Sequence record: PQ390715.1
Length of the DNA stretch: 64,000 bases
Reading direction: 5' to 3' (one strand)
Made by a program: the position numbers and the translations under genes. How positions within the stretch are numbered: position 1 is the stretch's first letter; every line of letters begins with the position of its first letter. Below are positions 1 through 64,000 of this stretch, piece after piece. A model generated the notes under the pieces. That model made no database searches. It was not told the DNA's origin and saw only the letters and a program-made list of their open reading frames with translations.

Positions 1-108
1 GGTAAGGCTGATTATAAAACTGCTGGTAAGGAATTGCGTGATAGTACATGGTATAAACAAACCACTTCAAGAGCGGAAAAGATGGCACGTATTGTTGAAT
101 CCGTATAA
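1..108 (+). CDS. 3' end of a T4-lysozyme-like protein (probably gp5-like baseplate hub lysozyme), partial
   Basis: Frame 1 reads GKADYKTAGKELRDSTWYKQTTSRAEKMARIVESV*, matching the T4 e/gp5 C-terminal motif A..L..S.WY.QT..RA; it lies directly upstream of gp25. Confidence 0.7.
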   Translation, partial: GKADYKTAGKELRDSTWYKQTTSRAEKMARIVESV

Positions 109-123
109 TAAAGGAAATAGTCA

Positions 124-519
124 ATGGCAGTTGTTTTTAAAGGTTTTTCTACCCCAGTAGTGGGTAGAACTGAAACATTGTATGATAGTGAATTGGTTCG
201 CCAAGATTTAATGAATCATTTCAATACAAAAAAAGGCGAAAGAGCATTTGATGCTGACTATGGTTTTATTGCATGGGATTTGCTGTTTGAATTGGAAGGT
301 TATAATACTATCAACCTTTTGGAAGCAGATGCCCGTAGAATAATTAGCTTAGATCCACGCTTAAATCTTAAGAAATTGCAAATTTCAAGAATAGAATATG
401 GATACCAAATGAATATTGTATTACAGTACGTAGTATTGGATACATTAGAAGAACTTACTATTGTATTCGATGCAAGAAGTAATAACAGAATGGCAACATA
501 TTCAGTATCGTCTTTATAA
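124..519 (+). CDS. gp25: Baseplate wedge protein, gp25/GPW family
   Basis: 131 aa with NHFNTKKGER...DYG and I...DPRL motifs typical of gp25; SD AAGGA; lies between the lysozyme and gp6. Confidence 0.85.
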   Translation: MAVVFKGFSTPVVGRTETLYDSELVRQDLMNHFNTKKGERAFDADYGFIAWDLLFELEGYNTINLLEADARRIISLDPRLNLKKLQISRIEYGYQMNIVLQYVVLDTLEELTIVFDARSNNRMATYSVSSL

Positions 520-523
520 TTAC

Positions 524-553
524 AAAAGCACTCTTCGGAGTGCTTTTCTTTTT
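524..553 (+). terminator. Intrinsic terminator with UUCG loop
   Basis: AAAAGCACTC-TTCG-GAGTGCTTTT followed by CTTTTT. Confidence 0.85.
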
Positions 554-556
554 GAA

Positions 557-562
557 TAAATA
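557..562 (+). promoter_or_regulatory. Late promoter box TAAATA (gp6)
   Basis: TAAATA recurs upstream of structural genes throughout the window, like the T4 gp55 TATAAATA box. Confidence 0.6.
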
Positions 563-620
563 TTTCTATATATAATTCCCAGTACTGAACTAGTACTTTA
601 CTGATTTAAAGGAATAAATT

Positions 621-3600
621 ATGTCACAACAAAAAAGGCAATCAAATTTATACGCTGGTGAGGATTGGACTCAAGTATATGAAAGTTTTTATAAAATCAA
701 TCTTACAGCTTATGACTTCGATACTATCCGTCAGAGTATGATTGATTATCTACGTGCAACTTACCCAGACTCATTCAACGACTGGATCGAAAACGACCAG
801 TTTATTTTTATTTTAGATACGATTTCTATGCTAGGGCAGAACTTGGCATTTCGTATGGATTTGAACACACGTGAAAACTTTTTAGATACTGCAACTCGTC
901 GTGCATCAGTACTAAAACTAGCTAAAATGATTTCTTACTCACCACGCCGCTCATATCCAGGTCGTGCAGTTGCTAAATTAACCGAAATTAAAACAAACCA
1001 AGATGTTCGTAATAGTTTTAATGAATCATTAAAAGATAAAATCATTCGTTGGAATGACCCGATGGATGCTAACTGGTATGAAAACTTCATTCTAGTAATG
1101 AACAGTTCATTTGTCAGTACTAACCAATTTGGTAATCCAGTCAAGCGTATTGATGTTAATGGTGTCTCTCGTCAACTATATCGAATGAACACCATCCCAA
1201 TGACAGCACCCAGTATTCCATTTATTGCAACTGTCAATGGTGAATCTATGACATTTGAAGTAGTGAATCCTGATATTACGTCTGTTGGTGTTGAAGAACG
1301 ACATCCAGAACCACAAGAGCAAAAATATATTGTTTATCAAAATGATGGTAATGGATTTAGCTCACCAAATACTGGTTTTTTTGTATATTTCGTACAAGGT
1401 ACATTGACATATCAAGATTATCAATATGCTATCCGTGAAGAGAACCGTATACAAGATATTAACGTTGATAATATCAACGAAACTGATGTATGGGTTCAAG
1501 AAATAAATGAAGATGGTATTGTTCGTACCAAATGGACAAAAGTTCCATCAATGGAAAGTATTGCATATAACACTGTTAATCGTCAATTAAAAACAATTTT
1601 TGCTGTTACTACTCGTGATAAAGATCAAATAACAATTAAGTATCCAGACTCAAGAAGTGGTGTTGTTCCCCGTGGGACGTTCCGCGTATGGTATCGTGTT
1701 AGTAATGGTAAAACATATAACATTAAAACTTCTGAAATTCAAAACAAAAGCGTAAAATATACATATCGTACAAAAACACAGTCAAGTTATGAATCTAGTA
1801 CATTGGATATACGTTTTTCATTACAATATGAGTCCGACCGTGCACAAAGTGCAGAGACTATTGAGCAGATTAAAGCACGTGCACCACAAATGTACTATAC
1901 ACAAAACCGTTTTGTCAATGGTGAAGATTATAATATTGCACCACTTAGTTTAGGCAATACTGTACTTAAATCTAAAGCTATTAATAGAATTTATAGTGGA
2001 CAATCAAGATTTATTGATATTAATGATCCTACTGGTAAGTATCAAAATACCGATGTTTTTAGTGATGATGGTGCATTATATCAAGAAAACACACAATTTA
2101 ATAGATCATTATTGCTACCAACTACAAAAACAAATGCTAGTATTGTTATTGACAATATTCAACCATTGATTGGTGAAAATGCGGTAATACAACGTTACCA
2201 AGCGTTTCCTTCAAATACAATTGGTATTGAAATACAACAAGCATGGACTCCGGTATACAATTCAAATTATACAACTAACACATATGGTAGAATTTTGGGT
2301 TCATCTGGTACAGTTTATGGTTCATATCAGGTTGGTACTCTAATTAAATTTTCTAATTCTGGAACTACTATATGGGCTAGTGTAGTTAGTGTATTGGATA
2401 ATGGATTTTATGTACTGAGTACATCGGTTCCAAGTGGAATGCAAGCCATAGAGTACATTTTACCATATAGAACTAGATTTAACTCGGTTGAAGTTCAAGC
2501 AATTTCTGCTATGCTAGATAAAAAAACTGATTTTGTTATTGTACATGACAAAGAAACGACATCATGGGTTCCTATTGAAGTAAGTACCAATGATGATACT
2601 ATTGTATATAATGGCAATGAAGTTTTAATTATAATTAATGTAAAATATACAGCAGAAACTTGGGAATTTGATGCTAACGGTATTGAATATATTTTTGTGG
2701 GTGGAGAAAAAGTAAGATTTTACTTTGTATCATCTAAAAAAATTACTGATATTAGTACTGGTACAGTTCAAAGTGATAAGATTGAAATTTTATCATCTAA
2801 CACTACTAGTAGTAGTAATTCAGGATTGACAAGTAATATAGATTTTCAAATTTATGACACAATTCAACAAGAGAATGGCTATCTAGATGGTTCTCGTGTT
2901 ATTGTTACATCTAGGAAAGTAGATAGTAATGGTATACCATTGGAACCAAACCAATTTAAAGAAATTGTTCCTACTTGGACTGGAACCGATGCATTAAAAT
3001 ATGGTGGTATTTTGGTATTTCAGGAAAATAGTGATTTCACTATATCAGTACTGTCGTTACCAAATGATACCTTCACACTTCTTGATTCATCGTGGTCTTA
3101 TACAATGGAACAAGCCTTGGCAGAGCCGAATGCATATAAAAGAACTGAATTTGTTAGAAATAACGCAATTCGTTCAACCACATTGAGTGGATTATATAGT
3201 AAAGGTTCTGGATTTTTAGTTGGTTTTAACTATGATGGTAAATATTATTTTATTGAACAAACAGTTGGTAATAACAATGATCGTTTAGGACAGCTAATTA
3301 GTAATTTAACTTATTCCGATGATACTGGCACTGTTAGTCCTGAATTGGCTTTTTATCGTGCAATTAATAACATGGGAACTAATGCTGACGAGAATCAGAA
3401 GCTAGATTATTATGGATACAAAGATGTTACTTCACAGTACACTGTTAAAACTAATGCACGTACTAGCATAGACTTCCATTGGAAACACTATGCACCTGAC
3501 GACAATCGCATTGATCCTAGTAGAACAAACTTAATTGATATGTATGTATTAACCAATTCATATAAAACTGAAGTTGACGTTTGGTTGAAAAATAATGCTG

Positions 3601-4082
3601 TTGGTAGTATTCCTAAACCACCTACATCGGTTGAATTGAAAGATATGTTCAAAGATGTTGAACAAAAAATAGTCATTAGTGATAGTATTATTTGGCATAG
3701 TGCTGAGTACTTACCTTTATTTGGCAACAGTGCTGCTGAAGATTACAAAGCTGATTTTAAAGTAGTGAAATTACCAAACAGCACAATGAGTGATGATGAA
3801 ATTCGTCAAAATGTCATAGCATTAACTAATGAATACTTCAATGTTGATAACTGGGATTTCGGTGAAAGTTTCTATTATACTGATTTGTGTACTTACATAC
3901 ACTCACAGTTAGGTAGACATATTAGTACCATTGTTATAGTTGCACAAAATCCAAATTCAAAATTTGGATCTCTATTTGAAATCCCTTCACGTTCAGACCA
4001 AATATTTTTGAGTACTGCATCTGTTGAAAATGTTCAAATTGTTAACTCACTAGCTAAAAGTAATATTAATATCGGTTCTTAA
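621..4082 (+). CDS. gp6: Baseplate wedge subunit, T4 gp6-like
   Basis: N-terminal DFDTIRQSMIDYLR...F.D and FLDTATRRASVLKLAK motifs, and QNRFVNGEDY (QNR.VT..DY) are gp6/baseplate-J features. Confidence 0.85.
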   Translation: MSQQKRQSNLYAGEDWTQVYESFYKINLTAYDFDTIRQSMIDYLRATYPDSFNDWIENDQFIFILDTISMLGQNLAFRMDLNTRENFLDTATRRASVLKLAKMISYSPRRSYPGRAVAKLTEIKTNQDVRNSFNESLKDKIIRWNDPMDANWYENFILVMNSSFVSTNQFGNPVKRIDVNGVSRQLYRMNTIPMTAPSIPFIATVNGESMTFEVVNPDITSVGVEERHPEPQEQKYIVYQNDGNGFSSPNTGFFVYFVQGTLTYQDYQYAIREENRIQDINVDNINETDVWVQEINEDGIVRTKWTKVPSMESIAYNTVNRQLKTIFAVTTRDKDQITIKYPDSRSGVVPRGTFRVWYRVSNGKTYNIKTSEIQNKSVKYTYRTKTQSSYESSTLDIRFSLQYESDRAQSAETIEQIKARAPQMYYTQNRFVNGEDYNIAPLSLGNTVLKSKAINRIYSGQSRFIDINDPTGKYQNTDVFSDDGALYQENTQFNRSLLLPTTKTNASIVIDNIQPLIGENAVIQRYQAFPSNTIGIEIQQAWTPVYNSNYTTNTYGRILGSSGTVYGSYQVGTLIKFSNSGTTIWASVVSVLDNGFYVLSTSVPSGMQAIEYILPYRTRFNSVEVQAISAMLDKKTDFVIVHDKETTSWVPIEVSTNDDTIVYNGNEVLIIINVKYTAETWEFDANGIEYIFVGGEKVRFYFVSSKKITDISTGTVQSDKIEILSSNTTSSSNSGLTSNIDFQIYDTIQQENGYLDGSRVIVTSRKVDSNGIPLEPNQFKEIVPTWTGTDALKYGGILVFQENSDFTISVLSLPNDTFTLLDSSWSYTMEQALAEPNAYKRTEFVRNNAIRSTTLSGLYSKGSGFLVGFNYDGKYYFIEQTVGNNNDRLGQLISNLTYSDDTGTVSPELAFYRAINNMGTNADENQKLDYYGYKDVTSQYTVKTNARTSIDFHWKHYAPDDNRIDPSRTNLIDMYVLTNSYKTEVDVWLKNNAVGSIPKPPTSVELKDMFKDVEQKIVISDSIIWHSAEYLPLFGNSAAEDYKADFKVVKLPNSTMSDDEIRQNVIALTNEYFNVDNWDFGESFYYTDLCTYIHSQLGRHISTIVIVAQNPNSKFGSLFEIPSRSDQIFLSTASVENVQIVNSLAKSNINIGS

Positions 4083-4089
4083 TATAACG

Positions 4090-4113
4090 GGCGTTCTTCG
4101 GAACGCCTTTTTT
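4090..4113 (+). terminator. Intrinsic terminator with UUCG loop
   Basis: GGCGTTC-TTCG-GAACGCC-TTTTTT. Confidence 0.85.
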
Positions 4114-4161
4114 ATATCATAAATAAATCAAATGAATGAACGAATTATATGGAGTCCAAAA

Positions 4162-7100
4162 ATGACTAATAATTTTAAGTTTCAACCTACACAGATGGCT
4201 GAAGCAGTACAGAAGAAGCTTTTTATTAAAAGATTGCCTGAGTGGATGCAAGGCTTAGAAGATATTCAAAAAGTCAGTGATGATGTTATTCAACAATGGT
4301 TTAATCCGGCTGAAAACGAATTAGTTGACGGCTATATTGGTGATATGGGTTCTCCTGCCGCTGCTGGTAATATCTTCTTACATGAAAGTACTGTAGCACG
4401 TCAACTTTATCAGTTGTCCACTGCTTACGTCTCAAAAAATGATGATTCGACAATTCGTTCAATTCAATTTTATGATGATCTAGTTGGATACATGAATCAT
4501 TATGGAGCACTAACCGATAATGAAAGCCGTTTGTTCAACGGTAAGTTTTATGCATGGACTCCAGCTATTAACCCAAATAAAATGAACAATTTTAGCTCAT
4601 ATCTTTGGGATACTAAAAACTCTTATAATATTACTTCACCTGATTACATTGTAATGGAACGTGGAGCACTTAATGGTAATACATGGTCACTACAAAACTT
4701 TTGGTATACTTTAGGTGAAACATTAGAAGATGGCTCAATATTAACTGAAGAATTAATGCAAGATTCACGTTTTATTCGTGCACGTGCACCAATTATTGAA
4801 TATAATAAAAATATTGAGCTAATTAACTACGGTACAAAATTCCGTGGAACTGTTGATCTGTTCTCTGATATTATTAAACCTGAAGATATCGTTCAAAAAG
4901 ATATTAATAGTGGTATACGTATTGATGGTATTATTCCGCAAGATGGAATGCGTATTCTATTCACCAGTATTGGTAACAATGGTGAAAACAATAGAATTTA
5001 TAATGTATATGTGAAAAAAATGCAAGATGGTACTCGTGTTTATGGTTTAGCACTAGATCCAGAAGAAGAAACTGAATCACGCCCAAGTGGTGAACCTCAA
5101 GATGGTGATGTTGTTCTAATCACTAAAGGTAATGAGTATGGTAATAGTTCTATGTACTGGAATGGATCTTTGTGGGTTCGTGCACAATCAAAAACTAGTG
5201 TTAACGTATTCCCTAAATTCCAACTTTATGATCGTAATGGTATCAAACTTGACAACAGTACTACATATTCATCAAGTAACTTTAAAGGTTCAGAGTTGTT
5301 TGGTTTTAAAATAAATTACAACTATGCAACTGATAGTGTATATGGATATAACATTGAACTTGGTGATTATAATTATTACATTTATGAAAACTTTTTACAA
5401 TCCCAACGTTATACCTATGACCATCTTGGAAAAGAAGTTGAAATTGATGGTTTATACTATTATAACATTATTGATGAAAATAATGAAATGAATCTTCAAA
5501 CCGATTGGGTTCGTTCAGAAGAGTACTCTAAACAATTTGTAAAACAAACTCCACAAGTCCAACGTACTGATATGTATCGTGTATTCAGTACTGTTTATGA
5601 TATGGAAGTTTTTAAAGAACCAGTTGATGGTATGTATGCATATGTTATTGAAGTTGATAGAACATATCAGTACTATAAAGCTGACCGAGAAACTTATCTA
5701 GATTGGCATCCAATTACTGGTGATGGTGTTCAGATTGTAAAATATGACCATACATTCGAATTGGCACAAAAAGTTTTAGATAATGACTCTGATATTATTG
5801 AAGTTGTGGTTGATGGTGTTGATGTGTCCAAATATACCAAAAATGTTTCAAAAGGTCAAGTACAAAGCATCACTCTAGATAGTACTGTAGAATTGGATGA
5901 AGATTCTGTTATTCAAATCAGAACTTATAGCAGTACTGTAACTCCTAATAAAGAATTAGGTGCATATGAAGTTCCAATCAACCTACAAAATAACCCATAT
6001 AATTCTAATATTATATACATTAACCAAGGTGACTACACTTTACATTTTCAGGATATTATTCAAAAGAACATTACACGTGGTTCTTCTGATGATTTCAATG
6101 ACTATGAAGAACGTTTGGCTAAAGGATTGGTTAATAATGGCGTAGGTACTAAAATTATCCAAAATGAAGCATCTATGCTTCCATTGATGGCACATACTGC
6201 AAATGAAGATATTGATTTGTTTGAAGCAACTATGTTTATGCAATCTGAATATTTTAGATTCATTAATAAATTTAATACACAAATGCTTCGTATGTATGAT
6301 GAAAATCCATCAGACTTTTTACAAAATAGTGCTGCAAACATTGTTGATGCAATTTTAACTACTATTAATATGGGACGTGATAGTTCATTCCCATTCTATT
6401 ATGATAATGTTGGAAGTACTTCTGGATTCATTCGTGCATTTATACCACCAACACCACAGTTCTTAGGTATTCTTCAAGCATATGTACCAGAAAAAGCGAC
6501 ATTCCTCACTGCTGGTAGTAAACCAAGCTGTTATAACATCAGTCATACTGGTATTATTTCCAAAGCATACCGTGTTATCAATGGTGTTGATAAAATGGAT
6601 GATGTTGTATATGAATTAGAAAATAGAATTTTTAATAGTATTGATAATAAATTCAAAGATGTTGATTACGTACCAGTATTGAATAGTGATGACCTTTTCC
6701 CTACACCATATTTCACTAAAACTGAATATAGTGCTGAAGAGAAACAAACATTATTACTACGTGGATACATTAACTTCACCGCAACTAATGGTATCAGTAA
6801 TAGTACACATGATTATGATCCTAACAATTGGAGAACTTGGAACTATACTGGCACTTATTATGTAGTTAATGGTCAAAGTACTGAAATTCCTGCACGTGGT
6901 TCATGGCGTGCCATTTACACTGACCAATATGGTACATATCGCCCAGCTACCCATCCGTGGGAAATGTTTGGCTTTACACAACGTCCAACTTGGTGGAACC
7001 AAGAATACGAACCAACGGCTGTTCAAGTTGGTGAACGTGATAGTGATGTTGTATATGTATATGAAGCACTTGTTATGAATGAGCAAGGTGATTTAGTTCC

Positions 7101-10100
7101 TAGTGGTCTTTGGGATATTGACGGAACTATTGGAGATAGCAGTACTGGAACTATTTTATTTGGTGATCGTCGTGGTCAATATGACAAATATAAAAGATTT
7201 GGTGTACAGCCATTCAAAATTACAAAAACTGGAAATAAAACATCTTCTGGTATTGATATTTGTGTGGTTGAATATATTGCACCTGAAATTTTAGGTTTAG
7301 TGTCTGGATCTTTAAATCATAGAGCAGAACCTTGGACATATGGTGATATGGGTGACATGGAATTTACATACATGAACACTACATTGTTTGCATATGACCA
7401 AATGATGCTTTTGTATAAAGCTAAACCAGCACAATTTGCTAACTATTTCTGGGATACCCGCAACGATAACTTAAAAGAAGTATTCACTGATGGTTCACAA
7501 TTCCTTTATGGTGATACACGTAAGCGTATTAATTTTGATAAAAATACAGTAGTTCATGGTGAAAATAGCACAAGAACAATTGGTTATCAAATGTTTGTAA
7601 GTGACCATTTGATGTATCAAAATAAAAATATTACCACCAAGTATGGGGATGTAGTTCGTTCTTCTTATATAAATGTTGGTCATAAAATTGGAGGATTTAC
7701 TAAAGCAGATCAGCTAACATTCAATGCTAAATCTTTCGGTCTTATTTCACAAGAAAACCAAACCATTGGTCTTGTTCGTTCTAATAATATCCGTGATGAG
7801 CAAATGAGTGCGATCAAAATTACTTGGAATGGTAGTGCATATCAGATTGATGGATATGATCTAGTTGGTGCTAAATTTAAATATAAACTTCCAGTAAAAA
7901 ATGGTAGAAAAGTAACTCTTAAATTGGAAAACCGTAATGTTGTTCATTATAATGAATGGAAGTCTGAAGCTTCAATTGAATATGGTAAAGTTTTCAATAG
8001 TTACCAAGAAGTTTATACTTTTATTTGTGGATATGGTGAATATCTTAAAGAACATGGTTGGATTTTTGAAGATGTAAATGATAGTGGTGCTCAACAAGAT
8101 TGGAACACTATTGCTAAAGATTTCGTGATCTGGAGTCAGAATTCTCTAGTAACTGGTGAATTTATTTCTTGTACCCCAAGTGCTGCAAACGCTAAATTTG
8201 GGGCAGACTTTGGTTCAGTACAATCTATTACGCAAAATAATGGTGGTGTATGGTCATTACTTGATGATAATAACCAAGGTATTCGCCAATATGAAATTGA
8301 AACTTCTCGTATTGGAAATATCTTCACTGTTAGAACTTTAGAATCTAATAAACGCATTGCATTGATTCGTTTAAGTTTGTGTTCATATGAACATGCTGTT
8401 ATTTTTGATGATAAAACTATTTTTGGTGATTACATTTATCAGCCAACATATGGTTCTATTCAAGAACTAATTAAAATGTATGGATATATTACTGGTTCAT
8501 GGACTGGTCGCCTACAAGCTCCTGGATTTATTATCTTGGAAGCTGGAACACTACCATCATTTGAAAAATTAGTGTCGGATTTCCAACATTATTATGATAG
8601 TGAAACTCCAGTAAGTGATGTACAATTACAAGAGTTGTCAAACCATTTGATTGGTTATCAATCTCGTGATTATCTACAGCGTATGATTAGTAGTGATGTT
8701 AGTCGTGTTGATTTCTATAAAGGATTCATTCACGATAAAGGTACTAACCAAGTTTTAGAACGTGTACTTCGTGTTTCTAAATCATATGACACTGATGAAT
8801 ATAAAGCATTACAAGAATGGGCATTTAAAATTGGTACATATGGTAATATTGATGGTAAGAAAAACCTTCAATTTAAACTAATCAATGACCAATTTAAACA
8901 ACAACCTCAAATGGTTTCTTTTGATGTAAATGCAACTTCAAATGGTAATGGTAATCATATTGTATACTTCGGTGAGCAAGGTAAAGATCCTCGTTGGATT
9001 ACACGTCCAAATGGTAAGTTCTCATTCCCAATGCGTAGTGGAAGAAGTGAAAACATCCAACTTCCAGATATTGGTCCAGTAACATTGGATGAAGTATCGT
9101 ACACAACAAAAGATTTCAGTACTGCATATAATGACCGCATAACTTATACTAATGGTAAAGGTGAAAATCCTGAATCTGTGTGGATGTTTAAAGACGGTAA
9201 TGGTTTGTGGAACATTTTTGAATTGGTTGATACTAATGTACAAATGGTTTCTATAACACCTATTGAAAATACCGATGTGTATGCTGAACAATTTTGTAAA
9301 GTAACTTTAACTGATAATGTACCACTTGAAGATGGTGATTATTATTATTTTGTTGATGAAACTAACTTTATGCCAGATACTTTAACAGTAGAAAGTCAAT
9401 ATTATACTGCTGGTTCTGATCCTAAAGTTATGGTAGTTCCATTTGACACTTCTATTGATATTGAATTTACTGATCCAGATACACGTCCACGTTTGTATCG
9501 TTATGTATCACGTTTTGCCAGTACTGATGAACGTCAAGCTTACATTGACAAGAAATATAGTTTTAAAGCACCACAAAGTACTTTATTTGATCGTCCAACG
9601 ACATATGATGAACGTACTAACATTACTGAGCTATATCTAAACGTTTATGACCCAATTAATGGTGTTATTCCAGGTGCGGCTATGCAAAACGTAACATATA
9701 CTTCACCAGTTGATCCTGCACAGTATAATAGTAATGGAGAGTTAATCCAGGCTTGGGGTGCTGATAAAGTTGGTCAAGTATGGTGGAACACTAGCACTGC
9801 ATTTTATTTGGATTATACTCGTGCAATTTATGACGCAGACGGTAATGTTGATATTGATGCAACCAATGAATACAAACGTTACAACTGGGGTCGTTTGTTA
9901 CCACATAGTACCATTGATGTGTTAGAGTGGGTTTGTTCACCAGTTGAGCCATATAACTGGGACAAATACTGTAAAGATGTTGCTAAGAAAAACAAAAATA
10001 ATACTATGTATCTACCAAGTGGAACTGCACTTGAAGATAATTATAGTACATTTTTGGAATATGATAGTTCAACTGATAGTTATGTGACAAAATACTATTT

Positions 10101-13100
10101 CTGGGTACGTGATACAATTTATGTACCACCACTACATACCAGAACGAAATCATGTACTGACATTGCTCGTATTATTAAAGATCCAACACAGCTAAACATT
10201 CCTTGGTTCGCTCCAATAAATGAAAACTCGTTTATTCTTAGTAATATGCAATTTAAAGTGAATGATGATACCAGTATTTTAACTGTTTCTTATTACATGG
10301 ATAGTACTGAAGTTGTTAAACATGACCAGTATCAACTATGTAAAGAAGGTGACAGCTATAACTTTAACCCACTAATTTGGGATTCAATGTGGAACTCACT
10401 AATTGGTCAAGAAACAACTGAATCAGGTTCTGTGATTAATTTATTATATCCAGATGTTGATAACGGTTTAGGATCAAACAAAACTTGGTTCCAAAATGTT
10501 ATAGAAGCTCGTAGAAACTTTGTAGAAAGTGCTAATAATTATTATAGGTCACAAAACATAACCACTAATAGTGTTGTTATGGAAGATGTGTTTAATGTTA
10601 AAACCACTGAAGTTAACCCTAATGAAGTTTCTTTCCGTGTGTTGTCTTACAATAATGAATTAGTTATTGCAGTTGAAAGTGATAAATTTAAAGAAAATGA
10701 CGCTGTTATTTTAAGTACTAGTGGATATCTACCAAATCCATTAACTTCTAGTGCTGTTTATTTTATTCACTTCGACGAAAATGGATATATTCAGTTAATG
10801 AATAGTCCAGCAAACGCGGGTAGTGTTGTTACTATAACGTTAGAAAACAAAGGTGAGGGACAACATAAAATGATTAAACAATCTGATTATGTTGAATCAC
10901 TAGGAACCTCATTAGACATGACTCAGTACTGGTCATATGCTGATTGGTATGATGTTGGATATGATAGTAACACGACTTATACTCAAGAGTCAAGCTTAGA
11001 AGATGCTAATACTAAAAACTACCAAGTTGGCGATATTATCAGAGTTACCGATAGTGAAAACATTTGGACATTGTATATTAAATCACAATCACGCGATTCA
11101 ATTTATTGGAAAGCGATTGGTCGTGAAAACAGTACAGTTGAACTCAATGATATGCTTTACGCAGATTATAGTGTTCATAATGATAATGGTTCACTAAGCA
11201 ATCGTGAAATCAACGTTCGTAAAGCACTAGCTTTACTCAAAAATTCTTTCGATTTACATCAAAGCGAAATTGTTTTTGATATGGTCAAATATGTACATGT
11301 TGAACAAAGTGTTGTGGATTGGGTATTTAAAACATCATATATCTATATTGTTGGTTTGGAACAATCATTAGTTCAAAACTATTCAAACGATAATTTGATT
11401 AATCAAATTGTTGAATATTTTGAAGAAGTTAAACCTTATAGAACTAAAATTCGTTCACAAATAGAGCAAAAGACATCTGATGATGATTTAATAAAAGGTC
11501 TATGTAATGATTTAGATCCTAATGGATATATTTTCGTTGACGGTTCTTGGATCAAAACTGAAAAAGATATTTGGGATTATGAGTACGCTCAATTTAATGA
11601 AATTACCCAAAAATGGGAACAGGTAGGTTCACTACCAAGTGATTTCGTTACACCAAATAGAAGATTCCAAGAAATTGATATTATTATGCATTATGATAAT
11701 ATTCAGTGTAAACCAAATGAAGATTTGGCAAGCATAAATGAATTAGTAAGTGTTAATAACAAATATCAATCCAATGAAAAGGATGCTGTTAGTAACTATG
11801 AATTACAACGTTATATATATTCTTTCCCAGAATATAGTGAAGAAACTTTCGATCTTCTTATTGCTTATCAAATGCAAATCTACTATCCAGAATTGGATGT
11901 AACACTAGGAACAGCATATGGCGTTAACCAGTGGTATAAAGACCATGCGGAAGATTTAGAAGCAACTGATGAATTCACTGCTACATTGGAACGTGTTTAT
12001 AAAGAATCAACGCATAACGATATGTTTACTGACCTTAGACAATATGTTCAGTATAACACATTGGCAAACCGTTTGAAACTTTATAAAGATATAAGTGATG
12101 AGAAAATTCACGATGAAGTTGGATGTGGATTTAGTGGACTTACTTATAATGACAATCCTAGTACTAGACTTCCATTAGGCTTTTCTTCTAGTAATGATTA
12201 TAACTATGGATATTTTGAAATAAGCAGTGAATTGTATCAAAAATACATTTCATTAATTAAAGATAAAAATCCTGACGCATCAGACTATGAAGTAAAAGTT
12301 AAACTTGAAGTTGAGTATGGTGTATATGTTTATCGTTATGATGAAGTAGGTGGTGATACCCGTTTCTATACTGATGCTATTCACGTATTAGCAGGTATGA
12401 GAGGGTTATTCGACAAAGACGCTACTGATAAGTACGAAAAAGCTGAAGAGATTCTTAGTAAGACCCCAATTGATATCTATGCAATTACAATGATTCCACG
12501 AAAATATGTTTACTTAAATGTTAACGGTGTATATCAAAGTATACCTGATGAACAAAGTATTGATGATTTCATGGAAGATTATTTTATCACAAATGGTGAA
12601 ATGGTTGAACTAGCTGAAATAAATCTTGATGATTTACCACTAGATCAAAATAATCCAATGTATTCTGATTATCAATATATACTTGATAGTATTACTGAAG
12701 CTAAGTACTTCAATGATATGAATGCATTTGATAACCTAGCATTGGAATCTCAAACTTCTTCAATAAAATGGGAAGTTAAAGATGATGAAGTTGATCCTTA
12801 TATTGTGGATATATCTGACATAAACCCTTCTGGGCGTGATGTTGGACAAATTAGATTTACAGTTGATGGATATGGGTTTGACAATGTATCTCTTGTACAA
12901 TTACGTGATAACAGCAGATATCAAACTGAAGGTATGGCAATTATCAATCCATATAAACATACAGAAGCAATTGTAAGTATTCCTTCATATGCTAAGATTG
13001 AAAATGATATTAATAAAACAACATCGAAGTTTGATGAAAAATATTTCTATCGTGTGAGATCTATTAATAGCTTAACTGAAGCAGAAATAGTTGACAATGA

Positions 13101-14133
13101 CCTATCTGATGGTGATAAGGTGATGATTTTCACTCCTGATGGTGAAGATTTTGTGAGATATCAAAATCACACATGGGAAACAATCTTGCGTGTATCTAAC
13201 ATCAAAAACAATACAACTCCGATCCTATTCACTGTAAGAAATACAGGTAAGGAAACGATTGAATTGATTGATGAGAGTACTGGTGCAGTTCTCCGTTATG
13301 ATAACATCACTCTTGCACAACAAAATGAGCCAGTACAGCCTCTAGCATTGAACATTGTTCGTGTTAGAACATTTGCTGACCCTGAATTTGTCAAGAATGG
13401 TATTAAATTGTATGAACAAAATAGAAATTACACCATTGATGTAATTAATTATGATGTTTTCTACGATACTACTTTAAATGGTGGTAAGTACAATGACGGA
13501 ATAACACCAGATGACGTTGACGTTTGGATAATCTCCAATGAAATATTTGATGTTGATGGAATTACTATCGATAACGGTTATAACTTACCAATTACGGGTG
13601 CGGGAGTTCTTAGTGAATTGGCAAGAACTAAAATGACTGATAGTTTAGAAATCAACGTTATCGAATATGATTCAAGTGTTATTCAACCGTTTAGAAATAA
13701 TGAAGGGATATGGGTTTATGGATTCCCAATGGTTGACGGTATGTATATCGGTGTTGTTGGTGGTACTGTTACTAACATCACAACCATTAGTGAAGAAAAT
13801 ACAACCTATGTTTCTCAACCTAAATCAATAAGTCCTTATAGTATTAGAAATAATGTTTTATCCGGTTCAGCCGCGAACATGAATGATATTATATCGATTG
13901 GATATGAAAAAGTTGAAGTTAGAAATGCAAATAATTTACTCCGTGGTGTAATGTATAGTGCAGAACATGATTTTAAACTTAATACCACATATTCTTTCAA
14001 TGGAATTAATTTAGGTAATTATGATATGTTAAAACGTTACACACAAAATAGTTACATTATAGATCTTTCAGTATACACTGATAGTCTACAAGTTAGTGGT
14101 AATGATATTAAAAATATATTATTAGTTAAGTAA
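4162..14133 (+). CDS. Very large virion structural protein (~3,320 aa), probably baseplate wedge/hub associated
   Basis: Uninterrupted ORF from 4132. The ATG at 4162 follows GGAG, and TAAATA is at 4120. It follows gp25 and gp6; no enzyme motif recognised. Confidence 0.7.
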   Translation: MTNNFKFQPTQMAEAVQKKLFIKRLPEWMQGLEDIQKVSDDVIQQWFNPAENELVDGYIGDMGSPAAAGNIFLHESTVARQLYQLSTAYVSKNDDSTIRSIQFYDDLVGYMNHYGALTDNESRLFNGKFYAWTPAINPNKMNNFSSYLWDTKNSYNITSPDYIVMERGALNGNTWSLQNFWYTLGETLEDGSILTEELMQDSRFIRARAPIIEYNKNIELINYGTKFRGTVDLFSDIIKPEDIVQKDINSGIRIDGIIPQDGMRILFTSIGNNGENNRIYNVYVKKMQDGTRVYGLALDPEEETESRPSGEPQDGDVVLITKGNEYGNSSMYWNGSLWVRAQSKTSVNVFPKFQLYDRNGIKLDNSTTYSSSNFKGSELFGFKINYNYATDSVYGYNIELGDYNYYIYENFLQSQRYTYDHLGKEVEIDGLYYYNIIDENNEMNLQTDWVRSEEYSKQFVKQTPQVQRTDMYRVFSTVYDMEVFKEPVDGMYAYVIEVDRTYQYYKADRETYLDWHPITGDGVQIVKYDHTFELAQKVLDNDSDIIEVVVDGVDVSKYTKNVSKGQVQSITLDSTVELDEDSVIQIRTYSSTVTPNKELGAYEVPINLQNNPYNSNIIYINQGDYTLHFQDIIQKNITRGSSDDFNDYEERLAKGLVNNGVGTKIIQNEASMLPLMAHTANEDIDLFEATMFMQSEYFRFINKFNTQMLRMYDENPSDFLQNSAANIVDAILTTINMGRDSSFPFYYDNVGSTSGFIRAFIPPTPQFLGILQAYVPEKATFLTAGSKPSCYNISHTGIISKAYRVINGVDKMDDVVYELENRIFNSIDNKFKDVDYVPVLNSDDLFPTPYFTKTEYSAEEKQTLLLRGYINFTATNGISNSTHDYDPNNWRTWNYTGTYYVVNGQSTEIPARGSWRAIYTDQYGTYRPATHPWEMFGFTQRPTWWNQEYEPTAVQVGERDSDVVYVYEALVMNEQGDLVPSGLWDIDGTIGDSSTGTILFGDRRGQYDKYKRFGVQPFKITKTGNKTSSGIDICVVEYIAPEILGLVSGSLNHRAEPWTYGDMGDMEFTYMNTTLFAYDQMMLLYKAKPAQFANYFWDTRNDNLKEVFTDGSQFLYGDTRKRINFDKNTVVHGENSTRTIGYQMFVSDHLMYQNKNITTKYGDVVRSSYINVGHKIGGFTKADQLTFNAKSFGLISQENQTIGLVRSNNIRDEQMSAIKITWNGSAYQIDGYDLVGAKFKYKLPVKNGRKVTLKLENRNVVHYNEWKSEASIEYGKVFNSYQEVYTFICGYGEYLKEHGWIFEDVNDSGAQQDWNTIAKDFVIWSQNSLVTGEFISCTPSAANAKFGADFGSVQSITQNNGGVWSLLDDNNQGIRQYEIETSRIGNIFTVRTLESNKRIALIRLSLCSYEHAVIFDDKTIFGDYIYQPTYGSIQELIKMYGYITGSWTGRLQAPGFIILEAGTLPSFEKLVSDFQHYYDSETPVSDVQLQELSNHLIGYQSRDYLQRMISSDVSRVDFYKGFIHDKGTNQVLERVLRVSKSYDTDEYKALQEWAFKIGTYGNIDGKKNLQFKLINDQFKQQPQMVSFDVNATSNGNGNHIVYFGEQGKDPRWITRPNGKFSFPMRSGRSENIQLPDIGPVTLDEVSYTTKDFSTAYNDRITYTNGKGENPESVWMFKDGNGLWNIFELVDTNVQMVSITPIENTDVYAEQFCKVTLTDNVPLEDGDYYYFVDETNFMPDTLTVESQYYTAGSDPKVMVVPFDTSIDIEFTDPDTRPRLYRYVSRFASTDERQAYIDKKYSFKAPQSTLFDRPTTYDERTNITELYLNVYDPINGVIPGAAMQNVTYTSPVDPAQYNSNGELIQAWGADKVGQVWWNTSTAFYLDYTRAIYDADGNVDIDATNEYKRYNWGRLLPHSTIDVLEWVCSPVEPYNWDKYCKDVAKKNKNNTMYLPSGTALEDNYSTFLEYDSSTDSYVTKYYFWVRDTIYVPPLHTRTKSCTDIARIIKDPTQLNIPWFAPINENSFILSNMQFKVNDDTSILTVSYYMDSTEVVKHDQYQLCKEGDSYNFNPLIWDSMWNSLIGQETTESGSVINLLYPDVDNGLGSNKTWFQNVIEARRNFVESANNYYRSQNITTNSVVMEDVFNVKTTEVNPNEVSFRVLSYNNELVIAVESDKFKENDAVILSTSGYLPNPLTSSAVYFIHFDENGYIQLMNSPANAGSVVTITLENKGEGQHKMIKQSDYVESLGTSLDMTQYWSYADWYDVGYDSNTTYTQESSLEDANTKNYQVGDIIRVTDSENIWTLYIKSQSRDSIYWKAIGRENSTVELNDMLYADYSVHNDNGSLSNREINVRKALALLKNSFDLHQSEIVFDMVKYVHVEQSVVDWVFKTSYIYIVGLEQSLVQNYSNDNLINQIVEYFEEVKPYRTKIRSQIEQKTSDDDLIKGLCNDLDPNGYIFVDGSWIKTEKDIWDYEYAQFNEITQKWEQVGSLPSDFVTPNRRFQEIDIIMHYDNIQCKPNEDLASINELVSVNNKYQSNEKDAVSNYELQRYIYSFPEYSEETFDLLIAYQMQIYYPELDVTLGTAYGVNQWYKDHAEDLEATDEFTATLERVYKESTHNDMFTDLRQYVQYNTLANRLKLYKDISDEKIHDEVGCGFSGLTYNDNPSTRLPLGFSSSNDYNYGYFEISSELYQKYISLIKDKNPDASDYEVKVKLEVEYGVYVYRYDEVGGDTRFYTDAIHVLAGMRGLFDKDATDKYEKAEEILSKTPIDIYAITMIPRKYVYLNVNGVYQSIPDEQSIDDFMEDYFITNGEMVELAEINLDDLPLDQNNPMYSDYQYILDSITEAKYFNDMNAFDNLALESQTSSIKWEVKDDEVDPYIVDISDINPSGRDVGQIRFTVDGYGFDNVSLVQLRDNSRYQTEGMAIINPYKHTEAIVSIPSYAKIENDINKTTSKFDEKYFYRVRSINSLTEAEIVDNDLSDGDKVMIFTPDGEDFVRYQNHTWETILRVSNIKNNTTPILFTVRNTGKETIELIDESTGAVLRYDNITLAQQNEPVQPLALNIVRVRTFADPEFVKNGIKLYEQNRNYTIDVINYDVFYDTTLNGGKYNDGITPDDVDVWIISNEIFDVDGITIDNGYNLPITGAGVLSELARTKMTDSLEINVIEYDSSVIQPFRNNEGIWVYGFPMVDGMYIGVVGGTVTNITTISEENTTYVSQPKSISPYSIRNNVLSGSAANMNDIISIGYEKVEVRNANNLLRGVMYSAEHDFKLNTTYSFNGINLGNYDMLKRYTQNSYIIDLSVYTDSLQVSGNDIKNILLVK

Positions 14134-14134
14134 T

Positions 14135-14170
14135 AAAAAAGGAGAGCATAATGCTCTCCTTTTCTTTTTT
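14135..14170. terminator. Bidirectional intrinsic terminator
   Basis: AAAAAAGGAGAGC-ATAAT-GCTCTCCTTTT between convergent genes. Confidence 0.9.
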
Positions 14171-16458
14171 TATACTAGTGCTTTATCTACAGCTTTGGTA
14201 CGTTTCGGCTTAATACCGATTTTACCATCAATAACATCAAATGTAATGTTACCACCATTCACAAGTGAACCACACAACATTTCTTTAGCTAGTGGCACAC
14301 GAATGTTTTGTTCAATGGTACGTTTCATTGGACGTGCACCCATACCAACTTTTACCCCATTTTTCGCAAGCCATTCACGTGCAGCTTTTGTCAATGTAAC
14401 TTTAACATTACGGTCTTTGACTTGTTCATTCAAACCACCCATGAACTTATCAATGATGCTGTCAATAGCTTCACTGCTTAGGTCTTTAAACGTAACGATA
14501 CTATCAATACGGTTAATAAACTCTGGTGGCAAGAATGCTTTAATTGCCTTGTCCTGTGCAGTGTCACTACCGCTCATACCAATGCTACGCTTTGTTGAAT
14601 CAGCCGCACCAAGGTTTGTAGTCATAATAACAGTTACGTTATTAAAATATACAGTTTTACCTTGAGAACCAGTCAGACGACCTTCATCCAAAACCTGTAG
14701 GAAGGTTAGTAGTACTTTACGATCTGCTTTTTCAATTTCATCAAGTAACAGTACTGCATTAGGGAACTGCTCAATTTTATCCAACAGTAAACCGTTACCA
14801 GAATCATGACCAACATAACCTGGAGGTGAACCAATTAGTTTAGAAACAGTATGTTCTTGAGAAAATTCTGACATATCAAAGCGAATGAGTTCCGCACCAG
14901 TTGCGTCTGCTAATGCTTTGGTAATTTCTGTTTTACCAGTACCAGATGGTCCAACAAACATAAATGCACCCTGAACACTAGATTTGTCACGCAGTCCTGC
15001 ACGAGCTACCATCACGTTATCAACTAATTTTTGAATAGCTTCCTCTTGACCGTATACACGTGAGCGTAGTGCATCTGGTAGATTACGCATACGATCACTT
15101 TCAGTACATGCAACCACGTTGATATCCAAATTGGCAATACCAGCAACAACTTCTTGAATCAAATTGGCAGTAATAAGCTTACTATTGTTGTCACGTGAAC
15201 GAACTTTAGCCGCAGCAGCATCCATTAGATCAATTGCTTTATCTGGGAAGTGCTTATTCTTCAGGAATTTATCACTGAGAGAAATTACAGCATCCATTGC
15301 ATCAGATGTGAACTCAACATTATGGAATTTTTCATACGTTGGTTTCAAACCATTAACAATTGCACGAGTTTCATCAATTGTCGGCTCAACTACGTCAATT
15401 TTCATAAAACGACGAGTTAATGCACTATCTTTCTCGATATTTTTACGATATTCATCATATGTTGTTGCACCAATTACACGAATCTCACCACGTGAAAGTG
15501 CTGGCTTAAGCATATTGCTCATGTCCATAGAACCATTACTTGCGGAACCAGCCCCAACCATAATATGAATTTCATCAATGAAAACAATAGTATTTTCACG
15601 TTTCTTTAGTTCTTTTAGCAAATTGTCGATGCGTTCTTCAAATTCACCACGATACTTAGTACCAGCAGTCAATGCACCAACATTTAGTGAAAGAATTTCA
15701 ACGTCTTTCAGGTGTTCAGGTACGTTACCATCAGCAATAGCTTGTGCAAGCCCGTCGATGATTTGTGTTTTACCTACACCAGCTTCACCAGTGAGAATAG
15801 CATTCTTTTTGGTTTTGCGAGCAAGAGTCTCAATCAATGCAGACAATTCTTTCTGGCGACCAATCATAGGATCTAGTTTGCCTTCTTTTGCAAGAGCAGT
15901 TAGATTCGTTGTATAGTCTTCCAAACCTTTTTGTTTAGATGATTGCTGCTGTTGGGCCACTTTTTTATCTCCAATCGGTTCGTCATTAATACTTTGTAAG
16001 TTGATACCCTTATCAAGTGACTCAACGTGTTTCTGTAATGCACGTGCAGCTTCAGTACAGCTAACACCTTCTTCTTTTAACGCAGCTTCTAGTGCTGTGT
16101 TAGGGAAAGACAGACATTCGAATAGAACAAAATATGCATCAATCGAAAAATCATCACTTTTTAGTTGTTCAATAACTGATTTTTTAGAAAGCTCATGTAC
16201 AACGCGATTCACTAGAAGTGAAGTTCGATTCGCGTCTTCATCTTTAACACTTTTTGGTGCATGTGGAACTGTTGTATTTTTAAGATAGTTCATCAGGCGG
16301 TTGTGCAGTTTGTCTGCATCAATGTTCATATCTTCAAATACGTTCTTGATGCTATCAATAGTCAGTACTGTGGCACTTACGTGGTCAATAGTCAAGAATG
16401 TATGACCTAGAGATGTTGCCAGTTCGTCGCTTTTTTTGAACAATTGAGTAAGATTCAT
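14170..16458 (-). CDS. clpA: ClpA-like Hsp100 ATPase (Clp protease ATP-binding subunit)
   Basis: Clp-N domain, two AAA+ modules ([14 protein letters not shown] and [15 protein letters not shown]), pore loops KYRG and GYVG, no ClpB middle domain; start at 16458 follows GGAG. Confidence 0.9.
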
Positions 16459-16498
16459 GTATTCTCCTATGTGATTCACGTCACTCTAATTAATAAAC

Positions 16499-16526
16499 AT
16501 TATATCACATTCTTACGGTTTGTCTA
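16499..16526 (-). promoter_or_regulatory. Early sigma70-type promoter for clpA
   Basis: TAGACA-16nt-TATAAT with extended -10 TGTGATATAAT. Confidence 0.7.
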
Positions 16527-16531
16527 CAAGG

Positions 16532-16537
16532 TAAATA
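16532..16537 (+). promoter_or_regulatory. Late promoter box TAAATA (gp14 operon)
   Basis: TAAATA about 30 nt before GGAG-ATG, back-to-back with the clpA promoter. Confidence 0.6.
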
Positions 16538-16568
16538 AAGATATACCCGATTTATTTTGGAGACAATC

Positions 16569-18062
16569 ATGACATATAGAATGTGGAAAAAAGGTAGAAC
16601 CAATGATTACAAGTTCATTGATTCTGCCATTGCTGAACAATACAACATTGGTGGAGTTGACATGTGGCTTTATGCATATGTCGGTCCAAAACAAGTTGCT
16701 GACAACACTGACTTATCCTATGGAGGTGATTATACATCTTCAGGATCAGTTGTGTCAAGTATTGGCGATTTAATTTTTGGTGACACACCAAACAGAAACT
16801 ACAACCTTGAAGCTATCACACTTAGTTGTGTCTATCAAGTTCAAGAAGCAACTCCAGACTTGAAAATCCCAGGATTGTTCTTTAATTTCAACACTATGGA
16901 CATCACAATCCATTATAATACAATGATGCAGCGTTTAGGTAGAAAAATCATGCCAGGGGATGTGATAGAACTACCAAATTTACGTGATTTTGATGTATTG
17001 GGTAAAGATACAGGTCTAAACCGCTTCTATGTCGTCCAAGATGCATTTCGTACATCTGAGGGATACTCGGTTACGTGGCAACATCACATTTATAAACTTA
17101 GAGTTAAACCGCTAACCGACTCACCTGAGTACTCCGATTTACTCGGTAACAATAATTATCCTGATAATCCAGATGACCCTAATAATGGTAATGGAAATAC
17201 CGATGATGGTTCGTCGGAAAACAGTAACTATGGCAATGAAATGGATATCATGAACCGTATCATCATGCAAGCTGATGATGAAGTACCCTATATTCATTAT
17301 ACAAATGAACATTTGTATGATGATCGACCTGATACAGTAGATTTATCAAAATATATGCTTAACGGTTATGATTTTCCAGAAGAACCTGCCGATGGAATGT
17401 ATTTTTTGAAAAAAACATACCCAGTACTCAAAGAGTTTGTTAATGATACATGGATTTCTGTGGAAGTCAAGCGTGGAACCATCTTTCCCAGAAAACCAAT
17501 GGATGGTGACTTCTTCTTTAAAGAAAATGACGCAGATGTGACAGGTTATACGTTGTATCAATATGATAAAAGTGCTAAAAAATGGTTAAATTGTGATGTA
17601 GAATATACTACCAGTGATGTTCCACCAGAAGATGTGGAAGATTTTTGTATTTTTTATAAAGAACCACACATTTATCAGTATAATGATGACAAGTGGGGGG
17701 AACCAAAGGTAACTTATGTCAATGAACCATTCACGTCCAATTGTGTATATGGTAATATTGATTCGCAACAAGATTATCGTCCTAAAATTCCACCAGCACG
17801 AGGTACAGTCCCTGAAGGAAATATGTTCCCAACTGATGCAGTAGATGGTGACTATTTCTATCGCACCGATTATACTCCAGTTACGTTATGGGAATTCAAT
17901 GCAACTAAGAATTCATGGGTTATTTTTGATTATGGTGGAAGAAAACCGTGGGAAGGTGCAGACTTAGCACTTACACAGTTTGTAAATAGTGATAACAAAG
18001 TTCCATTACATGACGCAGTTAAACCTAATACTGTTTATCGCATACATAAGGACACAGAATGA
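16569..18062 (+). CDS. gp14: Neck/head-closure protein, T4 gp14-like, with long C-terminal extension
   Basis: N-half D..I.EQY.IGGVD...Y and KIMPGDVIELP are gp14-like; the C-half has FP..P.DG.YF repeats. Confidence 0.65.
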   Translation: MTYRMWKKGRTNDYKFIDSAIAEQYNIGGVDMWLYAYVGPKQVADNTDLSYGGDYTSSGSVVSSIGDLIFGDTPNRNYNLEAITLSCVYQVQEATPDLKIPGLFFNFNTMDITIHYNTMMQRLGRKIMPGDVIELPNLRDFDVLGKDTGLNRFYVVQDAFRTSEGYSVTWQHHIYKLRVKPLTDSPEYSDLLGNNNYPDNPDDPNNGNGNTDDGSSENSNYGNEMDIMNRIIMQADDEVPYIHYTNEHLYDDRPDTVDLSKYMLNGYDFPEEPADGMYFLKKTYPVLKEFVNDTWISVEVKRGTIFPRKPMDGDFFFKENDADVTGYTLYQYDKSAKKWLNCDVEYTTSDVPPEDVEDFCIFYKEPHIYQYNDDKWGEPKVTYVNEPFTSNCVYGNIDSQQDYRPKIPPARGTVPEGNMFPTDAVDGDYFYRTDYTPVTLWEFNATKNSWVIFDYGGRKPWEGADLALTQFVNSDNKVPLHDAVKPNTVYRIHKDTE

Positions 18063-19402
18063 AAATAGATTATTATTATGACGGTCAATTTCGCAGAGTA
18101 CTGAAACATCTTATCAGAGTTTTTGGTGAATTTCAAGTACAAAATGGTATTGATGCTAATGGAAACCCAAAATACAAAAAGGTTCCATGTCGCTATGCCG
18201 ATATTTCAAGAATGGCAGCAGCAATTATAAATGGGAATAGTGAAAATGTTCTCCCATCAGCACCTATAATGACCATAAGTGTTAATCAACTAAAGTTGGA
18301 TCGTAAAAATATTCGTTCTAATGCCAACGAAACTATAGTAATGGGGTCTAACAAGTCCCCTGCTATTAATGAGTACACAAAAGATCTTGACACACAATAC
18401 AAAATTGTAAGACATAACCCAGTACCTTGGACTTTTACGTTTGATTTGAATATTTGGGTAACTCAAACTCAAACTAAAATGGAATTATTCGAACAAATCT
18501 CAACTTTGTTTGCACCTAGTATACAACTTCAATTATCTGATAACCCGTTAGATTGGACATCGCTTAGTGATGTTGAACTAATAGATTGTCAGTTTTCTAC
18601 TCGTGGTTTTCCACAAGGAACTGACCCAGATTTGGATATAATGGTTTTAACATTTGAAACGACAATATGGTTTTCTTTACCAGCTATTGTTGAAAAACCA
18701 AAATTAATCCAACAGATTACTACAAATATTAAAGGTGCTCGTGACGAATTTGATTTTGAAATGGGAAATTATTCAGATATAATAACAGATGTTTTTACAC
18801 CCAAGAATTTATGCATTAAAGTTGAAGAAATTACTAATTCCAAGTATAATTTACCTGATACATACCAACTTACCTTGGTTAGCCAATCGCTATCTGCGGT
18901 TTCTCCCAACGGTGGAATATATTCATGGGAAAAATATCTTAAATATCTAGAACCAAATTTTGATGACAAAAAAGTAGGGATTAAATTTCAACAATCTATT
19001 GAAGAAGACAACCCACTAAAAGGTCATATAGCGTCGTATGGTGAAAATGAAGATGCCAACAAAATTATAGTACAGCTTGATAATACCAATTATACTGTTG
19101 ATTACACTATACATGGGTTTGTGCAGAAAGATTCAGTACTTTCAAGTGCATTACCTGAACAATATTATGTAAATAACAGTATACATAACATCATTTATAA
19201 AGAAACCGAAATCCCATCAAATTATTTGTTTAAAATTACAAATGATGGTGCACAATTAATTGATCCATCTACTGTACGAAATTACATTTATAATAAAGAA
19301 GACAATGGTTATTATAGATATAATGACAAATTTAAATGGCATAAAAGTATCATGCCTGTGTATCGTCAGGGATATTGGAAAATAACTTTCACTGACAAAT
19401 AA
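18059..19402 (+). CDS. gp15: Tail sheath stabiliser/tail terminator, T4 gp15-like
   Basis: YYYDGQFRR....IR.FG, KVP.RY, P.P....F.L.I and ELFEQI..LF.P motifs; ATGA overlap with gp14. Confidence 0.75.
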   Translation: MKIDYYYDGQFRRVLKHLIRVFGEFQVQNGIDANGNPKYKKVPCRYADISRMAAAIINGNSENVLPSAPIMTISVNQLKLDRKNIRSNANETIVMGSNKSPAINEYTKDLDTQYKIVRHNPVPWTFTFDLNIWVTQTQTKMELFEQISTLFAPSIQLQLSDNPLDWTSLSDVELIDCQFSTRGFPQGTDPDLDIMVLTFETTIWFSLPAIVEKPKLIQQITTNIKGARDEFDFEMGNYSDIITDVFTPKNLCIKVEEITNSKYNLPDTYQLTLVSQSLSAVSPNGGIYSWEKYLKYLEPNFDDKKVGIKFQQSIEEDNPLKGHIASYGENEDANKIIVQLDNTNYTVDYTIHGFVQKDSVLSSALPEQYYVNNSIHNIIYKETEIPSNYLFKITNDGAQLIDPSTVRNYIYNKEDNGYYRYNDKFKWHKSIMPVYRQGYWKITFTDK

Positions 19403-19415
19403 AGGAGGTGTTGTT

Positions 19416-19880
19416 ATGAATGAAGCGGTTGGTGCTATATTTTTATCAAAAAGTACTGGACATATGATGTTAAACTTGCGTTCTGAAAGAAGTACCTATT
19501 CTAACAACTGGGCATTTGTTGGTGGAAAGCTTGAACATAACGAAACACCACTACAAGGTCTGATGAGAGAAATTAAAGAAGAGTTGGGCAACTCAATACC
19601 TAACATTATTGATATTATACCGTTTGATGTATTTTGTACAAAAAATGGTAAATTTAAATATTATTCATTTGTTATTGTAGTTGAGAATGAATTTGTACCA
19701 ACTTTAAATCATGAAAGCTCTGGTTATGCTTGGGTTAGAATTGGTTCTTGGCCTAAACCATTACACCCTGGTGCTAAAAATACTTTACTTAACACAAACT
19801 TAATGAAAGATTTTTACTCACTATGGGAAAGTATACGTGAAGGTACACAGTTTGTCAACAGTTTACCATATAGATATTAA
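19416..19880 (+). CDS. NUDIX hydrolase
   Basis: Nudix box GGKLEHNETPLQGLMREIKEELG; SD GGAGG. Confidence 0.9.
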   Translation: MNEAVGAIFLSKSTGHMMLNLRSERSTYSNNWAFVGGKLEHNETPLQGLMREIKEELGNSIPNIIDIIPFDVFCTKNGKFKYYSFVIVVENEFVPTLNHESSGYAWVRIGSWPKPLHPGAKNTLLNTNLMKDFYSLWESIREGTQFVNSLPYRY

Positions 19881-19883
19881 AAC

Positions 19884-19910
19884 AAAAAGGAGCCGTGTGG
19901 CTCCTTTTTT
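19884..19910. terminator. Bidirectional intrinsic terminator
   Basis: AAAAAGGAGCC-GTGT-GGCTCCTTTTTT. Confidence 0.9.
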
Positions 19911-21010
19911 TATACTCCAATAATCGGAATACCTGTAATATTTAACAACACGGATGCTTGTAGTTTAACGGATTCACCAGCAGTTAGATTACTAATGCTA
20001 CCATCAACTCGAAAACCTAAATTTTTATTTGAGTTTAGAGAATTGATAACCCAATTTTCATAATCAGCTTTAGATGTTCCATTAGGATTTGGGATAGATG
20101 GATCTACACCATTAATAACAATATTTACGTCCCAGTTTGGGCGACTACTGGTAATAACATCTTTTATGGATTCTAATTGTGTAATCCTACGTGGGTCTGG
20201 CATTTGACTTGCCCCCACCGAACCAGGAACAAAAGTTCCTTGATTATCTACATAAAATTGCCCTTTTATAAAAAAGGTTTTTGAATTGTATGGAAGAGAA
20301 ACTATCTCACCAGAAGAATCATTTACTTCTCTAATCATAATTTTTAATTCATAGAAATAGTTGCTACCAAATTCAAAGACACCAGTACCATTAGTTAATG
20401 TTGTCCAGTTATTTGTATCTACTTGTGAAGTACCACCTAAGTTAAAATACGCAATTGGTTTAGTACTATTACTTTGTGTGAACTCTATATATTTTTTACC
20501 ATTATCATAGTTAATATCTAATAATGATGAATACTCTTTGTTTTCTGGTCTAGATGTTTGAATTTCACGCCATTCTTTGTTTTTCATTAACACACGAAGA
20601 GAATCACCGTTACTAGTTAATACCATACGACCCATAACACTATTTTCACCATCAGGCACTGTGTTAAAAACAGTAATCATAGGGATAGACGCCCACTCAG
20701 CTTCACTTACCATATCAGCAGGTTGTCTAGCATTATCAACTAATGATATCAATAACTCACCAGTACTACCAGTGTTTCTATACCAAAGTTGACCATTGAC
20801 GTTGCCACGTGGTGCAGATGCTGAACTGAAATTTTCAACTAAATGTAAAAAGTTTTCATTCCATGCTTGACCGTAACTTACTTTATTTCTACCAACTAAA
20901 TTTAACGGAACTGGGTTACTTCCGGGCTGGTTTGGTCCTAAAATAACATTATTTGGAATGGTAGCATAAACACTACCATTACTTCTATAAATTGTATAAT
21001 TAACACTCAT
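19910..21010 (-). CDS. Virion structural protein (baseplate/fibre-attachment type N-terminus)
   Basis: LNLVGRNKVSYGQAWNENFLHLVENFSS...GQLWY motif typical of jumbo-myophage tail and baseplate proteins. Confidence 0.6.
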   Translation of the reverse strand: MSVNYTIYRSNGSVYATIPNNVILGPNQPGSNPVPLNLVGRNKVSYGQAWNENFLHLVENFSSASAPRGNVNGQLWYRNTGSTGELLISLVDNARQPADMVSEAEWASIPMITVFNTVPDGENSVMGRMVLTSNGDSLRVLMKNKEWREIQTSRPENKEYSSLLDINYDNGKKYIEFTQSNSTKPIAYFNLGGTSQVDTNNWTTLTNGTGVFEFGSNYFYELKIMIREVNDSSGEIVSLPYNSKTFFIKGQFYVDNQGTFVPGSVGASQMPDPRRITQLESIKDVITSSRPNWDVNIVINGVDPSIPNPNGTSKADYENWVINSLNSNKNLGFRVDGSISNLTAGESVKLQASVLLNITGIPIIGV

Positions 21011-21022
21011 TATATGTCCCCA

Positions 21023-21631
21023 TTATTGTAATTGTACACGAACTGTGTATTTAATTTGTAAGACACGGTTTGCACTTTTCTCAACTGGGTGAAAAATGAT
21101 ATGGGTTAAAGGAATACCACTATCGCCATCCGTGTATAATCCCAATTCATCAAACACATAAGTTCCATCCATGCTTGTCCCTGAGCTTACACCTTGGTCG
21201 GATGGTTCACCTAACCCTAGAGTACAAATACATACAATATCAGTATAGGACTGTCCTGGTATATGTACAGTTGTAATATTATTGTATTGTGAATCAATAC
21301 CTGCCGTAATTCGTGGGTTGATTTTTTTCAAATATGTTTGTGAATACAAACCACCAAATGATGTAACACGTGGTTTTTTATAAGTAACACGACCAGTACT
21401 TAAAACTACTGTACCACCATTACCAAAACGCATCTCGCTAATAGAACCAATAGGAATACCAGTACTGTCTTGATTATATGCTAACGCATTAGCAATGGCA
21501 GTACTCATATTTTCAGGGTGAATAGCGTTAGATTTATCTAAAACGATTTTTTGATTTGATGGATCAGTAACGTCAGTAATTAGGACATGACCTTTAACAA
21601 ATAGTTTTGGTTGTTCTGTTTCTAATTTCAT
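21023..21631 (-). CDS. Virion structural protein (baseplate/collar-like)
   Basis: KGHVLI.D, NAIH.EN, FGNGGT, FDELGL and THIIFHPVEKSANR.LQI.YTVR motifs; lies in a late operon. Confidence 0.55.
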   Translation of the reverse strand: MKLETEQPKLFVKGHVLITDVTDPSNQKIVLDKSNAIHPENMSTAIANALAYNQDSTGIPIGSISEMRFGNGGTVVLSTGRVTYKKPRVTSFGGLYSQTYLKKINPRITAGIDSQYNNITTVHIPGQSYTDIVCICTLGLGEPSDQGVSSGTSMDGTYVFDELGLYTDGDSGIPLTHIIFHPVEKSANRVLQIKYTVRVQLQ

Positions 21632-21640
21632 TTCTAATCC

Positions 21641-22138
21641 TTAGTAGTTAATTAAAATTTGTTCTAACTTCCCAGCTAAACTTTTTTGGACATCTGATGG
21701 ATACTTACTAATATAATCACGGTCTATACCAACTTTAAGGTAAGTAAAATTACCAGTTACTGTTTCAGCAAATGTTCCGGTAGTTCCTTGTTGTCTAATT
21801 AAATCCCCACCATTTGGATTTAAAATAACCATATCAGTAAATTCAAGATAATAATTACAACTTTCAGTGAATTTAATTGGAAACCAATCATCATCAGTAG
21901 GATTACTAGCTAATGTAGCTAATACATAAATTCTACCAATAAAATTACGTAGTGTAAATGAAATAGTATGTAAACCTGTAGTACATCCATAGTAGCCACC
22001 ACTTGCGAGTGGTAACGTTTGTTCATTCCAGTGATAATCCAAGTTAGCTGGATACCAGCTATCAGATTCAGGAAAATCTTGCCATGAACCATCTTTTGTT
22101 TTTCTTCTGAAGAGAAAGTCTTTTGATCTTAATGCCAT
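21641..22138 (-). CDS. Hypothetical late (probably structural) protein
   Basis: 165-aa ORF, first in an operon after minus-strand TAAATA at 22171-22176. Confidence 0.6.
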   Translation of the reverse strand: MALRSKDFLFRRKTKDGSWQDFPESDSWYPANLDYHWNEQTLPLASGGYYGCTTGLHTISFTLRNFIGRIYVLATLASNPTDDDWFPIKFTESCNYYLEFTDMVILNPNGGDLIRQQGTTGTFAETVTGNFTYLKVGIDRDYISKYPSDVQKSLAGKLEQILINY

Positions 22139-22170
22139 TGTTTAAGCCCTTTTAGTAGTGAACTTTCATT

Positions 22171-22212
22171 TATTTATTAATGATAACGAAATGTATTTTG
22201 TACTGATAAATA
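22171..22212. promoter_or_regulatory. Divergent pair of late promoter boxes
   Basis: TATTTA at 22171-22176 (minus) and TAAATA at 22207-22212 (plus) between divergent structural operons. Confidence 0.55.
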
Positions 22213-22248
22213 TTGGTATATGACATTAACTCATACAAGGGAAATATT

Positions 22249-23376
22249 ATGACAATTTCATTTAACAATGGGTCCAGTGGTTCATGTAATAACTCCGGCA
22301 TCAAAAGTCTAGTTATTAATGGTGCTGGGCATTTAATTGTAACCTATGCAGATAACACAATTCAAGATTTAGGTCTTGTTGTAGGACAGAATGGCGAGAA
22401 TGGTAAAAACTTTTATCCTAATGAGATTGGTTTTGAAATTCCTTCCGAACAATTTAAAGTTGGTGAACCACTTGGGTGGTGCTACTTAAGCTTGGCTAAC
22501 AATACCAGTACTCTATACTTTAAATCAAATGATGCACAAGATCCGACAAGTACATGGATTAGTGTTGAGTTTGGTAAAGGTGATACGGGTGAAGCGGGTA
22601 AGCCGTTCCACATTGATAGTGCTGGAACTACTTTCCCAACAACTGGTCTTTTTGATAACTATACATTTTATAATACTCAAGATGGTAAACTTTATTTCTA
22701 TCAAAGTGTAACTGCTACTTGGAGTGATGGTATACCTTTCCGTGGTGAACAAGGTCCGCGTGGTCGTTTCCATATTGATAGCAGTGGTGATCAATTTCCA
22801 AGTATTGAAAATCTTCCAGTTGATTATTGTTTTTATAACAACACTGATGGAAAACTATATTATGTTGATGAAGTAACTACAACTACCCCTCCTTCAAAAG
22901 AGTGGAGTGAGGGTATTCTATTCCGTGGTAAAGAAGGTCAGCAAGGTATTCAAGGTATACAAGGCGAACCAGGTGCACCAGGTAAAGATACAATTTCTAT
23001 TAGAAATACAATAGATAGCTCATGGACTAACGCACTATTAGTTATTGGTACGTGTCCTGCTGGATATGTAGTTTCTAATATTGATGTAAACGTTATACAA
23101 CCTTATTCTCTTCCTGTAACTGATATGTTTGTACGTTTTGGTGGTGAAGCACAAGAAGATATTGGTGGGACTGTAATTGCACCAACTTCCTACTTTGATA
23201 TCAATCGTCAGATGCGTTTTATTGTTAATGAAACTAATCATGCAGCATCCGATGTTGATGAAATTATTTCATGTGTATTCAACGATTCTGTTAACAACAG
23301 TCCTTATGGAAAAATGGAAATTATTTGTACTCTTTCATGGCAAGCTCCTATCCAACCGATTCAAGATAATATTTAA
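22249..23376 (+). CDS. Structural protein with collagen-like G-X-Y segments and duplicated FP...FYN..DGKLY modules
   Basis: GKEGQQGIQGIQGEPGAPGKD, GEQGPRG and two F(H)IDS.G..FP...FYN..DGKLY repeats; start at 22249 follows AAGGG. Confidence 0.65.
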   Translation: MTISFNNGSSGSCNNSGIKSLVINGAGHLIVTYADNTIQDLGLVVGQNGENGKNFYPNEIGFEIPSEQFKVGEPLGWCYLSLANNTSTLYFKSNDAQDPTSTWISVEFGKGDTGEAGKPFHIDSAGTTFPTTGLFDNYTFYNTQDGKLYFYQSVTATWSDGIPFRGEQGPRGRFHIDSSGDQFPSIENLPVDYCFYNNTDGKLYYVDEVTTTTPPSKEWSEGILFRGKEGQQGIQGIQGEPGAPGKDTISIRNTIDSSWTNALLVIGTCPAGYVVSNIDVNVIQPYSLPVTDMFVRFGGEAQEDIGGTVIAPTSYFDINRQMRFIVNETNHAASDVDEIISCVFNDSVNNSPYGKMEIICTLSWQAPIQPIQDNI

Positions 23377-23390
23377 GGGAGGATGTCATA

Positions 23391-25532
23391 ATGGCAGTAT
23401 TTTCTAATTTTGAAGGAACTATGCAGCCCAAATTCATATTGGGGAAAAAAGGTGCTTCAATAAATTTTATCAATGATTCAGTTTCTATAAAAGATTATCT
23501 AGGAGAACAGTTCCTACCACTGAAGGTAGGAACTTCATCTGACCCTAATTCAGCAGTTAACGTAAAATATCTTGAAGATAACCCTAATGCATTATTTGGT
23601 GTTGTACCCCCTACCGATGATGTAGGAAAGAACAATAATACGTATTTTCAAATTGATGAAGATGGTATTGTTGATATTTTTGCAAAAAGTAATGGTACAT
23701 GGGTAAAATCATTATACATTAATAAAAAAGTTCTATCCAGTAAAAATGGTGGCGATTTCATCGGACTTATTACTGGAGGTACAGTTCAACAGGCCCAGTT
23801 TTATATAACACCAGAAGAATTTGGTGCTAAAGGTGATGGCGAAACTGATGACACTGCTGCTGTAAATTTATGTGCTGCTTATGCTAAAGAAAATAAAATC
23901 CAAATTCAGGCTGGTGGTAATTACCGTATCAAAACTGCAATATACCTGGAAGATGTAACTTGGTTTGGGGGAACTATTACTGGTAATGGTGGTACTATGG
24001 TATCCGTTATTAATTCCCAAATACAATTTGCAACACTTACTGGATGTTATTTAAAATTCTTCGGTGGCGATGGTAAGTTTTATTTTAATAAATTTATAAA
24101 CATCACAAGTACTGCTGCATTTTTAATGCAAGGTATGACACAACCAGGAACAATAGATTTTTGCTTTAATGAAATGACCCAATGTAAGTATGGTGTTCTT
24201 CAACAAGGTACTGGTGAGAAAATGAAGGTTGGTAGATATTCATATAACCACATACATGATATATATGGTGATGCAATTGAACTAAACGTAATTAACTCAC
24301 ATTATCCTGATGGTTTTGTGATTGAAGGAAACGTAATTGAAAACGTTGATGGTTCTAACGCTCCAATCCCACTTTCAAACTGGGGCATTGGTATTGGCGT
24401 TGCTGGTTCTGGTCCTTATGGTTTAGATGCACCAGATACACAATATGTCAGAAACTTTGTTATTAAAAATAACAGACTATATAATGTTAGACAATGTATC
24501 CACGTTGAATTAGGAATGGACTTTAAAATACTTAATAATGAAGTTTATCCATCATCTTTAGTTTCTGTTGGTACTGGATTAACCACTGCTGGTGTTATAA
24601 CTTATGGTTCGAAAGAATTCATTATTGATGGGTTGACTGGTCATTTGCTTAATGATCCTTCTATCACAAATAGAATGGTTTCAATAAACTGGGGTGTAAC
24701 TTCTGGTCGTTTTGCTGGACCACCTAGAAACTTTAAAATTTCTAATCTCTATATTCCAGAGTCTTCTATACTTGTTTATACTTCCGGTTCTGATAATTGG
24801 TTAAATAATACAGAATTGAGCAATATCACCTGTTCTAAAATCCTTTGGCGTGGTTTGCCATCATCATCTAAATTTAGTGATATTAGAACTAAAGAATTAG
24901 ATGTAATTGGTCAACACCTCTCTACCGAAGGCGAAGGTGGTGGTATCTATACTCGCTCTAAATATACTTATACTAATTGGACTAACTGTGTTGTTCAAGA
25001 TGATTGTAATGTTTCAAAATATAGTTTTTCTAAAATGTATGTAGACAGAATAGACCAATCATCTAATAACTTTAAAGTTACAACTGCAATCGATGGTACA
25101 GGACACCGTGGCCCAGTACTGATACCTGTAGTTGAGCAATATTATATTCCATACGATACTTTTCCTGGGGGACGCTATTTCTCTGAAGGCACGATTATTC
25201 ATAAACAATCGGGTGGAAAATATATTGTAACTGTTGGTGGTTCTTTTTTCGGAAAATATGACACAATTAGACAAACGGTAGCAGGACAAACATACATAGA
25301 AGCATTGGGTGTGTCATGGGGTGAAAACCAATATGCAAAAGCTGCTGGTACTGAGATCATTATATCCGGTGCTGGTGAAAATGGTGGTGATTTGAGAACG
25401 TATATAACTCGTGCAGTGTATGTTGTAAACAACGTATATAGAATTGATATTGCAGATCCTATCATAACAGCAACTGCCGCTGGTGCAGCATTAAAAGCTG
25501 CCCAACCCGTAACTTACATAACCCTACCATAA
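23391..25532 (+). CDS. Beta-helix tailspike/depolymerase, WcaM-like (putative colanic-acid degrading)
   Basis: EFGAKGDGETDDTAA beta-helix start; GDAIELNV, NWGIGIGVAG, VRNFVIKN and RQCIHVELG match remembered WcaM/phi92 colanidase motifs. Confidence 0.75.
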   Translation: MAVFSNFEGTMQPKFILGKKGASINFINDSVSIKDYLGEQFLPLKVGTSSDPNSAVNVKYLEDNPNALFGVVPPTDDVGKNNNTYFQIDEDGIVDIFAKSNGTWVKSLYINKKVLSSKNGGDFIGLITGGTVQQAQFYITPEEFGAKGDGETDDTAAVNLCAAYAKENKIQIQAGGNYRIKTAIYLEDVTWFGGTITGNGGTMVSVINSQIQFATLTGCYLKFFGGDGKFYFNKFINITSTAAFLMQGMTQPGTIDFCFNEMTQCKYGVLQQGTGEKMKVGRYSYNHIHDIYGDAIELNVINSHYPDGFVIEGNVIENVDGSNAPIPLSNWGIGIGVAGSGPYGLDAPDTQYVRNFVIKNNRLYNVRQCIHVELGMDFKILNNEVYPSSLVSVGTGLTTAGVITYGSKEFIIDGLTGHLLNDPSITNRMVSINWGVTSGRFAGPPRNFKISNLYIPESSILVYTSGSDNWLNNTELSNITCSKILWRGLPSSSKFSDIRTKELDVIGQHLSTEGEGGGIYTRSKYTYTNWTNCVVQDDCNVSKYSFSKMYVDRIDQSSNNFKVTTAIDGTGHRGPVLIPVVEQYYIPYDTFPGGRYFSEGTIIHKQSGGKYIVTVGGSFFGKYDTIRQTVAGQTYIEALGVSWGENQYAKAAGTEIIISGAGENGGDLRTYITRAVYVVNNVYRIDIADPIITATAAGAALKAAQPVTYITLP

Positions 25533-25548
25533 AGGAGATTATATTAAA

Positions 25549-26445
25549 ATGGCAGTTTTTTCTAATTTAGAAGGAACCATGAAGAAGTCCTTCATTCTTG
25601 GGAAGAATGGTGCACAGATTACCACAAATGGTAGTGTTGTGCAAATTCAAAACTACTCAGGAACACAACTTCTTCCAATTTCAGCAGGTGAACCAACTGC
25701 AAACACACACTTGGTTACATTGGGATATTTAAACGCACACAGTGGTGGTGGTAGTTCTGGTATCTTACGTGGAACAACAGCACCATCCGATTCGATCGGT
25801 CTAGATGGTGACGTTTACTTTTTGGTTGATAGTACTAATGTTCTTCAAATTTATATTAAAGATCTTGGTATTTGGAAACCATTTAAAGGTAGCTCACCTG
25901 GGACTGATAGCTCATATGTAACTACTGAAATAGTTCCTGTTTCTGCATTTACATTAGTGCCAGATACTACTGATCATTATACTTACACACTACCAGAATC
26001 AGTTCATGGTAGAGGTTCTGATATTATGATCCAACTACAAGGTGACCCAGGTAATGTTGCATTGGAATCAGTATTCCAAACCACAGTAACAGTTAGTGGT
26101 ATTGGGGATATAACAATTGATGTGATTGGTCAAATCACAGATTATGCAAGTGTTAAAGTAAACATTATAGGAGCAACAACAATGACAGTACCTTATAGTA
26201 AATTGGTAAACCAAGCAGATTGGGTTTCTAGTGATGGTGATTTTACAATCACTATTCCTGCATCTGAACACAATCAAACACCAGATAATTTGTATATTTC
26301 AATTTATGCAAATAAAACACCTGGGAGTGTTTCGTCATCTCCATTTGAATTGGTAGTGACTGATACACAAATTAGTAGTACTGGTGATGTAATCTTCACT
26401 TCTGATATTTCTTTCAGTGGTAAGATTGTCATCTCTGGTAAGTAA
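25549..26445 (+). CDS. Tail fibre/adaptor protein sharing the tailspike's N-terminal anchor
   Basis: MAVFSNLEGTMKKSFILGKNGAQI versus the tailspike's MAVFSNFEGTMQPKFILGKKGASI. Confidence 0.6.
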   Translation: MAVFSNLEGTMKKSFILGKNGAQITTNGSVVQIQNYSGTQLLPISAGEPTANTHLVTLGYLNAHSGGGSSGILRGTTAPSDSIGLDGDVYFLVDSTNVLQIYIKDLGIWKPFKGSSPGTDSSYVTTEIVPVSAFTLVPDTTDHYTYTLPESVHGRGSDIMIQLQGDPGNVALESVFQTTVTVSGIGDITIDVIGQITDYASVKVNIIGATTMTVPYSKLVNQADWVSSDGDFTITIPASEHNQTPDNLYISIYANKTPGSVSSSPFELVVTDTQISSTGDVIFTSDISFSGKIVISGK

Positions 26446-26452
26446 AAAAATT

Positions 26453-26484
26453 AACCAGACTTGTTCTAAATAAGTCTGGTTTTT
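26453..26484 (+). terminator. Intrinsic terminator
   Basis: AACCAGACTT...AAGTCTGGTT followed by a T-run. Confidence 0.75.
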
Positions 26485-26582
26485 ATTATATTTGCTTTTG
26501 TCAAATAACATATTAATTGTTGGATAACAGCATAATAAAACTAAATATATACATATTAACAAGGTTATAATGGAGGGTATAA

Positions 26583-29500
26583 ATGTACTCAATAAAAACT
26601 GACTTAGATATTACTGGTGCTGGTACGGTTGGTAAGGATCTTTTAGTCAAAGGAAATGCTGTTTTCAACAATAACCTAACTGTAAATGGTACTGTAACTT
26701 TTGCAAATGCAACTTTTACTGCCATTGAATCATCAACTGCCAACATTACATCTACTTTAGATGTAGGTGGCAAAGCAACACTTTCTGGTGGTCTTGGTGT
26801 TGAGGGTAATACTACAATCGGTAGTGCAGTTGTCGGGTCTGATACAGCAACAATTAATTCAAACGCTACCTTTAACGGTACTGTATCAGTTGGTTCTGAT
26901 TTTACACAAACTGCTGGTACAACCACTCTACAAGCAACTAAAGTTAAAAACTTAGAAGTTGCTGAAACAACAGCATTTAAAGGTAATATTACTGCTGATG
27001 TTGGGACTACTGCTGCATTTGATAAAATTACTGCTAATACCGCAGAAATTACTAATGTAAGTACAACAGATATTAGTAGTACTGGTACTGCTACATTTAA
27101 CGATGTGACAATTAGTGGTACACTTGGTGGTGAGTTTAATCTATCTGACTTAAATGCAGTAACATTGAACGTTACTGGTGCATCTAACCAACAAGGTGCA
27201 GTAACTTTCGGTGCTAACGTAACTGGTATTAACAGTACTGCTACTTTTAAAGACATTCGTATTGGTTCTAACTCTGAATCACAAACCTTCAGATTAAGCT
27301 TCCCTTACACTGCTCCTGGTAAACGCCCAACTGTTATTCTACAAAACGAAATTCAGTCCGAGCTAATGTCACCTGCAAACTTGACAGTATTGACCTCTGC
27401 TTCTTTTGGTAATGCGTCATTATCTTCTTATGGTATTACTGGTAATGGTCTAAACAAATTAGATTATCTAACAGTTTCTGGTAACAATACACAATCACCA
27501 GACACACCACTATTAGAAGTTCAAAAAGGAAAAACTAAAGTTGCTGACTTTGAAGTAACCGGAACTGCAACTATTCCAAATATCGAAAGTACTGGTACTG
27601 CTAATTTTAATAACATTAATGTTTCTGGTCTTCTTGGTGGAACGTTCCAACTAGACGATATTAATGCAGTATCTTTGAACGTTACTGGTGTAACTTCATT
27701 AGTTGGTGGTGTTACTCTTGGTTCTAATATTACTGGTTATAACAGTACTGCATCCTTTAAAGCTATCAGCTTAGGTCAAAATAGTCAAGATGCGGCAGTG
27801 AAACTAGGTTTTGGATATACTGCACCAGGTCAACGCCCAACAGTTATTCTACCTAACGAAGTTCAATCAGAAGTCGTTTCTCCTTCTACATTGAACGTTC
27901 TTAAAACAGCAACTTTCGGTAACGCTTCTCTTTCCACTTATGGTATTACTGGTAACGGTCTAAACAAACTAGATTACCTAACTATTACTGGTAACGAAAC
28001 ACAAGCTCCAGGTACACCATTCCTACAAGTTGGTGGTAAAGCAATTCTTAATGATGTTGAATTTACTGGAACAGTAACTGGACTAACTGTTGATGTTAGT
28101 GGGCAGGATCTAACACCTAATTCTGTTGTCGCGGCAGCAAATATTAAAGGTGCAACACTTGAAAGTACTGGTAACACTACCGTGGGTGCTAAACTAACTG
28201 TTACTGGTGATATTGCTGGTACAACTGCAACTCTTTCTGGTGCATTATCCGCTGGTTCAGTAAGTTCTGGTTCTATTACTGGTACAACTTCTGTATCTGC
28301 ACCAACAATTAGTGCATCTACTGAAGTAACGGCCCCTACTATCACTGCGAGTGGAACTGTAAGTGGGCAAACAATTAACGGTACTAATATTAGTGCAACA
28401 ACTCTGACTGCACCAACTATTAGTGGTAATACTAACTTTACAGAAAATGTTGATATTACTGGTAGCTTAACTGTTGGTTCTCTAGACTTGAGCACTACCG
28501 ATATTAATGCTAAATCAATCACTACTACTGCTGGTGCAACTATTGGTGGTGATTTAGTAGTTCAAGGCTCTTTTGATTTATCAGCAGCCGACCTTAATGT
28601 TAAATCATTAACTACTTCTGGTATTGTTAAAAGTAATGATCTTGTTAATGCTAACGTACTTCCAGTACTTAATAGTACTACCATAACGGCAACTACTGTT
28701 AATGCTGATGATATAACTGTTACCGGATCTGCTAATTTGGGTACAATTTACTCAAGCTCATCTGTTCTAGTTGGGTCAACTTTAACTGTAACTGGTGAAA
28801 CTACAACTGCATCGTTGGTTACCCCAACCATTTCAAATGCAAGTGGTGTCACTATTTCCAATAATACAAATGTAACTGGTGACCTAACTGTTACTGGTGC
28901 AGTTATTCCAGGCTCTATCGATCTAGCAACAACTGATGTTAATGCTAAATCCATTACTACTACTGCTGGTGCAACTATTGGTGGTAACCTAACTGTTAAT
29001 GGTACAGTAGATCTTACTACGGCTGATGTTACTGTCAAATCTTTAACTAGTACTGGTGCAATTGTTAGTAATGAATCCACAATTAGTAGTGTTCTACCTA
29101 AACTTCAAAGTACTGATGCAACTATTGCAACCCTTGGTTCAACAACTGCAAATATTACTAATTTGAATGTTACTGGTGCATCTACCGTAGCTGACGTAAC
29201 TTCTTCAGGTAAAGTTAAAGCAGTTTCTGTAGAAACCCCAACAATTAGTAACGTTGATGGTGTATCTATTTCCAATAATACATCTATTACTGGTGACCTA
29301 ACAGTTTCTGGTACAGTAACACCAGGTGCAATTGATTTGAGCACAACTGATGTAAGTGCAAAATCCATTACTACTACCGCTGGAGCAAATATTGGTGGAG
29401 ATCTTGTTGTTTCTGGTACAGTTGATTTAAGTGGTGCTGATGTATCTGTTAAATCTCTAACAAGTACTGGTATTATTACAGTTAGTAGTGCAGAAGGTAT

Positions 29501-32108
29501 CAACGTTCTACCTAAAGTTCAAAGTACTGAAGTTACAGTGTCTGCTCTAAATGCAACAAATGCAGTAGTTTCTGGTGATGTTTCAGCAGCAACAGCTTCA
29601 ATCTCAGGTGCAATTACTGGTGGGTCAGCAACACTATCTGGTGTTGGAACTGCTCTAAATGTAACTAATAACGCAACTGTTGGTGGTGTACTTACTGTTG
29701 GTTCTATTACTTCAGCGGCAGAAAATGTATCCATTACTAAAAATACCGCGATTACTGGTAATTTAGCAGTATCTGGAACACTAACTGCGGGTGTTATTGA
29801 TCTTAGCACAACTGATGTGTCTGTGAAGACATTAACTTCTCTAGGTGATGCAACCGTTCAAGGTAACTTAACTGTTGATGGTACTATTAACCTAAGTTCT
29901 GCAAACATCGTCGGTGTAACACTAGAAAGTACTGGCTCCACTACCGTAGGTACTGATTTGATACTAACTACTGGTAACATTACAGGTAGTCCATCTATTT
30001 CTGGTAACTTAGGTGTAACTGGCACTACAACTTTAACTGGTGCAACAACAGTTTCAAATACATTGAATACTGCTGGTAAACTAACAGTTAATGCTGGTGG
30101 AATTCAGGTTGTTGCTGGTGGTATACAAGTTGATTCTGGAACTATTACTGCTTCTAGTGCTAATATTTCTGGTAGCTCAACACTTAATAGTGCTACTGTA
30201 ACCACTACACTAGGTGTTACTGGTGCAGCAAGTATGAATGGTGGTTTAACTGCTTCTACATTGGATGTAACAGGTGATAGTACAGTACAAAAACTAACTG
30301 TTAAGGGTGTATTTGTTCCTGAAGGTGGTTTGGACTTATCCGGTGCTGATCTTAGTGTGAATAGCGTAACTGCGGCAACCACATTAAGTGTTACTGGTGC
30401 TAGTACTCTAACTGGTGGTGTTTCCACTTCAACTGTTACTGCATCCGGTAAGGTAACCGCACAAGAACTAAGTACTGGTACATTGGATGTAACCACAAAT
30501 GGAACTGTTGGTGGAACTTTAGGTGTAACTGGTAAAGCAACTGTTGGATCACTAGATTCAGGTGCAATCTCTGCAACATCTGGTACATTTAGTACTACAC
30601 TAGATGTGACTGGTGCAGCGACCTTTGGTAATAATGTTAACATTACTGGTACATTAACCCCAGGTGCATTGGATTTAGCTAGTACTGATGTAGTTGCTAA
30701 CAGTCTTTCTGTAGCTACAACTCTACATTCAGATGGCAACGCAACAATTGGTGGCACATTAGGCGTAACTGGTGCAGTATCTGCTCCATCAATCGCTCTT
30801 AATGGTGAAGGTGCTGCGTTAGCAGTTACTAATAACGCAACAATTGGTGGTACATTAGGTGTAACTGGTGCTACAACTTTAGGTTCTCTAACAACCTCTG
30901 GTGCAGTTAAAACTGGTGCTGATGTTATTATCGGTACTAAAATTGGCGATCAACCAGAGACAGTTCAGATTTTCCCTAATACTTACATTGCTGGCTCCTT
31001 GCGTGTAGATGGTGGTATCAACGCTGATATTGACGTTAGTGGTCAAACAATTGAACCTTATGCAGTTGTTGCGGCGGACACTATTAGTGCAGCGGGTAAT
31101 ATTACTTCTGGTGCAGAGTTGATTTCCAAATCAGCAACTATTGGTGATGTTGGTTCACAAAACAACAACTTAACAATCAATGGTAACGTAGTTAACAACG
31201 GTAACTTTACAGTAACTGGTCTACTTAACGCAACACTAAACCAAGCAAACTCTGACGTGGCTGTTAAATCATTAACTGCAACCAACAGTGTTGCTGCTGG
31301 TACTAGTATTACCGCAGGTACAAGTATTACTGCAACTGGTCTACTAAAAGGGAACACCCTTGAAGTAACTACTACTGGTTCATTTGGTGGTGCAGTAACA
31401 ATGTCAAGTGGTGCTAACATTACTGGAACCGTTGGAATTACTTCTGGTAACCTAACTGTTGGTGGTGATATTTCTGCAACAGGTACTGCAACCCTAGCAG
31501 CAACTTCAGTAACTACCATTACTACTTCTGGTGCAGCAACACTTGCTAGTGCATCTGTTACTGGAGCAGCAACAATCGGTGGTACTTTAACTGTTACTGG
31601 TTTAATGACTGCAAATGGTAGTGTTGTTTTAGGTGACGCTGCTGCTGATACATTAACTGTCAATGCAACATCTTCTTTCAAAGAAAATGCAGTATTTGAT
31701 AAAGATGTAACTGTAACTGGTCAATTAACAACTACTAATGCTGACCTAACTACTACAACAGTAACTACTAAAAAATATGATGTTATTCCTAATCAAGTAA
31801 CTTCTTCTGTTATCGCACCAACTGGTACTTGGACCCCAGACGGTACTAGCAACGTATACTTTATCACTCTAGATCAAGATACCACTCTAGCACCAATCAC
31901 TGGTCTAATCGGTGGTGGTAAAGCATCTTCAGTATACATTTATGTGAAACAAGATGCAACAGGTAATAGAAACTTTACTACTGATGGTACTTATGCGGTT
32001 GTTGATGGCACACTGAACAAAACTGCAAACTCTGTAACTATCTACCAAGTCATTTATGACGGTGTGAGTCCAGTAACAGATATGTTTATTGCACAACGTA
32101 CTGCTTAA
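26583..32108 (+). CDS. Long tail fibre protein (Thr/Gly/Val-rich beta repeats)
   Basis: 1,841 aa with repeated GNLTVTG and DLSTTDV.AKSITTTAGATIGG units and an internal ~150-aa duplication; TAAATA at 26542; followed by a chaperone-like gene. Confidence 0.75.
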   Translation: MYSIKTDLDITGAGTVGKDLLVKGNAVFNNNLTVNGTVTFANATFTAIESSTANITSTLDVGGKATLSGGLGVEGNTTIGSAVVGSDTATINSNATFNGTVSVGSDFTQTAGTTTLQATKVKNLEVAETTAFKGNITADVGTTAAFDKITANTAEITNVSTTDISSTGTATFNDVTISGTLGGEFNLSDLNAVTLNVTGASNQQGAVTFGANVTGINSTATFKDIRIGSNSESQTFRLSFPYTAPGKRPTVILQNEIQSELMSPANLTVLTSASFGNASLSSYGITGNGLNKLDYLTVSGNNTQSPDTPLLEVQKGKTKVADFEVTGTATIPNIESTGTANFNNINVSGLLGGTFQLDDINAVSLNVTGVTSLVGGVTLGSNITGYNSTASFKAISLGQNSQDAAVKLGFGYTAPGQRPTVILPNEVQSEVVSPSTLNVLKTATFGNASLSTYGITGNGLNKLDYLTITGNETQAPGTPFLQVGGKAILNDVEFTGTVTGLTVDVSGQDLTPNSVVAAANIKGATLESTGNTTVGAKLTVTGDIAGTTATLSGALSAGSVSSGSITGTTSVSAPTISASTEVTAPTITASGTVSGQTINGTNISATTLTAPTISGNTNFTENVDITGSLTVGSLDLSTTDINAKSITTTAGATIGGDLVVQGSFDLSAADLNVKSLTTSGIVKSNDLVNANVLPVLNSTTITATTVNADDITVTGSANLGTIYSSSSVLVGSTLTVTGETTTASLVTPTISNASGVTISNNTNVTGDLTVTGAVIPGSIDLATTDVNAKSITTTAGATIGGNLTVNGTVDLTTADVTVKSLTSTGAIVSNESTISSVLPKLQSTDATIATLGSTTANITNLNVTGASTVADVTSSGKVKAVSVETPTISNVDGVSISNNTSITGDLTVSGTVTPGAIDLSTTDVSAKSITTTAGANIGGDLVVSGTVDLSGADVSVKSLTSTGIITVSSAEGINVLPKVQSTEVTVSALNATNAVVSGDVSAATASISGAITGGSATLSGVGTALNVTNNATVGGVLTVGSITSAAENVSITKNTAITGNLAVSGTLTAGVIDLSTTDVSVKTLTSLGDATVQGNLTVDGTINLSSANIVGVTLESTGSTTVGTDLILTTGNITGSPSISGNLGVTGTTTLTGATTVSNTLNTAGKLTVNAGGIQVVAGGIQVDSGTITASSANISGSSTLNSATVTTTLGVTGAASMNGGLTASTLDVTGDSTVQKLTVKGVFVPEGGLDLSGADLSVNSVTAATTLSVTGASTLTGGVSTSTVTASGKVTAQELSTGTLDVTTNGTVGGTLGVTGKATVGSLDSGAISATSGTFSTTLDVTGAATFGNNVNITGTLTPGALDLASTDVVANSLSVATTLHSDGNATIGGTLGVTGAVSAPSIALNGEGAALAVTNNATIGGTLGVTGATTLGSLTTSGAVKTGADVIIGTKIGDQPETVQIFPNTYIAGSLRVDGGINADIDVSGQTIEPYAVVAADTISAAGNITSGAELISKSATIGDVGSQNNNLTINGNVVNNGNFTVTGLLNATLNQANSDVAVKSLTATNSVAAGTSITAGTSITATGLLKGNTLEVTTTGSFGGAVTMSSGANITGTVGITSGNLTVGGDISATGTATLAATSVTTITTSGAATLASASVTGAATIGGTLTVTGLMTANGSVVLGDAAADTLTVNATSSFKENAVFDKDVTVTGQLTTTNADLTTTTVTTKKYDVIPNQVTSSVIAPTGTWTPDGTSNVYFITLDQDTTLAPITGLIGGGKASSVYIYVKQDATGNRNFTTDGTYAVVDGTLNKTANSVTIYQVIYDGVSPVTDMFIAQRTA

Positions 32109-32124
32109 TAATTATAATAATAAA

Positions 32125-32149
32125 GGTGTCACTCATTTTGGGTGACACC
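32125..32149. promoter_or_regulatory. Stable hairpin between fibre and chaperone genes
   Basis: GGTGTCACTC-ATTTT-GGGTGACACC with no plus-strand U-tract. Confidence 0.5.
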
Positions 32150-32172
32150 ATCATAACAAGTGAGGTAGTTAT

Positions 32173-32952
32173 ATGTTCACATATGTGAAAGGAAATTCAA
32201 AAGAAAATTATGAATTGGGAAACATTATTTCCAATCCAATTGGTGTAAAAGGACTTAAAGAACGTCCTGGTGCAACACCAGAAGATCCACAAACCTATCG
32301 TTATCTTTATAGTGATATTAGAACTCTTTATGGTATTTCAAGTAAAGATGGTTCCCCAGTAGAACCTAATGATGCTGTTAGAAAAGAAGAAGGTTTTTGG
32401 TGGTTAGTGTATAAAAATGTTGGAAATGTTAATGCTATTGAACAACCGTTGGAGTTTATTAAATTAAAAGATGAAAATCAACCTATTGTTGAATTTTTAG
32501 AAGACGCTACCGAAGAATATAAAGCACTAACTGTTCTTAAAACATATCATTATATTGATATGCCAATAGCAGATGTTAAAGTTGATTTAAAAGCAAGAAC
32601 TATATCAGAACGTACAAATCGTATGAATTCTGGTTATATGTTCAATGGTCATCGTTACAGTACTGATATGTCTGGTCGTCAAATGCTTCTTAATTACTAT
32701 ACACAAGTCACTTCAGGTTCTGAAAGTGTTTCTATTTTTCTTGATGACGCAATTGTAAAATTATCTGCTACTGAAATGACACAACTATACACTGGAGCCT
32801 TTGCTATGATTGAGCAATTGTTTACAGAATGTGACAATCAGTGTGCAGCAATTGATGCAGTTGATGATTTAGATCCTGATGCAATTTATAAGGCACAACA
32901 AGCTGCAACTTGGGTATATGAAGGTGTTGATATTCCTGAACGTATACGTTAA
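32173..32952 (+). CDS. Tail fibre assembly chaperone-like protein (DUF4376-like C-terminus)
   Basis: C-terminal GYMFNGHRYSTD..GRQ...LDD..VKLSATEM pattern; lies directly downstream of the fibre. Confidence 0.55.
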   Translation: MFTYVKGNSKENYELGNIISNPIGVKGLKERPGATPEDPQTYRYLYSDIRTLYGISSKDGSPVEPNDAVRKEEGFWWLVYKNVGNVNAIEQPLEFIKLKDENQPIVEFLEDATEEYKALTVLKTYHYIDMPIADVKVDLKARTISERTNRMNSGYMFNGHRYSTDMSGRQMLLNYYTQVTSGSESVSIFLDDAIVKLSATEMTQLYTGAFAMIEQLFTECDNQCAAIDAVDDLDPDAIYKAQQAATWVYEGVDIPERIR

Positions 32953-32958
32953 TTTTTT

Positions 32959-32989
32959 AAGGTCAAGCCTATGCTTGGCCTTTTCTTTT
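32959..32989 (+). terminator. Intrinsic terminator
   Basis: AAGGTCAAGC-CTAT-GCTTGGCCTT-TTCTTTT. Confidence 0.75.
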
Positions 32990-33036
32990 AACTAAAATAA
33001 ATACATCATATAAATCTATTCTGAGGAAATATTTAA

Positions 33037-35001
33037 ATGAGTATAAATCGAATTAGAGGTGATGGTGGTGTAATTATTGATAGTAAATCTTTTTTAGAGT
33101 TACCGAAAGCACCATCAAAAGAAACCGCTGATGTAATAAGATCAGGGATGATTAGATACAATAAGGAATGGAAATCATTTGAAGGTGTTCTGGATTTTGA
33201 AGATGGGACTATGGCATATCGCCGCTTTGCAAACTTAGATGCAAATGGTAAACTTCTTACTTCCCAATTACCAGATTCAGTAACTAGTGGTTTACAGTTT
33301 GTTGGTACATACAATCCTATCCCAGATGATATTGATCCACCTTTAGCACAAACACCACTACCAGCACCAGCAGCATCACTAAATGGTGATTATTATGTTG
33401 TTCGTGGTATTATGGATGCCGCACAAGCCCATTATGAAGCAAATAATCCACAAACAAGTCCTGTTACATTTACACCTACAAATCCAACTGGACAAGGTAA
33501 TTGGATTGAAATTTTATATTATGTTGACTCTAATCCAAATATATCTGGTGCTAAACTAGTAACATACGCTTTCGCTAGAATTATTCCTGCATCTATTCCT
33601 AGTACTGGTCATGATGGTCTTAAAAATTTAGCAACAGATGCTGACTTAACCAAACCATTTGCTTCAGGTGTTCCAATGAACCAAACCGCACTATCAGATG
33701 GTGATTGGATTATTATAACTGAAGATAAAAACATACGTCTACGCCAGTCAAGAACAAGCATTTCCGCTGCTTCAGTATTATATGACAATACTGTAATGAT
33801 TGCAAATCATCGTCAATTTAGGACAAACGCAGGGACCGTTCAAACATCCATAGATAACGTTGTGATTGAGTGTTTACGTAGAACTGGTGATTCCATGTAT
33901 AATGATGGAACAAGCGGCTCAGGGCGTTTTGGTGTGGTCTATGGTAGTGCAGCAGCACCAGCATTGACATTTAATAACAATCCATTTGATCCAACCAATA
34001 ACCCAGGTAATGATCCTGCAAAATGGTCAGACGCTAATACTGGTATGTTTCATCCAGCAGATGATGCAATTGGTTTCAGTACTGCTGGAACTGAACGTAT
34101 TAGAATTAATAATTCAACATTAACATTATACCAAACAACTTCAACCCCAGCATCAACCCCAGTACTAAGATTTGATAATGCAACCAATACTAATGTTGGA
34201 CTAAGTGCTAGTAGTAATATTATTTCATTTAGTTCAATGAATAAAGTACAAGTTGAATTTAAAAATGGTGAAAGTGCGTTTCATGGTAATATTGTGGTTG
34301 ATGGTACAAGTACATTGACTGGTGATACATCAGCTAGTAATATCACTGCTAGTGGTAATTTGAACATTCAAGGTAATACTACATTAGGCGATGCTGCATC
34401 TGATACAATTACAGTTAATGGAGTTAGTACGTTTACAGCAAACACTAATTTCAATGGAACAACTAATAAATTTAAAAATATAAATCTATTAGCTAATGGT
34501 ATAATTACATTAGAAAGTACTACTAATCAAAGTACAATCCAATTAGTTAGTTCTGATTTAAAACTATCAATGGGTAATTATGCTGATGTAAGTATCTATG
34601 ATAATGGAACTATAAGAACACGTTTTAATAGATATGGTATCCAATTACCAGTACTAGCTACTATTGATAACTCTGTTGGCGTTGATGGTATGATTGCATA
34701 CTCCAATACCGAGCGTACTTCAATGCAAAAAGTTCAAGGTCAATGGGTTCCAATTGGTTCAGGTTCAGTGAGAACCGATGCTTTTACAATTTCATCTTGG
34801 GTATTAAGTGGTAACTACTACACCCTTACTGTAACAGCCTCAAACATCGTCACAGCAGAGATACAGGAACAGGTTAGTCCTGGTGTCTATACTCGTGTTG
34901 AGGTCGATAGCGTTACGTTTAACGGCACTAACGTAGTGTTTAGTATACCTTCAACTCCTGATGTACGTTTCGACGGAAGAACATTGGTAACAATTAGATA
35001 A
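33037..35001 (+). CDS. Tail fibre/structural protein
   Basis: GMIRYN....FEG, YGSAAAPALTF..DANTGMFHPADDAIGFSTAGTER and DAASDTITVNG are typical fibre motifs; TAAATA at 32998. Confidence 0.7.
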   Translation: MSINRIRGDGGVIIDSKSFLELPKAPSKETADVIRSGMIRYNKEWKSFEGVLDFEDGTMAYRRFANLDANGKLLTSQLPDSVTSGLQFVGTYNPIPDDIDPPLAQTPLPAPAASLNGDYYVVRGIMDAAQAHYEANNPQTSPVTFTPTNPTGQGNWIEILYYVDSNPNISGAKLVTYAFARIIPASIPSTGHDGLKNLATDADLTKPFASGVPMNQTALSDGDWIIITEDKNIRLRQSRTSISAASVLYDNTVMIANHRQFRTNAGTVQTSIDNVVIECLRRTGDSMYNDGTSGSGRFGVVYGSAAAPALTFNNNPFDPTNNPGNDPAKWSDANTGMFHPADDAIGFSTAGTERIRINNSTLTLYQTTSTPASTPVLRFDNATNTNVGLSASSNIISFSSMNKVQVEFKNGESAFHGNIVVDGTSTLTGDTSASNITASGNLNIQGNTTLGDAASDTITVNGVSTFTANTNFNGTTNKFKNINLLANGIITLESTTNQSTIQLVSSDLKLSMGNYADVSIYDNGTIRTRFNRYGIQLPVLATIDNSVGVDGMIAYSNTERTSMQKVQGQWVPIGSGSVRTDAFTISSWVLSGNYYTLTVTASNIVTAEIQEQVSPGVYTRVEVDSVTFNGTNVVFSIPSTPDVRFDGRTLVTIR

Positions 35002-35002
35002 T

Positions 35003-35032
35003 AAAAAAGGGAGAACTGATGTTCTCCCTTTT
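35003..35032. terminator. Bidirectional intrinsic terminator
   Basis: AAAAAAGGGAGAAC-TGAT-GTTCTCCCTTTT. Confidence 0.9.
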
Positions 35033-35035
35033 CGT

Positions 35036-35965
35036 TTATACAGCCATAGGTGCTTTAATTGTTGGCATTGGGTTGTAATTCACTAATTTAAAAGAATCCA
35101 TAGTGAAATCTTCAATATTAGTAATTGTAGGATCAAGCCACAATTCAGGTAATTCACGAGGTTTTCGCTGTAGTTGTTCTTTTACTTGTTCAACGTGGTT
35201 TTTATAAATGTGACAATCACCACCATTCCAAATAAATTCACCAACATCTAAACCAGTAATTTGTGCAATCATATGAGTTAGTAGTGAGTAACTACTGATA
35301 TTAAATGGAACTCCTAAAAATAGATCAGCGGAGCGTTGATGCAGAATACAGCTTAGTTTTCCTTGCACTACACAAAATTGCACAAAGCTATGACAAGGTG
35401 GTAACGTCATATCATCAAGCTCACCAACGTTCCATGCACTTAGAATGTGGCGACGGCCATATGGATCGGACTTTATACCTTTGATTAGTTCTTGTAATTG
35501 GTCAGTTGTACGTTTCATAACAACACCATGTGAACCAGTATAATCGATAACTTTGTATCCTTTATCTTTTAATTCTTGAATTTCTTCAGTACTGGAACTA
35601 AATTTATAATCTTCCCATTCACGCCATTGCTTACCATACACTGGACCTAACTCACCATCAGTATAACCAAGAGCAACGCCTTGATTTAGGTAATTATCTG
35701 TCCAAATAGTTTTATTTTCTGTATCACGAGTTCCATGCAAAATTTCACAAAGGCGACGCTCATCATGGGAACCTTCAATAAACCATAGTAATTCTGAAGT
35801 CATTGCTTTCCAAGCTAGACGTTTTGTCGTCACTGCTGGGAAACCATCTTTAAGGTCAAAACGCATTTGTTGACCGATAAGTTTGATTGTTCCAACACCA
35901 GTACGGTCAACGCTTTCTACGCCTTCATCTAGAATTTTTTGATATAGTTCTTGTAGTTGTTTCAT
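35036..35965 (-). CDS. thyA: Thymidylate synthase
   Basis: DRTGVGT, ELLWF, LGPVYGKQWR, catalytic LPPCH, QRSADLFLGVPFN and GDCHIY. Confidence 0.97.
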   Translation of the reverse strand: MKQLQELYQKILDEGVESVDRTGVGTIKLIGQQMRFDLKDGFPAVTTKRLAWKAMTSELLWFIEGSHDERRLCEILHGTRDTENKTIWTDNYLNQGVALGYTDGELGPVYGKQWREWEDYKFSSSTEEIQELKDKGYKVIDYTGSHGVVMKRTTDQLQELIKGIKSDPYGRRHILSAWNVGELDDMTLPPCHSFVQFCVVQGKLSCILHQRSADLFLGVPFNISSYSLLTHMIAQITGLDVGEFIWNGGDCHIYKNHVEQVKEQLQRKPRELPELWLDPTITNIEDFTMDSFKLVNYNPMPTIKAPMAV

Positions 35966-36558
35966 TATTCTTCCTTGAAAAATGTAATAAAATGTTCCAT
36001 ATGTTTTTCGGTGGCATTGCGTGAACCAATACCAGTCCAGTTACCATGTGGTGCTGGAACGACGAATGTTTGTGTGAACTCTTTCAGTACTGTATCGAAA
36101 TAAAATACTGAACGTGAATTCATATCATAACAATAAATTTCAGGATTTTCAACTGAATCCATATACATCTGTACTGCCCATGCAGTACCACCACTTACCT
36201 TAGTTGGTGATGTGATATTTGCAATACAATATATTCTTTCTGTATTAAGTATCTGATAACTATTCCTTGCAAGTAAGTTGTAAACATAAGAACCAGGTTT
36301 TGGTACTTTTCGCTGCAACGAGTAACATGCAATGTTTAGTTGATTTAATATAGAAATATCAGATAGAATATTGGATGGTATTTCTAATATAGTACTTTCA
36401 TCTACACTATGCTCATGACCTTTGAATGAAAAATTAATAACTTCAAATCCATTATTTTTTGCATAGATAGAAAAAAGGCGGTCAGCACCTGCTGCCCCGC
36501 CACTAAAACATACATTAGATAAACCTTTAATTGCTTCATCTAATTCATTCTTTTTCAT
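35965..36558 (-). CDS. SLOG-superfamily (DprA/YspA/LOG-like) Rossmann protein
   Basis: FSGGAAGAD, ARNSYQI, SGGTAWAV and TGIGSR motifs; its stop overlaps the thyA start. Confidence 0.6.
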   Translation of the reverse strand: MKKNELDEAIKGLSNVCFSGGAAGADRLFSIYAKNNGFEVINFSFKGHEHSVDESTILEIPSNILSDISILNQLNIACYSLQRKVPKPGSYVYNLLARNSYQILNTERIYCIANITSPTKVSGGTAWAVQMYMDSVENPEIYCYDMNSRSVFYFDTVLKEFTQTFVVPAPHGNWTGIGSRNATEKHMEHFITFFKEE

Positions 36559-36561
36559 ATT

Positions 36562-37218
36562 TTATTTTGCTTTACGTTCTGCAAATAGTTGTTTTACTTT
36601 CTCAATAGCTTTAGTCTGTGAAATACCTTCTGGAATTTCTAGATAAATTGTTTTACTATCTTTCGGTTGTTCAACAACTTGTGTTTGCGGACGCAAGCTT
36701 GGCTCTAAATTGTATGCACGTTCATAATGTTCTTTAGCCAGTTTTTCATATTTTTGTGCATCAGTGAGAAGTTGTTCTACAATAGTAGCTTCTTCTACTT
36801 TAGTGTCCGCTTCTTGTGGATTGAATGGGTTAAAGTCTTTTACTTTACCATCTTCTTGTACTTTCGCTTGATTTTCATCTAATGCTTTGTTTAGAACATC
36901 AAGAGAAATTTTATTATTACCACCAGTGTGCATATCAATGTCACAAGTACGAACGCGACGTAGATGCTGCATGTTGTGTAGAACATCTAGCATTTTGCGT
37001 CCATCGAGATAACCAATTTTATGCATTACTTCCCACAAATCAATATTAGATTGACCATGACCCATAACAATATCAGTTACTGCGTGTACATATGCTTCTG
37101 GTAGTGAATCACGATAAACGATAAGGCAGTGTTCAGGATCATCTGGTAGTGAACGCCAAACAACAAAAACACGAGAACCTGTATTACGCATTACACCAAC
37201 ATGACGAATAGCTGCCAT
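36562..37218 (-). CDS. Conserved hypothetical phage protein
   Basis: 218-aa ORF in the early operon with SD GGAG. Confidence 0.7.
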   Translation of the reverse strand: MAAIRHVGVMRNTGSRVFVVWRSLPDDPEHCLIVYRDSLPEAYVHAVTDIVMGHGQSNIDLWEVMHKIGYLDGRKMLDVLHNMQHLRRVRTCDIDMHTGGNNKISLDVLNKALDENQAKVQEDGKVKDFNPFNPQEADTKVEEATIVEQLLTDAQKYEKLAKEHYERAYNLEPSLRPQTQVVEQPKDSKTIYLEIPEGISQTKAIEKVKQLFAERKAK

Positions 37219-37220
37219 AA

Positions 37221-37481
37221 TTATTCTCCTTTATCTTCTTGAGTTTCACTATCTTGTGATTCAGCTTCTTCTTTAGCTGCATCTTCTTGTGCTTTAATAT
37301 CTTCAAGAGCTACATTTGCAAAAGAAACAAATTTAGATACAACTGGAGCAACCTCAACAAGTTCTTCAACTTTAAAGGTGTTTCGTGCAACAGCAGCTTC
37401 CATGATTTTTGCAGCATTGATTAGGTCTAGAAGGGTTAGTTGAATTTGATTATTTTCTTGTTCCATTTTAATACTCTCCAT
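37221..37481 (-). CDS. Hypothetical acidic protein
   Basis: 86 aa, first gene after the promoter at 37501. Confidence 0.7.
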   Translation of the reverse strand: MESIKMEQENNQIQLTLLDLINAAKIMEAAVARNTFKVEELVEVAPVVSKFVSFANVALEDIKAQEDAAKEEAESQDSETQEDKGE

Positions 37482-37500
37482 GTATATTGGTACATTAACT

Positions 37501-37528
37501 ATTATATCATATTTTTATAAGTTGTCCC
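37501..37528 (-). promoter_or_regulatory. Early promoter
   Basis: GGGACA-16nt-TATAAT with TGA extension. Confidence 0.6.
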
Positions 37529-37534
37529 ACTTAT

Positions 37535-37563
37535 AAAAGAAGAGAACGGAATTTTCCGTTCTC
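37535..37563 (-). terminator. Intrinsic terminator after the VWA gene
   Basis: GAGAACGGA-(AATT)-TCCGTTCTC followed by TTCTTTT on the minus strand. Confidence 0.85.
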
Positions 37564-37575
37564 ATTATTTAGTAC

Positions 37576-39000
37576 TTAACTACGTTGACGCTTTTTATCA
37601 GCTTCATATTCGTAGTGTACAGTCTCACCAAATGGTGCAACTTTATTTGGGTTACTGTGAATCACGAACAGTGTTTTACAGTAGTTTGGATCACCCCATG
37701 ACTGCCACGGTTCACCATCAGTAAACATTACAAGCTGTTTAGGCTTGTAGTTGTCGTTCTTCATATGAACCCATACTGCTTCAAAGTCAGTACCACCACC
37801 ACCTTTTACTGGATATTCCAGAATCTTACGTTCTTCGCCAGTTTTGTAATCCTTTACAGTATAAACTTCAGTATCAAAAGTCATGATACGAATCTTAAAC
37901 TGTTTGAATTGTTTAGTGATGCCAAGAACTTCACTAATGAAATCACGAAGCATATCTTCAGAAATAGACCCAGAAGCATCTAGTGCAATCGCAATATCAA
38001 TATCATCATCTGGTTTCATCCCTGGGTAAATTGGATTACCATAGAATGAGCCATTAGAACCAAAACCTGCACCCCAAGAACGACGATTCGGATTTTGATA
38101 TGTTGCATCAGACTTCAACCAACTACGAAGTGTACGTTGAAGTTTTGAACGCCAGTCAATCTTTGGTTCTTTAAAGTTGTTAATCATACGAGCGATTTCT
38201 GCTGGTGTACCACCTGCACGAGCAGCATTCATCATTGCTGTTTTGAAATCATCCATGTAATCACGTTTTTGCTGTTCACTTGAACCACCCTCTTGACCTT
38301 CTTGTGGAACGTCATGCTGGTCAATGGTAGTACCTTTTGGTTTACCCTTACCATCTTTAATATCGCCAAAAGTACCGCGATTTTTACCTTCACCTTCACC
38401 GCCGCCACTTTGTGGTTGACCTTCACCTTCACCATCTTCTTTTTGTTCTTCTTCTTCAAGAAGAATGTAAATCTCTTCTGCGGTCATGCCTTCATATTTT
38501 TTATCATACAACCATGAACTTTGGATTTTCCCAATTTTCTCACGAACGATGATTTGGTTAATGGCATAATCCGCTGCACGGTTATAACGTTGTGGATCAC
38601 GCATACCACGACGAAGGAAGTGATCGTAAGCACAGTGTAGAATTTCATGACAAATTACAGCAACAAGGTTTTCATCAGTCAAACCTTCAGTCATTTCTTT
38701 TAATTGTTCGTCTGTAACTTCAGGGTGCTTTTCACGAATAGCTTCTTCATATTCTTTCTTTTTAGATGGGTCTTGAATGCCCATTACAAATTCTACGTTG
38801 TAGAATAGATGTTTACCATCCACTGCTAGAGTACGACACCATGTATTATTAGGAACTGGACGTAAACGTGAAGCGAGTACACCAAAGAATGGTGCAGTTA
38901 ACATCAAAGATGTACGAGCCAGAACCAGACGTTCTTGACATTCTTTCTGGAGTGCCGGAGATACTTCATTGAATCTTGAAGTAGATTTGTTATCTGACAT
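37576..39000 (-). CDS. HExxH metallopeptidase-like + VWA domain protein (DUF2201-like)
   Basis: CHEILH; MIDAS motif DASGS; GGGGTDF; MFTDG; acidic/Gly linker. Confidence 0.85.
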   Translation of the reverse strand: MSDNKSTSRFNEVSPALQKECQERLVLARTSLMLTAPFFGVLASRLRPVPNNTWCRTLAVDGKHLFYNVEFVMGIQDPSKKKEYEEAIREKHPEVTDEQLKEMTEGLTDENLVAVICHEILHCAYDHFLRRGMRDPQRYNRAADYAINQIIVREKIGKIQSSWLYDKKYEGMTAEEIYILLEEEEQKEDGEGEGQPQSGGGEGEGKNRGTFGDIKDGKGKPKGTTIDQHDVPQEGQEGGSSEQQKRDYMDDFKTAMMNAARAGGTPAEIARMINNFKEPKIDWRSKLQRTLRSWLKSDATYQNPNRRSWGAGFGSNGSFYGNPIYPGMKPDDDIDIAIALDASGSISEDMLRDFISEVLGITKQFKQFKIRIMTFDTEVYTVKDYKTGEERKILEYPVKGGGGTDFEAVWVHMKNDNYKPKQLVMFTDGEPWQSWGDPNYCKTLFVIHSNPNKVAPFGETVHYEYEADKKRQRS

Positions 39001-39025
39001 GTATATTTCCTCGTTTAGTTAAGAT

Positions 39026-39055
39026 AAAAGAAGGATACCATTAGGCATCCTTCTT
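39026..39055 (-). terminator. Terminator-like hairpin between MoxR and VWA genes
   Basis: AAGAAGGATGCC-TAAT-GGTATCCTTCTT-TT on the minus strand. Confidence 0.6.
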
Positions 39056-39074
39056 GTCAACAACTCTTTGTTAA

Positions 39075-40400
39075 TTAGCCAAGAGAGCGTGCTTTACGTA
39101 CAAGATCAGAGTACTTAGCGATGAAATCTTTAAACGCTGGTACATCTTTAATGGAAATCGCAACCTTATGAAGCGTGATGGTACGAATTGCCAGTACTGC
39201 CAGTTCTGCTTGAGTTGCAGAGAAGTTATGGTCTAGGAAGGTGATGAAGTTGTTACACAGTTTACCCCATTCTTCCACTGGTAGACGTTGTTCTTGCTTC
39301 TCATTGAACAGGTCGATAATTTTATAAACCAAGTTCAGAGTGATAAAGTAGTTCGCAGAAATATCCAGCGTTGCGTCGATTTCTTTGATTTCACCAGACA
39401 GAATAGACATAGTATCTGGTAATTTAGCAACGTTCTCAACGTACTCAATGTATTCAGTTGCAACACCTTCACCAACACGACCAGCAATCATTGCACGGAA
39501 CACTTCTTTATCAATTGTCTTAGTTTTCTTGAGATCTTCGTAGCGTGCTACTGCTTCCCATGAACGTGGAGAAGTACCACCACTGTGAGAAGGATCTTGT
39601 GGACTAAGTGTGTTAAAGTACTTAGAACCAGTGTTGTTGATGAACGCAACAGTTGCTGGGTTCAAACGTTTTGCAATCGCATAATCGTTAATCCAATCTT
39701 GATGATAAGGAATCATCTCAATGTGAGTCATACGGTCACGCAGTGGTGTAGCAAGAGAGAAAGTTACACCGCCATCAGTTTCACGGTTACCTGCTGCAAG
39801 AATCAGTGCAGTCTTAGGTAGCTTCATCTCACCAACACAACGGTCGAGGATTAGCTGATAAGACGCTGCCTGAACAATAGGCATTGCAGAGTTAATTTCG
39901 TCAAACAGAATAACACCTTTCCAATCTTCGGACAATTTCAGAACTTTAGGTGCAGCCCATACTACCGCAGTTTCAGCTACATAATCTTTTGCTTCGGCAA
40001 GCTCAGATTCTTTCAGAAGAGAACCGTCAGTTTTACGGAAAAGCTTCTCTGGTACTGGAATACCGCGAAGGTCACTTGGTTCGATTTGAGACAAACGGAA
40101 ATCGATAAAGTTAGTATCTTGGTCGATTAGTTTTGCTTCAAATGCAGCCAGTTCACGGCGTAGCTGATCAGCATTTTCAGGGTCAGCTTCGATTTGTTGT
40201 TTCATGAACTCGATTTTAGCTACGTTATCTTTACGCAGTGGGTAATTTTCATCAGCGTATTGACGAGCGATTGCAGACTTACCGATACCTGGGCTACCCC
40301 AAATCATCAGGCTATCTTGAATCATGTCAGCTAGTGCCATTGCTTCTTTAGCTTTCTTTGGAGTCAGTTTAACGTTCAGGATATCGTTTTGAGTAGTCAT
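39075..40400 (-). CDS. MoxR-family AAA+ ATPase
   Basis: Walker A WGSPGIGKS, Walker B ILFDEIN, AAGNR sensor 1 and PLRDR arginine finger; adjacent to a VWA gene. Confidence 0.88.
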   Translation of the reverse strand: MTTQNDILNVKLTPKKAKEAMALADMIQDSLMIWGSPGIGKSAIARQYADENYPLRKDNVAKIEFMKQQIEADPENADQLRRELAAFEAKLIDQDTNFIDFRLSQIEPSDLRGIPVPEKLFRKTDGSLLKESELAEAKDYVAETAVVWAAPKVLKLSEDWKGVILFDEINSAMPIVQAASYQLILDRCVGEMKLPKTALILAAGNRETDGGVTFSLATPLRDRMTHIEMIPYHQDWINDYAIAKRLNPATVAFINNTGSKYFNTLSPQDPSHSGGTSPRSWEAVARYEDLKKTKTIDKEVFRAMIAGRVGEGVATEYIEYVENVAKLPDTMSILSGEIKEIDATLDISANYFITLNLVYKIIDLFNEKQEQRLPVEEWGKLCNNFITFLDHNFSATQAELAVLAIRTITLHKVAISIKDVPAFKDFIAKYSDLVRKARSLG

Positions 40401-40441
40401 GTATATATTTCCTTTTGTTGGATAAAATCGTTTAAGTTTCT

Positions 40442-40470
40442 ATTATAGCCAATCCGTGGGCAAAAGTAAA
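40442..40470 (-). promoter_or_regulatory. Proximal promoter of MoxR-VWA
   Basis: TTTACT-17nt-TATAAT, resembling a T4 early promoter. Confidence 0.6.
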
Positions 40471-40508
40471 GGAACTGTGTTAAAATAATTTAACTTATCA
40501 GTTCCTTT
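40462..40508 (-). terminator. Long hairpin with U-tract (candidate terminator/attenuator)
   Basis: AAAGGAACTG...CAGTTCCTTT with inner GTTAAA/TTTAAC, followed by ACTTTT. Confidence 0.55.
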
Positions 40509-40569
40509 GTTACTTCATGAATCATCCGTGTGTTTAAAAGGTAAATCTCTTTGCTGTCTTGATGTGAAC

Positions 40570-40597
40570 ATTATATCACATCGTTTCAACTTGTCAA
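40570..40597 (-). promoter_or_regulatory. Near-consensus early promoter
   Basis: TTGACA-16nt-TATAAT with TGTGA extension. Confidence 0.8.
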
Positions 40598-40662
40598 TCA
40601 CTTTTTTTCTTTTTTTTCAAACTCACATCTTGTGTCGCTTGAAAACTTTATGTCTGATGCTT

Positions 40663-40690
40663 ATTGTATCACATCATTCTATCTTGTCAA
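40663..40690 (-). promoter_or_regulatory. Near-consensus early promoter (repeat of 40570-40597)
   Basis: TTGACA-16nt-TACAAT with GATGTGA extension. Confidence 0.75.
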
Positions 40691-40713
40691 CATTTATTTT
40701 TAATTCATTTTTC

Positions 40714-41094
40714 TTACATATGAATAGAAAATAACTGTTTAAAATCATCACAACACAATGTTAATTCAGTTATTATCATTGCATCTGTCAGATATATGTA
40801 CTGACCTTCAACATAATAAGGTGAAGTACATATTCTGTCAAGTGATGTAAACATTATAGAACTTTTAAATTCTCTTTGCAAGGGGATTTTGGTAAATTCA
40901 TAAAGATTATTTTCTTTACAAATTCCATACCCAAACTTGCTAAGACGTAAACCACCGCCAGTTCTGAAATTTTCAAAAATTGACATCAGAAGCATACGGT
41001 CTGTTATTTCTGAATCTGATTCATGTACTTCCCTAACTTTGGAAAGTACATTATTTTGATATTCAGTACTGTTATGTGATGGTTCTGGAAACAT
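40714..41094 (-). CDS. Conserved hypothetical protein
   Basis: 126 aa with GLRLS..G and LDR....PYY; last gene of the late operon. Confidence 0.7.
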   Translation of the reverse strand: MFPEPSHNSTEYQNNVLSKVREVHESDSEITDRMLLMSIFENFRTGGGLRLSKFGYGICKENNLYEFTKIPLQREFKSSIMFTSLDRICTSPYYVEGQYIYLTDAMIITELTLCCDDFKQLFSIHM

Positions 41095-41097
41095 ATA

Positions 41098-41493
41098 TTA
41101 GTCTCCAACAAAACCTTGACGTGCAGCATAAGATGGTGCACCAGGCTCATTATAGTGTTGTACGCCTTCTTTGTCAATTGTTGGTCCCATACCTTCAGTT
41201 CCAAAACAACCTGCAATGGCTTCCAACACTTCTTCATCAGCAACTTCAGTACTTTCATCATTATATCGAATGTCAGACAAAATGTCACAGGCTTTTTGTA
41301 GTTTATCTACAATTTCTTTTTGGTCTTCACCAGATTTAATCTTATCAACAATATCAATAAGACATTTGGTAATATCCTTAAGAACATCAACTGCTACAAC
41401 ATCGGATTCAACTTCAACTGAAAAACTTTCGTCTTCATCTCTTCCGGTAATTTCGTCTAACGCTTCAACTAGTTCACGATAATTATATTGCAT
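41098..41493 (-). CDS. Hypothetical acidic protein
   Basis: 131 aa, tightly packed in the operon. Confidence 0.7.
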   Translation of the reverse strand: MQYNYRELVEALDEITGRDEDESFSVEVESDVVAVDVLKDITKCLIDIVDKIKSGEDQKEIVDKLQKACDILSDIRYNDESTEVADEEVLEAIAGCFGTEGMGPTIDKEGVQHYNEPGAPSYAARQGFVGD

Positions 41494-41494
41494 A

Positions 41495-42472
41495 TTATTT
41501 GTCTCCTAAAAATTTCTTGTATTTTTCTTGGAGACTTTCAAAAATATCTTCTACTTCTTCATCAGAATCATCTTCCAAGTCAATGTTACCTTCAGGTGAA
41601 TCATCTTCTTCACTTTCATTAACATTTAGTGGGTTATCTCCTAATGCAGTGCCTGGGAATTTTGGTTCAAATTTATGAACACGATTTTCGTTCCCTTCAT
41701 TATCATAATACTCAGGTTCTGGACGATTGTCAAGATCTTCATCTACAACACGTCTCCAATAAAATTGATTGCCTTTTGCAATTACAACAAAATGGTCACC
41801 TTCAACACCATTAGTCTTTAGTTGCCCATCACGAACGGCATCAGCTTCGGTTTCATATGGACCATAATCAGTACTGTTAGATGGTTCTTCATCTTCAGAG
41901 ATACTTAGATCTGGTAGAAATTGGGTATCTTTCATTTCTTTATCGGTAGCAGGATTACCCTCTACTGAAAAATCTTCGTCTTCTTCTTCGTTAATACCAG
42001 CAAGAGATAGCATACGACTAAAATCGAATTCTTCTTCAATAATTTCTTCTTCCTCATCGTCTTCTTCAACTGATTCTAGTTGAGGTTGACCACTAAGGTC
42101 AAGAGAAAAATCTTCTTCACCTTCTACACCTGGTTCTGAAAATTCAGCATCCATACTAACTTCATCTGTGTCAGCACCAAAATCACCAACATCAGCGGAA
42201 AGATCATCAACTGCCGCTGCTAGTGGGTCTTCAACTGAAGTTTCAATTCCACCAATTTCTTCTTCAGCACCAATAGAATCGAGATCTAGTGGAGCAATAG
42301 GTGGAAGAGATGGAGTCATAGACCCCATAGATGGTACTGGAGCAGCAACTACTGGGTCTTGACGTTCAGCTTGACCAGCAAGAGCTAACATACGTGATAG
42401 AGTTTCCAAATCATCAGATTCTAAACCTGCGATATCGATTTTAACTTGTGCTTCATTAATTTTTTTAGCCAT
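41495..42472 (-). CDS. Highly acidic protein, candidate internal head/scaffold protein
   Basis: D/E-rich, low complexity, with repeated (I/L/V)-N-E sites. Confidence 0.6.
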   Translation of the reverse strand: MAKKINEAQVKIDIAGLESDDLETLSRMLALAGQAERQDPVVAAPVPSMGSMTPSLPPIAPLDLDSIGAEEEIGGIETSVEDPLAAAVDDLSADVGDFGADTDEVSMDAEFSEPGVEGEEDFSLDLSGQPQLESVEEDDEEEEIIEEEFDFSRMLSLAGINEEEDEDFSVEGNPATDKEMKDTQFLPDLSISEDEEPSNSTDYGPYETEADAVRDGQLKTNGVEGDHFVVIAKGNQFYWRRVVDEDLDNRPEPEYYDNEGNENRVHKFEPKFPGTALGDNPLNVNESEEDDSPEGNIDLEDDSDEEVEDIFESLQEKYKKFLGDK

Positions 42473-42494
42473 TTTAAATAAATCCTTTTAGTTA

Positions 42495-44012
42495 TCAATC
42501 ATTATTATTTAATGATTTTAAAATTTGCACTGTTTCATCCTTTTTACCTGAAAGTAAAATGTCAGCAGCAAGTAGAGAAACCTCATCACCACGAGTTAGT
42601 AGTACTGTGATTTTTTTAGCATAAGGTGACTCTTTAATTTTAGAAGCTAATGATTGTACATCATCACCAGCAATTGTTTCAGATTTAGTTTCTGGTTCAG
42701 AAACTTCGTCTGGTTTTTGTTCAGATTCTGGTTCTTTCTTAGGTTCTTCTTTTGATTGAATTTGCTCAGTACCAGAGTCTACTTCAGGTGTTTCATCACT
42801 TTTAACTTCTTTATCTTGTTCATATTTGGCAAGTAATTTAGCAGCAGTTGCTTTTGGTATAAACTTACCATCAGCACTAATGAATCTGTCACCACCAACA
42901 TACGAATATTCTTTGCCTTGTTTGGATTTAACTTTTGTACCGATTTTCATAGCACCGGAATTGTTATGACGGAAAATATCACGCTGTGCTGCTCGTTCAA
43001 CACTTTTAGAAGCACTTGTGTTAAGTTGCTTTTTACTTTCGATATCATACCACAAGTTATTTTTCTTAGCGTATGTTTTTCCTTTAGAAGAAGTCATTCT
43101 ATAACCGTCAGGAACAGTAATGCTTTCAAATTCTTCAATTTCTTCATCTGCTTCATTAATTGATTCTTTAGTTGCAAATACTGGCTGTTTAGCAGGTTGT
43201 GAAGCTTGTTGTGGCTTTTCACCTGAACCAAAACGTTGCTCACTATGTTCTTGTTCACCCGTTAATGTTGGAAAATCACTTGGGTTATTCTTAACAAATT
43301 GCTGATATGCATTAATAATTGCATGTGCATTTTGTTCTGGAATTACTACATTACCATCATTATCACAAAATTCTTTACCATTCCACTCACAACGTGTATT
43401 GCCTTGTACTAAGGTTGATTTGATTGGAATTAGTTTATTTTTAGAAGCTAACTGACGAGCAATACGCATACCTTCATCTGATAGTTTACGGGTCATTGCT
43501 GGATCAACTGCTCGGCCTGATTTCATATCAACAAAACGGTGATTCTTTGGAACAAATTTAAAACCACTTACTTCCATACCTGCTGGAATTGATATATCAT
43601 CAGCATATGGTGGAAGAATGTAAAATTTTAATGCATTCCATTCTTTTTGTAGTGTTTCTTTAGAAACATTATATACTCGATGATCATCTGCCATTAATTC
43701 AGTGATGAATTCACTTTCAGTTAATAGAATTCCATCTTTTGAATTGAAACGGTTTTCACCAATAAATGTACACTCTTTACCTTCAACAATATATTTGTTA
43801 CCAATCTTATATTCATTTGAAGCTAGATTGTGCTCGACAATCTGTTGTCGAGCACTTGCGTACATGGATGGGTATTTTCTAGGGTCTACCATTAACATAT
43901 TATTGTCATTGAACCAGAATCCTTCAAGAAATACATATTTTGCACCAGTATGTGACGTATATACATATCCATTAGGAACTGTGGTAGTTTCAGTACTGAA
44001 AAAATTATCCAT
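42495..44012 (-). CDS. Repeat-domain protein, candidate internal head protein
   Basis: Repeated T/S.PNG/DGY..TS..G..Y.....W modules and LLTE, FITE and SINE sites. Confidence 0.6.
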   Translation of the reverse strand: MDNFFSTETTTVPNGYVYTSHTGAKYVFLEGFWFNDNNMLMVDPRKYPSMYASARQQIVEHNLASNEYKIGNKYIVEGKECTFIGENRFNSKDGILLTESEFITELMADDHRVYNVSKETLQKEWNALKFYILPPYADDISIPAGMEVSGFKFVPKNHRFVDMKSGRAVDPAMTRKLSDEGMRIARQLASKNKLIPIKSTLVQGNTRCEWNGKEFCDNDGNVVIPEQNAHAIINAYQQFVKNNPSDFPTLTGEQEHSEQRFGSGEKPQQASQPAKQPVFATKESINEADEEIEEFESITVPDGYRMTSSKGKTYAKKNNLWYDIESKKQLNTSASKSVERAAQRDIFRHNNSGAMKIGTKVKSKQGKEYSYVGGDRFISADGKFIPKATAAKLLAKYEQDKEVKSDETPEVDSGTEQIQSKEEPKKEPESEQKPDEVSEPETKSETIAGDDVQSLASKIKESPYAKKITVLLTRGDEVSLLAADILLSGKKDETVQILKSLNNND

Positions 44013-44025
44013 GTGTTGATTCTCC

Positions 44026-44568
44026 TTAAGAAAGCATACGTAACAGTTGGTCGCGTTGCTCTGGACTTAATTTTTGTAGAGCATCAGGGATACTGGAACC
44101 TTGTGCTTTTGGTTGTTCTTGTTGTGCTGGTTGCTCAGTTGAGGTCGATTGTGATGGTTGTGATTCTGAACTTTCTTCGCCACCTTGTTGGTCACGGTAG
44201 TCATTCATTATATCACGAGCAGCATTTAATAGAGCAGTACCTACATCTTTTGGTGTAAAAGAACGACGAGGATTGTTCCCTAAATGTTTAATATCAAGAT
44301 TGTTACCTTTAAAAAACTGTGCCACATCAGCGTAAGGTACTGATGGTTGAGCTTTACCATATTTACGTCCAACATAACGTTTAAACTCTGCCCATAAGCG
44401 GTTGGCTTCAGCACCAACTTCTTGTGCACCTTGTTCAATCTGTCCACTACCAAAAAAGCCTTTTACTTTTCCTTTTGCACTATCAACTGCACTTTGTGAA
44501 CGACTATAAGGACGAGCTTCATTTAACTCATTGTCTTCATAATCTAACATTTCATTAAGTATACTCAT
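44026..44568 (-). CDS. Candidate internal head protein
   Basis: N-terminal SILNE and ELNEA; Q/S-rich tail. Confidence 0.55.
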   Translation of the reverse strand: MSILNEMLDYEDNELNEARPYSRSQSAVDSAKGKVKGFFGSGQIEQGAQEVGAEANRLWAEFKRYVGRKYGKAQPSVPYADVAQFFKGNNLDIKHLGNNPRRSFTPKDVGTALLNAARDIMNDYRDQQGGEESSESQPSQSTSTEQPAQQEQPKAQGSSIPDALQKLSPEQRDQLLRMLS

Positions 44569-44571
44569 GTG

Positions 44572-45108
44572 TTAATCCTTTTTACCAAAACCAGCACTCA
44601 TATATTGAGAGTATTTATTGTCTTTTTTCGATGCTTCAATTGCATCATCAACGGCAGTGTCTGCACGTTGTTGTCCAGCTAAGTCATAACTGTCTTCTGG
44701 TTTGCCAAAATCCACTCCAATAACTGGTTCATCAACATCATCAAAATCGATATCATCTTCCAAATCAGTCATTTCAATTTGACGAGGTTCATCTTTACTA
44801 CGAACACGAATCAATGCTTCTGTCATGCTTAGTAAATTGCCAATTTCATACATTAGTACATTTGATTGAACGCCACGATGACATTTAAAGTCAAACATCC
44901 AAATTTCACCACAATCTAATTCATAGAAATCTAATGGTTTTTCCATAAAAATTGTTTTCTTTAGTGCTCCAATTTCAAACGCATCATAGCGATCCATTAG
45001 TCGCTGTGTTACTTTACTAAGTTGTTCAGGTGTTGGTTCAACTGCAAACTTAACTCGGTATTCATAAACTGGTTTCTTTTCAGTTAGGATTTGTTGTAAT
45101 CTATTCAT
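44572..45108 (-). CDS. Hypothetical late protein
   Basis: 178 aa starting ILTEKK; TAAATA at 45137-45142 upstream. Confidence 0.65.
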   Translation of the reverse strand: MNRLQQILTEKKPVYEYRVKFAVEPTPEQLSKVTQRLMDRYDAFEIGALKKTIFMEKPLDFYELDCGEIWMFDFKCHRGVQSNVLMYEIGNLLSMTEALIRVRSKDEPRQIEMTDLEDDIDFDDVDEPVIGVDFGKPEDSYDLAGQQRADTAVDDAIEASKKDNKYSQYMSAGFGKKD

Positions 45109-45135
45109 TTTAATAACTCCATAAGGTCGTTTAAG

Positions 45136-47243
<2,108 letters not shown>

Positions 47244-47254
47244 TCATTATCTCC

Positions 47255-48031
47255 TTAAAATCCTACACTACCAAAAACACGATCAATGATATCTAAACCT
47301 TGATTGACATTTTCAGGTAAAAGTGAATTAATTCTGGTACTATACATTTCTTCAATATTATCAAATTGTATACAATTATCTGGTTTGATAGTCACTACCA
47401 TTTCAACTGGAGAACTTGAGCTATAATCTAATGAATCGTATGATATGTTTTGAATAACACATCCGGTTAAAACAAAGTATTCCATAACACCAGCACTGTT
47501 ATATGAAGAACCACCAATAAATTGATCTACTGCATTTACTAAGCCAGAATTATTTGTTGCAGCAGTTGCAGCATCTACTAGAGTATCTCTTCCTAGATTT
47601 CCTAGTGTATCATCTGAGTTACGTCCACTCAACATCTGTATAACCAAACCAAATTTATAAGAACCATAATCTTGGTCACTTCTTGAAGTTATTCTGCGTT
47701 GAAAGTCAAGTTGTTTTTGTAATTGGCGTGATAATGCTTTTGCTGATGCATTACCAACTGAATCACGGATAGATATTGTAATTGGTTCCCAATCATGACT
47801 ACCTATATAGGAAGTATTAGTAGTAAATTGATATAGTTTATGAGTACTAAATGTTACAGTAGGTCTATCAATTTTATCAACATCTAATGCGATGTGATCA
47901 CGTTCATCTATATCAGTACCGAAATTATACACAATAACACGAAACTTGTATTTTGCTTTCGGTTGTAGCATTGAACGATTACGCCCCGATGGTAAAGGAA
48001 CGCCATATTTATTAATCATGTTATTTGCCAT
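47255..48031 (-). CDS. Tail tube paralog (tube initiator-like)
   Basis: Shares YGVPL...QPKAKYKFRVI and RDSVGNASAKAL with the adjacent tube gene; TAAATA at 48068. Confidence 0.7.
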   Translation of the reverse strand: MANNMINKYGVPLPSGRNRSMLQPKAKYKFRVIVYNFGTDIDERDHIALDVDKIDRPTVTFSTHKLYQFTTNTSYIGSHDWEPITISIRDSVGNASAKALSRQLQKQLDFQRRITSRSDQDYGSYKFGLVIQMLSGRNSDDTLGNLGRDTLVDAATAATNNSGLVNAVDQFIGGSSYNSAGVMEYFVLTGCVIQNISYDSLDYSSSSPVEMVVTIKPDNCIQFDNIEEMYSTRINSLLPENVNQGLDIIDRVFGSVGF

Positions 48032-48077
48032 AGCAACCTCTTTTTTATTTTATAAGGCATTATACTTTATTTAGCAT

Positions 48078-48105
48078 AAAAAAAGCCCCGAATAGATTCG
48101 AGGCT
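48078..48105 (-). terminator. Intrinsic terminator after the tube gene
   Basis: AGCCTCGAA-TCTA-TTCGGGGCT-TTTTTT on the minus strand. Confidence 0.8.
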
Positions 48106-48126
48106 ATATATTAAGTTTAAATAAAA

Positions 48127-48813
48127 TTAATTTTCGTAGAAGTTACTATCTGGTAGAGTAGTACTACTAATATTAGTTTGTGCACCAGAAATAGAGGTAG
48201 CAGTTGATGGATTACCGAAGCCACTAACTTCATCACCGAACGCTTCGCCATTTGGACCCAATTTAGCACAACCATCTGGTTGAACAGTCATTGAAATAAC
48301 TTGTGCTTCACTTGAGGAATAATCCCAATCACCAAAGTTACTGGATTCAATAAAGCAACCTTGACATACCCAAGTACTCAATGTTCCTTCAAACAAGTTT
48401 GTTGTATTTTCACTATTAGAACCATCAAGCTCTTGAATCCACATTTCAAATTTAAATTGTGAATCTGTCATGCGAGATTCTTGACTGTAGTAGTTAAATT
48501 CTTTACGCATTTGGTTGTATAGTGCTTTAGCAGAAGCATTACCTACAGAGTCACGGAAAGCAACATCAATTGTATCCCAAGTGTATTTCCCTTTGTAGTG
48601 TGCAGAACTGTTGTAACTATGAACAGTGACGTTTTCATGTGATACAGATACTGCCCCAACTGTATTGGTGTCTAGTGTAATCATATTACCATCATCATTA
48701 GTACCAAAACCAAAGAAAATAACACGAAATTTGTATTTTGCTTTTGGTTGTTTCATAGAGATACGACCACCGCCAGCGAGCGGTACGCCATATCGATCAA
48801 GCATTGTAGCCAT
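48127..48813 (-). CDS. gp19: Major tail tube protein, T4 gp19-like
   Basis: KYKFRV, GKYTWDTIDV.FRD and W.CQGCF......G..DY motifs; downstream of the sheath with its own TAAATA at 48849-48854. Confidence 0.8.
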   Translation of the reverse strand: MATMLDRYGVPLAGGGRISMKQPKAKYKFRVIFFGFGTNDDGNMITLDTNTVGAVSVSHENVTVHSYNSSAHYKGKYTWDTIDVAFRDSVGNASAKALYNQMRKEFNYYSQESRMTDSQFKFEMWIQELDGSNSENTTNLFEGTLSTWVCQGCFIESSNFGDWDYSSSEAQVISMTVQPDGCAKLGPNGEAFGDEVSGFGNPSTATSISGAQTNISSTTLPDSNFYEN

Positions 48814-48873
48814 TTATATTCTCCTATTATGGAATGACATCTTTATATTATTTATCTATCTGGAAGTATATTT

Positions 48874-49129
48874 TTAATTAACTAAAGTGTCATCAACAGG
48901 GAACCAATTAATATTAACACAATATAAGTATCTTTTTCGTTTAGTGTGGTCAATATAGTTTACTGATATAGACCATTTTCCATTTGTGTATACTTCGTAT
49001 TTTTCAATTATACCGACAATCTTCCAAATTTTTTAAAAATATATTTAGTATGTGTACTGATTCCAACTGAGTTAAAACTATTTTACTGACATCTTGTATT
49101 GTTTTTTTTAGTATTTCTTCCATATCCAT
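48874..49129 (-). pseudogene. Small frameshifted ORF between sheath and tube genes
   Basis: AAGGA-ATG at 49129 (MDMEEILKKTIQD...) stops near 49004, while a +1 frame (KIWKIVGIIEKYEVY...TLVN*) continues across TTTTTAAAAAA. Confidence 0.3.
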
Positions 49130-49176
49130 AATGTTCCTTTATAACATCAATATAAAGGTATTTAATTTTAATCAAT

Positions 49177-49202
49177 AAAAAAGGGAACCTTTTGGTTCCC
49201 TT
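49177..49202 (-). terminator. Intrinsic terminator after the sheath gene
   Basis: AAGGGAACC-AAAA-GGTTCCCTT-TTTT on the minus strand. Confidence 0.85.
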
Positions 49203-49208
49203 AGTGTT

Positions 49209-51872
49209 TTATTGAGTTTTCTCGATACGGATTGGTACGTAAATGAAGTTAATACTCTTAGTTGGTTGAATTGCAATATCCATCCAAAGTTCATTACGGT
49301 CAATACGCTCTGCGGTGTTGTTACTTTCATCACAAACCACTGCGAAGTTATAAAGACCCTGTTGTTGAACAATTTCAGCCAAGAAGCTATTAACTACACC
49401 ACTAAATTCCTGACGAGTACTTGGAGTATTCAAACGGAATAGGAATGGTTCGGAAATAATTTCTAGTTGACGACGAATATAAACAACTAAACGAGCAACG
49501 TTAACACGACTTAGTGCAGAAGTTTGATTAGCAGATAGAGTTTTATCTCCATAAACAAGCAATCCACGGTTAGGACGCATTGCAATTGGGTTAATGTTGT
49601 TAGTATACATAACGTCACGTTGACCTTGGTTGTATACTACTGGTTGATATTCACCTTCGCTGTTGATAAAACCAGTACTTGCAGCGTTTGTTACAACACC
49701 ACGAGTTGTACCAGCAGGTGGATACCATACATAACTAACACTATCACTGTATGCATATGTACGCATTGCAATAGTACTACCAGGAACTGCAACTTCTTCA
49801 CCATCAACGTTAGTACTTAGACACCAACCCATATACTGAGCAGCATAATCATAAGCAGTTGTACGACCAACTGAACCGTTGCTTGGTGCATTGTTAGCAT
49901 TAGTAGCCCATTGTTGTACAGCACTACCGTTTCCGGTTGGATTCAAACGTGCTGGAACGTCAGTAACAATAAATGCAGTTTCTTTACGATCAGTGTTTAA
50001 AGTTACACATTCATCAAGTGTTTCAACGTAACCAGGTACACAAATTAGGTTAAAATCAATAAATTCAGAACGAATGTCATCATTACCAATAATAACAGCA
50101 GCTAGTGCTTCAACTACTAGTTGACGTTGTGCAGCACGACCAAATAGGCCAGCACCATCAAGACTTACACCACTAACAACTTCCCATTGACCATTAACCA
50201 TTTTCTTAACAACACCTTCAGTGTTACCTAGGTCAACTGCAAGCATACCATTTTGATACAATGCCGCAGCAGGAACTTGGCTTGGGAAATTAAAGTCTTG
50301 GAAAATCATACCATTTAGTGTACTTTGATCAGTACTGTCAAGTTTAACCCATTCACCATCAACGTTACGATAGAAATCATAACCATCAATGCCTTGAGAC
50401 AAAGGACAAACCCAAATTAAACGGTCAGCCGCTGGTTCATCAACTTGTACATATTTGTTTTCTTCTTGTACTAGATCCCATTGATCATTAGCAACATCAG
50501 CAACATACATAGTTACAGTTAGATTATCGGAGTTCCCGAAATCATACCAGAGAGTTCCTTCTTTTGCTACACTACGTGGTACTGAATAACTAACACGGAA
50601 GTTATTAACGTTAATTAGAGAGTAGTTGTTACTATCTACAGTTAGTTTTTGTAGTTCAGGTTCAGCAAAAATATCATCACCACTTTGTGTGATTTTGAAA
50701 CTGTAACCTTTTGTATTGGAAACAACTAAACCACCATTAGTTTCACGTTTAAATTTAAAACCATCGTTAATAATTTCAGCATTTGCATTTAGATTATTGA
50801 TGATAGTTTGGGTATTAATAACACCGCCTTGTGGAACTGCTAGTACTTTAACTGATTTATTCAAATAAACAAAAGTCATATAACTATCAGCACCTGCTTG
50901 TTCAATAATAGTTTCACCAAGTGGCAAAGCAGGAGCACTAATTGTTGTTAGTTTTGCACTTTGAATATAGAAAGAGAAACTCTTACTATCTTCATCAAAA
51001 CGAGATGCGATATAACTATTGTTTAGTACACCACTTTTCGCTTCAATTTCTTGGAATGAATTACCAGTATATGCTGGTACAATATTCCAAACTTGAGTTA
51101 GGGATGCATAACGTTTAATAACAAAACGAGTACCAAAATAGTTTGAACCATTTTGGGTGTAACCATCACGAATCCAAATGTTACCTTTTTCTACAGTTGA
51201 GCCAACTGGAACTTTGTTAATTGGTGATAGATAAGTTTCCATTTGCACTAGCCCAGAAGCAGAACGTTTATACATTAGCATCTGACCATTGCTTGGTTTG
51301 TAACGTAGAACTAAATCATCAACATTTAAACCTACTAGACTTACATCTTCAACTTCTTCAGCACTTACAATAGTTACTGGCTTAAGTTGCCAATCATAAA
51401 AACTGCTTGGACTATCTTTCTTCGCTACATACGCTTCTACTTGTGATTGTGCGGTATCAAACCACAAAGTACCATTGGATACTGGGCCAGTTGGTGCTTC
51501 AGCACTTGGTGCTAGTTGTGCTAGATCGATATCAGCACGAATTACATATGCACGGTTAGTAATGCCTAGATAAGAATATACTGCATGTAGGCCATATTCG
51601 TTTAGTTCATCACCTTGAACAACAGAACCGTTATTCATTTGAAAAATTGGTGTACCATAGGTATCAAGTGAGCTTTTTTGTGATGTTAGAAGCTGTAGTT
51701 TTCCAGCGTTTGCTTTAGTAGTTCCCGCAGCTATTGCACTGCTTCCTGGGACAAGTTTGTCTTCAGCAGTAGCGATTACAAATAGTGGTACAGTGCCAGG
51801 AGCAGCAGCGGTACTCATACTTTCATCAGTTACTGAAATGGAAACGCCAGGTGAGAGTAGATCTCCTGCCAT
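49209..51872 (-). CDS. gp18: Tail sheath protein, T4 gp18-like
   Basis: LLSPGVSISVTDES, WYPPAG..RG, LY..NINPI, VYGDKT, RVNVARL and DESNNT.ERIDRNEL..DIAIQPTKSINFI. Confidence 0.95.
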   Translation of the reverse strand: MAGDLLSPGVSISVTDESMSTAAAPGTVPLFVIATAEDKLVPGSSAIAAGTTKANAGKLQLLTSQKSSLDTYGTPIFQMNNGSVVQGDELNEYGLHAVYSYLGITNRAYVIRADIDLAQLAPSAEAPTGPVSNGTLWFDTAQSQVEAYVAKKDSPSSFYDWQLKPVTIVSAEEVEDVSLVGLNVDDLVLRYKPSNGQMLMYKRSASGLVQMETYLSPINKVPVGSTVEKGNIWIRDGYTQNGSNYFGTRFVIKRYASLTQVWNIVPAYTGNSFQEIEAKSGVLNNSYIASRFDEDSKSFSFYIQSAKLTTISAPALPLGETIIEQAGADSYMTFVYLNKSVKVLAVPQGGVINTQTIINNLNANAEIINDGFKFKRETNGGLVVSNTKGYSFKITQSGDDIFAEPELQKLTVDSNNYSLINVNNFRVSYSVPRSVAKEGTLWYDFGNSDNLTVTMYVADVANDQWDLVQEENKYVQVDEPAADRLIWVCPLSQGIDGYDFYRNVDGEWVKLDSTDQSTLNGMIFQDFNFPSQVPAAALYQNGMLAVDLGNTEGVVKKMVNGQWEVVSGVSLDGAGLFGRAAQRQLVVEALAAVIIGNDDIRSEFIDFNLICVPGYVETLDECVTLNTDRKETAFIVTDVPARLNPTGNGSAVQQWATNANNAPSNGSVGRTTAYDYAAQYMGWCLSTNVDGEEVAVPGSTIAMRTYAYSDSVSYVWYPPAGTTRGVVTNAASTGFINSEGEYQPVVYNQGQRDVMYTNNINPIAMRPNRGLLVYGDKTLSANQTSALSRVNVARLVVYIRRQLEIISEPFLFRLNTPSTRQEFSGVVNSFLAEIVQQQGLYNFAVVCDESNNTAERIDRNELWMDIAIQPTKSINFIYVPIRIEKTQ

Positions 51873-51942
51873 ATTAAATCCTCCAAAAATAATTGGTTAT
51901 TCGAAATATATTCGTATAGTCTTATTTATTGAAGGATTTAAT
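51873..51942 (-). promoter_or_regulatory. RBS-sequestering hairpin enclosing a late promoter (gp18)
   Basis: mRNA ATTAAATCCTTC pairs with GGAGGATTTAAT-ATG (12 bp, one G-U); TAAATA at 51923-51928. Confidence 0.7.
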
Positions 51943-51966
51943 TGTCCAGTCCTTATTGTTTATAAT

Positions 51967-52593
51967 TTATGTATTAGAATAAATAATGTCCATTGCTTTT
52001 TTATGTAAATCATCAATAGTACTGTTATTCTGTACAATTATATCAGGATTGTTTATGCCAATCCAAGCCCACTCAGATTCGTGTACTGTTTCTAGTTCAA
52101 CTGGTTTAATATTAATATCCCCTTTATTATAAGAGGCCGCCAAACCATACCAATGTGGTAGAACACGTTGAACTTCAATAATAGTCCCATTTTGCGATCT
52201 AATCATTTTTAATTCATTTGGAAAACGGCAATCAGTGATGATGATATTTCCATCTATTTCTTGCATTGATTTTTCTAAACTGAATACCCAAATATCATTA
52301 TGAAAATACTTACGCAAAATATTAGTACCATAATTCTGCAATACCCATCGAGGGGATACATCACTACGACCTAACTTATCACACCAGTACTGGTCCGGTT
52401 CTTCACGAATCTTACGACTTTCCTTAGTTGAACCTTCAAGCATTTCACGATCCCATCCAAAAATAGCAGCAACGGAATCTTTAAGATTAGTTGCAAATGA
52501 CATTCTGGTGTAACCATTATTAATAAAAGTTTCTCCAAAAGTATCTTTACCACTTCCAATAGTACCGTTAATTGCAATTATTTGTCTTTCCAT
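51967..52593 (-). CDS. gp1: Deoxynucleoside monophosphate kinase, T4 gp1-like
   Basis: IIAINGTIGSGKDT, SFA..LK, R..LQ..GT, DCRFPNE and HESE motifs. Confidence 0.9.
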   Translation of the reverse strand: MERQIIAINGTIGSGKDTFGETFINNGYTRMSFATNLKDSVAAIFGWDREMLEGSTKESRKIREEPDQYWCDKLGRSDVSPRWVLQNYGTNILRKYFHNDIWVFSLEKSMQEIDGNIIITDCRFPNELKMIRSQNGTIIEVQRVLPHWYGLAASYNKGDINIKPVELETVHESEWAWIGINNPDIIVQNNSTIDDLHKKAMDIIYSNT

Positions 52594-52611
52594 AATACTT
52601 CTCCATGTATA

Positions 52612-52881
52612 TTATATAAGTACTACTAAATCCTTTCCTACTAAACATTCAAGGAATTGAACTATAAACTCGCTCCCATAATATATAGTAACATAAGTGA
52701 TGTAGAATGTTTCTCCATTATCATCACGACATATACTCGCCCACGCGTTTATTCGATCTCTACCGAAAACATCAACGATTGATTCTTTTAAAAATTTCCA
52801 GAATTTTTCTGTTGACTCATAATCTAATGTAGGTGCACCACAACTATATTTGTTATACATTGCATTTATGTTATTATTCAT
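52612..52881 (-). CDS. Hypothetical protein
   Basis: 89 aa behind an extended -10 TGTGATATAAT at 52909-52919. Confidence 0.6.
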   Translation of the reverse strand: MNNNINAMYNKYSCGAPTLDYESTEKFWKFLKESIVDVFGRDRINAWASICRDDNGETFYITYVTIYYGSEFIVQFLECLVGKDLVVLI

Positions 52882-52926
52882 GACAAGTTCCTTTAGATTA
52901 ATAGTATCATTATATCACATAATGTG

Positions 52927-52954
52927 AAAAAGACTCCATATAGGAGTCTTTTTT
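52927..52954. terminator. Intrinsic terminator after gp13
   Basis: AAAAAGACTCC-ATATA-GGAGTCTTTTT. Confidence 0.85.
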
Positions 52955-52957
52955 AAT

Positions 52958-53749
52958 TTAACCAATAATCATACCTAGTGGTTCAGCACCATCTTGATAA
53001 CGTTTCAAACGCTCTTTAAGCTGTTCCTGAAGTTGTAATCCTTCATTACGTAATGTATCACCATCCATAGAAAACGTTCCCTGTGGACCTGGAAGAGAAG
53101 CAAATTTGGCACGGTTACGACCCAACATAATCATGGCTTCAGACAATGCCCAATCACGTAGCCAAGGATAACTTTGCTGTCTTTGAAACAACAATGGTTC
53201 AGGAATATTATGATATACGTGTAATAGTACTTCTTCAGTACCGCGAATATCACGATCTATAATTAATTTTTTGGTCATTGGGTTAAATTGAAATATAATA
53301 TCACGACCAAACATACGACCTACCAGTTCTTGGAACTGAAAACTAAAATCATATGTAGTTAGATCATATCCACCTGCATTTCGTGCTGAAGTCAATAAGT
53401 AAGTGTTGGTGAATGCTAGAGAAAACGGATCTACTGAGTTCCCACTACCAGAACTTAAGTAACCATTACCATAACGATAAATCTTTTTAACAATTTCAAC
53501 TTCAGTTGGTAGCATATATACAGATTGTGAATCATAAAATTTCATATTTAAAAATGCTTCTTCTTTAGAAGCAGAACTCCACGCTCTGTAATTCGATACC
53601 GCATTATCAATTGCAATTTCTAATTGACCATCAGTAATTTCTACCTCAACGGCCCCAGCACCCAACATTTGAGTGATAACATCTTTCAGTTTTTCACGAT
53701 GGTCAAAGTTAGGAGCATCAGGGTTTCCACCCATATAATCGTAAGACAT
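52958..53749 (-). CDS. gp13: Neck protein, T4 gp13-like
   Basis: LK..I..MLGA..VEVEITD.QL..AID.A and WLRDWAL...M..LG..RAKFA.LPGPQG....DGD.L; start at 53749 follows GAGGT. Confidence 0.9.
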   Translation of the reverse strand: MSYDYMGGNPDAPNFDHREKLKDVITQMLGAGAVEVEITDGQLEIAIDNAVSNYRAWSSASKEEAFLNMKFYDSQSVYMLPTEVEIVKKIYRYGNGYLSSGSGNSVDPFSLAFTNTYLLTSARNAGGYDLTTYDFSFQFQELVGRMFGRDIIFQFNPMTKKLIIDRDIRGTEEVLLHVYHNIPEPLLFQRQQSYPWLRDWALSEAMIMLGRNRAKFASLPGPQGTFSMDGDTLRNEGLQLQEQLKERLKRYQDGAEPLGMIIG

Positions 53750-53754
53750 AAAAA

Positions 53755-53794
53755 AGCACCTCATTAATGTTTATATACATTATTTAGAGGTGCT
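53755..53794 (-). promoter_or_regulatory. RBS-sequestering hairpin enclosing a late promoter (gp13)
   Basis: mRNA AGCACCTC-TAAATA...-GAGGTGCT, then 5 nt to the ATG. Confidence 0.75.
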
Positions 53795-53799
53795 AATAG

Positions 53800-54018
53800 T
53801 TATTTTGAATTATACAAGCAGTACAGGTATACCAATGGAGTAAAATGCTCGGAATCTATTATATATATTAACTGAGTAACATATATTCCATATAGATCTC
53901 GTGATTTATCTCTGTACATTAACAATGATTTATTTAAGTAAGGATCAACCCAGTACTTAATATCATTGTACTTCAACGTGTTATTACGGTAACCTGACAG
54001 TTTCGAATTTTTATTCAA
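53800..54018 (-). CDS. Hypothetical protein
   Basis: 72-aa ORF overlapping the upstream stop codon. Confidence 0.5.
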   Translation of the reverse strand: MNKNSKLSGYRNNTLKYNDIKYWVDPYLNKSLLMYRDKSRDLYGIYVTQLIYIIDSEHFTPLVYLYCLYNSK

Positions 54019-54388
54019 TTTTCTTACAATTACTCAGTAAGTGAATGATATCATCAGCAGTGAATGGTCCCAATACCAGAACTTCTTCACCATTACCGAA
54101 AATGCTCAATGGTACTGATTGCTGACCAGCTAGATATTCAATTTGTTCCAGTTCGAAAATGTCATCAGCAGCATAAACTACCTGCTCCATTTCATTATCT
54201 TTAATCCATGACTGCCAATGTTCTTTAAACTTCTTAGCTTCGTATTCTTGAACATAGTTAGGTGATTCAGGGTTGTATTGATGTAACATAGTCATCCCAG
54301 CCATTACTAATTCTTTAGGGGATGGTGTAGAATCTTTCAGTACTACGATAGCTTGGATAGTTTTTACTTTAACGTCATTAGCAGCCAT
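54011..54388 (-). CDS. Pth2 (peptidyl-tRNA hydrolase 2)-fold protein, degenerate
   Basis: QAIVVLKD...W.SW...VVY.ADD..EL..I...A....VP.SI...VLVLGP...D.I follows the Pth2 pattern, but GKxxAQxxH and DAGxT are absent. Confidence 0.5.
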   Translation of the reverse strand: MAANDVKVKTIQAIVVLKDSTPSPKELVMAGMTMLHQYNPESPNYVQEYEAKKFKEHWQSWIKDNEMEQVVYAADDIFELEQIEYLAGQQSVPLSIFGNGEEVLVLGPFTADDIIHLLSNCKKIE

Positions 54389-54400
54389 TATATACCTCTA

Positions 54401-54718
54401 TTATAGAATGATTTTATTCTCAGGAACGAAAACTTTTGGAGTGTTTTCGATTGCTTTAATAGCATCAACATAAGCATCAACTAATGCAGGGTTTGCATCA
54501 CTAACACTAATAATGTTGGATTTATAAAAAATAACATTTTTCTCCATACTAACAAACTCTAGATAATCACGAAGAATGATTTCACCATTTTCGTCAGTCC
54601 CTAGTTGTGCTGGGTAGTTAACTACAACAGCTTCAGCAGAATCGGTTTGTAGAACTGCTAGTACTGGGCCAATGTTATTGATGTTTAGTAGTTTAACGGT
54701 CATAGTCATTTTTGTCAA
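54401..54718 (-). CDS. Small beta-rich protein, possible Sm-like fold
   Basis: VKLLNI...VVVNYP...VIFYKSNIISVSD..P.L...Y...IIL resembles a conserved T4-like-phage Sm-like family. Confidence 0.4.
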   Translation of the reverse strand: MTKMTMTVKLLNINNIGPVLAVLQTDSAEAVVVNYPAQLGTDENGEIILRDYLEFVSMEKNVIFYKSNIISVSDANPALVDAYVDAIKAIENTPKVFVPENKIIL

Positions 54719-54728
54719 GTCCTTTTGT

Positions 54729-55205
54729 TTATTTTAGAATGTATAAGTGTTTTTCTGCATTGACCAGTCGGTGATCAATGATTTCTTTGATAACGTTCCA
54801 GTTACCGCCGCCCAAATCGGCTCCAATTTTCGGGAAGTGTACATGAACATCTCGATCAACTTTACAAAAATAATTTAGATGTTTGAACACATCGTCGATT
54901 GCATCATAACTGACATATTTAGCACCGTCATTACCGTACATTTTTTGGGTAATACAGTTTGCAATAATCAAATTATCGTTAATTGCTGAATATGCAATTT
55001 GTCCAATTCTAAGAAATCCCATTTCCTTTTCATATGCTTTATAATCATCATATGCCATTGGGTAACGATTTCTTAGCTCTTTTGCAAAACCTGAACCCAT
55101 TTTACCCTGTGCGTTACAACCATGAGCAATTATATGTATTGCTGTTTTATCATCTGTAACAGTACTGAATAATTCAAACAGATTACCTCGGTGTTCATGA
55201 ATCAT
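54729..55205 (-). CDS. Macrodomain (ADP-ribose binding/hydrolase; T4 tk.4/Poa1-like)
   Basis: GNLF, IAHGCNAQGKMGSGFA..L...YP and FPKIGADLGGGNW. Confidence 0.9.
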   Translation of the reverse strand: MIHEHRGNLFELFSTVTDDKTAIHIIAHGCNAQGKMGSGFAKELRNRYPMAYDDYKAYEKEMGFLRIGQIAYSAINDNLIIANCITQKMYGNDGAKYVSYDAIDDVFKHLNYFCKVDRDVHVHFPKIGADLGGGNWNVIKEIIDHRLVNAEKHLYILK

Positions 55206-55216
55206 TATATTCTCCG

Positions 55217-55246
55217 AAAAGAAAGGACTCTGTGATCAGAGTCCTT
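55217..55246 (-). terminator. Intrinsic terminator
   Basis: AAGGACTCTG-ATCA-CAGAGTCCTT-TCTTTT on the minus strand. Confidence 0.8.
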
Positions 55247-55254
55247 ATTTTAAA

Positions 55255-55512
55255 TTATTCTTCTTCACCGAAACGGATTTTCTTTAATTCTTTTCGATGC
55301 TTTCTAGCTATTGTACTTTTGTGAAGTCTATTACTGCGTTTTGTGTCTTTTGTAATGTACCATGAATCTTCTGGTGCATCATAATCACAAAATCCATCTT
55401 CCGTAATTGTTCCTAAAAATGCAGATTTTTTAGGAATATTAGTTTGAGCTTTAGCCTGAAATTGACCTTTTGCTAATTGTTCACGAAAACTGAGCATAAT
55501 AGTATCTCCCAA
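55255..55512 (-). CDS. Small protein with basic C-terminus
   Basis: 85 aa (probable ATG at 55497 after GGGAG); TAAATA at 55545-55550. Confidence 0.6.
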   Translation of the reverse strand: MGDTIMLSFREQLAKGQFQAKAQTNIPKKSAFLGTITEDGFCDYDAPEDSWYITKDTKRSNRLHKSTIARKHRKELKKIRFGEEE

Positions 55513-55543
55513 ATTGTTAAGAAGAACTTTTTGTTCTTCACAT

Positions 55544-55795
55544 TTATTTAGGGTTGCCAGAAACCTTCACATATTTGATAAATGCCAAAATATCATCTTT
55601 ACTAAAAGATTTTACAATAAATTCGACAGCGGAATCATACTGTTCTTGTTTAGATAGATATTCTTTCATCTTGTTAATTTTAATCTGGGCTTTTTCTTTA
55701 GCTATTGAAATATCAGGAATTTTGAACTCTACTCCCAACGTATCAGCTAGTTGTTTTGCACGAGATGATACTTTTTCAATATCCATTAGTTCCAA
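55544..55795 (-). CDS. Hypothetical protein
   Basis: 83 aa overlapping the glutaredoxin stop codon. Confidence 0.6.
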   Translation of the reverse strand: MELMDIEKVSSRAKQLADTLGVEFKIPDISIAKEKAQIKINKMKEYLSKQEQYDSAVEFIVKSFSKDDILAFIKYVKVSGNPK

Positions 55796-56034
55796 CGACC
55801 TTCTTTAAGACCTTCAATAAACCCAGTACAACCACCTGGTACATAAATGTCATTTACGAAAATTTGAGGAACTTGACGAACTGGTTCACCACAAATTTCA
55901 GACAGTTTTGAACCATCGATACCTTCAGCAACAATATCTACAAACTCCATTTCAAATTTATTTTGTTCACATACAGCTTTTGCAGTGTCGCAAAATTTAC
56001 AACCAGTCTTGCGACCATAAATTTTAACTTTCAT
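55786..56034 (-). CDS. Glutaredoxin (T4 NrdC-like)
   Basis: CKFC redox motif, VRQVPQIFV and GGCT. Confidence 0.9.
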   Translation of the reverse strand: MKVKIYGRKTGCKFCDTAKAVCEQNKFEMEFVDIVAEGIDGSKLSEICGEPVRQVPQIFVNDIYVPGGCTGFIEGLKEGRWN

Positions 56035-56035
56035 G

Positions 56036-56468
56036 TTATTTCCTTCTATTTCTTTGAAAAGCTTTAACAGCTTTAATAATACTGTTACACATTCGTTCAG
56101 TCAAATACTTTTGACATTCTCGTACATCAATGTACATGAACTTATCCAATTCTGGATGACTCTTACCATATCTATTAGTGTAAGTACTTTTACAAACTAA
56201 TTCATCTGGTATTGGTTTGTCTTTGGCAGTATAAAAGAAAAGTACTAACCTTTTTCCCTTTCTATAGGATACATCACCAAGAAACAGAAGATCATCTTCA
56301 TCGATTTCGTATCCTGTCTCTTCGAAACATTCACGTACAGCAGCTTCTTTGAAAGTTTCATTACCCTCAGCTTTCCCTTTAGGTAAATCCCAATGATTCT
56401 GTCCGTGTTGTATGTCCGATAAGTATCTGACCATCACGATAAAATATTATACCACAACTATAACGCAT
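56036..56468 (-). pseudogene. nudE: T4 NudE-like NUDIX hydrolase split by a +1 frameshift
   Basis: ATG at 56468 gives MRYSCGIIFYRDGQILIGHTT; after one extra C (56405) GQNHWDLPKG...AAVRECFEETG continues. T4 NudE begins LSAGIIF...GRVTG...WDIPKG. Confidence 0.75.
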
Positions 56469-56509
56469 ATCTTATCTCTTTGTCATCAATCGATGTTCAG
56501 ATACTAATA

Positions 56510-56537
56510 ATTATATCAGTTATTGGTTTTTTGTCCC
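56510..56537 (-). promoter_or_regulatory. Early promoter
   Basis: GGGACA-16nt-TATAAT, same pattern as 37501-37528. Confidence 0.6.
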
Positions 56538-56545
56538 ACTATTTT

Positions 56546-57658
56546 TTAGAACATTTGTTTGATTGCTTCGTAACGAAGTTCACAAACAAAATCACGAATT
56601 TCTGACGTTTCAAGTTCACCATCTTTGACCATTTGCTGAATATCAGGCAATTCAACATCAGTATAACGATCATAAACTTTAATAATTAGATCTTCAAGTT
56701 CTAAATCAATTTCTTTTCGCAAAATGAAGTATTCCAAAACTTTATAAAGGAATTCTTCACCTCCGTTATTTTTAATATTCATATCCAATAAAATATTACC
56801 CATTTCAATAGGGGTCTTTTTACGGAATGTTTTGATATCATCACGGAAACGTTTGATATAATTACTAAATTTAACATACTTAACTGGAACTTTAATAGCA
56901 CCGTTAAGTACTGAATCATTATTTACTTCTTCATTTTCAAGAAGAATAGACCACAGAAAATATGGTTTATATACATCTGTACAGTTCTCTGCAATATAAT
57001 CAATAAGGTCTAAATTCTTTTTGGTCAAAGATGTATTAAACACCTTTTCGTAATAACCAAATTTACTTAGCGTCTTAAGGAACTTTGCAGGCTTTTCTTC
57101 GGAAAATGCTTTTTCGAATTCCACAAACACACGGTCAGGAACAAGATGATTTAGCTCACCACTATTGACCATTCCAATAGCGAGTTCCTCAGTGCTTTCA
57201 TGGATAGTAAAGTCAGAATAACGAGTAGCAAATCGAGCAAGACGTAACACACGTAATGGATCTTCTTTAAAATGGTCAGACACATGACGTAGTACCTTGT
57301 TCTTGATATCAGCTTTACCACCGTATGGGTCAATGTGAATTTGTAGTACTGGATCATACGAAATTGCATTTATTGTTAGGTCACGGCGATACAAATCTTG
57401 TTCGAGTGTTACGCCTTTTGTATCCACTTCAAAGCCACCATATCCAGTACCAGTTTTACGCTCAGTACGGGCTAATGCGTGTTCATTACCTTCTGGACTT
57501 AGATATACAGGGAAATCCTTACCTACTTGCTTATAGCCAATACTTTGCAAGTACTTAATATCAGATTCAGTTGCTCCGACAATGACATAATCTTTGTCTT
57601 TTGCACGAAGACCCATTAAACGGTCACGGACGTAGCCACCAACCAAATACTTTTTCAT
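56546..57658 (-). CDS. cca: CCA-adding tRNA nucleotidyltransferase (class II), HD domain absent
   Basis: YLVGGYVRD...KDKD, VGKDFPV, ALARTERK, DL.RRDLTINA and EDPLRVLR.ARF. Confidence 0.92.
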   Translation of the reverse strand: MKKYLVGGYVRDRLMGLRAKDKDYVIVGATESDIKYLQSIGYKQVGKDFPVYLSPEGNEHALARTERKTGTGYGGFEVDTKGVTLEQDLYRRDLTINAISYDPVLQIHIDPYGGKADIKNKVLRHVSDHFKEDPLRVLRLARFATRYSDFTIHESTEELAIGMVNSGELNHLVPDRVFVEFEKAFSEEKPAKFLKTLSKFGYYEKVFNTSLTKKNLDLIDYIAENCTDVYKPYFLWSILLENEEVNNDSVLNGAIKVPVKYVKFSNYIKRFRDDIKTFRKKTPIEMGNILLDMNIKNNGGEEFLYKVLEYFILRKEIDLELEDLIIKVYDRYTDVELPDIQQMVKDGELETSEIRDFVCELRYEAIKQMF

Positions 57659-57659
57659 A

Positions 57660-57782
57660 TTATTCCCCCATCAACCAATCACGCAAACGTTCCCAGAAGC
57701 CTTTGGGCTTATATTCTGGGTATTCATATTCATCAGTGCCTTGCTCGGAAACACCCCAATCTTCTTCTAACATAGCAATCAT
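57660..57782 (-). CDS. 40-aa acidic microprotein (not in ORF track)
   Basis: GGAGG-ATG, MIAMLEEDWGVSEQGTDEYEYPEYKPKGFWERLRDWLMGE*; fills the gap and abuts the cca start. Confidence 0.65.
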   Translation of the reverse strand: MIAMLEEDWGVSEQGTDEYEYPEYKPKGFWERLRDWLMGE

Positions 57783-57793
57783 AATGCCTCCAA

Positions 57794-58216
57794 TTAAATT
57801 AATCTATCACGTAGACGGTCGTAATATTTTTCGTGTATAGCTAGTATACACTGATATGCAGAATAGTCAATGCCAAATGTATCATCAATGAACATGTACT
57901 GATCAAGTGTTTCTGGTCCATTATCATCAACTGGTAATGTCCCTTCTTTTTTTGATAGGGTGTGCCACATCAACTCACTTTCAATATGGTGAGTTGCGTA
58001 TGTCAATTCAATCTTACTTTTTCTTAGTAAAATTAACAATTCATCATTGTCGTCGAGTGCATTACGAAATTTAATACGAACAGTACCCTGAAAATTATTA
58101 GTGTACATAACACGATGTTGATTATATGTAACTAAACCACGTCTTTCAGTACTGATTTCGTGTTCAGCAAAGTACTTTAACGTTTCATTAAATTTTGGAA
58201 TTTTAGTAACGTCCAA
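57794..58216 (-). CDS. Hypothetical protein, paralog A of tandem pair
   Basis: C-terminal GTLPV...LDQYMFIDDTFGIDYSAYQ.I. Confidence 0.75.
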   Translation of the reverse strand: MDVTKIPKFNETLKYFAEHEISTERRGLVTYNQHRVMYTNNFQGTVRIKFRNALDDNDELLILLRKSKIELTYATHHIESELMWHTLSKKEGTLPVDDNGPETLDQYMFIDDTFGIDYSAYQCILAIHEKYYDRLRDRLI

Positions 58217-58619
58217 TCACATAATCCTCATAAAGTTTGTATACCCTCATTATACTCTGATATGTATCAAAGTCAATGCCAAAGGTATCATCAATGAACT
58301 GATATTGCAAAAACTCTTCCTCTGTAGCAGCAATAGGAAGAGTACCGTTTCGTTGTTCTGTTGATTGAACATCCTCAATATACATCAACACTATACTTTC
58401 ATCCAGATTTATATCTATCATAAAAACATCTTCACTATAAAATATGTTATATGTACGGATGAAGAGATTTCCTGTTCTATCATAACTTGACACGTGTGTT
58501 TCATAATACATTTTATCTAAACTAAAGAACAAACCTGTACTATCTGGCTTTTTAGTATTTTTTAATTTAATTTCGATAGCATCAATCATAGGTTTAATAT
58601 CAAACTTTTTCATAGACAA
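58203..58619 (-). CDS. Hypothetical protein, paralog B of tandem pair
   Basis: C-terminal GTLPI...FLQYQFIDDTFGIDFDTYQ.I. Confidence 0.75.
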   Translation of the reverse strand: MSMKKFDIKPMIDAIEIKLKNTKKPDSTGLFFSLDKMYYETHVSSYDRTGNLFIRTYNIFYSEDVFMIDINLDESIVLMYIEDVQSTEQRNGTLPIAATEEEFLQYQFIDDTFGIDFDTYQSIMRVYKLYEDYVIGRY

Positions 58620-58795
58620 ATCACATACTTATTACTATGTGGATCGTAACAATATGAATCATTTACCTTAATACCAGGCTTAAGTTCAATAGTTGTTCCT
58701 GTTTCTGTACTGGGTTCTGCATCACAATAAATCATCACACCAACCCCGACTAGTAAGGATATGATACATATAACTATACATATTGTATATTCCAT
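58610..58795 (-). CDS. Small membrane protein
   Basis: N-terminal hydrophobic helix ICIVICIISLLVGVGVMIY; SD GGAG. Confidence 0.65.
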   Translation of the reverse strand: MEYTICIVICIISLLVGVGVMIYCDAEPSTETGTTIELKPGIKVNDSYCYDPHSNKYVICL

Positions 58796-58808
58796 AAATT
58801 TATCTCCA

Positions 58809-59204
58809 TTATAAAAAGTAATTATACAGTTTATTGTACAATATAAAAAGGTCTTTCACATTATCATAAGTAATATCAGATACATCATGAATTAATGATA
58901 ACTGAAAAAATGAAGCTTCGTCTATTTCTGCTGGAATTATAACATCACCATCTTCTTCGTCCATTTTATTGGTGTAGTATTTTATGTGATCTACATTCAA
59001 CTCAATAGAGAACGCAATGTTGGTTTTTGTATAATCTTCAATTAATCCAATATATTGAGATTTTTCATTAATAAAAAATCCAATCCCAACACAACGGTTA
59101 TCTGGATATGGATAGTACCATCTATTAATAACTAGGTGTTCAGGTAAGTCCATATCATGTGTTGATATTATAGATTTTACAATTTCCATCCAGGAATAAT
59201 TCAT
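58809..59204 (-). CDS. Hypothetical protein with C-terminal EIDE..FFQLS motif
   Basis: 131 aa; SD GGAG. Confidence 0.7.
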   Translation of the reverse strand: MNYSWMEIVKSIISTHDMDLPEHLVINRWYYPYPDNRCVGIGFFINEKSQYIGLIEDYTKTNIAFSIELNVDHIKYYTNKMDEEDGDVIIPAEIDEASFFQLSLIHDVSDITYDNVKDLFILYNKLYNYFL

Positions 59205-59220
59205 AATTAAAACTCCATAA

Positions 59221-59249
59221 GAAAAGGGACAGAATTAATCTGTCCCTTT
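59221..59249 (-). terminator. Intrinsic terminator after HPF
   Basis: AAAGGGACAGA-TTAAT-TCTGTCCCTTT-TC on the minus strand. Confidence 0.85.
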
Positions 59250-59257
59250 AGTATATA

Positions 59258-59590
59258 TTACTCTTCGTTTTCTGTCAAATCATCAAGAACTGGGTGTTCT
59301 GGATGGTTTCGGCGGTGTAATTTAATGCTTTTGTCTTTACTGAATACAGTTTCCATTTTTTCAAATGAATCACCAATTGCTTTGTATAAATCTGCTGCAT
59401 CGGCAGTAACTGATTTACTACCTGATGTTAGAGTCACAGAGTATTGAGACTTATGCTCTTTCTTCACATGAACTTCAATATCCATTACAGTTGAAGTACG
59501 GAACTTTTCAAGACATTTAGCACCATCGTAAATTGCATCTTGAATTGCTGTAGTAAAATCAACATTACCTTGAATATTTAATTTTAGCAT
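59258..59590 (-). CDS. hpf: Ribosome hibernation promoting factor (HPF/RaiA, S30AE family)
   Basis: LNIQG-NVDFTTAIQD.I....LEKF...V.V.......A.A.DLYKAI.....K.E aligns by eye with E. coli HPF. Confidence 0.7.
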   Translation of the reverse strand: MLKLNIQGNVDFTTAIQDAIYDGAKCLEKFRTSTVMDIEVHVKKEHKSQYSVTLTSGSKSVTADAADLYKAIGDSFEKMETVFSKDKSIKLHRRNHPEHPVLDDLTENEE

Positions 59591-59606
59591 AATTTACCTA
59601 CCTTTT

Positions 59607-60533
59607 TTAGAGTGAACTTAACAACAAATCTGCTCGGTTTGTAACTTGACGATACCATAAGGAATTCATTATTTCTTTTTTAAATTTCTTAGGGTTATCA
59701 TTTTTTACACTGTTCCAAAGTTTATTAAACGAAGCTAACTTATCTACTCCCATTGTATAGCACATTTCAAAAAGAATACGTTGTTGTTCTTTGGTCAGAT
59801 TTACTGCTTGTTTTTTCTGCATCAATAATAAAAAGTCATCATATGTTCTTTTCATATCTTGCATTAAAAGTTTGTTGGCTTGAGCTTTGGTAATACCGTT
59901 TCTGTACTTGATAGCATCAGATTCTTTTCTTCCCAAATAATGCCCATAACCGATTGTATAATTACCTTTCATATCCTTGTAAGGATGAAATTTAGAATTG
60001 TGGAAAGGAACTCCGACTTTCCCACCAAGTAAACGGCGTTTGTTCTTGGACTGAAATTCAATTGAACCTTCAGCTTCTTTGATGTGATTGACAATTTCTG
60101 GATCATTATAATCAAACTGTACAGTCACATCTGGTAACAATACGTTCTTCAAATCCTCTTTTGTTGGGATAAAGATACCCTGAGAAGTATGAAGAGTAGC
60201 ATTTAAATTGATATTTTTCAACAAAATAACATACTCTTCAAGTTGTACATTTTTAGGTTTAAACTTTTTAGCAATAGAATAATAACTATCACCAGGTTGA
60301 ACCGTATAATGCTTCTCGCCGCGTGGAACATCCTTTGATATTTCTACCTTTGGTAATTCCTGCTTTTGAATTTGCGTAACTTGTGGTTTTAAATTGTGTA
60401 CCTGACTTTCGTCCGATGATGATACACGATCATTTTGAGAAAAACCATAAAATCCAATCGCAGCGACAAGTACTGTGCAAACTAGAACACCATAAGTAGT
60501 CTTAGTTTTCAGTGCTTTTTTCGCTTGTTTCAA
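59607..60533 (-). CDS. Membrane-anchored LysM + T4-type (GH24) lysozyme
   Basis: Basic N-terminus and TM helix, LysM (YTVQPGDSYYSIAKKF...L..IN), lysozyme IKEAEG...D..G..TIGYGH and SLWYRQV.NRA; TTG start at 60533 after GGAGG. Confidence 0.8.
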   Translation of the reverse strand: MKQAKKALKTKTTYGVLVCTVLVAAIGFYGFSQNDRVSSSDESQVHNLKPQVTQIQKQELPKVEISKDVPRGEKHYTVQPGDSYYSIAKKFKPKNVQLEEYVILLKNINLNATLHTSQGIFIPTKEDLKNVLLPDVTVQFDYNDPEIVNHIKEAEGSIEFQSKNKRRLLGGKVGVPFHNSKFHPYKDMKGNYTIGYGHYLGRKESDAIKYRNGITKAQANKLLMQDMKRTYDDFLLLMQKKQAVNLTKEQQRILFEMCYTMGVDKLASFNKLWNSVKNDNPKKFKKEIMNSLWYRQVTNRADLLLSSL

Positions 60534-60537
60534 AACG

Positions 60538-60605
60538 CCTCCTTTGTTGATTGTTAAGATGGGCAATCACAAAGATGGCAAAGAGGCCATTTGCAAAAGC
60601 CTCAT
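60538..60605 (-). promoter_or_regulatory. Structured 5' leader with anti-SD hairpin
   Basis: CTTTGTGATTG pairs with CAATCA(A)CAAAG abutting GAGG; alternative helices GAGGC/GCCTC and ATGGC/GCCAT. Confidence 0.55.
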
Positions 60606-60649
60606 CGGACTTTCTACAGTACAAAAACGTTCTTTTCAAATGTTTAAGT

Positions 60650-60687
60650 AGTATAGCATATTTTTATTTTATTACAAGACATATTTA
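60650..60687 (-). promoter_or_regulatory. Tandem late (TAAATA) and sigma70-type promoters of the lysozyme gene
   Basis: TAAATA at 60682-60687; TTGTAA-16nt-TATACT with TGn extension at 60650-60677. Confidence 0.5.
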
Positions 60688-60701
60688 CTGTAAAAACCAC
60701 A

Positions 60702-61112
60702 TTAATCGTAGTAGGTTCTACCTACAGTGATGTGATATTTAAAGTACTTGGTTGGTAGTCCTAGTTCATTTCTAATATGTGTGATGAAATCATCTTCAAA
60801 TTCAATGATAAAGAATGAACCTGGATTCTTTTTATCTTTTACTATCTCAATACAAGGATTGAACTTTATCTTTACTTTCATTCCATCGTATTTTTTCCAG
60901 TACTCTGGATTTGGTGGCACTTCACCACGAACGATACTGACATGTGCTCCCCATTGTGGGTCTTTAATATCAATATGTAAGTCAGTTCTGATGAAGTACT
61001 GGTAGTATCTAACCAACTGTAATGGAAGTTGTAGTACTAACCAGAAGTCCTTCTTCTTTTTCATAGTGCCACGATCTGGATCATACACCAGAGTTCCTTC
61101 CATATCAATCAT
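60702..61112 (-). CDS. 2H phosphoesterase-superfamily protein
   Basis: Two Hx(S/T) motifs followed by hydrophobic residues: AH57VSIV and YH127ITVG, 70 residues apart in 136 aa. Confidence 0.7.
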   Translation of the reverse strand: MIDMEGTLVYDPDRGTMKKKKDFWLVLQLPLQLVRYYQYFIRTDLHIDIKDPQWGAHVSIVRGEVPPNPEYWKKYDGMKVKIKFNPCIEIVKDKKNPGSFFIIEFEDDFITHIRNELGLPTKYFKYHITVGRTYYD

Positions 61113-61119
61113 ATGTTAC

Positions 61120-61323
61120 CTATAAAATTACATATATGTTTTTATTTTCAATACGAACATATGTTTCCAAAACATCTTTCGGAATTTTATTACTTGTTTT
61201 GAACCATGTAGTATTCTCTACTAAAACAAAAGTTTCACCTTCAGTTTCACCAAATGTACTTAGTGCATAAATGAAGTAATTGGGAGATGCACTACAATAT
61301 ATATCAGCATTAATTTCAATCAT
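61120..61323 (-). CDS. Hypothetical protein
   Basis: Probable ATG at 61323, just after the upstream small ORF. Confidence 0.55.
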   Translation of the reverse strand: MIEINADIYCSASPNYFIYALSTFGETEGETFVLVENTTWFKTSNKIPKDVLETYVRIENKNIYVIL

Positions 61324-61327
61324 ACTT

Positions 61328-61459
61328 TTACACCACAATAAAACTTAATACAACAAGTGTAATAAACACACCCACAATAGCAGTCATTTCTGGGTTTGCA
61401 TCATATGTATAGCGTATACATTTTAGAAAATCTTTACCAAATTTCTTTAGTCCATTCAT
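61328..61459 (-). CDS. 43-aa membrane microprotein (not in ORF track)
   Basis: AAGGA-ATG, MNGLKKFGKDFLKCIRYTYDANPEMTAIVGVFITLVVLSFIVV* with a C-terminal TM segment. Confidence 0.65.
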   Translation of the reverse strand: MNGLKKFGKDFLKCIRYTYDANPEMTAIVGVFITLVVLSFIVV

Positions 61460-61470
61460 ATATTTTCCTT

Positions 61471-61827
61471 TTATTTCTTGTGTAAAGGTTCATCACTTTC
61501 ATAATAAATTGTATCATTATTTCGCTCTATAGTAAAGCTCTTTTGACACAACTCTTCAGCTAAACCCTTTGCATAGTTTAATACATCTCGGTTGAGATAT
61601 ACTTCTTCTTTTGGAAAGCGTGGGTACTGAATAATACGAGCACACATCCCACTTTCAAGACCGCCAGTGTAGATATATTCACAGGGAATTAATTGTACAC
61701 AAAAGCCATGCTTAAACGCAAACTTTCTTGTGTACTCTCTTGCTGTTTGAATATCACCAGCAATATGGATATTCCAGTACTGTGTCTCCACTGTACCTTT
61801 ATCGATGTATTTCATACTCATCTCCAA
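61471..61827 (-). CDS. Conserved hypothetical phage protein
   Basis: EYIYTGGLESG...IIQYPRFP motif seen in diverse phages. Confidence 0.7.
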   Translation of the reverse strand: MEMSMKYIDKGTVETQYWNIHIAGDIQTAREYTRKFAFKHGFCVQLIPCEYIYTGGLESGMCARIIQYPRFPKEEVYLNRDVLNYAKGLAEELCQKSFTIERNNDTIYYESDEPLHKK

Positions 61828-61844
61828 TTATAGCACTAAAAATC

Positions 61845-62234
61845 TCACTTTCCCAACTCTTCTATGATTCTTTTTATTGAATCATGATTTTCCAGACATA
61901 AAGTACTGTAATTTCTGCCAGTTTTTTCATTGAGGTCGTCGATTTCAATCATAAGATATCCATATGTAATATCTTGAACCCTACTTCGTTTTACCCTTGA
62001 GTACAGCTTGATTGGTACTGATACACGAGTATTCAAAAAGAATTCTGGCAAATCATAACGATATACCAGGTATTCATTCTTGTAACGTTTACGACTGTAC
62101 GATTCGAAACACTGCGGATAACGTCTATCAAACATACTACTTCTTAGTTGAAGTATGATTGGATCTAACTTATGTGAGTAATATTTTTTGATTATTTTAT
62201 CAAATCTTTTTACATGTCGTTTACGCCATCTCAT
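61845..62234 (-). CDS. Hypothetical basic protein
   Basis: 129 aa, coupled to the upstream gene by an ATGA overlap. Confidence 0.65.
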   Translation of the reverse strand: MRWRKRHVKRFDKIIKKYYSHKLDPIILQLRSSMFDRRYPQCFESYSRKRYKNEYLVYRYDLPEFFLNTRVSVPIKLYSRVKRSRVQDITYGYLMIEIDDLNEKTGRNYSTLCLENHDSIKRIIEELGK

Positions 62235-62683
62235 GTTCTAACTCCTTTCAATAATACAATAGGAAAATACTGTGTATCTGTATCAGAAATACTATTACAG
62301 TACTCAATAATTTCTTGATGGAGTGTGTTTATATAAATGCTAGGATATGGAATTGGTGTTTGTATTAGTCCAGAACTATAAACACAATCAGTTCTTTGAC
62401 AATCAATATAGTGTGTTGTTGGTATATCTTTACCACGTTCCTCAACTACAATTGAGTACGAGTCAGCAATAAAAATGAACGCATTGTTAATTGATACATA
62501 TTGTAGGGAATACACATCATCATGAACTTCAATCAAAGGACCATCAAAATTCATCAATACCGAACGACGATATCCTAACACATCACTCATTGCATCGAAC
62601 TGTTCTTGTGATGAAAGATAACAAAAACACGTATCACGACATACGTCAATAAAACGCTTAAATGTTTCTGTTTCTATAAGCAT
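62231..62683 (-). CDS. Hypothetical protein
   Basis: Probable ATG at 62683 after AAGGA. Confidence 0.65.
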   Translation of the reverse strand: MLIETETFKRFIDVCRDTCFCYLSSQEQFDAMSDVLGYRRSVLMNFDGPLIEVHDDVYSLQYVSINNAFIFIADSYSIVVEERGKDIPTTHYIDCQRTDCVYSSGLIQTPIPYPSIYINTLHQEIIEYCNSISDTDTQYFPIVLLKGVRT

Positions 62684-62728
62684 ATAATTTTCCTTAAAAA
62701 AGACCCCACATAGTGAGGTCAAATACAT

Positions 62729-62953
62729 TTAATCGTTATCATCATCCAATGCGTCACGGTAAACATAATAAACATGTGCACCTAGCAGAGCAATAAGTAC
62801 AATAAAGATTAACCAGAATGGTACAAAATGCAGTACTAGTGAAAACGCCAGTACTGTAATAACCATTACAACTGAACTGAAAATAAGACTTACTGCTTTT
62901 TCAAATCCAGATAGTAATTTTTTAAAGATTTTTTTCATAAATGAATCAACCAT
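62729..62953 (-). CDS. Small two-TM membrane protein
   Basis: Two hydrophobic helices and an acidic C-terminal tail DALDDDND. Confidence 0.65.
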   Translation of the reverse strand: MVDSFMKKIFKKLLSGFEKAVSLIFSSVVMVITVLAFSLVLHFVPFWLIFIVLIALLGAHVYYVYRDALDDDND

Positions 62954-63296
62954 TTTTAATCCTCAAGAAAGTATGCTTACATTTTAGTTTATTACCATAG
63001 AATGAAATAGGAACATTAAACATTTCAATCTTATCTTCTTTCAACAAACGTAGAATATCAGGATCGTTTTTTGTTTGAATGCAATGAAGACCATTAACCT
63101 GAATTTCTAAACCTTTCTTTAGATATTCATAAATTTTTTGACGACGCATCCCACCATAACTATCATTATGTACCACATCACGTAATTCTTTATATTCTTG
63201 CTTCAATGCTCGGTCTACAAGTGTTCCATCTTTCTTCCTGATCTCTGCAATACATTTATATTGATTTGAACCTCTAAGAGCCATGTTGTACCTCAT
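62946..63296 (-). CDS. Hypothetical protein
   Basis: 116-aa ORF overlapping its neighbours. Confidence 0.65.
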   Translation of the reverse strand: MRYNMALRGSNQYKCIAEIRKKDGTLVDRALKQEYKELRDVVHNDSYGGMRRQKIYEYLKKGLEIQVNGLHCIQTKNDPDILRLLKEDKIEMFNVPISFYGNKLKCKHTFLRIKNG

Positions 63297-63753
63297 TAGG
63301 GTATTTTTTCATCAATTCGTGTAAACGCTGAATCTCTTGTTCTTTTTTTCTATCACTCTCGTATTTTCGAGAAAGTTTCTTTTTTGTATTTGCTTCTTCT
63401 AATCTAATATCAGTACAGAATTTGTCATTTTTAAAAAAATTGATACGCAATGCATCGAAAACAGACTTGAAATCGTTTCCTAATTCTTTAGACGTGTCAG
63501 TGTAATTATGAAAATACATGTTATTTGTCATATTTACATGTTCAATTACTGCACCATTATGAGTTACGATAAACATTATATCTCCATACTGTTCACGTGG
63601 TTCTGTACGATATAGATATATATGTTGACGTAAATAATCTTTTAATTCATGTTCAATACCACTTTGTTCATAACTTTGATATACTAAAACCTCACCATCA
63701 GTTGAACTGTTGTCAGATTCATATGGTTCGCGGATAATTATAAGATTATACAT
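63274..63753 (-). CDS. Hypothetical protein
   Basis: 159 aa; SD AAGGAG. Confidence 0.7.
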   Translation of the reverse strand: MYNLIIIREPYESDNSSTDGEVLVYQSYEQSGIEHELKDYLRQHIYLYRTEPREQYGDIMFIVTHNGAVIEHVNMTNNMYFHNYTDTSKELGNDFKSVFDALRINFFKNDKFCTDIRLEEANTKKKLSRKYESDRKKEQEIQRLHELMKKYPNEVQHGS

Positions 63754-63761
63754 ATTACTCC

Positions 63762-63998
63762 TTATACCGGAGATACGGTACTCAACATTAGTAAAGCTGT
63801 ATTTTCATCAATTTCATGATAGTTGTCGCATACAAGTGTTTCCAACAAATCAGGATGATAATAATAATGTTCATAATCAGTATCATTAGGAATATGATGA
63901 TATACAAATACAATATCAAAAACATCATCATCATTTTCACACTTGAAACGCTTTAATTCATCGACACTTTCAACAAAGCCATATTCTTCAAAAGCAGT
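63762..63998 (-). CDS. C-terminal part of a hypothetical protein (partial, window edge)
   Basis: Open frame TAFEEYGF...YHEIDENTALLMLSTVSPV* running off the window. Confidence 0.6.
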   Translation of the reverse strand, partial: TAFEEYGFVESVDELKRFKCENDDDVFDIVFVYHHIPNDTDYEHYYYHPDLLETLVCDNYHEIDENTALLMLSTVSPV

Positions 63999-64000
63999 TG

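Follow-up and report, generated by a model that had tools for sequence, protein, structure and literature searches.

A predicted late promoter-gated ribosome binding site hairpin precedes the tail sheath gene of RaK2-like jumbo phages

Introduction

In bacteriophage T4, the long early transcripts of gene e are silent, and late transcripts lacking the 5′ strand of an RNA hairpin are translated (PMC3014915). Similar arrangements are described for I-TevI, I-TevII, I-TevIII, segB and Aeh1 mobE. Here, a hairpin at the ribosome binding site (RBS) forms on early or middle RNA that has read through from upstream, and the position of the late promoter prevents late RNA from forming it (PMC2988022). These genes encode selfish endonucleases located inside host transcription units, and some are also autorepressed at the promoter. 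RNA structure also sequesters the RBS of soc, 49, 25 and 26, which are late or structural genes found on polycistronic messages (PMC2988022). A preliminary description of the locus considered here cited such T4 genes as precedents. The literature bears this out for e and I-TevI (PMC3014915) and for soc, e, 25, 26 and others (PMC2988022).

For the phages CBB and GAP32, a motif named ‘Promoter 3’ (ATAAATA) was proposed to be late, following MEME analysis of regions upstream of structural genes (PMC5259590). One listed example, Porf_204, is a predicted late promoter of CBB (Table S7 of PMC5259590) and is the orthologous motif in front of the sheath gene. The same work does not mention an anti-Shine–Dalgarno (anti-SD) sequence, a hairpin or translational control at Porf_204. 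In the literature that we examined, we found no measurements of transcript 5′ ends, RNA structure or the timing of proteins for any member of the RaK2-like clade. Nor was the hairpin found in the papers examined on relatives of the phage, in agreement with the earlier view that use of this design at a jumbo phage sheath gene is not known to have been described. Here, we describe a predicted case at the tail sheath gene of RaK2-like phages.

Results

The DNA analysed is a 64,000-nucleotide stretch of sequence record PQ390715.1, hereafter the window. It belongs to an Asteriusvirus (PBECO4/121Q type), a giant E. coli phage. The tail sheath gene (49209..51872, minus strand) encodes 887 amino acids; the product matches phrog_10581 (E = 0) and phrog_23, and its counterparts in relatives carry the sheath annotation. 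Virions of phAPEC6 contain the orthologue, with 25 hexameric rings per tail, and the sheath is among the two most abundant virion proteins (PMC7247149). Our terminator scan placed an intrinsic terminator after the sheath gene (49181..49202, minus strand), where ARNold also annotates one in phage G17.

Upstream, and on the same strand, is a unit with a simple order: a terminator, an extended −10 element, a small ORF and a dNMP kinase gene, followed by the sheath gene with no intervening predicted terminator. The terminator-like hairpin and T-run (52927..52948, minus strand) lie just after the neck (head–tail adaptor) gene. ARNold annotates the equivalent terminator in G17, and it is conserved in Asteriusvirus relatives. 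It is the predicted end of the upstream late unit. The predicted σ70-type extended −10 element, TGATATAAT, follows at 52909..52917 (minus strand). The TG-n-TATAAT sequence is conserved in the window, UE-S1, ph0011, BF17 and JNE01. The first gene of the operon is an 89-amino-acid ORF of unknown function (52612..52881, minus strand; phrog_34967). The second encodes the dNMP kinase (51967..52593, minus strand; phrog_139, E = 5.6e-49) and is likewise annotated in relatives. No intrinsic terminator was predicted in the kinase–sheath spacer, and the ARNold annotation of the near-identical G17 shows none at this place. Pre-late RNA that continues into the sheath gene is presumed to start from the extended −10 element. 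The preliminary description called the operon early. Its strand and the missing terminator are as described there, but the word ‘early’ derives from promoter type only.

The start of the sheath gene is enclosed by a hairpin. In the coding (minus) strand, positions 51942–51931, with the sequence ATTAAATCCTTC, pair with positions 51884–51873, with the sequence GGAGGATTTAAT. There are 11 Watson–Crick pairs and one G-U pair. The ATG (51872–51870) follows directly, and the 3′ arm contains the whole SD sequence (GGAGG, 51884–51880) together with the whole spacer between SD and ATG. The 12 bp hairpin reported earlier is correct base for base, and TAAATA does begin 2 nt past the 5′ arm, at 51928. The length, though, was understated. 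The full helix consists of 14 continuous pairs, one bulged U and 6 further pairs, formed by a 5′ strand at 51942–51922 and a 3′ strand at 51892–51873. Read in the direction of transcription, the 5′ strand (51922..51942, minus strand) comprises the anti-SD (51942–51931) and then the predicted promoter motif (51930–51922), which sits within the hairpin. The 3′ strand (51873..51892, minus strand) comprises a U-rich tract, the SD and the spacer. A small stem-loop (51898..51918, minus strand) forms the inner hairpin of the long structure and lies at the 5′ end of the predicted late leader. This stem is retained, with differing sequences, in RaK2, EJP2, Hallingskeid and L026.

The 76 nt element folds with a free energy of −21.0 kcal/mol (z = −6.39), and none of 200 shuffled sequences was as good. 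In a 101 nt context the values are −24.4 kcal/mol and z = −6.0, with 0 of 200 dinucleotide shuffles folding equally well. Among the 59 gene starts scanned in the window, the SD region of the sheath gene is the most strongly paired (mean unpaired probability 0.03; the next is 0.12). Across 134 kb of the genome, with 178 starts, it ranks second. The Rfam 15 covariance models gave no match at E values up to 1 on either strand of positions 51600–52200. We rejected the reading of the hairpin as an intrinsic terminator: there is no U-run, the stem being followed by AUG and G-rich coding sequence, and the terminator scan returned no site in 51873–51966.

The predicted late promoter element, AATAAATA (51923..51930, minus strand), matches the T4 late promoter 8-mer (PMC5259590, PMC3014915) at 7 of 8 positions and includes ATAAATA, the motif put forward for CBB and GAP32. 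There are 11 copies of ATAAATA in the window, and 8 are in the sense orientation 12–80 nt upstream of an ATG (3.3% expected). The 20 kb structural region has 10 copies, 6 of which are likewise placed in sense before an ATG. Conversely, a 50 kb region of small early-type genes has only 4, and just one is so placed. The exact T4-type 8-mer occurs 5 times in 134 kb. All 5 copies are in the structural region, always in sense and just upstream of a gene; it was not found in 114 kb, with 10.6 copies expected per 64 kb. The pattern is that of T4, a single −10-like 8-mer before late genes with no −35 element. In the relative L031, the exact T4-type 8-mer occupies the sheath site.

Downstream of the motif by 5 to 8 nt is the sequence TATA (51915..51918, minus strand), the predicted region of late transcription initiation. 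These four bases are invariant in 22 of 22 aligned leaders, and roughly half of the other candidate late sites likewise have a TATA that follows ATAAATA at a distance of 1 to 7 nt. Elsewhere in the same genome (PQ390715.1, 240629–241468) is a gene whose product matches phrog_12791, ‘sigma factor for late transcription’ (3.4e-154), and phrog_234, ‘late sigma transcription factor’ (8.4e-18). The product has no match in Pfam and no sequence match in the PDB. On these profile matches, the phage encodes a late σ factor of the gp55 family. In T4-type late transcription, the co-activator gp33 and the sliding clamp gp45 provide the coupling to replication. No gp33 or gp45 homologues are reported for CBB (PMC5259590), and gp33 orthologues are reported in ‘group 2’ jumbo phages (PMC7824862). 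The earlier assignment of the motif as a late promoter is strengthened by the enrichment of its class before structural genes, by Porf_204 and by this σ factor.

We modelled leaders with different 5′ ends. With ends at 51945, 51969, 52072 or 52272 the SD has an unpaired probability of 0.00. Conversely, with ends at 51915–51921 three of the five SD bases have unpaired probabilities of 0.6–1.0. From long to short leader, the fold weakens from −29.4 to −13.9 kcal/mol. The 48 nt leader from the predicted late start (51915–51918) folds with only −5.5 kcal/mol (z = −0.7). Across 21 relatives, the mean unpaired probability of the SD in the thermodynamic model is 0.02 for long leaders and 0.47 for short leaders. 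The short leader is about half open in the model, as a conserved 4 bp CCAA/UUGG helix occupies the first two G residues of the SD.

The comparison set comprised 21 distinct RaK2-like leaders from Asteriusvirus, Alcyoneusvirus, Mimasvirus, Eneladusvirus, the 7t3 group and IMG/VR contigs. DNA identity across the kinase–sheath region of these relatives falls to ~68%, and between genera there is no conservation of the two remaining intergenic spacers at the locus. All 21 leaders have a 9-position anti-SD:SD helix, with the anti-SD flush against the promoter motif. This helix is the sole consensus structure returned by RNAalifold. Helix cells of the alignment are paired in 92.9% of cases, compared with 42–70% when the partners are slid. 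The mean share of the commonest base is 0.94 in anti-SD columns and 0.99 in promoter motif columns, but 0.57 just upstream of the arm.

The preliminary description proposed that relatives be searched for compensatory changes. Retention of the helix in 21 of 21 is clear, but only one double change was found in the core. This is 1 among 14 in-register pairs, and it is confined to the most distant sequence; RNAalifold gives a covariation term of −0.09. Covariation in the core helix is weak because the SD side cannot vary. Hence, our case rests on conservation and compatibility rather than covariation. Among the anti-SD substitutions are C to U changes facing a G, seen in two lineages, and in the outer stem A-U switches to U-A between clades. 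The outer stem is mismatched in several lineages, leaving only 1–3 extra pairs. These outer pairs were counted by anchoring on the SD and not from the MAFFT alignment, where unequal spacer lengths shift the 3′ arm out of register past the third outer pair. Only part of Asteriusvirus has the long stem; conservation of the helix covers just the 9 positions, which centre exactly on the SD.

No comparable C-rich stretch precedes any of ~20 other candidate late sites. Thus, the anti-SD does not belong to the promoter. The design is not retained beyond the RaK2-like clade: among distant sheath relatives (L033–L051) z scores are mostly unremarkable, although L033 has a 6-pair version of the helix and L043 a possible analogue. 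In an IMG/VR scan for the exact 14-mer of anti-SD and motif, 2 of the 80 matches listed were sheath leaders and the rest were unrelated.

The arrangement upstream differs between relatives. In 7t3 the kinase gene begins 10 nt after the neck gene, and in CBB, XbC2 and Yen9-04 a late-type motif lies in front of the small ORF. From these sequences, upstream transcripts in the four phages would be late as well as early.

Other leaders in the genome were also inspected. The PQ390715.1 gene at 36208–36684 has an equally strong RBS hairpin, with a σ70-type −10 element in the 5′ strand. The gene at 48127–48813 of the window is a weaker, late-type case of a promoter in an RBS hairpin. Its leader (start at 48813, minus strand) and that of the window gene starting at 16569 (plus strand) look similar to the sheath leader but have z scores of only −1.9 and −2.6, respectively. 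In several other leaders, an A-rich promoter motif pairs with a U-rich tract before the SD without clear significance. We discarded the leader of 14170–16458 (minus strand), where the pairing partner of the SD is the divergent neighbour's own SD in reverse complement; this looks incidental.

Discussion

We consider it likely that the tail sheath gene is controlled by a promoter-gated translational lock. Transcripts starting upstream of the spacer, in this phage mainly from the σ70-type promoter of the 89-amino-acid ORF and dNMP kinase operon, would carry the 5′ strand (51942–51922). This strand would pair with the U-tract, SD and spacer (51892–51873) and block 30S subunits, so that no sheath protein is made from long RNA. 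The gp55-family σ factor would direct RNA polymerase to AATAAATA, inside the 5′ strand, and transcription would start ~6 nt downstream, in the conserved TATA (51918–51915). The resulting late RNA would lack the whole 5′ strand, open with the small, protective stem-loop and leave the SD largely free. In the model, sheath protein is probably translated only from messages started at its own predicted late promoter. What we show directly is the helix with its folding statistics, the motif and where it occurs, the σ factor gene, the lack of a predicted terminator and conservation throughout the clade; the point of initiation, read-through from upstream and the consequence for translation are deduced. 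Because upstream transcripts in some relatives would be late as well, we prefer to call the gate ‘own promoter versus any upstream promoter’ and not ‘early versus late’.

Other explanations must be weighed. The true late start could lie upstream of 51942, in which case the hairpin would be part of the late message and would throttle or tune sheath translation, or need a factor to open it. The start at 51915–51918 is, after all, a prediction, and the short leader is incompletely open in the model. Upstream of the arm there are also a weak σ70-like match (51992–51964) and, close to the kinase stop codon, a stretch resembling ATAAAT. However, an RBS that is permanently closed (unpaired probability 0.00) fits poorly with an abundant sheath (PMC7247149). 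Moreover, the stretch upstream of the arm is unconserved (0.57), whereas the motif inside the arm is conserved (0.99) and listed for CBB. We regard an upstream start as improbable. A chance origin of the complementarity, in a spacer rich in A and T, is more improbable by far. Pairing between motif and U-tract does occur elsewhere without clear significance (z of −1.9 and −2.6), but the sheath hairpin has a z of −6.4, unequalled in 200 shuffles, and its helix is kept in 21 distinct relatives across DNA identities down to ~68%. The conservation of the aligned sequences already contradicts a chance origin.

Two further readings give the hairpin a different role, and each seems to us quite improbable. 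The extended stem in the window, with ~22 pairs including bulges, comes near the length required by RNase III and is located at the end of the kinase message. Hence, the helix might be an RNase III-type site that splits the kinase and sheath messages, or a stem-loop protecting the kinase mRNA 3′ end, with occlusion of the SD a side effect. Yet a stem of this length is found only in part of Asteriusvirus, the 9 conserved positions centre on the SD and no U-run follows; processing would also leave the promoter motif inside the stem without explanation. Alternatively, the C-rich stretch may act as DNA, being a sheath-specific upstream promoter element or protein site whose complementarity to the SD is incidental. 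It abuts the promoter motif, and is conserved mainly without covariation. Conversely, the stretch is absent from ~20 other candidate late sites and, in most relatives, is complementary to the SD and its flanks at nine consecutive positions. The tolerated C to U changes opposite G fit RNA pairing and not a DNA site, and the A-U to U-A switches of the outer stem also argue against a role as DNA.

We favour the promoter-gated lock, which is a well-supported, though predicted, further case of the T4 class of late promoter-gated RBS hairpins. It is conserved across a jumbo phage clade; the mechanism itself is not new. As at T4 gene e (PMC3014915), a helix captures the SD, and its 5′ strand comes from DNA at or before a late promoter, here a predicted one. 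The differences are that the phages are RaK2-like jumbo phages, the gene encodes the tail sheath, the promoter match is 7 of 8 and the gp55-family σ factor is larger (279 amino acids). In addition, the T4 mechanism was shown by experiment, whereas the RaK2-like sheath case is predicted only. Unlike the I-TevI type, the sheath gene is a core structural gene with high expression, and we see no sign of an operator. The likeness to soc, 49, 25 and 26 is one of design, taken from reviews; a relationship in sequence would not be expected for elements this short.

More tentatively, there may be a general rule in RaK2-like phages, by which the 5′ strands of RBS hairpins harbour promoters of two or more classes and the genes are translated only from their own promoter. 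We think such a rule possible but rather unlikely. If true, RBS hairpins would be a translational insulator against heavy read-through in a terminator-poor genome, and the sheath lock would be directed at both early RNA and late polycistronic RNA.

The T4 sheath protein polymerises into polysheath when made without baseplate and tube. A lock on the RaK2-like gene would explain how a nucleotide metabolism gene can lie between the neck and sheath genes without untimely sheath synthesis. The predicted element provides a testable anchor for the late promoter and start site in this clade. For annotation, the sheath leader is a conserved non-coding element in at least four genera. The classic T4 design would extend to a separate, little-studied clade of ~350 kb phages and to a core structural gene.

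Organisation of the tail sheath locus

Across the 2 kb surrounding the hairpin, the sequence matches Escherichia phage SHEFM2K (PQ390715.1, 299000-301000) at 100% identity. Identity to PBECO4, phAPEC6 and 121Q, all ~350-kb jumbo myoviruses of Asteriusvirus, is 96-99.9%. The minus strand encodes, in order, a neck or head-tail adaptor protein (52958-53764), an 89-aa ORF of unknown function (52612-52881), a dNMP kinase (51967-52593) and the 887-aa tail sheath protein (49209-51872). The kinase and sheath genes stand in this order in 73 phage records, the hosts being Escherichia, Klebsiella, Salmonella, Erwinia, Yersinia, Pectobacterium, Cronobacter, Serratia and Xanthomonas. In UE-S1 (L002:1-45), ph0011 (L003:1-38) and RaK2 (L007:1-372), a ~660-aa endonuclease-domain gene sits directly upstream of the kinase unit, in the place of the neck gene of other relatives. 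The RaK2 record describes it as a possible homing endonuclease.

The neck gene is directly followed by a hairpin that resembles a terminator and has a T-run (52948-52927, minus). Next come a σ70-type extended −10 element (52917-52909, minus), the 89-aa ORF and lastly the kinase gene, an arrangement kept in Asteriusvirus. Promoter type, and the timing of T4 gene 1, point to an early kinase operon. As the preliminary description proposed, the stretch from the extended −10 to the sheath ATG has no predicted or annotated intrinsic terminator. The hairpin 5' arm starts 25 nt past the kinase stop codon; hence, it should lie beyond the reach of ribosomes terminating there.

This upstream region varies between relatives. 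The kinase gene of 7t3 lies only 10 nt after the neck gene, and the annotations of 7t3, EJP2 and Hallingskeid show no small ORF separating the two. In CBB, XbC2 and Yen9-04 (L008, L012 and L013, ~40-80) the stop codon of the neck gene is immediately followed by the exact late 8-mer and then a hairpin, before the small ORF. The promoter class ahead of this ORF is swapped: terminator and σ70-type extended −10 in Asteriusvirus (window 52882-52957), late 8-mer in CBB, XbC2 and Yen9-04.

The sheath ribosome binding site is enclosed in a conserved hairpin

In the mRNA, 51942-51931 pairs with 51884-51873 through 11 Watson-Crick pairs and one G-U, with the ATG next, at 51872. The pairing over the Shine-Dalgarno (SD) sequence and spacer was thus confirmed base for base. 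The helix is larger than the 12 bp first described: the minimum-energy fold has 14 continuous pairs, a bulged U, then 6 more pairs. The AATAAATA element (51930-51923) is entirely within the 5' strand, and the 3' strand (51892-51873) is made of a U-tract, the SD and the spacer. The 76-nt element folds at −21.0 kcal/mol compared with −6.0 ± 2.4 for shuffled sequences (z = −6.39; 0/200 as stable). The sheath site is the most strongly paired of 59 gene starts scanned in the window (mean unpaired probability 0.03; next 0.12). Just one of 119 further starts, from 70 kb of the rest of PQ390715.1, had a lower value.

We read the kinase-sheath spacer in 12 annotated genomes and IMG/VR contigs, which gave 21 distinct RaK2-like leaders and some more distant ones. 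In 21/21 RaK2-like leaders, a C-rich anti-SD flush with the ATAAATA motif pairs with the SD. A helix of 9 positions is common to all of them, extended by 1-7 outer pairs according to lineage; it is the sole element of the RNAalifold consensus structure. By region, the commonest base has a mean share of 0.57 in the flank just upstream of the arm, 0.94 in the anti-SD, 0.99 in the promoter motif and 1.00 in the SD. The other two intergenic spacers of the locus are a useful internal control: they are not conserved between genera, and even promoter type changes.

The design is not kept outside the RaK2-like clade (sheath identity ≤ 55%). In the distant relatives L033 and L034 (1400-1500; sheaths 43-45% identical), the sheath gene directly follows the neck gene, without an intervening kinase gene. 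A 6-pair version of the helix is present in L033; L034 instead has a 9-bp terminator-like hairpin just before the late-type motif. In PA5oct-like and related contigs (L043-L051, ~1380-1440), a TTTACCCC-type box occurs 30-45 nt upstream of the late-type sheath motif. A stretch near this box in L043, a PA5oct-like contig, pairs with the SD (z = −3.4) and may be an analogue of the sheath hairpin.

The hairpin 5' strand contains a predicted late promoter

Four lines of sequence evidence predict that the motif before the sheath gene is a late promoter. Independently, a MEME analysis led Buttimer et al. to ATAAATA ahead of structural genes in CBB, a relative, and GAP32, and they proposed it as the late promoter; their Table S7 includes the orthologous site before the CBB sheath gene, and the paper makes no mention of a hairpin or translational control (PMC5259590). 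In our window, 8 of 11 copies are in sense 12-80 nt upstream of a start codon, a placement for which 3.3% of positions qualify. The figures are 6 of 10 in a 20-kb structural region (portal, baseplate) and 1 of 4 in a 50-kb block of small early-type genes.

The exact 8-mer of T4 late promoters (as quoted in PMC5259590 and PMC3014915) is missing both from the 64-kb window, where 10.6 ± 3.1 copies are expected, and from the early-type block (PQ390715.1 1-50000), although the window has 27 copies of its first 7 bases. Conversely, the structural 20 kb (L053, PQ390715.1 228001-248000) contain 5 exact copies, all in sense just upstream of genes, encoding the baseplate hub, endonuclease VII and structural proteins. 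This looks like a functional signal strongly avoided outside promoters.

A late sigma factor of the gp55 family is encoded at PQ390715.1 240629-241468 (phrog_12791 at 3e-154, phrog_234 at 8e-18); it had no Pfam or PDB sequence match. Its gene is directly beside SbcC/SbcD-like nuclease genes (L053:9455-13468, PQ390715.1 237455-241468), a setting reminiscent of the T4 gene 46, 47 and 55 neighbourhood.

At about half of the candidate late sites, the motif is followed 1-7 nt downstream by TATA, which in the sheath leader is invariant (22/22 aligned sequences). The position and invariance of this TATA make 51918-51915 the likely late start, in agreement with the preliminary description.

Modelled leaders differ in access to the SD

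For long leaders (5' ends 51945, 51969, 52072 and 52272), the modelled SD unpaired probability was 0.00 at all five bases; the fold was −29.4 kcal/mol for the 51945 and 51969 ends. For short leaders (5' ends 51915-51921), three of five SD bases had values of 0.6-1.0 and folds were −13.9 to −14.5 kcal/mol. The 48-nt late leader by itself folds at −5.5 kcal/mol (z = −0.7). Modelling of all 21 RaK2-like leaders gave a closed SD for long forms (mean unpaired probability 0.02, maximum 0.20) and one about half open for short forms (mean 0.47).

The modelled short leader retains a weak 4-bp CCAA/UUGG helix touching the first two G of the SD; CCAA 4-7 nt upstream of the UUGG leading into the SD (51885-51898, minus) is kept in 21/21 RaK2-like leaders. 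It also retains a small 5' stem-loop (51918-51898, minus), kept with different sequences in the relatives' loci L007, L010, L011 and L026. In L026 the loop region is replaced and a 5-bp stem retained. The stem-loop may stabilise the late mRNA at its 5' end.

Two other leaders of PQ390715.1 resemble that of the sheath. For the early-type gene 36208-36684, of a paralogous family (phrog 12674), the promoter-in-5'-strand design recurs: a σ70-type extended −10 forms the 5' strand and pairs with bases before the ATG (L052:36684-36760, minus). Its modelled SD is unpaired at 0.00 in the long and 0.54 in the short leader. For the structural gene 48127-48813, a long imperfect hairpin covers the SD and has ATAAATA between its arms (window 48814-48915, minus; 0.15 long, 0.65 short; z only −1.9). 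A terminator stands between this gene and the sheath gene.

Discussion

The sheath leader carries a clade-wide hairpin that sequesters the ribosome binding site. It is real, statistically exceptional and has a predicted late promoter in its 5' strand. We think it probable that the leader works as a promoter-gated translational lock, whereby translation would be possible only from transcripts begun at the sheath gene's own promoter. The preliminary description set silent early RNA against active late RNA. We widen this reading because, in some relatives (7t3, CBB, XbC2 and Yen9-04), upstream RNA would include late transcripts in addition to early ones. There, the hairpin would keep the sheath cistron of late polycistronic RNA silent too. 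Untranslated RNA is exposed to Rho-dependent termination, to which read-through RNA with an untranslated sheath cistron would be open.

Other explanations carry less weight. If the true start lay upstream, late mRNA would keep the 5' strand and the hairpin would throttle late translation; we consider this unlikely. Slightly less likely is that the C-rich stretch, flush with the promoter motif, acts in DNA. Such a stretch precedes 0 of ~20 other candidate late sites and so does not belong to the promoter; two lineages have C to U changes opposite G, which suit RNA pairing. About as improbable is a processing or stability element; the conserved helix of 9 positions is centred on the SD.

Complementarity by chance is very improbable. 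Covariation is weak: the compensatory changes sought in relatives amount, in the core, to a double change in one pair only, in the most distant sequence (L033). One outer-stem pair is A-U in Asteriusvirus and U-A in the CBB, XbC2 and EJP2 lineages, with mismatches there in other lineages. Of the alignment cells, 92.9% are paired, compared with 42-70% when partners are slid by 1-3 columns.

No description of the sheath hairpin was found in the CBB, RaK2, phAPEC6 and fEgEco12 papers, or in literature searches on GAP32 (the GAP32 paper itself aside) or clade transcript mapping; its use on a jumbo-phage sheath gene does appear to be undescribed. Rfam has no family for the element. The late-promoter-gated hairpin is established for T4 gene e and I-TevI, and is reported for I-TevII, I-TevIII, segB, Aeh1 mobE, soc, 25, 26 and gene 49, in line with the T4 examples first cited (e, soc, 49 and I-TevI) (PMC3014915, PMC2988022). 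The sheath leader has the sequence-level features that define the gene e and I-TevI design. It is a probable further case of an established T4-type design, the mechanism itself being already known.

Follow-up and report, generated by a model that had tools for sequence, protein, structure and literature searches.

The neck gene considered here and the hairpin in front of its start codon lie on the minus strand of a stretch of 64,000 nucleotides (the window), which is identical at 64,000/64,000 bases to positions 248001-312000 of Escherichia phage SHEFM2K (PQ390715). This phage is an Asteriusvirus, a RaK2-like jumbo phage of 348 kb with 34% G+C, to which PBECO4 is 99.9% identical in the stretch tested. 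Its genes were called de novo (572 in total), and around the hairpin locus these calls match the published annotation. Since 529 of the 572 are carried by the minus strand, SHEFM2K genes of every temporal class are nearly all co-directional. The features of the locus are collected in Table 1, and positions are those of the window unless the SHEFM2K genome is named.

Table 1. Features at the neck and tail-sheath loci (window positions).
Feature	Position	Strand	Basis or remark
Macro-like gene	54729-55205	minus	phrog_335, 1e-45; Pfam weak, E 0.009
Terminator upstream of macro-like gene	55246-55223	minus	simple terminator scan
125-aa gene, 'aminoacyl-tRNA hydrolase' / Pth2 in some GenBank records	54011-54388	minus	name only
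Conserved 72-codon ORF, TTG start	53800-54018	minus	directly upstream of hairpin; stop TAA 53802-53800
Outer stem, 5' arm AGCACCTC, anti-SD-like	53794-53787	minus	sequence, MFE fold, covariation with 3' arm
TAAATA core, predicted gp55-type late promoter	53786-53781	minus	abuts 5' arm AGCACCTC
Inner A/U-rich stem-loop TAATGT / ATATAA / ACATTA	53782-53765	minus	fold; TAATGT 53782-53777, loop ATATAA 53776-53771, ACATTA 53770-53765
Outer stem, 3' arm GAGGTGCT, includes SD	53762-53755	minus	sequence
Shine-Dalgarno (SD) GAGGTG inside 3' arm GAGGTGCT	53762-53757	minus	7 nt 5' of ATG
T5 run (T6 counting 53755), hairpin-to-ATG spacer	53754-53750	minus	possible U-tract and A/U-rich SD spacer
Neck gene ATG	53749-53747	minus	preceded by five T
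Neck / head-tail adaptor Ad2 (gp13-like), 263 aa	52958-53749	minus	phrog_211, E 1.4e-41
Terminator GACTCC-TATAT-GGAGTC-TTTTT, downstream of neck gene	52948-52927	minus	ARNOLD terminator annotated in G17
Middle-type promoter TGGAGTC...TGTGATATAAT	52938-52909	minus	overlaps terminator 52948-52927; matches the type in Table S6 of the CBB paper
Second hairpin, before tail-sheath gene	51874-51941	minus	duplex -18.7 kcal/mol
Sheath hairpin, 5' arm TTAAATCCTTCAA	51941-51929	minus
Sheath hairpin, TAAATA	51928-51923	minus
Sheath hairpin, 3' arm TTGGAGGATTTAA with SD GGAGG	51886-51874	minus	ATG at 51872

The profile match of the neck gene bears out the gp13 neck identity proposed in an earlier sequence-only reading of the window; homologues in the relatives are annotated as neck protein or Ad2, and the CBB homologue is marked as a structural protein in the tables of the CBB paper. 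An in-frame ATG at 53764, present in the list of open reading frames, was considered as the start of the gene and rejected, as it is not conserved in the relatives. The 72-codon ORF, left unannotated in most records, closes the co-directional unit upstream and ends 5 nt 5' of the hairpin. Its differences at codon positions 1/2/3 amount to 8/7/25 against ph0011 and 15/6/23 against Ecwhy_1, and by its sequence it is evolving as a coding sequence. RaK2, GAP32, CBB and Munch are devoid of this ORF, and in these phages the hairpin stands directly after the preceding gene.

Farther upstream lie the 125-aa gene and the macro-like gene, with a 102-aa gene (minus strand) between them. The Pth2 name of the 125-aa gene was not retained, given that there is no Pfam match and that its PHROG is of unknown function. 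Of the macro/Pth2 operon that had been read upstream of the neck gene, the macro part has a weak hit (Table 1), and the position directly upstream of the hairpin belongs to the 72-codon ORF and not to a Pth2 gene. A simple scan and the G17 annotation list no separate terminator from 55223 to the hairpin, the upstream genes being co-directional, and a middle-type promoter-like site is found upstream at about 56510-56540. A TAAATA is also present in front of the upstream gene at 55255-55497, so that some of the upstream RNA could itself be late. On the other side of the neck gene, the minus-strand order is terminator and middle-type promoter, an 89-aa ORF, a dNMP kinase gene and the tail-sheath gene, and from the predicted promoter transcription would resume through the 89-aa ORF and on through the dNMP kinase gene, ahead of the sheath hairpin.

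Read along the minus strand, the leader of the neck gene consists of AGCACCTC, TAAA, TAATGT, ATATAA, ACATTA, AT, GAGGTGCT, TTTTT and ATG. The corresponding RNA folds into a two-tier hairpin of -17.0 kcal/mol, in which a G/C-rich outer stem of 8 bp encloses 24 nt, and none of the 200 dinucleotide shuffles is as stable (mean -6.9 ± 2.5, z = -4.04). The inverted repeat described in the sequence-only reading is exact to the base: the two arms pair in the same two-tier fold, TAAATA adjoins the end of the 5' arm, and the 3' arm holds the SD, after which five nucleotides (TTTTT) lead to the ATG at 53749. A search of Rfam 15 at the hairpin returned no family, the top match (GcvB, 20.2 bits against a gathering threshold of 42, E 0.2) being taken as chance. 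In modelled RNAs that start at or upstream of 53796 the SD has an unpaired probability of 0.00, which becomes approximately 0.37 in those starting at 53780-53770, and the 46-nt leader that would extend from the predicted late start has weak residual structure (around -1.6 kcal/mol). With just about 37% of the SD unpaired, the modelled short RNA is a point against full opening of the site.

For each of 17 relatives we have taken the sequence 5' of the neck gene and folded it. The order 5' arm, TAAATA, SD-bearing 3' arm, short spacer and ATG is kept across all RaK2-like genera, the set comprising Asteriusvirus, Alcyoneusvirus, Mimasvirus, Eneladusvirus, Munch, Hallingskeid, EJP2 and XaC1, with folds ranging from -17 to -27 kcal/mol. 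Overall, 13 relatives, with neck-protein identity down to 46%, retain the succession of 5' arm, TAAATA and SD-containing 3' arm; a Vibrio phage at 46% identity has a weaker hairpin and a perfect TATAAATA, and in PA5oct and Atu_ph07 TAAATA is kept while the stem is not convincing. The arms themselves differ between lineages and the pairing is maintained, as CACCTC/GAGGTG, CACCCC/GGGGTG, CATCTC/GAGGTG (with G-U), TCCTC/GAGGA, CCCCTAAA/TTTAGGGG, CCCCTAAATATG/CATGTTTAGGGG or TCCTCTAAA/TTTAGAGGA. In an alignment of 13 sequences over a 12-pair stem, 80% of the cells are paired and four pairs are changed on both sides; the covariation score is 0.231, a value attained by none of 500 column shuffles (0.123 ± 0.022), and sliding the partners gives no more than 0.132. 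TAAATA is the sole invariant block of this alignment. The presence of G-U pairs suggests that what is maintained is a structure of the sense-strand RNA and not a DNA palindrome. Also, in contigs of uncultured relatives from wastewater runs the homology to the window stops at precisely the position where the hairpin begins on its 5' side (53794), and in Asteriusvirus the 72-codon ORF is inserted upstream of it, which indicates that the hairpin travels with the neck gene as part of its expression unit.

Several observations argue for the invariant hexamer being a late promoter. Preceded by TC it forms TCTAAATA, a 7/8 match to the T4 motif TATAAATA, and the SHEFM2K genome encodes a gp55-like late sigma factor (genome positions 240629-241468, minus strand; phrog_12791 'sigma factor for late transcription', 3.4e-154; phrog_234, 8.4e-18), a direct search of this genome with T4 gp55 having returned nothing and phmmer only a match with E = 0.03. 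Throughout SHEFM2K, 70 start codons have a TAAATA 14-60 nt upstream, the distances peaking at 24-47 nt. Where the window is annotated, the hexamer precedes 13 of 21 structural genes at this distance, as against 5 of 40 of the remaining genes (Fisher p = 1.1e-4). The base on its 5' side is A, C or T, and CTAAATA is also found before a tail-tube gene. The 5.5-fold excess of TAAATA over coding background is unconvincing, as other A4T2 permutations are nearly as frequent and the excess mostly mirrors AT-rich intergenic composition; the argument is based instead on the position of the hexamer, its association with structural genes and its conservation. The late motif arrived at in the CBB paper for this phage group is ATAAATA, and Table S7 of that paper gives the homologous neck site CTAAATATGATATA as putative late promoter Porf_201 and the homologous sheath-gene site as putative late promoter Porf_204. 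According to the same paper, gp33 and gp45 homologues were not found in CBB, for which reason late initiation may differ from that of T4. From the T4 rule, by which initiation falls about 6 nt past the motif, the start is predicted at approximately 53776-53774, in the loop of the inner stem and thus past the 5' arms of both stems.

We therefore consider the neck hairpin to be probably a temporal switch of the T4 type, set at a late structural gene that lies co-directional behind non-structural genes. RNA reading through from the unit that extends from the macro-like gene to the 72-codon ORF would hold both arms; this RNA probably originates from sigma-70-like or middle-type promoters, its early or middle status being assumed. 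The outer and inner stems would then lock the SD in the read-through RNA and leave the neck protein untranslated, and some of the incoming transcripts may also be ended before the ATG by the T-run after the stem. At late times, host RNA polymerase carrying the phage gp55-like sigma would start from (C)TAAATA, near 53775, and the resulting RNA would miss the 5' arm, with the consequence that there would be no hairpin and no termination and the ribosome site would be open. Firing of TAAATA, the position of the start, read-in from upstream and the translational block are all features that we infer from the leader, its homologues and the precedent of T4. The comparative evidence supports this local reading well: the switch proposed in front of the neck gene is upheld by the conservation of the pairing and of TAAATA, the gp55-like sigma factor, the link to structural genes, the CBB prediction and the likeness to T4 gene e, and what has to be given up is its novelty, the device being established in T4.

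Indeed, the long early RNA of T4 gene e is translated 100-fold less than the late RNA, which has no 5' strand of the hairpin, and the 5' ends have been mapped (PMC3014915). The two leaders share the same arrangement, a 5' arm with the late -10 motif adjoining or overlapping it, an SD in the 3' arm, a short A/U spacer and the ATG, and both genes are late and co-directional behind earlier genes. With the same folding tool the T4 e hairpin, whose 5' arm adjoins TATAAATA, reaches -13.3 kcal/mol, against -17 for the neck leader. The differences lie in the lineage, a RaK2-like jumbo phage instead of a member of Straboviridae, in the gene, which here encodes a neck protein, and in the promoter, the neck leader having one TCTAAATA motif whereas T4 e has two perfect copies of TATAAATA; moreover, the neck hairpin is two-tiered, is followed by a terminator-like T-run and is predicted from sequence.

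The alternative that survives best holds that the neck hairpin is solely a Rho-independent terminator of the unit between the macro-like gene and the small ORF, the overlap with the SD arising from compactness and TAAATA restarting transcription. As in such terminators, a G/C-rich stem is directly followed by a run of T (here T6), and the element is located just past a stop codon, at 5 nt. A T5 within 12 nt of the start codon is rare (9/555 genes), with 4 of the 9 following SD-pairing helices, among them the neck gene and the SHEFM2K gene at genome positions 179403-179948, and a terminator followed by TAAATA is found at several late genes of this phage. Yet RaK2, K64-1 (GCTATATG), Hallingskeid and EJP2 have no T-run (absent or at most three T) and keep the hairpin, TAAATA and the SD pairing. 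The hairpin also departs from a terminator in its architecture, having a large structured interior in place of a loop of 3-8 nt, a U-run that is not conserved, a 3' arm that is the SD and a promoter motif inside; its 24-nt interior compares with loops of 4-5 nt in typical SHEFM2K terminators, and it is not among the terminators returned by the simple scan. ARNold reports no terminator here in G17 or CBB, the annotators of Munch marked none, and the sheath hairpin has a 42-nt interior and no T-run. A role as terminator and nothing else is hence unlikely.

A partial role is a different matter, and one compatible with the switch reading. Because T6 follows the stem and such T5 runs are rare, the hairpin may also stop part of the incoming transcription, and in Asteriusvirus we hold termination as an added function to be a possibility, with confidence somewhat on the lower side; with no T-run in RaK2, K64-1, Hallingskeid and EJP2, and with predictors silent in G17, CBB and Munch, termination cannot be the role that is conserved. 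A broader proposal, which we put forward as speculative and rather doubtful, would make the hairpin a three-in-one junction module of RaK2-like phages, combining an early/middle terminator, a lock on the ribosome site of any RNA that passes it and the housing of a late promoter whose RNA escapes the two, with the same principle reused with middle-type promoters; in the SHEFM2K genes at genome positions 36208-36684 and 61793-61993 the 5' arms hold TGTGATATAAT or GTATAAT. If true, the three-in-one element and its middle-promoter versions would amount to a rule of general use by which genes of different temporal classes are interspersed along a single strand.

Translational coupling offers a second alternative, in which the SD of the neck gene would be opened by the ribosome finishing the upstream ORF and TAAATA would be no promoter. 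In all relatives the upstream stop codon is located about 5-17 nt before the 5' arm, and a terminating ribosome, given the size of its footprint, would cover part of that arm. This distance varies, however, as does the upstream gene itself (the 72-codon ORF in Asteriusvirus, a gene of 120-126 aa elsewhere), whereas TAAATA is invariant and is independently tied to structural genes. At the sheath hairpin about 26 nt separate the 5' arm from the stop of the dNMP kinase gene, and there is no obvious logic in tying the neck protein to enzymes of another temporal class, so that coupling appears quite improbable. Against the switch reading itself it may be said that a ribosome ending translation at the stop codon 5 nt from the hairpin could unwind the 5' arm of the read-through RNA, thereby weakening the block. 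Finally, the reading of the repeat at the DNA level is the least credible: as an operator for a dimeric regulator it could appeal to two 8-bp half-sites flanking a -10-like element and to the occlusion of late promoters by protein, as at T4 I-TevI (PMC2988022), but its G-U pairs (EJP2, the GAP32 group, variants of the sheath arms) would be mismatches in a DNA palindrome, the arms vary freely across genera where a protein site should be conserved, and the SD accounts for the 3' arm, while a chance palindrome is excluded by the conservation and by z = -4.

The switch reading of the neck leader gains from a second hairpin, before the tail-sheath gene. The sequence-only reading had spoken of two independent examples, and this one indeed has the layout of the neck leader and is conserved in five relatives (Ecwhy_1, A4, Munch, GAP32 and CBB), the differences in its 5' arm being mostly C/T transitions opposite a G of the 3' arm.

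We have examined how far this design extends over the genome by three analyses. The pairing analysis matched the SD segment against the stretch that opens 18 nt before TAAATA and closes at the predicted start, a tandem paralogue family being collapsed: a pairing of -10 kcal/mol or better is obtained in 8 of 58 genes, compared with 2.1 for permuted partners (p = 2e-4), and among control genes without TAAATA, taken at matched positions, 4.6% reach -10 kcal/mol. The second analysis started from genes with a strong upstream helix pairing with the SD and compared TAAATA with control hexamers; TAAATA is found in switch geometry in 16/123 genes with helices of -10 kcal/mol or better (mean for control hexamers, 6.2), in 6/22 at -14 kcal/mol or better (1.4) and in 3/8 at -18 kcal/mol or better (0.5). 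The third asked, in TAAATA genes and in matched controls, how accessibility differs between the long RNA and an RNA beginning at the predicted late start. In this genome-wide folding the difference between the two sets in SD-core accessibility is not significant (p = 0.076), and the weak shift in accessibility of the 18-nt initiation region (p = 0.0055) was set aside as support.

Many late genes have instead a plain terminator followed by TAAATA, and the clearest cases of the switch are those in which a structural gene comes after enzyme-type genes with no terminator in between. In view of the modest enrichment, the null result for SD accessibility and the many genes with terminator and then TAAATA, the device is recurrent yet a minority solution, used at some 8-16 genes. 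The genome-wide strategy that had been envisaged is therefore sustained in part: the two architecture analyses give a 3-5 fold enrichment, whereas SD accessibility gives none that is significant and only about 8-16 of about 60 genes preceded by TAAATA fit the design.

With respect to systems already described, the neck hairpin adds a RaK2-like case to the mechanism known from T4 gene e, soc and I-TevI and introduces no new principle. In T4 soc, 49, 25/26, I-TevI/II/III and segB, and in Aeh1 mobE, hairpins at the ribosome-binding site silence late genes on polycistronic early or middle RNA, and a proximal late promoter allows their expression (PMC2988022). The genes of that class are mostly homing endonucleases and accessory genes, whereas here core virion genes (neck and tail sheath) are concerned, over several genera and in another lineage. 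The late promoters predicted for CBB/GAP32 fall on the homologous TAAATA sites at the CBB neck and sheath genes (Porf_201 and Porf_204), and the accessible parts of the CBB paper make no mention of an enclosing hairpin or of SD sequestration, its terminator table having no entry at the neck site. A literature search for the neck hairpin in RaK2-like phages found no description.

The finding extends a post-transcriptional device of T4 to core virion genes in a distant lineage of jumbo phages of 350 kb, and adds an instance of compensatory evolution across genera, which is rarely documented for leader structures of phages. For annotators of RaK2-like genomes, it provides a marker both of late promoters and of true start codons, and in the cloning or engineering of these phages it has to be considered that neck and sheath expression probably varies with the 5' end of the RNA. 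It also suggests a way in which early or middle genes can alternate with late ones along a single strand.

The design seen before the gp13-type neck gene, in which a predicted late promoter core (TAAATA) lies within a hairpin whose 3' arm carries the Shine-Dalgarno (SD) sequence, recurs in the tail-sheath leader, where TAAATA directly follows the 5' arm and GGAGG is found within the 3' arm. This hairpin, which is kept in Ecwhy_1, A4, Munch, GAP32 and CBB, is probably what the sequence-only reading meant when it called the neck-gene hairpin a second instance.

The gap of 260 nt before the neck gene, described as intergenic, is in fact mostly occupied by a conserved 72-codon ORF, of which the SHEFM2K annotation holds a 39-aa piece only. 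Comparison with ph0011 and Ecwhy_1 evidences substitutions mainly at third codon positions, and no match to the ORF was found in PHROG or Pfam. It has no counterpart in RaK2, K64-1, Munch, GAP32 and CBB, which marks it, as judged from these sequences, as an insertion specific to Asteriusvirus. In a wastewater metatranscriptome contig from run X3, window positions 53794 and 54061 are linked by 64 letters foreign to the window, and a contig from run X4 diverges from the window at 53794; these contigs represent uncultured relatives having a short RaK2-like spacer, and homology restarts precisely at the edge of the neck-gene hairpin. On the 3' side of the neck gene, the terminator and a middle-like promoter of CBB type ('TGAAACG ... 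TGnTATAAT') overlap, GGAGTC being at once the 3' arm of the former and an upstream element of the latter.

The genes from the macro-like gene down to the neck hairpin had been taken as an early operon. No promoter was found in the 17 nt that separate a perfect terminator from the macro-like gene, and the temporal class of these genes is uncertain, since CTAAATA (55497-55550 region) precedes the 80-aa gene located upstream (window 55255-55497, minus). The gp55-like late sigma factor of SHEFM2K is longer than T4 gp55 (185 aa), which as query matched it no better than E = 0.03.

Features of the SHEFM2K window and genome, each in its own numbering
Feature	Numbering	Coordinates	Strand	Detail
Tail-sheath leader hairpin, neck-hairpin design	window	51874-51941	minus	13-bp stem including one G-U
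Terminator overlapping promoter, 3' of neck gene	window	52909-52950	minus	sequence
Conserved 72-codon ORF	window	53800-54018	minus	TTG start overlaps stop of preceding gene
Perfect 10-bp terminator	window	55223-55246	minus	17 nt upstream of macro-like gene
About 9 tandem paralogous genes, 370-400 aa	genome (outside window)	85291-97078	plus	phrog_4219
279-aa late sigma factor gene, gp55-like	genome	240629-241468	minus	window starts 6.5 kb further on

Motif counts are artificially raised if the tandem phrog_4219 paralogues (RCC1-like, 'regulator of chromosome condensation') are left uncollapsed; their upstream regions are near-identical, each with GGCTTTCTTATTTGTATTAAATATAGTATAAT. The strongest additional instance of the TAAATA-hairpin design is observed outside the window, at genome 179949-180010, between an ATP-dependent protease gene and a following 181-aa gene of unknown function, with the order AAAAACTCCAAGATT ... 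TAAATA ... AATCTTGGAGTTTTT, then TTATTATG, and with a 15-bp stem and a T-run (-19.8 kcal/mol). Strong helices sequestering the SD are also found outside the window at genome 36208-36684 and 61793-61993, where a sigma-70/middle-type -10 element (TGTGATATAAT; GTATAAT) takes the place of TAAATA in the 5' arm; the logic of a promoter placed inside the lock may be shared by another promoter class.

Follow-up and report, generated by a model that had tools for sequence, protein, structure and literature searches.

A probable mixed, inherited neighbourhood of accessory genes, with predicted tRNA-end and ADP-ribose enzymes, in a RaK2-like jumbo phage

Introduction

The window analysed here, a 64,000-nucleotide stretch of record PQ390715.1, carries a 7-kb block (54011–61112) in which predicted tRNA, nucleotide and ribosome-associated proteins lie side by side, raising the question of whether these genes form one system or are neighbours with separate work. 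The DNA of the window matches that of Escherichia phage SHEFM2K at 100% identity; this phage, which infects E. coli, is a RaK2-like jumbo phage in the genus Asteriusvirus. We find that the block is best explained as a mixed, inherited neighbourhood of accessory genes of RaK2-like jumbo phages, and is probably neither a single operon nor a single system.

Results

The block comprises 16–17 densely packed open reading frames (ORFs), every one on the minus strand, in agreement with an earlier note on this DNA. Most of the enzymes named in that note are present, with six family calls (macrodomain, GrxA glutaredoxin, T4-NudE-type Nudix, class II CCA, short HPF and 2H-SAK) upheld by profile, PDB or motif evidence. 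About eight ORFs, roughly half, have no known function. The note made no mention of a LysM lysozyme, three paralogous ORFs or five small ORFs without known function that also lie in the block. Window coordinates of the features are:

54011–54388, minus: divergent protein of Pth2 fold in which the canonical DAGxT motif is missing (AF2/Foldseek, Pfam matches of homologues)
54401–54709, minus: 102-aa protein, the 'Sm-like' protein of the earlier note (weak DUF6561 link)
54729–55205, minus: macrodomain of T4 Tk.4 / Poa1p / SCO6735 type (PDB matches, T4 Tk.4 homology)
55255–55786, minus: two small ORFs without known function
55786–56034, minus: GrxA-family glutaredoxin, CKFC site (profile matches, active-site motif)
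56036–56434, minus: T4 NudE-type Nudix hydrolase (PF00293 at 1e-12)
56510–56537, minus: candidate extended -10 promoter ahead of the Nudix gene, GGGACA-N16-TGATATAAT
56546–57658, minus: class II CCA-adding enzyme, 370 aa, no HD domain (PF01743, PF12627)
57794–58216, 58203–58613 and 58809–59204, minus: three paralogues without known function (phrog_20693, 17453, 36582)
within 57794–59204, minus: 61-aa ORF among the three paralogues
59223–59249, no strand assigned: 11-bp hairpin between the HPF gene and the next, overlapped by a TTGACA-17-TATACT site
59258–59590, minus: short HPF/YfiA-type ribosome-binding factor, 110 aa, no dimerisation domain (PF02482 at 4.2e-9, TIGR00741)
59607–60533, minus: LysM and T4-type lysozyme with N-terminal hydrophobic segment (Pfam Phage_lysozyme 1.3e-11, LysM)
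60702–61112, minus: 2H-SAK phosphoesterase, 136 aa, HVSI and HITV motifs (PF22547 family)

The genes had been placed under early promoters, which the sequence does not show: sigma-70-like sites are at chance frequency (51 observed, 52.5 expected), with one good intergenic extended -10 site, that ahead of the Nudix gene, and one late-type motif inside the block (TAAATAA at 55550, with orf4, 55255–55497). A near-identical GGGACA-N-TGATATAAT site is found at 37528, and four of ten TGATATAAT sites are intergenic. Orf4 is followed by a hairpin (55223–55246). Together, the intergenic candidate promoters and hairpins would divide the block into at least three to four units.

Gene order is kept as 2H – lysozyme – (HPF) – CCA – Nudix – Grx – macro – ORF2 – Pth2 – neck – dNMP kinase – sheath. 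RaK2, Munch, CBB and XbC2 all carry this order through the neck, dNMP kinase and tail sheath genes, and XaC1 keeps it except for 2H-SAK, which was not detected there by tblastn. Because the conserved order runs on into adjacent structural genes, the linkage looks like plain synteny. In more distant phages close linkage decays, with 2H-to-CCA distances of 3.3 to 212 kb, and smaller groups recur, namely CCA–macro–Nudix in G007 and G009 and 2H–PTH2 in G015 and G018. The gene co-occurrence across jumbo phages that the earlier note proposed to check is seen as kept order in the RaK2-like clade, but the structural genes share it and close linkage fades with distance.

The CCA enzyme displays all four class II motifs (GGYVRD, DKD, RRD, EDPLR) together with the neck RNA-binding domain, and its PDB matches are CCA-adding and A-adding enzymes. 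A multifunctional E. coli-type CCA protein with a C-terminal HD phosphohydrolase, the end-healing domain, was considered and rejected, since no HD dipeptide occurs anywhere in the 370 residues and the match to NF008137 spans only positions 1–207 of 409, scoring 272 bits where the cut-off is 451. Three of the seven SHEFM2K tRNA genes do not encode the CCA end, and maturing these tRNAs is most simply the role of the enzyme. The tRNA genes are ~160 kb from the block, and genes for Pnk and Rnl1 also lie outside it (record positions 10034–12932).

The 2H-SAK protein scores 25.6 bits against PF22547 (threshold 27), and 24 of 28 homologues have a precomputed assignment to this family. Across 19 homologues the H-x-S/T motif residues His57, His127 and Thr129 are invariant and Ser59 is present in at least 90%; a further 24 loci also carry both motifs. 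An identity as an Acb1-like anti-CBASS phosphodiesterase was rejected, as comparison with T4 Acb1 (57B) gave no similarity in sequence or profile (hhalign probability 0.4%, E = 0.14); none of 77 tblastn matches is a T4-like record. Thirteen of 19 distant viral contigs, representing five of seven sublineages (60% identity), have the 2H-SAK gene within a same-strand tRNA gene array, and Vibrio phage 2.275.O and Bacillus phage G have it 5–7 kb from tRNA arrays. One contig (L061) interleaves tRNA genes with CCA, canonical PTH2 and 2H-SAK genes inside 4 kb. In CBB the neighbours of 2H-SAK are a Ro-like DUF2828 protein and a second RNA ligase (PF09414), and XbC2 likewise has DUF2828 beside it. The position inside tRNA arrays and the lack of Acb1 similarity together favour work on tRNA ends over signal degradation, weakening the earlier suggestion that the 2H enzyme removes signal nucleotides. 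The other suggestion, that tRNA 3' ends are healed by 2H and then CCA, keeps its theme: tRNA-end work or RNA repair fits both enzymes, and the tRNA arrays and the RNA-ligase and DUF2828 neighbours would agree with it.

For the 54011–54388 protein, described previously as Pth2-like, the fold is retained while the canonical catalytic motif is not. The protein itself has no Pfam match at E ≤ 0.1, PF01981 included, and seven of 11 homologues match PF01981 (best 5.6e-7). An AF2 model (pLDDT 76) searched against the PDB with Foldseek gives Pth2 structures as all of its best 10 matches (probability 1.00, TM 0.55–0.73). The catalytic residue of archaeal Pth2 is the Asp of a D-A-G-x-T stretch. On alignment with Methanocaldococcus jannaschii Pth2, IIRDAGHT is opposite SIFGNGEE of the window protein, so that FGNGEE faces the canonical motif and Asn99 occupies the Asp position, in a stretch that is variable across the clade. 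The canonical phage PTH2 of contig L061 retains DAGLTE, and a better PTH2 match is encoded elsewhere in the SHEFM2K genome. The adjacent 54401–54709 protein is not confirmed as Sm-like: profiles of 9 and 16 sequences gave no Sm/Hfq match in the PDB or Pfam, and its AF2 model, at pLDDT 37.5, is too poor to use. Its sole hints are a weak DUF6561 relation and an ESM-Atlas structural neighbour with PF16243.

The macrodomain is sub-threshold in its own Pfam score (16.4 bits, cut-off 22), and matches PDB macrodomains 2fg1, 2afc and 5e3b (E = 8e-16 to 8e-12), yeast Poa1p in the PDB (E about 1e-6) and T4 Tk.4 (30% identity, E = 2e-12). The Nudix protein shares 38% identity with T4 NudE (E = 3e-17), which is annotated as active on ADP-ribose, and has an intact Nudix box (GX5EX7REUXEEXGU) beginning at residue 20. 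Homologues occur in 1265 phage records, with T4-like phages the majority among the matches listed. It is plausible that the macrodomain and NudE are a pair for ADP-ribose processing that T4 has also retained.

HPF passes its Pfam threshold (PF02482, 37.4 bits against 23.7) and has PDB matches at E about 1e-3. Amino acid identity of HPF is just 84% between genomes 98% identical in DNA, and the gene was not found in RaK2 or in any of the 19 distant contigs. The glutaredoxin most simply serves the phage's own ribonucleotide reductase, NrdA being encoded in the genome. The LysM lysozyme, whose N-terminus reads as a membrane segment, is retained throughout the RaK2-like clade and is a probable endolysin, a lysis gene. 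Outside Asteriusvirus, tblastn did not detect the paralogue region (57794–59204), save that Salmonella phage Munch has a partial match to the third paralogue (27% coverage). Orf4 shows 56–72% identity over the whole clade.

Among known systems, a 15-kb region of T4 (NC_000866, 60–75 kb), ordered tk – tk.4 – vs – regB – e – nudE – tRNA genes – 57B (Acb1) – gene 1, resembles the block in gene content, with thymidine kinase nearby, the Tk.4 macrodomain, lysozyme e, NudE and a 2H-superfamily protein; a dNMP kinase beside structural genes is another shared trait. The gene order differs, however; a CCA enzyme, HPF and a Pth2-fold protein are all lacking from the T4 region, and the 2H protein of T4, Acb1, has no detectable sequence relation to 2H-SAK. 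T4 also keeps its tRNA genes within the region, unlike SHEFM2K. Repair of anticodon breaks by T4 Pnk and Rnl1 likewise aims at tRNA restoration, and both genes are present in the phage, but the block itself has neither ligase nor kinase.

Discussion

The reading we consider best, with a probability of about 0.5, is an inherited accessory-gene neighbourhood that holds a tRNA-care core, an ADP-ribose pair, HPF and unrelated genes, the enzymes most likely acting independently. Within the core, 2',3'-cyclic phosphate ends would be the substrate that 2H-SAK opens, and the HD-less CCA enzyme, judged by motifs and context, would make or restore the 3' ends of the three phage tRNAs with no encoded CCA as well as those of damaged tRNAs, with the divergent Pth2-fold protein, of uncertain activity, beside them. 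The Tk.4-type macrodomain and NudE-type Nudix, by analogy with T4 NudE and Poa1p-type relatives, may convert ADP-ribose derivatives to AMP. HPF, short, fast-evolving and lineage-specific, presumably binds host ribosomes, and the remaining genes (GrxA, the membrane-anchored LysM endolysin and several ORFs without known function) are probably unrelated housekeeping. A part in counter-defence is plausible for some of the enzymes.

Several observations count against this reading. The linkage may be pure descent, the phage tRNA genes are distant and Pnk and Rnl1, for tRNA healing, are encoded elsewhere. A 2H enzyme alone would also leave a phosphomonoester blocking CCA addition.

It is possible, though unlikely, that the genes have no functional connection and are unrelated, non-essential accessory genes, adjacent merely through collinearity of RaK2-like genomes. 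This would account for the order shared with the neck, dNMP kinase and tail sheath genes, for the loss of close linkage with phylogenetic distance, and for the half of the ORFs without known function, but not for the different pairs that recur together in rearranged distant genomes, nor for the tie of 2H-SAK to tRNA arrays in five sublineages.

We are more doubtful of the proposal of the earlier note, in which eight genes are an integrated counter-defence island against tRNA-cleaving, ADP-ribosylating and cyclic-nucleotide immunity, acting by tRNA 3' healing, reversal of ADP-ribosylation, signal destruction and ribosome shielding. The families are real, their co-location is kept over the RaK2-like clade, the CCA–macro–Nudix and 2H–PTH2 groups recur in distant jumbo phages, and Iyer et al. 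2021 (PMC7824862) proposed roles of this kind for each family in turn. Against integration, 2H-SAK is not Acb1-like, HPF is absent from RaK2 and all 19 distant contigs, the Pth2-fold protein is missing its canonical motif, simpler roles exist for the glutaredoxin, lysozyme and CCA enzyme, the synteny runs into structural genes, and the block appears, from its candidate signals, to be divided into several transcription units.

Equally doubtful is an NAD-linked by-product route copying yeast tRNA splicing, where Cpd1 (2H), Poa1 (macro) and Ysa1 (Nudix) belong to the same three superfamilies and follow 2'-phosphate removal by Tpt1/KptA: 2H-SAK would turn ADP-ribose 1'',2''-cyclic phosphate into ADP-ribose 1''-phosphate, the macrodomain would remove the phosphate and NudE would yield AMP and ribose 5-phosphate, as the Poa1p match (Poa1p being an ADP-ribose 1''-phosphate phosphatase), the T4 NudE annotation, the company of 2H, macro and Nudix genes in the block and in one T4 region, Tpt1/KptA in the E. 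coli control genome and the logic described in Iyer et al. 2021 would allow, but the phage has no Tpt1, repair of the T4 Pnk/Rnl1 type produces no junction with a 2'-phosphate, and the strongest context of 2H-SAK is tRNA arrays rather than macro or Nudix genes.

Family-level roles of the block genes had already been proposed. In their account of the RNA-repair and counter-nucleotide repertoire of jumbo phages, Iyer, Anantharaman, Krishnan, Burroughs and Aravind propose these roles for families that the block shares (2H, Macro, Nudix, CCA-adding enzyme and PTH2), which are handled genome-wide where that text treats them; a term search of the text found neither HPF, the 54011–61112 block nor tRNA arrays. 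What is new here is the context of 2H-SAK inside tRNA gene arrays. On our preferred reading of a mixed neighbourhood, the enzymes of the block most likely work separately, and would sustain translation through the long infection of a jumbo phage.

Gene content and conservation of the block

The block (window 54011–61112; record coordinates are obtained by adding 248000) carries the following genes, together with small open reading frames:

54011–54388, (−) strand, Pth2-fold protein
54401–54709, (−) strand, ORF2, named Sm-like in the earlier note
54729–55205, (−) strand, macrodomain protein
55255–55497, (−) strand, orf4 (80 aa)
55786–56034, (−) strand, glutaredoxin
56036–56434, (−) strand, Nudix protein
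56546–57658, (−) strand, CCA enzyme
57794–59204, (−) strand, three tandem paralogues (phrog_20693 and phrog_36582; two also give weak phrog_17453 matches)
59258–59590, (−) strand, HPF
59607–60533, (−) strand, LysM lysozyme
60702–61112, (−) strand, 2H protein of the 2H-SAK family

The genes are close-packed, every one on the (−) strand. Over its 7.1 kb, the block is 100% identical to Escherichia phage SHEFM2K (PQ390715) and 95–99% identical to 121Q, PBECO4, phAPEC6 and other Asteriusvirus genomes. It is followed on the same strand by genes for a neck/adaptor protein, a dNMP kinase and the tail sheath, and is preceded by small unknown ORFs and, in relatives, also by thymidine kinase. Rfam families gave zero matches at window 52–64 kb. 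Most of the gene families named in the earlier note were confirmed, except that Pth2 holds for the fold only, the Sm-like call is unproven, and the LysM lysozyme, the three paralogous unknowns and five small ORFs had been overlooked.

The distance from the 2H gene to the Pth2-fold gene is 5–7.5 kb in RaK2, K64-1, Munch, CBB, GAP32, fHe-Yen9-04 and XbC2. The full gene order is conserved across the RaK2-like clade, but so is that of the genes for the neck, the dNMP kinase and the sheath, as expected from genome-wide collinearity, and we regard the linkage as largely inherited synteny. Some variation is seen: CBB has an RNA ligase and a Ro-like DUF2828 protein immediately before 2H-SAK, as well as a YqeY protein within the block, and XbC2 also has DUF2828 before 2H-SAK. 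In T4, a stretch of 15 kb takes in a similar gene set (tk, tk.4, e, nudE, a tRNA array, 57B, which encodes a 2H protein, and gene 1), which gives the neighbourhood an ancient look.

Assignment of the individual proteins

The Pth2-like protein has no Pfam match of its own; seven of 11 homologues match PF01981, and the ten best structure matches to its model (pLDDT 76, moderate confidence) are exclusively Pth2. Where the canonical DAGxT motif aligns, the protein reads FGNGEE, in a stretch that varies within the clade, whereas the canonical phage PTH2 of a distant IMG/VR contig, L061, keeps DAGLTE. That L061 gene (9051–9392) contains a single in-frame TGA, which could reflect a sequencing error, a break or recoding. 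RaK2-like phages have several Pth2-fold paralogues, RaK2 itself having four (RaK2 record 164268, 176628 and 294923 are those listed). The best Pfam PTH2 match in SHEFM2K is at record 4945–5358, 5 kb from Pnk and Rnl1. ORF2 belongs to a small phage-only family, with 17 representatives in an exhaustive HMMER search. Its profiles found no Sm/Hfq relative in PDB or Pfam, only a weak DUF6561 link; an AF2 model from a nine-sequence alignment was unusable, and a single Atlas structural neighbour is the sole hint of an Sm-like barrel.

The macrodomain scores below the Pfam threshold and matches solved macrodomains with E-values of 8e-16 to 8e-12, T4 Tk.4 with 2e-12 and yeast Poa1p with ~1e-6. The Nudix protein has an intact Nudix box and 38% identity to T4 NudE, with homologues in more than 1200 phage records; T4-like phages are the majority among the matches listed. 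The glutaredoxin is GrxA-like, with a CKFC site, and has an obvious partner since the phage has NrdA. Simpler housekeeping roles are available for several of the block genes.

The HPF is of the short form, with a Pfam score over threshold. It is not found at the corresponding place in RaK2, and outside Asteriusvirus its divergence is beyond the reach of tblastn. The gene is a divergence hotspot (84% amino-acid identity, compared with 98% DNA identity across the 7-kb region) and is truncated or partly deleted in several Salmonella SD phage records, possibly through assembly errors. In a full-text literature search, no study of what HPF does in phages was found.

At its N-terminus, the LysM lysozyme carries a hydrophobic segment, in the manner of a signal-anchor-release endolysin, and spanin genes lie ~8 kb upstream of it in the record. 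Outside Asteriusvirus, tblastn with the tandem paralogues gave only one short and partial match, in Salmonella phage Munch; a phrog_17453-annotated gene at SHEFM2K record 138268–138693 adjoins tRNA-Thr. The small orf4 keeps 56–72% identity as far as Xanthomonas phage XaC1, a conservation equal to or above that of most neighbouring enzymes. A late-type motif of its own precedes the gene and a hairpin follows it immediately; an Atlas search gave no lead to its function.

The CCA enzyme and tRNA repair genes

The CCA enzyme has the full class II motif set (GGYVRD, DKD, RRD and EDPLR); of the model for the E. coli multifunctional CCA protein, it matches the first half only. There is no HD dipeptide in its 370 aa, so the enzyme is without the phosphohydrolase end-healing domain. 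Among the seven SHEFM2K tRNA genes (record 138.7–142.8 kb), three (Thr, Ser-ACT and Gly) are missing an encoded CCA; maturation of the phage's own tRNAs by the CCA enzyme was already suggested in the RaK2 paper (PMC3622015). The classical tRNA-break repair pair, Pnk and Rnl1, is encoded at SHEFM2K record 10–13 kb, while a search of the genome for RtcB, Tpt1, DUF2828 and the PF09414 RNA ligase found none of them.

2H-SAK genes often lie within tRNA arrays in distant phages

The 2H protein scores slightly below the 2H-SAK (PF22547) threshold; 24 of 28 homologues are assigned to the family. Two H-x-S/T motifs are kept family-wide, with both histidines invariant. Using the 2H-SAK alignment as a search pattern, we retrieved 35 viral contigs, comprising 16 RaK2-like and 19 distant (26–42% identity) loci. 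No tRNA gene lies within 10 kb of 2H-SAK at any of the 16 RaK2-like loci. A same-strand tRNA array surrounds the gene at 13 of the 19 distant loci (IMG/VR contigs, among L048–L064, with 2H-SAK at ~10001–10400 of each); 6–32 tRNA genes lie within 10 kb, on both sides, the nearest being 34–1152 nt away. These 13 loci form five clusters at 60% identity; arrays are absent from the two other clusters of distant loci. In Vibrio phage 2.275.O and Bacillus phage G, the 2H-SAK gene is 5–7 kb from a tRNA array. An earlier description of 2H-SAK inside tRNA arrays was absent from the papers that we consulted, and this placement is the one observation here of value for follow-up. One distant jumbo-phage contig encodes an amber-reading tRNA, with a CUA anticodon (L053:15154–15228), and a second one has a tmRNA gene (L066:122–547).

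Other block families recur more loosely in the 19 distant contigs. CCA lies 3.3–212 kb from 2H-SAK and canonical PTH2 0.6–221 kb (adjacent in two); two contigs have the macrodomain adjoining CCA and a Nudix gene, and HPF is found in none. In L061, the order is tRNA-Leu, tRNA-Met, CCA, two ORFs, PTH2, tRNA-Trp, tRNA-Cys, 2H-SAK. Pairs of these genes recur in distant jumbo phages, and the tight eight-gene arrangement is confined to one clade.

The 2H protein had been proposed to remove signal nucleotides, as does Acb1 (T4 57B), an anti-CBASS 2H protein. A relation to Acb1 was rejected on a negative hhalign comparison with T4 57B, which showed no profile similarity. On this result and the tRNA-array context, we favour a putative tRNA-directed function of 2H-SAK, rather than breakdown of cyclic-oligonucleotide signals.

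Transcription signals

Sigma-70-like sites show no excess (51, compared with 52.5 in shuffled sequence), and the T4 late-promoter octamer TATAAATA has 0 copies in window 1–64000, against an expectation of 10.6 ± 3.1. Of 21 TAAATAA copies, 12 are intergenic, where intergenic DNA makes up 3.6% of the window, and most co-oriented copies lie 12–116 nt ahead of a structural gene; the motif is a likely late-promoter core. Within the block, the sole intergenic copy is at 55550, before orf4. Four of ten copies of TGATATAAT are intergenic, one of these being 56518, ahead of the Nudix gene. Hairpins at 59223–59249, 55521–55539 and 55223–55246 divide the block and, with the motif positions, suggest several units. 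Judged from these signals, block transcription is probably mostly non-late, and the early promoters named in the earlier note are putative. Four wastewater metatranscriptome runs contained scattered read-length contigs only, in which RNA and DNA, and early and late, are indistinguishable.

Interpretation and significance

Our preferred reading of the block is a neighbourhood of accessory genes, inherited and mixed in content, in which a tRNA-care core and an ADP-ribose pair stand beside a lineage-specific HPF and unrelated housekeeping genes. Much is already known: the genome is in GenBank with most annotations, and the family-level hypothesis is in print. Iyer et al. 2021 (PMC7824862) place jumbo-phage 2H, Macro, Nudix, CCA-adding enzyme and PTH2 in RNA repair, ribosome rescue and counter-nucleotide defence, and the Sharanji paper gives HPF-type (S30EA) and CCA proteins as translation factors. 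A text search of the PA5oct paper for gene and promoter terms gave no match, and our literature search found no functional study of the block genes. The joint counter-defence interpretation of the earlier note reasonably restates a published family-level hypothesis, and gains independent support for its tRNA-end part only.

A more specific and unlikely reading (probability roughly 0.15) is that 2H-SAK, the HD-less CCA enzyme and a Pth2-fold protein are remnants of a ‘tRNA-array maintenance module’ once present in ancestral jumbo phages. Such a module would heal or rebuild tRNA acceptor ends cut, blocked or mis-charged by host immune toxins, while the Tk.4 macrodomain and NudE would clear ADP-ribose-type by-products. 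In one distant contig (L061), tRNA genes are still interleaved with CCA, PTH2 and 2H-SAK.

Our analysis adds corrected Pth2 and Sm-like calls, exposes the synteny, identifies simpler roles and provides the tRNA-array context of 2H-SAK. If the module reading is true, the long-uncharacterised T4 tk.4 and nudE, and the 2H-SAK family, would gain a defined counter-defence role. The broader tRNA-care reading, if true, would show how giant phages sustain translation under host attack on tRNA ends, and would give functions to the widely conserved T4 tk.4 and nudE.

Follow-up and report, generated by a model that had tools for sequence, protein, structure and literature searches.

Gene M2K_0588 of Escherichia phage SHEFM2K codes for a typical member of 2H-SAK, a known and named family of 2H phosphoesterases. 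The protein has a conserved catalytic tetrad and a predicted 2H fold, it is distinct from the phage enzyme Acb1, and its gene has a conserved neighborhood. The explanation that we favor, and to which we give about an even chance, is that M2K_0588 is a metal-independent 2H cyclic phosphodiesterase acting in RNA-end healing, a reading whose chemistry, substrate and pathway we infer. RNA-repair and ADP-ribose roles were predicted before for jumbo-phage 2H domains by comparative genomics (PMC7824862, PMC9503650), and literature and databases already contain both the family and the role that it probably has.

The window, the whole 64-kb stretch of DNA that was analyzed, comes from the 348-kb record PQ390715.1, and a window position equals the record position minus 248000. 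SHEFM2K belongs to the Rak2-like group and is, within it, a jumbo myovirus of the 121Q/PBECO4 type (Asteriusvirus). The gene and the segments coding for its catalytic motifs are as follows.

60702..61112, minus strand: 2H-SAK phosphoesterase gene, 136 amino acids, M2K_0588, ortholog of 121Q gp531 (from the open reading frame and its translation)
60936..60944, minus strand: first catalytic motif, His57-Val58-Ser59, on predicted strand 57-62 (from the sequence and the models)
60726..60734, minus strand: second catalytic motif, His127-Ile128-Thr129, on predicted strand 126-132 (from the sequence and the models)

The open reading frame at 60702-61112 is exact on the minus strand, while a plus-strand reading of the same positions contains many stops. 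Its start is located 7 nt past the stop of the upstream open reading frame and is preceded by an AGGT element, and a 135-nt AT-rich spacer lies between M2K_0588 and the LysM-lysozyme gene. Promoter-like hexamers were not enriched around the gene over shuffled sequence, and neither tRNA nor Rfam elements were detected near it. The GenBank product name is "hypothetical protein", and the protein matches phrog_12204, a group of unknown function, over its full length (4e-67). The gene was found in 77 phage records, nearly all of which call the product a hypothetical protein and none of which names a 2H enzyme.

Family membership, catalytic motifs and predicted fold

The comparison with Pfam produced a match between the M2K_0588 protein and PF22547 (2H-SAK) of 25.6 bits (E 1.6e-5), which is 1.4 bits short of the curated cut-off of 27 and covers the C-terminal third of the protein only. 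The same Pfam family is carried by a 96%-identical cluster representative in a precomputed table, and all 23 of the 23 relatives compared match it with E values of 0.001 or lower (best, 3.9e-10) and match no other family. 2H-SAK is also the UniRef name of the ortholog in Yersinia phage fHe-Yen9-04. No NCBIfam model matched the M2K_0588 protein or seven of its relatives. A word-indexed search found 28 relatives, and an exhaustive search with a profile yielded 1072 representatives of clusters at 50% identity with E values up to 1e-3, 455 of them at or below 1e-10. These representatives are nearly all stand-alone proteins of 130-170 amino acids, and the family is almost confined to jumbo phages. 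2H-SAK, the Swiss Army Knife 2H phosphoesterase domain, was reportedly defined computationally by Burroughs and Aravind in 2016; no biochemistry or other experimental data for any member were found in the literature. Members of the family have two H-x-S/T motifs and a length of about 130-170 amino acids, stand alone and are associated with genes for RNA repair, and M2K_0588 shares these traits.

The HVS and HIT motifs are both flanked by hydrophobic residues, and within the 64-kb window a single open reading frame has a motif pair of this type. A similar pattern occurs in two unrelated open reading frames of the 352-kb sister genome, which were dropped as they have no 2H or Acb1 match. The motif pair by itself is weak evidence for a 2H enzyme. 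The motifs are, however, conserved across the relatives and are therefore beyond what would be expected by chance. When 113 diverse members were aligned, with a mean column identity of 19%, no column other than those of His57 and His127 was invariant. Two positions past the first histidine, 85 of the 113 sequences have Ser and the other 28 have Thr; at the equivalent position past the second histidine, 110 have Thr and three have Ser. Residues G6, P12, G63, W72, R114, G118 and T129 are each conserved in at least 90% of the aligned members, and the conserved aromatic columns include Y10 (88%), W24 (89%), Y36, Y37, W54 (80%) and W72 (98%). The tail after His127 is nine residues long in M2K_0588, which is also the median of the family; a tail of 25 or more residues is present in only 12 of the 113 members.

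Two AlphaFold2 models of the protein were obtained, one from an alignment of 23 sequences (pLDDT 91.0) and the other from an alignment of 110 sequences (pLDDT 93.6). Both models place the motifs on beta-strands 57-62 and 126-132 and consist of two similar strand-strand-helix-strand halves. The credible matches in Foldseek searches of the PDB were 2H enzymes only: Acb1 of Erwinia phage FBB1, a phosphodiesterase of Burkholderia phage BCSR5, Usb1 and LigT. All of these matches were weak, with E values no better than 0.04, TM scores of at most 0.48 and probabilities up to 0.97, and their order depended on the model, with Acb1 coming first with one and Usb1 with the better one. The Acb1 structure 7t26 was matched at E 0.04 and TM 0.48, and proteins named Acb1 in BFVD were matched at E 0.004-0.07. 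When every PDB chain was searched by sequence, neither the single protein nor the profiles of 23 and 113 sequences retrieved a 2H structure, so that 2H-SAK is a family with no solved structure. No literature was found on the BCSR5 phosphodiesterase structures 9Q2Y and 9Q2G. The models thus support a 2H fold for the M2K_0588 protein. Since the matches are weak and their order changes between models, this fold shows no special structural affinity to Acb1.

Two of the matched enzymes act on RNA. LigT/ThpR of E. coli (PDB 5LDI, 4QAK; PMC4201822) shares the predicted 2H fold and is a recurrent Foldseek match in both models, but at E 0.3-1.6 and TM 0.41-0.46 and with no sequence similarity; the M2K_0588 protein is 30-70 residues shorter, and 2H-SAK is phage-specific. 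By analogy, the likeness to LigT/ThpR and to the CPD domains of fungal and plant tRNA ligases may extend to the chemistry proposed here, the opening of RNA 2',3'-cyclic phosphates. Usb1, the 2H exoribonuclease of the U6 snRNA 3' end (PDB 6D2Z, 5V1M), was the top PDB match with the better model, but the match is weak (E 0.046, TM 0.40, about 11% identity), and Usb1 is a eukaryotic enzyme from an unrelated context that is 50-70 residues longer than the M2K_0588 protein.

The initial annotation, which was made from the letters of the window alone, had described a 136-amino-acid open reading frame with HVS (His57) and HIT (His127) motifs and hydrophobic flanks. These features were confirmed on the minus strand, a strand that the annotation had not named, and neither histidine varies in any of the 113 aligned members. 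Its description of the product as a stand-alone 2H phosphoesterase is supported by the PF22547 relatives, the invariant histidine pair and the fold matches of the models, and the Foldseek comparison that it proposed as a check of the 2H fold returned 2H enzymes only (Acb1, Usb1 and LigT among them), all of them as weak matches. The guess that the protein belongs to a distinct family was also right, the family in question being the previously named 2H-SAK (Pfam PF22547).

Relation to Acb1

Acb1 (T4 gene 57B, NP_049750.1; Erwinia phage FBB1, PDB 7T26 and 7T27; PMC9117128) resembles the M2K_0588 protein in being a phage-encoded, stand-alone protein with a compact 2H fold. The hallmarks of Acb1 are an HxT/HxT tetrad, the stacking aromatic residues Y12, W74, F107 and W147, residue E141, which reads adenine, and a C-terminal lid formed by residues 145-152 that closes over the ligand (PMC9117128). 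The tetrad of M2K_0588 is HxS/HxT, and such a tetrad is common to the entire 2H superfamily and hence does not discriminate for Acb1. The spacing between the two histidines is 70 in M2K_0588 and 69 in Acb1, and the part that precedes the first histidine has 56 residues in the M2K_0588 protein as opposed to 43 in Acb1. The difference is larger at the other end, where nine residues follow the second histidine in the M2K_0588 protein and about 39-40 do so in Acb1-type proteins. Because the protein ends nine residues past the second histidine, it leaves no room for a C-terminal lid, and W147 and E141 of Acb1 have no equivalent in it.

No sequence homology to Acb1 was found when the single sequence and the profiles of 23 and 113 sequences were compared with all PDB chains. 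As an Acb1-type comparator from a phage of the same group, we used a 143-amino-acid open reading frame of the Rak2-like Erwinia phage Hallingskeid, which is located directly upstream of Sir2-Nudix. This protein matches FBB1 Acb1 (7t26) with an E value of 0.0018 over a region that spans both histidine motifs, and it has 40 residues past the second histidine. The 2H-SAK family profile aligned to it with an hhalign probability of 0.4%, and blastp of the 2H-SAK protein against it gave nothing at E values up to 100.

The distribution of the two genes was then compared. At least 15 genomes have both an Acb1-type gene and a 2H-SAK gene, separated by 40-50 kb; they include those of phages fHe-Yen9-03/04, GAP32, 7t3, Munch, PHA46, fENko-Kae01, CBB, XbC2, pEa_SNUABM_12/44/47/49/50 and BF. 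The neighborhoods of the two genes also differ, since Acb1-type genes are located by Sir2-Nudix, unlike the 2H-SAK gene. The presence of both genes in the same genomes indicates that 2H-SAK and Acb1 are different, co-existing families and not orthologs. The 121Q-type phages have 2H-SAK alone: neither an Acb1-type sequence (best tblastn E value, 1.4) nor a second 2H gene was found in the whole sister genome OR844650.1, the 121Q parts searched or the window. Hallingskeid shows the opposite pattern, with an Acb1-type gene present and 2H-SAK absent at the syntenic site, which leaves a small door open to functional overlap between the two. Nothing for these phages was found in the supplements of PMC7824862 and PMC9117128, and the dNMP kinase of the window, when used as a route to the T-even Acb1 locus, returned only T5-type kinases.

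Gene neighborhoods of 2H-SAK

The genes of the window that lie downstream of M2K_0588 and have a recognizable product are listed below.

59607..60566, minus strand: gene for a LysM and phage lysozyme protein, directly downstream (Pfam Phage_lysozyme 1e-11, LysM 3e-5)
59258..59590, minus strand: homolog of HPF/RaiA-type ribosome hibernation factors (Pfam Ribosomal_S30AE 4e-9; RefSeq name in 121Q)
56546..57658, minus strand: CCA-adding/poly(A)-polymerase-type tRNA nucleotidyltransferase (Pfam PolyA_pol 3e-18, PolyA_pol_RNAbd 4e-8)
56036..56437, minus strand: Nudix hydrolase, NudE-type in the 121Q naming (Pfam NUDIX 1e-12)
55786..56034, minus strand: glutaredoxin (Pfam Glutaredoxin 2e-8)
54729..55205, minus strand: Macro-domain protein related to ADP-ribose 1''-phosphate phosphatase (PDB macrodomains 8e-16, ADP-ribose 1''-phosphate phosphatase 9e-7)
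54011..54388, minus strand: tentatively, a diverged open reading frame like peptidyl-tRNA hydrolase 2 (PTH2), assigned through its ortholog in the sister genome

The CCA-type nucleotidyltransferase gene is conserved downstream of the 2H gene, about 3 kb away in SHEFM2K, and no HD domain was matched in its product by Pfam. The Macro gene is annotated in SHEFM2K only as "phosphatase"; its match to Pfam Macro is weak (16 bits), and its orthologs are conserved in the block. The PTH2-like open reading frame had no direct match in Pfam or the PDB, and its sister-genome ortholog is 31% identical (E 1e-16) to an open reading frame labeled PF01981 at another Rak2-like locus (L003).

A common gene order is found, on one strand, in 16 Rak2-like loci. 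An RNA ligase gene (at -3 kb) and a DUF2828 gene (at -1.2 kb) precede the 2H gene, which is followed by the genes for lysozyme, HPF, the CCA nucleotidyltransferase, Nudix, YqeY, Macro and PTH2. RNA ligase, DUF2828/DUF7788 and the CCA enzyme accompany the 2H gene in 15 of the 16 other Rak2-like loci, and YqeY does so in many; DUF2828 had no sequence match in the PDB. The lysozyme gene is a syntenic neighbor in all Rak2-like phages. Since the neighborhood includes the lysozyme gene and many unknown open reading frames, part of the synteny may reflect inheritance within one clade. The 121Q type has kept the 2H gene and lacks the adjacent RNA ligase, DUF2828 and YqeY, which are ancestral members of the block. 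In this type a nucleotidyltransferase of the RlaP "RNA-repair pathway" is encoded on the same strand 12.7 kb upstream of the 2H gene, and other parts of 121Q encode an RnlA ligase of the T4 type, a polynucleotide kinase and a pair of Sir2 and Nudix proteins.

Lineages outside this clade provide independent views of the gene. In Bacillus phage G a Macro gene is located at +3 kb from 2H-SAK, and in Atu_ph07 YqeY is two genes away and Macro is at -5 kb. In a Vibrio jumbo phage 2H-SAK lies between tRNA genes and the genes for HPF, a tRNA nucleotidyltransferase and NADAR. Among the metagenomic members, one is located 6 bp past RlaP (P0044), one has an RNA ligase two genes away (P0113), one shares its contig with polynucleotide kinase and a tRNA_bind protein (P0145), and in another 2H-SAK is fused to YqeY (P0035), which is a tRNA-affinity module in the GlnRS of Deinococcus (PMC1865053). 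At locus L047 an HD phosphohydrolase comes before the gene, and a fusion of MazG with a cytidylyltransferase-like (NMNAT-type) domain comes after it. No neighbors of the RNA-repair or ADP-ribose type were found in four or five distant lineages (L043-L046, L048-L050). Neighbors from these families were present in six of ten independent lineages, against 10.5% of an Asteriusvirus genome lying within 10 kb of such genes, a rough baseline that was obtained with the same HMMs for a set of families picked after the data had been seen and that is indicative only. The association with RNA repair itself was seen in the clade and in three distant members, through RlaP, RNA ligase and polynucleotide kinase; in SHEFM2K it has shrunk to RlaP, 12.7 kb away, and the CCA enzyme, 3 kb away.

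Possible roles of the M2K_0588 protein

The initial annotation had named the product a candidate Acb1-like anti-CBASS or RNA-healing enzyme. RNA healing is the half of this proposal that we favor, as it fits the conserved neighborhood. In RNA-end healing, acid/base catalysis would fall to His57 and His127, and the phosphate would be held by Ser59 and Thr129, as is the case in other 2H enzymes. The protein would open the 2',3'-cyclic phosphate on tRNA or other RNA that was cut by metal-independent defense RNases of the host. The repair could then be finished by the phage CCA-type nucleotidyltransferase, the Macro protein and other phosphatases, and RlaP, with the RnlA-type ligase and the polynucleotide kinase encoded elsewhere in the genome also taking part in its completion.

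Several observations speak against RNA-end healing. The 121Q type keeps the 2H gene with no RNA ligase, DUF2828 or YqeY adjacent to it and has a T4-type polynucleotide kinase of its own, four or five distant lineages have no neighbors of this kind, and part of the synteny may be due to inheritance within one clade. T4 polynucleotide kinase heals cyclic ends. With the adjacent ligase missing and the polynucleotide kinase already present, a strictly ligase-coupled role is not required in the 121Q type.

The same neighbors can be read in terms of ADP-ribose. ADP-ribose cyclic phosphate (ADPr>P) arises as a by-product when KptA/Tpt1 or sirtuin-type enzymes use NAD to remove 2'-phosphates from RNA, and in the corresponding chain a 2H enzyme opens the cyclic phosphate, Macro removes the 1''-phosphate and Nudix splits the ADP-ribose. 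The 2H, Macro and Nudix genes of this classical chain are all present within 6 kb on one strand of the window. Macro is again a partner of 2H-SAK in phage G and Atu_ph07, 2H-SAK occurs with NADAR in the Vibrio phage and in fHe-Yen9-04, Sir2 adjoins a Nudix gene in 121Q, and an ADPr>P pathway in phages has been proposed (PMC9503650, PMC7824862). However, the Macro and 2H genes are never adjacent but 3-6 kb apart, no KptA/Tpt1 is named in the 121Q annotation outside 100-185 kb, and the members that are fused to YqeY or adjacent to RlaP or RNA ligase point to RNA itself as the substrate. An action of M2K_0588 on ADPr>P is therefore unlikely, although it keeps some weight, and it is compatible with RNA-end healing, as the two roles are not mutually exclusive. 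The conserved CCA-type nucleotidyltransferase without an HD domain, together with Usb1 as the top PDB match of the better model and LigT in both searches, would also agree with a trimming of 3' ends like that of Usb1, or a transesterification of the LigT type (2',5'/3',5'), by which damaged 3' nucleotides of tRNA are remodeled before CCA is added again. This is highly improbable: all the fold matches are weak, the M2K_0588 protein is much shorter than Usb1 or LigT, and its sequence has nothing that separates trimming from hydrolysis.

The other half of the initial proposal, an Acb1-like anti-CBASS role, is poorly supported, given that neither sequence nor profile comparisons link the protein to Acb1, that the lid has no room, and that many related phages carry an Acb1-type gene as well; the remark that the protein has little similarity to T4 57B/Acb1 was borne out by the same comparisons. 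An immune-evasion nuclease could still have come to do the job of Acb1 by independent origin, acting on a cyclic oligonucleotide or other nucleotide signal of the host, possibly one that Acb1 cannot cut. The protein is a small, stand-alone phage 2H protein with Acb1 among its best fold matches in both the PDB and BFVD, an HD phosphohydrolase adjoins the gene at L047, the 121Q type has this 2H enzyme only, and Hallingskeid has the Acb1-type gene with no 2H-SAK at the syntenic site. Against this, the PDB matches are weak and their order is unstable with Usb1 first in the better model, the profile comparison with the Hallingskeid protein was negative, the lid, W147 and E141 of Acb1 are without counterpart, the genomes with both genes argue against redundancy, and no defense-related or anti-defense neighbors were seen. 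Such a signal-degrading role is weaker than RNA healing as a reading of the data and on balance improbable. We hold just as doubtful the particular form of it in which 2H-SAK is a second, independently evolved counter-defense nuclease against a nucleotide or ADP-ribose-derived signal that Acb1 cannot cut; if true, it would explain why jumbo phages keep both genes and why the 121Q type keeps 2H-SAK alone.

These results place a gene annotated as "hypothetical" in a defined enzyme family whose catalytic tetrad is conserved. The finding that this family is separate from Acb1 and co-exists with it guards against the mis-annotation of 2H-SAK genes as "anti-CBASS". The conserved island of which the gene forms part, made up of genes for translation maintenance and ADP-ribose processing, with RNA ligase, the CCA enzyme, HPF, PTH2, YqeY, Macro and Nudix, resembles a phage toolkit against host attack on tRNA, and the size of 2H-SAK and its near restriction to jumbo phages make its substrate worth finding.

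Genes downstream of the 2H gene

54011-54388, minus strand: tentatively PTH2-like ORF of 125 aa, annotated as hypothetical
54729-55205, minus strand: Macro-domain protein, annotated in SHEFM2K only as 'phosphatase'
57794-58216 and 58203-58619, minus strand: adjacent ORFs of 140 and 138 aa, with a 14-nt overlap
59223-59249: hairpin with a perfect 11-bp stem flanked by A and T runs

The protein encoded at 54729-55205 scores under the threshold for Pfam Macro, and it matches solved macrodomains at 8e-16 and an ADP-ribose 1''-phosphate phosphatase at 9e-7. Direct searches of the neighboring 54011-54388 ORF against Pfam and PDB produced no match. Its ortholog in the genome of another 121Q-type phage (OR844650.1) shares 31% identity (E 1e-16) with a related contig's ORF that bears the label PF01981 (peptidyl-tRNA hydrolase PTH2). 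The SHEFM2K ORF is probably a diverged PTH2. The two overlapping ORFs, flanked by the CCA enzyme and HPF genes, look like tandem paralogs because both belong to a single PHROG (20693) and have a C-terminal 'GTLP...F(I/L)DDTFGID...Y' region in common. The hairpin, located immediately beyond the HPF gene stop codon, is the sole strong terminator-like site within 3 kb and may be the end of the transcription unit that contains the 2H, lysozyme, and HPF genes.

The Acb1-type gene next to Sir2-Nudix

L051:3548-3979: Acb1-type 2H gene of Erwinia phage Hallingskeid, immediately upstream of Sir2-Nudix

Several records name homologs of this gene 'RNA ligase' or 'structural protein'. Escherichia phage EJP2 carries the gene at 75% identity, and phage 121Q has kept Sir2-Nudix while the Acb1-type gene is absent.

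RNA-repair genes and the surroundings of the 2H gene in other phages

Record 321787-323019 (L007:1788-3020), outside the window: M2K_0617 of SHEFM2K, annotated as 'nucleotidyltransferase'
L006:8002-9528 and L003:6222-7814: DUF2828/DUF7788 protein, 510-530 aa
L047:9027-9767 and 11800-12732: HD-domain phosphohydrolase and MazG-cytidylyltransferase-like (NMNAT-type) fusion, neighbors of the 2H-SAK gene

M2K_0617 is a Pol-beta nucleotidyltransferase of the RlaP RNA-repair-pathway family (PF10127, 3e-16), and in the distant phage contig L024 an RlaP gene lies 6 bp upstream of a 2H-SAK gene. In the other Rak2-like phages the 2H gene is flanked by genes for an RNA ligase, the DUF2828/DUF7788 protein, and YqeY. 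The DUF2828/DUF7788 protein always has the RNA ligase on one side and the 2H gene on the other; it had no match in PDB by sequence, and it may be the Ro/TROVE-like scaffold for RNA repair that has been discussed in connection with jumbo phages. These three genes have been lost from the 2H gene flanks of the 121Q-type phages (locus L027 compared with L028-L042), where the interval between RlaP and 2H is instead occupied by about 12 kb of small ORFs and tail-fibre, spanin, HNH, and Dps-like genes. L047 is a T4-like contig of 155 kb. Its 2H-SAK gene lies between the two neighbors listed above, a nucleotide/NAD metabolism context that differs from the Rak2-like block.
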